Shown here one piece after another: positions 1-64,000 of a DNA stretch of 64,000 bases. Position 1 is the first letter of the stretch. Each line of letters begins with the position of its first letter. The stretch is from Aplysia californica (Eukaryota): the NCBI RefSeq assembly GCF_000002075.1, contig NW_004797280.1:26404-90403 (forward strand), written 5' to 3'. The position numbers were made by a program, and so were the translations under genes. Below the pieces are notes generated by a model. It was not told the origin of the DNA. It saw only the letters and a list, made by a program, of their open reading frames with translations, and made no database searches.

Positions 1-26609: not shown

Positions 26610-29600
26610 TATTATACACTTGAGTTTGGGACTTAAAGTAATACCCAGTTTGGAATGTTTTGTTCAGACTTGAGGGATTCAGGGGCAGTCTTCCAGGTCT
26701 TTTTTTTTCTTTTTTCGTTTATTCAGATAATATTAGGGAAAGGGACGGGTTAACCTTTTGGGAAATAGGTTAGGGTAAGTGTTACGCTACCCTAGAATGG
26801 TTGCCTTATTTCCTGAATCCATCAAATGCTAATAAAACATGCAGAGCTATAACTTCAGTAAGATTTGACCCTCAGATATCCCCGATAATGATTGCTTTCT
26901 GTACTTCTATTCTGTTTTACTGTAATTTTCTGCTTAAAAAATGGGAACATTATGCGTTTTTTCTTTCTCAAGAGCGCTACTGGTCAATACGAACGCAATA
27001 GTAAACAAGACTCCACTTGTGTAGAAGTCGCTTCAGTTCATGCTTTTCTCTGGTTTCAGCACCTCTTCGTCTTTACCTTGTTAAAGTCAAACATATAACG
27101 ATTACACTGTCAACTTCAGCCATACAGTGGGTCACATAGGTGTATTTCGCCATGTTGAATCACTTCTTGCTTTTTTGTATTTTTCGTTTAACAGCTTGTT
27201 GGTTGATGGTTGGGCTGTTGTTATAGCTAAGCATGTCGGTCTGAAAGCCCTTCAAAATAACTTTTTATAATAAGCCTGTTATGTTGGCATCGTGTTACAA
27301 CTGAGATTGTTTTTTTTAGTGAGAACCAAAGTAGTTTTTCTGTGCTCAGGAATACAACATAATGAGCTGCGGTGAGAGAGCGGGTCATTTGCAGAGGTAC
27401 ATGATATTAGTCTTGCTACCATAGGGCACTTGCATCACACTCACATGAACGAATGCGCTCTAACCTTGCTTGTCTCGCCGTTTTTTGTGGTACAATATTA
27501 CAATCAAATGAGCCGGGAGGAGGGTTTGCTATTGTTATCCTGACAGTTAATGTTGAATTACGGGTGAGCTGTTCTATTTTTTTATTCCCTTGACGAGATC
27601 AACTCATCCATAGTTGGCTGTACATTAAACTGCCATTTTGATTTTGAGCTTCTGATCTGTGTAATAATGTAAAAAAAAAAATGCTTCATAATCAAAACTT
27701 CACTTGATAAATTTTGTCATGAAGAGTAATATAATTGTTCAAGTATTGTACTTTTATTTTTTTGCTAGTTTTTTCACCATTATATGTTGGTTTTTAACAT
27801 AATTTTGGTTCATTTTTGTGGAGTAATGATAAACTAAGGCATATAGATCAGTAAATTAGGACTGTGACACCAGTATTTGTTAACAAAAATTGCCAGTGAA
27901 GGATCAAAACAAATAAGATTACCACAAATGTTCAGAACCTGGTGCAGAAAGAAAACACATTCTCTGAGGGTAGTGTTTGTGTTTGCTCTTGACTTGTGAT
28001 TTGGCAGACTTTGATCCTGGTTTGTATTTAACTTGGTCCTGGTTTCTGTTCACCTTAGGACAGATGGGCAGAAAGTGTGTTCAACAAAATTGCAGACATT
28101 GAAAACTTTACAGTAATCGTCTTTGAGCTGGCATGGAAATAACCCACCATCCCATTGCTTTCTTTGCCTCGGGTTGCGATTCCCCATCTGAGAGGACCAT
28201 TTCAACTGTTTGAAAAAATAACAAACAATAAGAGCTGACTGAAGCCTGATAATTTGTGGAGGGGGGGGGGGGGGGGGGGGGGTGTGTGCTTGCCAACCTG
28301 GCCTACACCGCCGACTAGTGGTAATTATTGTGGGCGATGGGGATCACCCGCAAGTGACAGGTATTTTATTAAAAGCCCTGCAAAATTTTAGCCTCTTAAA
28401 AGTGGAAAAGGGCCACTGGCACTAAAAAGGGTTGACAAGGACTGTTGTAGATTTTATTTGACTTTTAGCCTTTGATCAGGCTCTTACTGAAAATCTATGA
28501 AAGTAAAAATTCCCACTGCAGTGGACAAGTTAAAAAAAACAAAAAAAAAAACAAATAACGCTTGATAGTTGATCACCGTTGTTGAAATTGGGTTACAATG
28601 CCAAGCATAAATATTATATTTAATGGAGTGCTTATTGGCCCACAGGGGCATATATGATATCCCCTAGAACATTTCTTATTTGCCAACAAAATTGCGAGTT
28701 ATCTCCCCTGTATTTAGTCTCCCCCGAATATATATATATATGCATGCAAAGTACACAGTATTATACTCAAATGCGGACAGTTTTACAAACATGCCATTAC
28801 TGGTCGCGACTGTGCAATGCCCTGGTTTTTCTGGCTACGGTTGTTGTGTCTCGCTCAAGGACACACCCCAGTGATCACCAATCTTAACATAGTGTCACTG
28901 ACATTTGCTGGACATGTTAGTCCGAATTCGCTAACCACGCTGTCATATGACCGCATGCAGTTGCGAGCGCCGTAAAAACCTTAACTAAAACTAAACATGC
29001 TCTGGTGTTGTTTGCTTCTTTCTTCCTATCAAGCATCTATTGTCTTTATCTCCCTTCTTTCTTTTTTGTGTTTGTTACTCTCTTGCAACACCTCTAAATC
29101 TTCGACACTTATTATCTTATTGTGTTGCAAGTGCCGTAATACTCTTACTAAAACTAAACTAACCGTTCTGTCACTGGAGCCCCTGGCTTTGATCTCATGC
29201 AAAAACTTACTGTGTGAGATTTTAAAAAACACCCTGAAAAAAACAACAGGATAAACATATGATTATACGTCAACTGGAACAACACAGAAATGTAATCAGG
29301 TGGATATTTTAACGTAAAGATGATGACAGTCACATTCTCACATGACACCCAGTGACACACAAGGCAGCAGTAATAGGGATTGATTCTGTTCCCGATTTTT
29401 TTTTTCATGATAGGAAGGAAGATGAAAACTCTCCCAAATTATTTTGGAACTACGCATCATGTCAAAGCGGCCCCAGTGCTTCACTCTAGGTCTCAGCTCC
29501 AAATAAGATTTTATCGTACTATTGTCCTACGAGTTCCTGAGCAATTAGTTAAGACCTCTTTTGTGATGGACTTGTTGACCTTAATGGGCAAAACGGTGAA

Positions 29601-29853
29601 GTCATGTTGAAAATACATGTATAAAAGAAAATGTAGATGTCTAAAATGAAATGTAAAATTTGTTAGAAAGGGGTGTTGCAGGCCATACATTTTTTAAAAT
29701 CTGTGCATAACCAATTGAGGTGCAAACTTAATGGTGAAATAGCACTCATGACCTGTATGTAATTTAGATCGTCATCTTTTTGACATCCCTTGTAGTAAAT
29801 GCTCACCTCTTTTTTTTTTCTTCTATTTTTCAGACATTCGGCTCAGTAACAAA

Positions 29854-29898
29854 ATGAAAGTTGACAGATCAAAGTTAAAAAAACCCTCCTCGGAGGTG
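29854..29898 (+). CDS. HUWE1: HUWE1 coding exon 1 ([15 protein letters not shown]); exon starts at 29834
   Basis: tttcag acceptor, ATG at 29854, GTAAGT donor. Confidence 0.95.
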
Positions 29899-32800
29899 GT
29901 AAGTAATTTTTTGTTTTGTTGGTGGAGTAATAGCTATGAATTAGACTTTTTAAATGCTTCAGCGAATGAAAAGTACTTGTGTAAATTTTTCTTATCTGGG
30001 GTGGATTGGAATTTGTTCAAAGGTTTTTCTGTTGTTCAAACTTGACTTTCAGCTGTGTAGTTTTAATTTATTTGAGCTTAGAAGCAAATTGAGGTAAGCA
30101 CAACATTTAGAATTGTTTTTATTAATATAATTTACTGGTATAGAGTAATTTAGTTTTATTTTTGTCACACAGTACTGGTTGTAGCTCAATGGTTTTTCCA
30201 GTAGAATATATATGCTTACTGTAAGATTGAGCTGCGGAGTTTTAATTAAACTATATTATGGCAGATTTGAACTCTGTCCATTGGGAAAGGGATACTGGGG
30301 TGCAGTTATAGTGAGTACGGGTTCTTTTCAGATTCAGTTCATAGTTGTAGGTGTTATGTAGAGTATTTCTAGGTCGTGCAGTGATGATGGGACATTGTCG
30401 TCATTTAAGAAATGTTGCCAATTGTAAGCATAAATGCTTGTGTGCCGTACTATAATATAATGTCTTTGAAATGTGTATTTTACTTCTTTCCATTTCCATG
30501 TTTCAGCCTGCTGAGTGCAAGGTTCTAATAGACAAGCTCAGAGGCCTATCAGAGGATGACTTGTGCAGGGAATTGGGCGAGATCAAAGTTTGGACGTTTG
30601 GCAAGGTATGGCTGTTTTGTTACTCAATTCATGTAAGGTCTTTCTATGGTAAGGGTCGCATGATGACAATCTGTGATGTGTCGTATATCCCGATTGGGGG
30701 GGGGGGGTATATGCTATCAAATGGTGCCAAGGGTTTTATTTCTAAAAATTGATTTTATGTGTCTATTATTATGGTGTTTGTTTGTTTGTTATTCTTGTAC
30801 AGAAATGGGTGGCTTACAGCTGTTTTTTTTTTTTTCCTTCTCATTTTTCATGCTCAGTACATTGAAGAACAGATTTTAAGTAGGTCTTCATCCTGCTTTT
30901 ATGTTTTCCCTCAGACTCTCTTCCTGAGAACAAGCTCACTTTCAGTAATTCCTGTTTTGAGGTCCACATGTGAACTTATGCTTACTATATTTTTTAACTG
31001 ATGTGTTTAAAAAAAAATAGAATCAGTGAATTTTGAAAAGCCAGGCATTAAAAAAAAAAAAAGTTTTGATAGATGATGTTCAGGCCTCTCCCCATTCAAA
31101 CATCTTTTTGTTTCTAGGATTGGTGGTTTAAATAGAAAATAAATTTTGAACTTAATTTGCAGGAGTTGGTGGACATTTTTCCTCATTTAGTTACAGGTCC
31201 ATATCATCTCGTGTTGTGCTTTTCTTCTGCTTTCCAGTGTGAGCTTTATCACTGGGCAGACATTCTGGATATATTTGATGCCATCTTGGAGAAATCTTGT
31301 GCCAAAGAAAATGAAAAGAAATGGACTCTCCATTGCGATCTGCCAAGCAATGTACAGGTGAGGATCAGTTTCACTATTTCATGGTTTGTTGTAAAACGTT
31401 AGTCTCCAGGCATTAGACTAGGAAAAGTAATTTTTAAGTGTCTTGCCTGGGGCTAAATTTTTTAAAACTTTGGGATTGGTATCTCAAATCATATTTTTTG
31501 TATGCCTCTGCTATCTGCATGAAGCTTATTTGGGACACATGTGTTGTATTGTTCAGAGTATGTGACTCTTATTACCATTCATTCGTCTTGTAAAAGGTAC
31601 CACACTGAGGTTTTTTTTTTTTTTTCTTTTCAATAACATCCTATTGATATACTTGTGAATTCTACTGTATAGTGCATGACTATTTCAGTGCATCTAGAGT
31701 TCTTGCCAAAGTCTGAAAACGAATATGAATTCTGCTGAAAGTGAATCACCGCGCAGACATTTGGCCTGGCAGACATTGTGTATACACAGCCTTTCTACCA
31801 TTTGTCTCTTGGTCCCTGCTTTGTAGGAAGCTATTATCTCATATATTATGTATTAAATTAAAGGTTGTTCTCATGTGTTCCCCCCCTGCATATATAGCTC
31901 TAGCTGTTTTGTTGTTGAGGTGACTCATCAGTTATAAGGTCGTTGGTGGTTGGCGGGTGCTCTGGTGTGGTTTGCTCCTTCTTTCCTATCAAACATCTAT
32001 CTTCCTTATCTCCCCTTCTTCTTTTTTATGTTTGTTACTCTCTTGTAACGCCTCTAATCTTCTGGCACTCATATGACCTTATGCAGTTGCGAGCGCCGTA
32101 AAACCTCTACCAAAGCTAAAAAGTTATACGGTCATCTCTTCTTGCCCAGGGTAAAAAAAAACCCATCATTTTACAAAGGGGGAATCCCTGTCTACATCAC
32201 CCTTATAACAGGGACCCCAAGAGAATGGATTAATTTACTCTATAAAGTGTGGTTAGCATTTGAATATTCCCCAAATCTATTTTAACATTAAATAACTATA
32301 TTTTTTTTGCTTCTCCCTTCCAGCTGAAGAGACTGCTACTGGAGATATTGCGCTTCACAGCGCTGTTGATAGAGCACAGCTTCTCCAGGCACCTCTACAA
32401 CTCGATGGACCACCTCACTACATTACTGACCTCCTGTGACATGAGCACTGTACTCTACGTGCTGAATCTGCTCTATGTGTTCAGGTTGGTGGTCAATTGT
32501 TCGCAGTTTGATTACGTTTGGTCTCAAATTAATCCTTGTTGGTTTGTTTGGTCAGTTTTATGGCTGAATAGGAAGGTAGAGACTGAAGTTGAAGTTTTAT
32601 ACAACCGTTCAGATACTTTGTAATCATTCTTTTTAATGGCGCTCATATGACCTTATGCAGTTGGCGAGCGCCGTAAAACCTCTACTAAATCAAAACTTTC
32701 TTTTTAAATGCAAGTGAATGGATTAACTCTCACAAAGAAAAGTACAACATACACTGTTAACCTTCTAGATGAACCTCGGATAAGTTTGTTTTCATGAATC

Positions 32801-35800
32801 AAGACTCCCTGTTTTCGGTTCCACAGTAAACGATCAAATTTCATCTCTCGGATGAATCCAGAGAAAAAGCAAGGCCTGATACAGAGACTGGTACATCTGG
32901 CTGAGGTGAGTGGGACATGGAATTGGCTTAGTTGAATTTTTTAAATACGATCTTTGATTTTATAAAGTAGTATGCTTCGATGTTGGTTGCGGTTCAGTTA
33001 AAATAAATGTATCATCAACACTTATTGTATGCCGTTACTTCCAAAGAATATAAAGTCTTTTCAGTCTGAGCTTTTTTCTGATATTAGGGGATACTTGCAA
33101 AAGTACAAGCTAAATGTAATTGAAGTAATTATAATGCCCTGTTTTTGTTGCACAGGTAACTTTAATTGACGTTTGGCGACAACCTGTATTTCTTGCTCTT
33201 TTTATTTTTAAATTTTCTTTTGGTACAGAGTTGGGGTGGCAAGGAGAATGGCTTTGGTTTAGCTGAATGCTGTCAGGATTTACCTTCTGGGGTAAGTGTT
33301 TATGCTGTAACAAAATATAGAACTAGTGTTTATAGTATGTTCTGCTACAGCAAAGGATAGTCTATGACTTATGACCATTGCTGCATTAGATCGATCGCTG
33401 GTATCTGTGATGTAGCAATTAGACGTTTTGCTGTGGCGTGCTGGAGACCGATTTCAATTCTCGAGCGGGGAGGAAATTTTTATTGTGTATCTCTGTCTCT
33501 GTGCTGGCATGTTGTACCCTTCTCAGCCCTGGTCGGCCCTGTCAGGCAGGGTTGGAAGCCTGCCTCCCAAATGATCTAAATTGTGTCGGTCAGGGCGTAG
33601 AAAACACTTACATTAAAAAAAACCCCCCAGCATTTTAATTTAGATTTACCACCTTTTGCTAAAATGAATCACATGCACGTTTCCTTAGATCCACACTCCG
33701 GGTGTGTAAGTGGTGCCAGTATCCAGTGTTGCTCTTTGCTGGATTTCTCCCTGTGCCCCCAGCACCCAAACAACCTGACCGGCTGTTCATGGAGTGTGCT
33801 TGAGTCATTGGCGTGCAACAGTAGATATACCTCTGCGTGTTTAGCGTTTGTCTTGTAGTGGGTACATACAGGTTTGCTCTGAACCTGTGTGGTACTGTTG
33901 ATTCTACAAGGCTGCTAACTCACAGGGACACTCTTTGCTAAGGCACATTTAGCTTGCACATGTAAGAAGTTTTGAAGGCAATACCATGTCCCTTTTTCTA
34001 CTCACCAACCTCCCAGGTAAAACTCTATACTTACGTTTATTTAAATAATTTTTTTTGACTTTATACGCTTGCAAGTAGTCATCACAGTTGAGACAGATAA
34101 TTATTTGCCTTGTGTTTAAAAAATTCTAAAAAGATAAAAGTTCTGGTAGATATATCATTATATGTAGTATTTGGAATACGGTCACTTTCCTGCTACTGTG
34201 ATTGTCTTGATTAAAACTGTTAGATTGTTATGCAAATTTTTCTATCAAGTCCGTTTTCAAAGTTTTGAGGCAGTGTACTTTTTGTTTGTTCCAAAGCTGA
34301 TTATAATGTGCGACGTACTTTGAACTTTTATTTGTATAGAGAAAATGAGCCAAAAATTAAGACATTAATTGGTTTACTTCAACATACGCACGTTTCCTTA
34401 GATCCACACTCCGGGTGTGTAAGTGGTGCCAGTATCCAGTGTTGCTCTTTGCTGGATTTCTCCCTGTGCACCCAGCATCCAAACAACCTGACCGGCTGTT
34501 CATGGGGTGTGCTTGAGTCATTGGCGTGCAACAGTAGATACACCACTTCGTGTTTAGCGTTTCTTTGTAGTGGGTACATACAGGTTTGCTCTGAACCTGT
34601 GTGGTACTGTTGATTCTACAAGGCTGCTAACTCCCAGGGACACTCTTTGCTAAGGCACATTTAGTTTGTACATGTGTAAAGTCTTGTAGGCATTCGCATG
34701 TCCCTTCGTTTACCCTCCCCCCCCCCCCCAAAAAAAAACCCCTCTGGTTTTATTTAATACATTTTTTGGCTGTATATACTTGAGAGTAGTCACCAGAGTT
34801 GAGAAAGATAGTTATTACCCTTGTGTTAGAAAAATTCTAAGAAGATGAAAGTCATGGTAGATATATTGAGACTAAGGTTACTCGCTGTTACCATGTTTGT
34901 CTTGATTAAAGTTGATGTTAGATTGATATGCAAATCTTTCAATCAGGTCCATTTATTTTCAAAGTTCTGATGCAGTGTACTTCTTGTTCTTTTGCAAAGC
35001 TGACTAGTGCAACATACTCTGAACTTATATTTGTATCAAGAAAATGAGCCAAAAATTCAGACATTATTGTTTAACTTCGACATACGCACGTTTCCTTAGA
35101 TCCACACTCCGGGTGTGTAAGTGGTGCCAGTATCCAGTGTTGCTCTTTGCTGGATTTCTCCTTGTGCCCCCAGCACCCAAACAACCTGACCGGCTGTTCA
35201 TGGAGTGTGCTTGAGTCATTGGCGTGCAACAGTAGATATACCTCTGCGTGTTTAGCGTTTGTCTTGTAGTGGGTACATACAGGTTTGCTCTGAACCTGTG
35301 TGGTATTGTTGATTCTACAAGGCTGCTAACTCACAGGGACACTCTTTGCTAAGGCACATTTAGCTTGTACATATGTAGAGTCTTGTAGGCAATCTCATGT
35401 CCCTTAGTTTAACAACCCCCTCCCCCGCGGTAAAACTCGTGTTTATTAAAAAAAAAATTTTTTTTTTGTTGCCGTATAATATGCTTGCAAGTAGTCATCA
35501 GAGTTGAGACAGATAATTATTAGCCTTGTTTTTTAAAAATTCTTAAAAGTTGAAAGTCATGGTAGATATATTTAAAATAAGGTTACTTGCTGCTACCATG
35601 TTTGTCTTGGTTAAAGTTGATATTAGATTGTTATGCAAATCTTTTTATCAGGTCCATTTATTAAAAAAGTTTTGGTGCGGTGTACTTCTTGTCAGTTGCA
35701 AAGCTGACAAGTGCAACATACTCTGAACTTATATGTGTATCAAGTAAATGAGCCAATAATCAAGACATTAATTAAAAAGTAAAAATTCATAATGGCGGTC

Positions 35801-38800
35801 CTGCAATGGAATGCCGGCGGAATCCGACCTTCCATTGCAGAATTGCAACATTTACAGGNNNNNNNNNNNNNNNNNNNNNNNNNNNNNNNNNNNNNNNNNN
35901 NNNNNNNNNNNNNNNNNNNNNNNNNNNNNNNNNNNNNNNNNNNNNNNNNNNNNNNNNNTCTGAACTTATATTTGTATCAAGCAATACGAGCCAATAATCA
36001 AGACATTATTGTTTAACTTCGACATACGCACGTTTCCTTAGATCCACACTCCGGGTGTGTAAGTGGTGCCAGTATCCAGTGTTGCTCTTTGCTGGATTTC
36101 TCCCTGTGCCCCCAGCACCCAAACAACCTGACCGGCTGTTCATGGAGTGTGCTTGAGTCATTGGCGTGCAACAGTAGATATACCTCTGCGTGTTAAGCGT
36201 GTGTCTTGTAGTGGGTACATACAGGTTTGCTCTGAACCTGTGTGGTACTGTTGATTCTACAAGGCTGCTAACTCCCAGGGACATACTTTGATCTATATGC
36301 AAATGTGCTTTGTTTTCGGGTAGTAATGTGCCTTTTCCTTGCTTTCTATTTTGAAATAATGCTTTTGTATACAGGTACATTAACATTTTGATATTTGTCA
36401 TTTTTTTGTCTTGTGTAGGTATTTGGCAGTTCAACATTTGGGAGAGGGGGGCGGGGTGTGTTAACATTTGTATTCTGTTACTACATTGTGAATACGCTTT
36501 GTGTATATTGCAGAGTTTTCCATCTAGTGCCACCACCCTGCACTTTGAATTCTATTCAGAGAGTAAAGAGGATAAAGGAAGCAAAAAAGTGTCACCTGTG
36601 AGTATTGTGGTTTATACAGCCTCTTTGTATTTAAATGTTTCTCTTCATTTGGAAATTAAATGAAGTCCGTTGCTAGCACTGTGAGCTAATCAAGTTAGCT
36701 TTTGTTTTGTCTGAGGTAACACTCTGTTAAACACAGCAGGTTATGACTGTTGGTAGCTGCTACACCTTCACAGTTCTCCCTTTTTTGTCTATTTTGTTAT
36801 CTCTCGGACAGAGATTCTCCCCACTCATACTAGTACTAGTGTTTGTTTCATTTTGTGTAGTTATGTTTGATTAGCAACCTTTATTTTCACACGGTTTGCT
36901 TGGGGAATGCAACTTTTAGGTCTTACCTTTGTACTGTTGTTTATTCCCCCCAAGTCTATCTTGCCTTTTCTCATCTTTAAATGACTTATATTGTATTGTC
37001 AGTGTGCTCTTTAATTAAAACGTGTTACATTTGAATTTGAAAATGCCATATGCAAGTAGAGCATAGTTGTCTGTACATCAAATCAGCAAGTTTTATACAT
37101 TTCAATGTGTTCGGTTTACTCATTTTGTTGTGGAATAATTACTCATTTTGTTGTTGAATAAGTTCACATGGCAAAGTGTTTGATTTGTCCTCAGGGTACC
37201 TCCAATGTGATCCAGAGTATTCATATGGAAAATGTGGACAAGACAGGACGTATGCCGTCACAAATTATGGAGGATATTGCAGACCTGTATGAAGTGCCTC
37301 AAGAGAAGAGGGTAAGGTCAAAACGATCAGTTAGACTCCAGGGTTGTTTTGTTTATCTCTGAGATTTTTAACATAAAGCGCTTTGAGAAGGTTGAGTATT
37401 CTCATGTGAACAAGACCATCATCATTCATCATTGCGTAAGCTTTGCAATCATTGTGTATGTAAGATTGGCAAAGTCGTCTTTGCCAGTTACCAGGGGGCT
37501 AAGCTTCAAGGTCCGTCTCCATTTAAAAAATAGTCTGCACCTCTACACTGTTTTAAAGAATAACTTAGCATAGCAGTTTCTTGAATGATTTATTTAGTTA
37601 TTTTTTCAGATGTCCTCTTTCTTTCCCTCTCTCTTATGTCTATCCACTTGACTATCCCTATTTTATGTGCTTCCTGTTGGATTGTATCACCAACAGGCAA
37701 TTTGCATGCTATCTAGGGTTTATTTAAGGTTGTGGTTGTTTTTATAGTAGCGTTATTGGTGAAGACATTTCTCTATTCTTATTCTTTCTTGTTCTGTGGG
37801 TAGTTGGAGGGCGCAACTGGTAGGTCCTCCTTTTTAACTTTCCCTCTGTTGTTTCTGTCTGTGTGTCGTACTTTTTTCCCCAGCACTAAATGACTATTAT
37901 TGTGTCCATGTGCTTCTCTTTAACAAACAAACATTTTTTGAGGTGGGTTTTTTTTGGTTTAAAGATGAATGACCTCCAGTACTTTGATCCTAATCAATTG
38001 ATGCATGTTTCTCCTTACTTCATGCAGGTACTACTTTTCACACACATCAGACTGGCGTGCTTGTTCTCAGACTATGAGGCCAGGGTTCATTGTGTTCAGG
38101 CAAGATTACAGGCCATATCAATTTTGGGTAAGTAATAATGTATGAATGTTTGGTTTTTTTTTTCTTTTTGTTGTTTTGTTTTGTAGAGAAATACCACCCT
38201 TTTAAGAAGGTTAATAACACCCCCCCCCCCAGCAAAACGTCTGTAGTGAAACACTATGATGGTTTTGTCAGTGGTTTTTATTTAAAATGGGCACTCGGAT
38301 TGATTAAAATAAACTATTGTATTGCTGTGTAATGGCTTACTGAGAATTTGATTTCGAATAAAATTTTATGAATGGTGACGACCAAACCTGGGGAATACAC
38401 TCACACAGTTGCTGCACATGCTGTCACTGTTACGTAGCCCCTGAGAACATGAATAAACACACACAACAACCCCCCCCCCCCCCCCACCACCACCACCACC
38501 ACCCACAGTAAAACGGTTGAAGGCCATTTGGCAGTCACCTTGTGTTCATTCTTTGTGCCTTAGTTTTGTAGAGAAATTATGAAGTATTCTGTGACCTCTG
38601 CATAATGTTCTTCTCTCCCTCAGTGTATTCAAGTGCAATCCAAGAGAACATGAATGTGATCCTGTACCCCGGCTTGATAGAAGAGTTGGTGGACATTGTG
38701 GAGATCAAAGATACTGCCCTTGTGGTGAGTTGACTCATGGCACTAAGACGATGTCGTTTATGACGTAGCAGCAGAAAATTCTTTCGTGTGGTTGACGGAA

Positions 38801-53068: not shown

Positions 53069-56000
53069 CGCACGCGCACATTCAATACATTCTTATAATT
53101 GAGGTTGTTGAGTTCTCGGTTGTTTCAGCTTTTTGGCTGTTCAGTGCATCTGTTTTACACAGTGCCCAATAAAATAGTGAATTTTGAATACTGTTCTGCC
53201 AACTTGCCTAACAATAGTTCCACCATTGCATTTCTTTTGTAATGCGTGCTACAAGGCACTCAGGTGACGGGAACAGACCAAAGGCTGTACTAATTTCAAC
53301 TGACTGCACACTATATTGCACTCTTACCTTGCAGCCTTCTTGCTGAATATTGCAGTAAGGGGGGTGATTTTTGTTGTTGTTTTTTTTTTTTTTTTTATTT
53401 TTCTGAATGATGTACCCGATTAATGTTTCGGGAGTGGTTTAGAGTAGGGCAAATAGTTAGATTTTGAGAATGGGTTTAGCCTACATAATCTCTAGTTTAT
53501 TTGCGCTATTGATTGATTGGCTACTTTCTGAGACAGTAAAAGAAATATTCTTTCGCGTCTGTGATACTAAATAGTCACTACGCCAATATCCATGCAGTTA
53601 CTGTTTAAAGGACAAAACAGATGTTGGAAATATTTTTCCTGTTTATATTGGCTTTATGCTGTCCATGATGTTTTCAAGCACGTGTCGTAAAAGGCTATGT
53701 TCTTTGACGATCCAAATTTCTGACTGTCAGCATGAATCTTTTAACTTTTAGAAAAGTGGTCACATACCTTTAAATTGCAGTAATTATAAACATTTGTTGG
53801 GGGGTGTTGGTTGGAGATGTTGGGTTCATTTTCCAAAATTCAATACATTCTTGTAATGGAGGTTGTTGAGTGCTCAGTGGTTTAGACACAGACTTTTTGT
53901 TTTGTAGGAAAGAAGGAATTTGTATCGTAGCTTGGAAGATGTGATGGGTGTGTTCAGTTCCTTCAATTTTGCTGTTTTATGCCTGCAGGCTTTGTCAACT
54001 GCAAAGTAACTACTGTTTTGCGCCCAGATCATCCTACATTTTTTTGCCCATCGACTTGCACAACTTAGATGCAACCCCCCCCCCAAAGTTTTGTTCTGCC
54101 AGTTCACCTTTTCAGCAGAGTCTCTATGATGCTTACAAGCATATGTCTGAAGATAATTATGAAGACACATTTACTGAGGGACTCGTCATCTTTTTTTTTA
54201 TCTTACTATATTTTGAAAATAATGTAACAGACACATGAAGGAGGTCATGGTTACATTGTCTTTTTAAGGAGGCTCGTGGTATTCTATTTTTTTTTTTTTG
54301 TGTTCTTGAAAACCAATGTAAGTTGCCAATTATTGGAAGAATGCAGCAGCAGGCCATACATGTTGCTGCTCCTGTTGTTTATTGGGTCACGCTGTTTTTC
54401 AGAGACAGGTCTGTAAACCCTGATTTTTGTGTTTTTGTTGCCTGCAGGAGATACAGCCAGCAATCTGGGCAATGCCATGGATGAACTGATGCGGCACCAA
54501 CCGTCCTTGCGCACTGGTGCCACCAAGGCCATCGTCAAGGTGAGTAGTTGTGTGTTGTACTAGACTTTTGGATGTAGTAAATACAGTTGAACCTGTTCAA
54601 AATGACCGTCCATTGTTGAGGAGAAAAGTGGTCATCTTAGACAGGTAGTCCTCTTGGACAGTGTCACTATCAAATACTCTTAGAAAAAAATGCAAGGAGA
54701 GAAGGGGGGGGGGGGGTGGTTCTTTGTACAGGTAATTGTCTTTGGCAGGTGTTCATTATCGCAGGTTCGACTGTAATTGTATCTTTTGTGGGTTCTTAAG
54801 CTCTCCCACATAAGTTGTGGCTTGCTTCCGTATCTGTGTGTAGTATCCTATTTACTATTTTTTTAAAGTCTTTATGCTACCTGCAGGATTTGATTAATTA
54901 AAAGCTTTGTAAGTGTGCTTGCAAAGTTCACCTTTACACAAAAAGTCTCTATGATGCTTACAAGCATATGTCTGAAGATGCGTCTTGTGAAGACACTTTT
55001 ACTGAGGGACTCATTAGATGTCATAATTACTGGCATCAAACAACTTTGTTATAAATGATTTTTAATTCGATTTGATATTTGTTGTTTCATGTGTGCTTGG
55101 ATAGTGCTTTGCTTTTTTAAAATTCTATTTTCTCTGTTCTGGTGCCTACTTACTAACTAGGATACTTGGAATTTTAATGTTTGTTTTCCCATGTATTCTT
55201 GGAGGTGACAAACTGCACTCGCGCAATCTTCAATTTTATCATGAGCAAAATTTGTTATATTATGCATAGCTGATAAGCTTTTCCTGCATTTGATTTTGAT
55301 CTTCTGTACAAAATGTTTCGAGTATTGGATGCTTGGCTTAAGTGTTATTGTTGTTTCTCTAGCTTTTGTCACATTTGTTTTGTCGTGAGTGGTTGGCTGG
55401 TGCTTTAGTGTGGTTTGCTCCTTCTTTCCTGTCAAGCATCTATATTCCTTATCTCTCCTCATTTTCTTTGAACAGTATGTTACTCTTTAGTAATCATTCT
55501 AATCTTTGGCACTTTTATGATCTATTTGTGTTGCAAGTGCCTTAAAAACTCGTACTAAATCTAAAGTGTATTTATTTTCAGCTTCTGGAGGAAATTTGCT
55601 CCATGGGTCAAAACTCGCAGTTCATTTGCCAGAAACAGCAGCCCAAATCTGATGCTGCGTCTGCCCAAGTGACCAATGTGCGGTCGCCTCAGTCGAACGA
55701 GGCTAGCTCCTCGGATGAAGAAGAAGACGAAGAGGTGGAGATGCCTCACATGCCCCGGTCCATCACGGCCTCGGCTCACATCACCTCACAGGGCAACAAG
55801 CCGGCGGCCCCTGCTGCACAGAGTGAACCATTGTAAGGAGCCGTGTATAATAATAATAATAGATAGCATTTGTATAGCGCAAATCCCCGCTCAACAACAG
55901 GCTCTATGCGCTTTACACTATATTATTACCCCAGCAGACCATAGAACACACCGAAACATTCTCAGCTTCCCGGGAAGCATACAGTGCAAGCAGCTGATTA

Positions 56001-59000
56001 AGCGCTCAAACACTCACATACTGACAAGATCTTTCGCTGTCTATAGCCGGGTACCCATTCCCACCTGGGTGAAGTGAGGAAAATTCGTGTAAAGTGCCTT
56101 TCCCAAGGACACAACGTCGGGTCCCTGACGGGATTCGAACCCTCGACCTTACGGTTGCGAGTCCGAGAGCCTAACCACTAGGCCACCGACGCCACTTGAC
56201 GATTTTATTAATTCAGTCATTACTGATTGCAGGAGTAGCTCAGACGTTGGCTGGTGCCCTGGTGTGGTTTTCTCTCCTTTTTTTTCCTGTCAAATATCTA
56301 TTGTCCTTATCTCTCCATCTCCTTTTTTAAATGTTTGTTACTGTCTTGTAATACCTCCTATCTTCATCTCTTATATGACTTAATTGTGTTGTAAGTGCCG
56401 CAGAACTCTTACTATAATGAAAAAAAAAAAAAAAAATTAGGTGTTTTGAACACTTTGCTTAAGTCCAAACTATGGAAGGGGTTGGTGTCAATGAGTTACT
56501 GGCTTTGAGCGTTGAATACAATCTGTTTGCTTCACAGCCCCATTGATAATGAATAGCTGATGGAGTCGGGGGGGCGAGTGGGTCGGCTCTCAGACTCGCC
56601 GTAAGGTTGTGGGTTTGAATCCTGTGATGAGGCCTGGGGTTGTGTCCTTGGGAAAGACATATTACACAAATTATCCTTACTTCACAAAGGTGGAAATGTG
56701 TACCCAGCTATAGGCAGCGAAAGATCTTGTCAGTTTATTATTGTTTGTATGCTTAGCACTCTGCTTCCGGGAAAGCCGAGAATGTTTCTTAGGATTTTTA
56801 GATCTGCTGGACAATTGTAAAATGCATAGAGCATGCTGTAGGGGGGGGGGGGGGGGTATCCTGATACAACTACGATCATATTGTTTGGTTCGTATTTTGT
56901 TTCCCGAAAAAGAACTCACGAATGAGACAGGTTTGATGATGAACTCACTCTAGACAAGCATATGTCTGACATGAAATTGAGTGATGCTTATGTTCTGAAA
57001 GTAAATTTGAAAAAAGGGCATATTCTCTTCGATGTCATTGGATTCAAGTATCATTCTTCCGTAAATTGCTTTTTGGAACTCCTTTATTCATGCTATTCAC
57101 TAAGCGTTCATGCTAATGTAAAGTATTATAGACTTGAAGGTACTAGTGGTTTTGAAAAAAAATTGCTTCTATATCTTTTGAATTTATTTCTTTTTTTCAG
57201 AAACCAAGAAAGACAAGCAATACCTCTGATGGATTATGTATTGAATGTGGTGAGTTTTTTAAATCTGATGTTCTTATATTGATATGTGACTATCTCAGTG
57301 GGACATACAGTAGTTGTTTTTGTTGTTGTTGTTGTTGATCCAGCAACAGTTGGGCTCTCGCCCTTCTATCCACTGCCATGTAGTGATAAGTACAGGTTTG
57401 CTGATATTCTAAAGTGTTTTGTCAGTGTTAGGTCTCAGAGGGAGAAGGGTAGCTCTGATAATCATCCAGAGCTGTGCAGGGGAACAGGTGATGATCCACA
57501 GTCTTGAACGTGTAGTGAGACGAAGGACACATTGGGGGAAGTTCTGGTTTTACTGTTTTATGTACTGATTGTTGAGTAAAAACACGCGCATTAACATTTT
57601 TTTTTCAATTCTGTTTGAGTGGAAGTTATGCTGTATCTGTTTGCAGATGAAGTCTATGAAAGGGAAATTTTTTTAGAATGCATTGTTTTGAACCTTGGGC
57701 AGGTTGTCAGTTCTGTCTCAAGATAAGCCAATGCAAGATTAAATTGACTCTCGAGCCCTTACAAAGTCAGAATGCTTGTTTCTTGGCTTATTGGGCAAGG
57801 AGACTACAGGCAGTTTCAAAGTAAATCGTATGTGGCTTTACTGAGTTTTTTTTCTCTTTTTTCTTGTCCATTTCATTATTTACATTACAAAACCTTTGTC
57901 TTAGACATGTGAGTCTGATTTCAGCCGTAGGGTGTGCACTTAATTGGAATAAGTTGTCTTGAGGTTTGCATAAATGATCTTGAATATATGAGCGCATGTT
58001 TATGTATGTGTGTGTATGAGTAGGTGAGTGTTTCAGTGTAATAGTATGAGATGCTGGAGCAGAATAGAGAAGAAGAAAGTTGGAAACCCCTTACAAAGCA
58101 GTTCTTTGATGTTGTTGTTACAATATGACCAAGGCGACCTTCTTGGTGTGGAATGAATAAATATCGTAGATTCTGCCCAAGACAACCACCCATTGGGGGG
58201 GTGGGGGGTGGTGGAGTGATCCATCTTGGGCAGGATCTCGCTTTCGATAGTGTCCTATAATGATTAAGAACATTTTTTTAAAGTGGGAAGAGGTTTTTTG
58301 TACAGGTGATTCGCTACCTCACAATTACAAAGTTCTATCTGCTTGGTACCTAGTTTTGAGAAATTTGATGTTAAAAATTTTTGAGTTTCACAACGTCATG
58401 CTTTTTCGAATGCGATTCTTTGAATATCTCGATAACAACTCTGATTAATCTTCTGACTTTGACAGAGCATATAGATCATAATTTGGTTTCTGACTTCATG
58501 GTCTTAGTAACTTAATATGGCTAAAAATATCAGATAGAACTTTGTAAGTCTAAGTCCGTGGATTCGCTCGGGACAGGTGGTTGTAAGAGCACAAACGACT
58601 GTATTTTCTTGGGTTTTTCCTCTCAGATGAAATTTGTGGAAGCCATTCTGAGTAACAACTCCACCGACGACCACTGCCGGGAGTTTGTGGCCCACAACGG
58701 GCTGAAGCCCCTGATGAGCATTCTTGGTCTGCCCAACTTGCCCATAGACTTCCCCACCACGCCGGCCTGCCAGGCTGTCTCCAGTGTGTGCAAGTCCATT
58801 CTGGTAGGTTGACTGTTTGTGATATTAGTTTATCATGGTGTTTTTTTGTTTGTGTTTGAGTGCTTAATCGGATGCTTACTTACTCTGTTTGCTTCCAGGG
58901 AAGCTGAGATGGTTTCTGGGTATTCTAGGGTCTGCTGGGGTAGTAGTGTAGTGTAAAGTGGGTAGAGCTTGGTGTTGAGTGGGGATATGCCTTTTACAAA

Positions 59001-62000
59001 TGCTGTTTATTATCGATTATTACATTATACAAATGCTATTTATTTATTATTAATTATTATTTTAGATTTATCATCATGTGTTTCTTTGAAGTCACCGATA
59101 TAGCTTTCTTGGTGATGAATTCAGACTAGACAAGCATATGTCTGAAATCAATATGACTGATTTCTTTGTCCTGAAAGAAAGCGTAGAAAGAAAAAAATAA
59201 ACTGTAGTAAAAAAAAAAAAAGGCTAAAAAATAAATTGTTTAAAATTTAAAAAGTCACTGATTGTTGTTTCAGTTTGTTTAAGTTTTGATTTTGACAAAA
59301 TTGAGTGAAGCTTACGTTCTGAAAGGAAACATTTAATATTTATTTAATGCATTGGATTCTTGTATCATTCTTCTTCAAATGGCTTAAATGATGAAGGCCG
59401 TTTTCAACTTTAATAACCCATCTTTATGTTGGCTTCAAACTTAAAGGGTCATCCTCAACCCGTGTCCCATTTCCTTCCTTTTCATCAAGTTGTTTAAGGC
59501 TTTTTCAGCATATTATTTGGGTGTTTTCCCACATGTCTATAGTGTGAAGGAAATTCTGAACCTCATTGTCTAATACAGTTGGCGGCATTGTCAACTATTG
59601 ATCATCCTGTCCCATAAGTATGTTGTGATACGATCCAGTAAGCAGATTGCACTGCACATTTCGGAAGTTAACAAAATTGAAGAGTTTTTAGGAGGAGTAT
59701 CAATCTTTTCGTGATTTCTGCTTGATTTTCTGTGTTCGTTCTTTTTCCTTTAGTTTTTTCTCCCTCAGTGCTGAATGACTGTCATAGTGTCGTGTGTGCT
59801 TTCCATTAACCTAGTGAAATTATAGGGTTTGGAATTATATTAGAGTTTTTTTTCTTCTTTTCCCTCTCTTTTCAGACTTTGTCTCGAGAGCCGCAGGTGA
59901 TGCGCCAGGGTCTGCTCCAGATGAACGAGGTTCTCCAGCAGCTGGAGCCTCTCCACAGGGCCCCAGAGCCTCCGGGGGGTTCGGTTCTCCTTCACGAGTT
60001 GGCACAGTGCGGGTCCAGTCCCGATGCCACGCTGTCCCCCAGCGCCACGCCCCTGCTCCATGCTCTGGCTGCTGCCCACGCCTACATCATGATGTTTGTG
60101 CACGTCTGCCGCATGGGTCAGGTAGGCTGTTTTGAAAGTTTTGCTTGGGTCACCAGCCTGTGTGTGTTTATGAAAACACTATAGTGGTCTGAAGTCCATG
60201 TTGTGTTTATGCCTCTGTTTAAAACTGAAAATTTGTGATTTGACTCTAATCCAGTTTAGTGTTTTAAAAACGAAAGTTCGACTAATTTGGAAAATAGTTT
60301 TTTTCCATCTATTTGCCCATTAATTGCTTTTTGACTCAGCTGTGCATTTGTGGGTTGGGAGCATCCCTGTTCAATTATTTATTGGTCAATTCCAGTTTTC
60401 TCTGCTCTTTTAAATAACTTTCCTCCCCTTATACTAAATGATTGCTGTGTGGATTCTGTGCACCAACTTGTTTTTAAAGTTAGTTCATCTTTGTGGTGTC
60501 AACTCTAATAGCTGGATTGTAAATGAAACCGTACTGCTTGAGGGTCGTAAGACTTAAAATCTTGATGAGGGTATCCATTTTTGAAGAATGCTCAACGTAA
60601 GATAGTGGCCACACAGAGAGCTGATTCTCAGGCAACTTAAGGACACATCCACCAACCTCTACATTTATAGATGTGTCTGGCTAAAGTGATGCCTTATGAA
60701 GAATGAAGAGGTAGCATTTTTTAACATTTGTATTGATGATGGTAAGGGTCGAGGTAGAAAGTTTAATGGATATTTTTGTGTTTTAACTGGGTCTGGGTTT
60801 TAGTGATGACACCACACTGATACCCTTTGGTGATGAGTTATGTGTTGGAAATGAAAGACTTCTACCCAAACTGACAAACAGTTTATATTACAGGCTGACA
60901 TCCGCACCATCTCCGTCAACAACTGGGGTTCCGACCTGGGTCTGTCGGTGCTCAAGGGGCTGAGCTCCCTCTACAATTCTCTAGTCTGGGAAAGCACTGT
61001 GCTCCTGGCCCTGTGTAATGAGGACTACCTGCCCGCCGACTGCCCGTTTGGCCGGGCAGACCTGGAGAAGCTGTTGAGCAAAGATGCCAAAGAGAAGAGT
61101 GAGGCCGGGGAAGGCGAGTGTTCTGCGGACAGTAAGATGACCAGCACCACCCCCGCCACAGCGGACGGGAGACCTGCAGAGACGGGACAGCCGCAGCAGC
61201 AGTCCGCGGGAACTTCGGGTCTGCCCAGGGGCTCTGGTGAGACTGGTAGTAACGGCGTGAGCGTTGCCATGGAGACGTTGACCACCGGTGAGGAGGGTAT
61301 GGACACTTCGGAGCCTGCAGCGGCGGCAGCCCCTGGAGCAGTAGGAAGCTCGGCCGCGGACCAGCCGCATCAGCCCGGCACTGCCTCTGGGAGTGAGGGC
61401 GCCGCCGCTCGGTCTCTGAACCTGCCGGCCGAGGTGAGCAGCTCGACGTCGTCCACTTCGCTGGAGCTGGACATGCTGCCGGGCCCCGCTGGTCTGTCGG
61501 AGGACAAGGACGCCGCCAAGCGGAAGGTGTCGCTGGCCATGCAGGCCCAGCTGAGGCAACTCAAGCCTCTGCTCACCCTCTCCTCCCGCCTGGGCCGCGC
61601 CCTCTCTGAGCTGTTTGTGCTGCTGGTCAAGCTGTGCGTCGGCTCGCCTGTCCGACAGCGCCGTTCGCAGCAGCCGCCGCCCACACCCCCTGTACCGTCC
61701 CCTGCCGCTAGGGCTGTGGCTCTTGCCCTCACCAAACTCTTGTCGGGGGGTTTGTCTTTCCAGCCACCTCCATGTGCTCCTCAGCCCAAGCTGCGGTGAG
61801 ATTCTAGAATTTCTAGTCACTGTTTGTTTGCTGTTTTTGGAAATAGTTGTATATTGTCACTAAACAAATAGCCCCCAAAATATTTATTATATCTTCATTA
61901 CCAGTACTTTTGTGAAGGTTCCTGCTCTGATAGGTTTTCCTGCTCTGGACCCAACTTTGTTTTTGTACATGGTCAGTAACCTCTAGGGAGTTGCTATCAT

Positions 62001-63147
62001 CCATGTGCTGTTGTGGGTAAATAAAACTGCACTTAGTATTGTCATAAACTCAGACTGTATTCTGTATTGAACAGTAACATTGTAATCTGTAAATTGTTTG
62101 GTATCCAGTCTGTGCACCAAACAATGAATGAAATTTTGTGTAATTGCATTTTCTTACTGGTTTTTGGTAATCACTTTTTAAGCTAAGAAAGAAATAGGCT
62201 TATCACTTTCGTTACTTTTGCAAGATTTTTGTATGATTGAACAATCTATATTATGCACTGTAGTCATGCCCTTGTATTTTCTGGAAAAGTCATTTTTCCA
62301 TGCCGCAAAAAAGATCTGGTGAAGAAAATGAGATGATGTCAAGTTTCTCTGAAATGTCAGCTTAGTGGAGACTAGGGTTTTGCTTTTAATGATTTGGTCA
62401 CAAAAGGATAATAATGTGGCTCCCCACATTTTATTTTCTCGGCCTGAGAGCTCCTGCTACAAATGTTCAAATGTTGAACAGTGTAAGGGTTGTCTGTGCA
62501 TAAAAGATTGTTTTGTATTGTGTACAAGTTGAATTGGGGACAAATTGACAGTGTTATATTTTTCTCTGCTCTCTAGTTTCCTGTATGGTTCTATCCCCAG
62601 AATGACCTTCCTGGTGTGCTCGGCGGGATTCACGGCCCCGCTTTTGTTTGACGAAAAGAAGCAGCCGTACCACCTGATGCTGCAGAAGTTTGTGTCCTGT
62701 GGGGGGCAGGCCTCGCTGTTTCAGTAAGTGGCTTTTGTTGTCTGGATCTGATGTAGGACAGGGCAGGGTGAAGAAAAAGCATGCTGATATTGTTCTTTAA
62801 ATGAATAAACCTTTCTTGATCTCTGATGAGAAATGTTAGTTCAGTCACGCTTGTGTTAACGACCACTTAATCCAATGATCACTTCCCTCGCTGCCCCCCT
62901 TTCATTATCTTCTCCCCCCCCCCAATCATATTTTGGCACTGTCTAAGAGGACCGCCTGTCTAGGATGACCACTTTTCTGTTCGACCATGGGTGGCCATCT
63001 CGAATAATTTTTATTGTATGTATGTGGCGGATTGAAATAATGTGATTGAAATGCTCTTTGTTTTTTCCTACAGGGCGTTCTCCTGGGCCCTGTCCATTGA
63101 CGGGAAAGTTCCTCTGTCTGAGGGACTGGAGCACCCAGATTTGCCGG
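29854..63147 (+). CDS. HUWE1: E3 ubiquitin-protein ligase HUWE1, N-terminal ARM-repeat (DUF908/DUF913) region; 28 coding exons, continues past the window end
   Basis: GT-AG exons with consistent phases splice to a 4057-nt open frame: [15 protein letters not shown]...CELYHW...SFSRHLY...[15 protein letters not shown]...[10 protein letters not shown]...[10 protein letters not shown]...[12 protein letters not shown]...[12 protein letters not shown]...[13 protein letters not shown]...DELMRHQP...SNNSTDDHC...[10 protein letters not shown]...PYHLMLQKF. These are collinear with the recalled human HUWE1 N-terminus. Confidence 0.97.
30507..30605 (+). CDS. HUWE1: HUWE1 coding exon 2 ([11 protein letters not shown]...WTFGK)
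   Basis: AG/GT bounded, phase 0-0. Confidence 0.95.
31238..31357 (+). CDS. HUWE1: HUWE1 coding exon 3 ([11 protein letters not shown]...SNVQ)
   Basis: AG/GT bounded, phase 0-0. Confidence 0.95.
31944..32120 (+). mobile_element. 5'-truncated retroelement 3' end (probable LINE 3'UTR); more copies at about 28998-29162, 47688-47872, 55385-55565, 56244-56420 (+) and 18407-18518 (-)
   Basis: Shared GGTTGGCGGGTGCTCTGGTGTGGTTTGCTCCTTC...CTCATATGACCTTATGCAGTTGCGAGCGCCGTAAAACC. Confidence 0.75.
32324..32484 (+). CDS. HUWE1: HUWE1 coding exon 4 ([25 protein letters not shown]...LLYVF)
   Basis: AG/GT bounded, phase 0-2. Confidence 0.95.
32827..32905 (+). CDS. HUWE1: HUWE1 coding exon 5 (SKRSNFISR...HLAE)
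   Basis: AG/GT bounded, phase 2-0. Confidence 0.95.
33229..33291 (+). CDS. HUWE1: HUWE1 coding exon 6 ([21 protein letters not shown])
   Basis: AG/GT bounded, phase 0-0. Confidence 0.95.
33672..33933 (+). ncRNA. SNORA53: SNORA53 (ACA53)-like long H/ACA snoRNA, copy 1 (intron 6)
   Basis: Motifs TTCCTTAGATCCAC, GTGCTTGAGTCATTGGC and ATATACCT match recalled SNORA53; H box ACAGTA (33818-33823); GGG-ACA-NNN 3' end; about 260 nt. Confidence 0.85.
34385..34645 (+). ncRNA. SNORA53: SNORA53-like H/ACA snoRNA, copy 2
   Basis: Near-identical to copy 1 with a few substitutions; H and ACA boxes intact. Confidence 0.82.
35083..35344 (+). ncRNA. SNORA53: SNORA53-like H/ACA snoRNA, copy 3
   Basis: Near-identical to copy 1; boxes intact. 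Confidence 0.83.
36024..36286 (+). ncRNA. SNORA53: SNORA53-like H/ACA snoRNA, copy 4
   Basis: Near-identical to copy 1; similarity to the other copies decays just after the ACA box. Confidence 0.83.
36514..36597 (+). CDS. HUWE1: HUWE1 coding exon 7 ([14 protein letters not shown]...KVSP)
   Basis: AG/GTGAGT bounded, phase 0-0. Confidence 0.92.
37195..37311 (+). CDS. HUWE1: HUWE1 coding exon 8 ([10 protein letters not shown]...PQEKR)
   Basis: AG/GT bounded, phase 0-0. Confidence 0.93.
38028..38127 (+). CDS. HUWE1: HUWE1 coding exon 9 ([10 protein letters not shown]...[10 protein letters not shown])
   Basis: AG/GT bounded, phase 0-1. Confidence 0.95.
38624..38724 (+). CDS. HUWE1: HUWE1 coding exon 10 (VYSSAIQE...GLIEELVD...ALV)
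   Basis: AG/GT bounded, phase 1-0. Confidence 0.95.
38808..38869 (+). ncRNA. SNORD27: SNORD27-like C/D snoRNA (intron 10)
   Basis: TTCTC stem, ATGATGT, guide ACAAGCATATG complementary to 18S CAUAUGCUUGU, degenerate D' CTGT, D CTGA, GAGAA stem. Confidence 0.75.
39397..39458 (+). CDS. HUWE1: HUWE1 coding exon 11 ([20 protein letters not shown])
   Basis: AG/GT bounded, phase 0-2. Confidence 0.95.
39581..39642 (+). ncRNA. SNORD27: SNORD27-like C/D snoRNA (intron 11)
   Basis: TTCTC/GAGAA stem, C box, ACAAGCATATG-T-CTGA, D box CTGA. Confidence 0.8.
39905..39993 (+). CDS. HUWE1: HUWE1 coding exon 12 ([29 protein letters not shown])
   Basis: AG/GT bounded, phase 2-1. Confidence 0.95.
40247..40770 (+). 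mobile_element. tRNA-derived SINE with Deu/Nin-like central domain and LINE-shared stem-loop tail
   Basis: A box TGGCCTAGAGG, B box GGTTCGAATCC, GCACGTTAAAGATCCC, tail GCGCTCATATGACCTTATGCAGTTGCGAGCGCCGTAAAAC; imperfect TSD AGTAAAATTA/AGTAAATTTA. Confidence 0.85.
40872..40952 (+). CDS. HUWE1: HUWE1 coding exon 13 ([26 protein letters not shown])
   Basis: AG/GT bounded, phase 1-1. Confidence 0.95.
41401..41486 (+). CDS. HUWE1: HUWE1 coding exon 14 ([17 protein letters not shown]...EHIT)
   Basis: AG/GT bounded, phase 1-0. Confidence 0.95.
41709..41784 (+). ncRNA. Orphan C/D snoRNA candidate, probable divergent member of the cluster (intron 14)
   Basis: TGGGG/CCCCA stem, C GTGATGC, guide AGGAATATTGTG-T, D' CCGA, C' TTGATGG, D CTGA; scaffold resembles the copy at 50124. 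Confidence 0.62.
42103..42204 (+). CDS. HUWE1: HUWE1 coding exon 15 ([21 protein letters not shown]...NRLE)
   Basis: AG/GT bounded, phase 0-0. Confidence 0.95.
42454..42522 (+). ncRNA. SNORD27: SNORD27-like C/D snoRNA (intron 15)
   Basis: TTTCTC/GAGAAA stem, ATGATGT, ACAAGCATATG-T-CCGA, C' TTGATGT, CTGA. Confidence 0.82.
42943..43228 (+). CDS. HUWE1: HUWE1 coding exon 16 ([13 protein letters not shown]...VMGVKK)
   Basis: AG/GTAAGT bounded, phase 0-1. Confidence 0.92.
43646..43714 (+). ncRNA. SNORD27: SNORD27-like C/D snoRNA, intron-16 array copy 1
   Basis: TTTCTC-AATGATGT-TTTACAAGCATATGT-CCGA-...GTGATGT...CTGA-GAGAAA. Confidence 0.82.
44134..44202 (+). ncRNA. SNORD27: SNORD27-like C/D snoRNA, intron-16 array copy 2
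   Basis: Same boxes, guide and stem. Confidence 0.82.
44591..44659 (+). ncRNA. SNORD27: SNORD27-like C/D snoRNA, intron-16 array copy 3
   Basis: Same boxes (C GTGATGT), guide and stem. Confidence 0.82.
45084..45152 (+). ncRNA. SNORD27: SNORD27-like C/D snoRNA, intron-16 array copy 4
   Basis: Same boxes and guide; C' variant GTGATAT. Confidence 0.8.
45554..45622 (+). ncRNA. SNORD27: SNORD27-like C/D snoRNA, intron-16 array copy 5
   Basis: Same boxes, guide and stem. Confidence 0.82.
46024..46092 (+). ncRNA. SNORD27: SNORD27-like C/D snoRNA, intron-16 array copy 6
   Basis: Same boxes, guide and stem. Confidence 0.82.
46496..46563 (+). ncRNA. SNORD27: SNORD27-like C/D snoRNA, intron-16 array copy 7
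   Basis: Same boxes, guide and stem. Confidence 0.82.
46958..47026 (+). ncRNA. SNORD27: SNORD27-like C/D snoRNA, intron-16 array copy 8
   Basis: Same boxes, guide and stem. Confidence 0.82.
47422..47523 (+). CDS. HUWE1: HUWE1 coding exon 17 ([22 protein letters not shown]...SIRH)
   Basis: AG/GT bounded, phase 1-1. Confidence 0.95.
48017..48097 (+). CDS. HUWE1: HUWE1 coding exon 18 ([26 protein letters not shown])
   Basis: AG/GT bounded, phase 1-1. Confidence 0.95.
48338..48407 (+). ncRNA. SNORD27: SNORD27-like copy with full 13-nt guide but degenerate C box (intron 18); possible pseudogene
   Basis: AGACAAGCATATG-T-CTGA...TGTGTGGACAATTTTG-CTGA-GAGAAA; no clean RTGATGA upstream. Confidence 0.6.
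48569..48675 (+). CDS. HUWE1: HUWE1 coding exon 19 ([20 protein letters not shown]...LLIKD)
   Basis: AG/GT bounded, phase 1-0. Confidence 0.95.
48695..48963. mobile_element. MITE; second copy at about 58315-58556
   Basis: TIR CAAAGTTCTATCTG/CAGATAGAACTTTG in both copies; shared interior. Confidence 0.75.
49112..49186 (+). ncRNA. SNORD27-derived C/D snoRNA with rewired guide CAAGCACGTG (intron 19)
   Basis: CATGCTGT/ACAGCATG stem, ATGATGT, TTTCAAGCACGTGT, D' CGTA, C' TTGACGA, D CTGA. Confidence 0.75.
49575..49752 (+). CDS. HUWE1: HUWE1 coding exon 20 ([25 protein letters not shown]...RRRRSSEPF)
   Basis: AG/GT bounded, phase 0-1. Confidence 0.95.
50124..50199 (+). ncRNA. SNORD27-derived C/D snoRNA with rewired guide (intron 20, first copy)
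   Basis: GTTTCTC/GAGAAAC stem, GTGATGT, TTTCAAGCACGTGT, D' CAGA, C' TTGATGA, D CTGA. Confidence 0.8.
50957..51032 (+). ncRNA. Rewired-guide C/D snoRNA, intron-20 array copy 1
   Basis: TGCTG/CAGCA stem, ATGATGT, TTTCAAGCACGTGT-CGTA, TTGACGA, CTGA. Confidence 0.75.
51554..51631 (+). ncRNA. Rewired-guide C/D snoRNA, intron-20 array copy 2
   Basis: Same boxes, guide and stem. Confidence 0.75.
52316..52393 (+). ncRNA. Rewired-guide C/D snoRNA, intron-20 array copy 3
   Basis: Same boxes, guide and stem. Confidence 0.75.
52866..52943 (+). ncRNA. Rewired-guide C/D snoRNA, intron-20 array copy 4
   Basis: Same boxes, guide and stem. Confidence 0.75.
53656..53733 (+). ncRNA. Rewired-guide C/D snoRNA, intron-20 array copy 5
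   Basis: Same boxes, guide and stem. Confidence 0.75.
54118..54184 (+). ncRNA. SNORD27: SNORD27-like C/D snoRNA (3' end of intron 20)
   Basis: GAGTCTC/GGGACTC stem, ATGATGC, ACAAGCATATG-T-CTGA, C' ATGAAGA, CTGA. Confidence 0.82.
54448..54539 (+). CDS. HUWE1: HUWE1 coding exon 21 ([18 protein letters not shown]...AIVK)
   Basis: AG/GT bounded, phase 1-0. Confidence 0.95.
54584..54773. mobile_element. Tc1/mariner-pogo-type MITE
   Basis: TA-CAGTTGAACCTG...CAGGTTCGACTG-TA; related end at 41858. Confidence 0.8.
54944..55011 (+). ncRNA. SNORD27: SNORD27-like C/D snoRNA (intron 21)
   Basis: AGTCTC/GGGACT stem, ATGATGC, ACAAGCATATG-T-CTGA, C' GTGAAGA, CTGA. Confidence 0.82.
55582..55832 (+). CDS. 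HUWE1: HUWE1 coding exon 22 (LLEEICSMG...[13 protein letters not shown]...SEP)
   Basis: AG/GTAAGG bounded, phase 0-2. Confidence 0.92.
55846..56195 (-). mobile_element. Full-length CORE-SINE, antisense in HUWE1 intron 22
   Basis: Near-identical to 17980-18330. Confidence 0.9.
56563..56840 (+). mobile_element. Degenerate CORE-SINE
   Basis: GGTTTGAATCC, TTGTGTCCTTGGGAAAGACA, AAGATCTTGTCAGTTT. Confidence 0.75.
56932..57001 (+). ncRNA. SNORD27: Canonical SNORD27 (intron 22)
   Basis: Perfect C box ATGATGA, 13-nt guide AGACAAGCATATG-T-CTGA, D CTGA. Confidence 0.88.
57201..57249 (+). CDS. HUWE1: HUWE1 coding exon 23 ([16 protein letters not shown])
   Basis: AG/GT bounded, phase 2-0. Confidence 0.93.
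58627..58803 (+). CDS. HUWE1: HUWE1 coding exon 24 ([17 protein letters not shown]...VCKSIL)
   Basis: AG/GT bounded, phase 0-0. Confidence 0.95.
58850..59060 (+). mobile_element. CORE-SINE 3' fragment
   Basis: GGTCTGCTGGGGTA...GTAAAG...(ATT)n tail. Confidence 0.7.
59103..59182 (+). ncRNA. SNORD27: Canonical SNORD27 (intron 24)
   Basis: 8-bp stem GCTTTCTT/AAGAAAGC, GTGATGA, AGACAAGCATATG-T-CTGA, CTGA. Confidence 0.9.
59876..60121 (+). CDS. HUWE1: HUWE1 coding exon 25 (TLSREPQV...[16 protein letters not shown])
   Basis: AG/GT bounded, phase 0-0. Confidence 0.95.
60727..60879 (+). ncRNA. Candidate long C/D-type RNA (intron 25)
   Basis: TTGATGA at the 5' end, two internal GTGATGA, internal CTGA, terminal CTGA with TTTG/CAAA flanks, GGTAGAAAGTTT/AAGACTTCTACC complementarity. 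Confidence 0.35.
60894..61795 (+). CDS. HUWE1: HUWE1 coding exon 26 ([13 protein letters not shown]...LVWESTVLL...low-complexity linker...PQPKLR)
   Basis: AG/GT bounded, phase 0-2, 902 nt. Confidence 0.93.
62601..62723 (+). CDS. HUWE1: HUWE1 coding exon 27 ([30 protein letters not shown]...LF)
   Basis: AG/GT bounded, phase 2-2. Confidence 0.95.
63074..63147 (+). CDS. HUWE1: HUWE1 coding exon 28 ([24 protein letters not shown])
   Basis: AG/GT bounded, phase 2-1. Confidence 0.94.
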
Positions 63148-63668
63148 GTATGTCATTGTAATTGTTGGAGGTAGTAGCAGTGAAAGAATTATGGCCCATG
63201 ATTTCTTCCTGGAATGTGTCTGATTTTGTTGCTTTGTACTTGTCATGGTTATCATGTTTGGGGACTTGAAACATTTAGAACTATTGTGTTTTGTTATATA
63301 TGTGCTCATTATAGCTAGTTTTAGTTTCCTTTATAAGATACGAGGGTTGTCAATTGTGGTAGAGATGGAGTGCTAGAAAATATGACGGTTTGTGAACGAA
63401 AAGACAGTGTATTGAAAAATTGTGTATTGTTTAGTCATGAGGATGTCAGTGAGGCAGACTGGAGAAGCCGTCCATGGAACAATAATAAACTAAAGGGAAG
63501 ACAGCTGTACACGACGATTGTTGGGTGTGTTATTCCGATGGATAGGGGGTGCTCAAACGAATTTCAATAATGTCATTAGACTTTTTTTCATGAGTATTTA
63601 GGGTTCGGGTGTTTATTTCAAGATCATTTTATTTATTCGCGATCTGTGGTTACGAACTGGATGCAGTG

Positions 63669-63749
63669 GTTTTCATGATGATGAATTTAATATAGACAAG
63701 CATATGTCTGATGTAAGAAATGAGTGCTTCATGTTTTCTGAAAGAAAGC
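63669..63749 (+). ncRNA. SNORD27: Canonical SNORD27 (intron 28)
   Basis: ATGATGA, AGACAAGCATATG-T-CTGA, CTGA, TTTC/GAAA stem. Confidence 0.88.
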
Positions 63750-64000
63750 TTGCTGATATGGCTTTAAATGTTCAGGGTACAGTAATGTTCATGTAAATAG
63801 ATTTGGATTGAAATATTCTATTGAAAGCGCAAAACAACTTATGCAAACATTTTTCATTTGAATTGGTTATTGATGAGTTACTGACTGAGGGAATTGCTAT
63901 TCAAATTTTTTTAAAATATGAACTGATTCGTCATCATTGGAAAAGGTTGTTCAGTTAGAAAAAGTAAAATGTATTTAATTAACAGTATTTTCGCTGTTGA

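What the first reader, a model, noticed from the sequence alone, without database searches (positions are those of the whole stretch)
33672..36286. Tandem quadruplication of the orphan H/ACA RNA SNORA53 in a single intron
Seen: four roughly 260-nt near-identical cores, the first three about 700 bp apart, with much more diverged spacers and intact H and ACA boxes; a 100-N gap (35859-35958) may hide more. Known (recalled): SNORA53 is a long orphan H/ACA RNA hosted elsewhere in vertebrates. Inference: a second, independent snoRNA amplification in the same host, which suggests a locus-level tendency to amplify intronic RNAs. The motifs retained with vertebrates (TTCCTTAGATCC, GTGCTTGAGTCATTGGC) point to its functional elements.
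Basis: partly seen in the sequence, partly recalled or inferred. Interest (0 to 1): 0.72.

Follow-up and report, generated by a model that had tools for sequence, protein, structure and literature searches.

The report
Tandem SNORA53 copies in gastropod HUWE1
Four near-identical copies (likely five or six) of a known small RNA gene, SNORA53, sit head-to-tail in one intron of the HUWE1 gene of what is likely a gastropod, and they are predicted to guide the same two ribosomal-RNA modifications as the human gene, so this is an unusual copy arrangement of an already explained RNA.

Summary
Four Rfam SNORA53 genes (45-62 bits, cut-off 38) form a ~700-bp tandem array in coding intron 6 of HUWE1, and the genome holds no other match. 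Cores are 95-99% identical, spacers 72-80%. A spacer end repeated across the N gap, an unassembled spacer variant and contig depth suggest 5-6 copies.

The 'orphan' label is wrong. Jady et al. 2022 showed that SNORA53 guides 28S psi3747/psi3749, and their supplement names a sea hare copy. They are invariant in all four copies and pair with this genome's 28S in both published registers (14 and 16 nt from box H).

Host switching is common: 25 metagenome matches are single copies in RPLP0, an SLC25 carrier, UBR4 or a Sec7 gene. HUWE1 also holds 24 C/D guides, with two more in-intron arrays, but RPS4 in this genome also has an in-intron pair. Intronic H/ACA clusters are known in Drosophila. Expression and processing are untested.

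The parts
33229..33291 (+). HUWE1 coding exon 6 (5' flank of the host intron)
   Evidence: spliced to 36514
33292..36513 (+). HUWE1 coding intron 6, GT-AG, 3222 nt as assembled; holds the array
33490..33620 (.). End of a high-copy dispersed element just upstream of copy 1 (limits approximate)
   Evidence: summed contig depth >10,000 and many loose ends in X1
33674..33933 (+). SNORA53 copy 1; upstream antisense 33683-33689, downstream antisense 33802-33808, box H 33818-33823, ACA 33928-33930
33934..34386 (+). spacer 1 (453 nt)
34387..34645 (+). SNORA53 copy 2; box H 34531-34536, ACA 34640-34642; guide loop intact, 3' hairpin base destabilised (possibly decaying)
34646..35084 (+). spacer 2 (439 nt)
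35085..35344 (+). SNORA53 copy 3; box H 35229-35234, ACA 35339-35341
35345..35770 (+). spacer 3, ending where the next core would almost begin
35771..35858 (+). 88-nt piece of a high-copy dispersed element (reads like the start of a LINE endonuclease frame; label recalled, no Pfam hit), running into the gap
   Evidence: 40 of 40 scored candidates match at 98-100%, 321 candidates
35859..35958 (.). 100-N gap; likely hides one or more further units
35959..36026 (+). end of a further spacer, repeating the end of spacer 3
   Evidence: families D5, D6
36027..36286 (+). SNORA53 copy 4; box H 36171-36176, ACA 36281-36283; ends 227 nt before the 3' splice site
36514..36597 (+). HUWE1 coding exon 7 (3' flank)

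Best explanation
This is a head-to-tail array of at least four SNORA53 box H/ACA snoRNA genes in intron 6 of HUWE1, likely made by local duplication of a ~700-bp unit and predicted to guide pseudouridylation of two neighbouring uridines of 28S rRNA, as human SNORA53 does. Shown: family membership, position in a spliced intron, intact boxes, an invariant guide loop, and a matching site in this genome's 28S (U2595 and U2597 of the local 28S, at 14 and 16 nt from box H). Inferred: HUWE1 transcription and splicing release the intron; dyskerin-type proteins protect each core; the spacers are cut and trimmed to give ~260-nt RNAs, as intronic clusters in Drosophila imply is possible; the 5' loop switches between two pairings to make the equivalents of human psi3747 and psi3749. 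Also inferred: the gene moved into HUWE1 from another host, unequal crossing-over added copies, selection (perhaps with gene conversion) holds the cores alike while spacers drift, and copy 2 may be starting to decay. The extra copies most likely add dose or redundancy, not a new function.
For: Rfam gives 4 hits over cut-off. Both motifs and box H are identical in 4 of 4 copies, and none of the 17 variable columns falls in them. A pocket scan of own 28S, 5.8S and a partial 18S ranks U2597 (16 nt) and U2595 (14 nt) first and second; these are the two sites and spacings shown by knock-out, rescue and mutation in human cells (PMC8763049). In an alignment of the 4 copies and 15 metagenome orthologues, 285 of 285 stem cells pair and 8 of 15 pairs show two-sided changes, while the guide nucleotides never vary. 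Box H lies 14 nt from the guide in 17 of 19. Fold z = -3.2, with 0 of 200 shuffles as stable. Host: HUWE1. Precedent for intronic H/ACA clusters: PMC3089462 passages and PMC11028025 passages.
Against: No mature RNA was seen; no run suited to snoRNAs was laid. The pocket score alone is not far from chance: 1 of 30 shuffled rRNAs reached the top score of 30, and 4 of 30 reached 27. The covariation count is not tree-corrected, and 22 of the 25 metagenome loci share one host and are related. Animals mostly carry one snoRNA per intron, and two in one intron can give a sno-lncRNA instead. The spacers show no common strong hairpin for an RNase III-type cut: -91.5, -82.0 and -96.0 kcal/mol against shuffled means of -86.4, -87.5 and -86.0. 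The releasing nuclease is therefore unidentified. Copy 2 has a weaker 3' hairpin (-33.0 against -38.6 to -41.0 kcal/mol).
Confidence: 0.8

Rival explanations
1. The intron is trimmed only from its ends, so the array accumulates as one long snoRNA-ended RNA (sno-lncRNA, about 2.6 kb or more) carrying several guide loops, or only the outer copies mature.
For: Exonucleolytic maturation of two snoRNAs in one intron gives sno-lncRNAs in mammals (PMC11028025 passages). No shared spacer hairpin.
Against: Inner copy 3 is as well kept as the outer ones (98.8% to copy 1), although gene conversion could also do that. Drosophila H/ACA loci are described as generally clustered in introns (PMC3089462 passage), and this host has C/D arrays of up to 8 copies; both suggest individual release is possible in invertebrates.
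Confidence: 0.15
2. Only one or two copies matter. The rest are a recent neutral expansion kept alike by gene conversion and on their way to decay.
For: 9 of 17 variable columns are private to copy 2, and several break its 3' basal stem. A dispersed element has landed just before the gap. All 25 metagenome orthologues are single.
Against: Identity drops within about 50 nt of the core's 3' end and all four guide loops are intact. This fits selection on each core, but conversion tracts cannot be excluded. It does not conflict with the function given above.
Confidence: 0.3
3. The conserved motifs also, or instead, pair with intron-containing pre-tRNA-Leu(CAA), whose D and anticodon arms carry the complements of both motifs.
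For: The complement pattern matched 8 places, 7 of them the same tRNA sequence, against 3 for the reversed control (the Leu-CAA label is recalled, and ARAGORN mis-called the anticodon because of the intron).
Against: The two complements lie in the reverse order for a pseudouridylation pocket. The 28S site explains every invariant base, and was tested experimentally in human cells. The part that would extend the tRNA pairing is the proximal stem and changes with compensation in orthologues. The 7 hits are one tRNA family, so one coincidence.
Confidence: 0.04
4. The array is an assembly artefact or a dispersed transposon.
For: A 100-N gap and a repeat fragment interrupt it.
Against: The spacers differ by 14-21%, and pieces of all three are present in run X1 and in run X5 of another sample. 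Core depth is 4.6-6.2 times the flanks. Only 4 genomic matches exist.
Confidence: 0.02

Closest known systems
SNORA53 (ACA53; Rfam RF00563), dual guide for human 28S psi3747/psi3749 (Jady et al. 2022, PMC8763049)
   Same: Same family over cut-off, same guide elements, CUU bulge, 14/16-nt spacing to box H, branched 5' hairpin, and a 3' hairpin without an rRNA target above chance. The paper's Suppl. Fig. S1 legend lists a sea hare SNORA53 (the figure itself is a picture and was not seen).
   Different: The human gene lies in intron 5 of SLC25A3, and deleting that one gene abolishes the RNA. Here there are four or more copies in one intron of HUWE1. Box H is ACAGUA and the overlapping H-like motif of the human RNA is absent.
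Drosophila intronic H/ACA snoRNA clusters
   Same: Several H/ACA genes in one intron of a protein-coding host (stated in PMC3089462 passages; the primary paper was not held).
   Different: Here the RNA is long (260 nt), the unit is ~700 bp, the lineage is a mollusc, and C/D guides also form in-intron arrays, whereas the passage says Drosophila C/D loci are one per intron.
sno-lncRNAs (for example SLERT; PMC11028025 passages)
   Same: Two or more snoRNAs in one intron.
   Different: No long snoRNA-ended RNA has been shown here, and the copies are of one family.

Membership tests
SNORA53 (RF00563) | Covariance-model score at or above the gathering score (38 bits) | tested here: met
   61.5, 45.3, 61.5, 57.6 bits
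SNORA53 (RF00563) | Bipartite antisense elements complementary to the 28S site, allowing both registers | tested here: met
   invariant in 4 of 4; top two hits in own rRNA; site present in 4 of 4 fetched 28S copies
Box H/ACA snoRNA | Hairpin-hinge-hairpin-tail with box H (ANANNA) and ACA 3 nt from the 3' end | tested here: met
   copy 2 has a weakened 3' hairpin
Box H/ACA snoRNA | Target U 13-16 nt from box H | tested here: met
   14 and 16 nt
Box H/ACA snoRNA | Intronic, on the host's sense strand | tested here: met
Box H/ACA snoRNA | Accumulates as a discrete RNA bound to dyskerin, NOP10, NHP2 and GAR1 | not testable with these tools
   only polyA raw reads were on offer
Box H/ACA snoRNA | Target uridines are pseudouridylated in this organism | not testable with these tools
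   shown for human only
Orphan snoRNA | No known target | tested here: not met
   target published and conserved here
Dispersed transposon | Many unlinked genomic copies | tested here: not met
   4 matches, all in this intron
sno-lncRNA | Stable long intron remnant with snoRNA ends | not testable with these tools
   no total-RNA or long-read RNA run was laid

The most novel reading that the evidence does not exclude
The 5' part of gastropod HUWE1 is a large snoRNA host: at least 28 rRNA guides in about 30 kb, with three introns carrying tandem arrays of 4-8 copies of both classes. They are released by an undescribed cutting step or kept as multi-guide sno-lncRNAs, and one C/D family has been retargeted from 18S to 28S after duplication.
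Probability: 0.2. Interest if true: 0.6.

Novelty: new member of a known kind. Interest (0 to 1): 0.3.

Why it matters
The RNA and its job are known, so the value is modest. The locus extends the conserved dual-guide loop to more invertebrate copies, and shows SNORA53 in five different host genes. It also offers a natural test of how an animal matures several snoRNAs from one intron, because the copies carry distinguishing variants.

Tried and rejected
A pre-tRNA-Leu target was rejected. The 3' hairpin has no rRNA target: best score 27 against shuffled bests of 25-34. No second SNORA53 locus was found. The own mitochondrial-carrier gene was found and no SNORA53 remnant appeared in about 27 kb of it, but its last exons were not reached, so the intron equivalent to the human host intron was not inspected. 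Expression: no RNA holder was listed, and three polyA runs give almost no reads on the cores; this is uninformative. No listed contig spans the gap. No further snoRNAs were found downstream in the host (Rfam on 70 of 100 kb fetched; motif scan on all 100 kb). The Atlas could not name the L055 carrier, so 'SLC25A3' for L055 rests on Pfam Mito_carr plus recall; PDB hits were other carriers. Pfam gave no hit for the inserted element. Earlier-finding look-ups were empty. Literature searches for the array gave nothing relevant (listings only, open-access library only). The Drosophila primary paper was not held.
Full report
Observation. The window holds four near-identical cores at 33674-33933, 34387-34645, 35085-35344 and 36027-36286. 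All pass Rfam's cut-off for SNORA53: 61.5, 45.3, 61.5 and 57.6 bits against 38. Each has box H (ACAGUA) and ACA three bases from the end. Copy 1 folds as two hairpins with a branched 5' arm, z = -3.2, with 0 of 200 shuffles as stable. Cores are 95.4-98.8% identical, spacers 71.7-79.6% including gaps. The contrast is significant (p 1e-7 to 1e-17), but the spacers are plainly homologous, so the repeated unit is about 700 bp. A DNA search and an Rfam search of the whole genome each return four matches, all here.

Host. Exons 1-15 read by eye give one open frame with GT-AG introns. Single exons hit DUF913 (2 of 4 tested) and human HUWE1 in the PDB. The best protein relatives are gastropod HUWE1s (Bulinus 67%, Lottia 47%), so the organism is likely a gastropod. 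Lottia residues 166-187 and 188-221 map to the exons on either side of 33292-36513. That intron is spliced out in 1 read of X22, 5 of X23 and none of X21, and in a contig of X17. The array therefore lies in one intron, on the sense strand.

Copy number. The end of the spacer occurs both before the gap (35722) and after it (35959). Before the gap it is followed by 88 nt of a high-copy element (40 of 40 scored candidates at 98-100%) instead of a core. Runs X1 and X5 (two samples) hold a spacer variant that differs from spacer 1 at the 18 listed positions I compared and agrees with spacers 2 and 3 at only 6 and 4 of them (25 rows of that table were not shown). Core contig depth over the median flank depth is 6.2, 4.6 and 6.0 in X1, X2 and X5. 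The tool warns that depth is not copy number, the variant could be a divergent allele, and X1 and X2 may be the assembly's own sample. Five or six copies is therefore likely, not shown.

Function. Jady et al. 2022 (PMC8763049; I read the abstract, introduction, results and discussion, the supplement list and the legend of Suppl. Fig. S1) showed by knock-out, rescue and mutation that the 5' loop of SNORA53 guides both psi3747 and psi3749 of 28S through two alternative pairings. [quoted passage not shown] The figure is a picture, so I could not see whether that sequence is one of these copies. The target is present in 4 of 4 fetched 28S copies. A pocket scan over own 28S, 5.8S and a partial 18S ranks U2597 (16 nt from box H) and U2595 (14 nt) first and second, matching the published spacings. 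The score alone is not decisive: 1 of 30 shuffled rRNAs reached 30, and 4 reached 27. The agreement with the tested human sites is the real support. The 3' hairpin has no rRNA target above chance, as the paper reports for human.

Orthologues. An exact two-motif scan of metagenome contigs gave 25 loci, with 20 distinct 5' domains. All 17 of the 25 that I gave to Rfam hit SNORA53 once. Each of the 25 has one copy, and none lies in HUWE1. Hosts: RPLP0 in 22 of 25, with both flanking exons on the contig in 13; a mitochondrial carrier in L055 (SLC25A3 by recall); UBR4 in L049; a Sec7 gene in L043. With human SLC25A3 and HUWE1 here, that makes five kinds of host, so host switching is common. In an alignment of the 4 copies and 15 of the 25 loci, the proximal and distal stems pair in 285 of 285 cells, 8 of 15 pairs change on both sides, and the guide bases never vary. 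Relatedness is not corrected for. Box H sits 14 nt from the guide in 17 of 19; two have a non-canonical box. Short contigs and collapsed repeats could hide extra copies in some loci.

Locus-level tendency. The same host carries 23 motif-defined C/D guides plus one more weak Rfam hit at 48333. Seventeen are SNORD27-like (all below Rfam's cut-off), with an 11-bp perfect match to the 5' end of own 18S; 8 of them lie in the intron at 43229-47421. Seven form a related family with an 11-bp match (one G-U) to 28S; 6 of them lie in the intron at 49753-54448. HUWE1 thus has three multi-copy introns. As a control I looked at three other families. The SNORA73 pair in eEF1A and the SNORD14 pair in Hsp70 sit in separate introns. 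Four weak SNORA16-like hits in RPS4 include a pair with duplicated flanks inside the last intron. In-intron duplication is therefore a habit of this genome, with HUWE1 the strongest case of the four hosts seen. Three controls are too few to call it an outlier.

Mechanism. Shown: family, boxes, intron position, splicing, target match. Inferred: release from the spliced intron, cutting and trimming of the spacers, assembly with dyskerin, and dual pseudouridylation. The open step is release. Animals mostly have one snoRNA per intron, and two can give a sno-lncRNA (PMC11028025, passages). In yeast, Rnt1 cuts between polycistronic snoRNAs (PMC10557570, passages). Drosophila H/ACA loci are generally clustered in introns (PMC3089462, passages). 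The spacers here show no common strong hairpin. I favour individual ~260-nt RNAs. Copy 2 holds 9 of the 17 variable columns and has lost the base of its 3' hairpin, so it may be decaying. Expression could not be tested.

Novelty. The RNA, its target and a gastropod homologue are in print, and intronic H/ACA clusters are a known arrangement. The array and the HUWE1 host did not turn up in my searches (listings of an open-access library). Genome annotations or the unseen S1 figure may already show them. Verdict: a real but mostly ordinary finding, a new member of a known kind; interest 0.3.

Noticed in passing
window 38815-63745: 17 SNORD27-like C/D guides (18S A27, 11-bp perfect match) in HUWE1 introns, 8 of them in tandem at 43654-46966 in one intron; all below Rfam's cut-off.
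   Followed up: partly
window 49123-53730: 7 related C/D guides whose D' guide differs at a few positions and matches own 28S (L013:4897) instead of 18S; 6 lie in one intron. Possibly a paralogue retargeted after duplication.
   Followed up: partly
L067:2020-6166 (G000:C574): RPS4 host with four weak SNORA16-like hits, two in the last intron with duplicated flanks, plus two partial tandem repeats at 4758-4990.
   Followed up: partly
L039-L063: SNORA53 in four other hosts in metagenome contigs: RPLP0 (22 of 25), a mitochondrial carrier (L055), UBR4 (L049, which also has SNORD31 in another intron) and a Sec7 gene (L043).
   Followed up: yes
L005, L007-L012: Intron-containing tRNA genes (Leu-CAA by recall) carry the complements of both SNORA53 motifs in reverse order; four lie within 4 kb on C292.
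   Followed up: partly
window 35771-35858; L035-L038: High-copy element whose frame begins like a LINE endonuclease (recalled motifs; no Pfam hit) and that abuts the gap; runs X1 and X5 also hold the spacer without it.
   Followed up: partly
window 57678-57811: Weak H/ACA-type Rfam hits (SNORA50, SNORA42; E 0.9-3) in a HUWE1 intron; may be another snoRNA or chance.
   Followed up: no
window 4718-4790, 40252-40320: tRNA-like Rfam hits; the one at 40252 heads a repeat also seen in L065, likely a tRNA-derived SINE.
   Followed up: no
L031, L033, L034 (G000:C2100): rDNA units appear partly duplicated or gapped in this contig, for example two 18S 5' ends 3.3 kb apart in L033.
   Followed up: no
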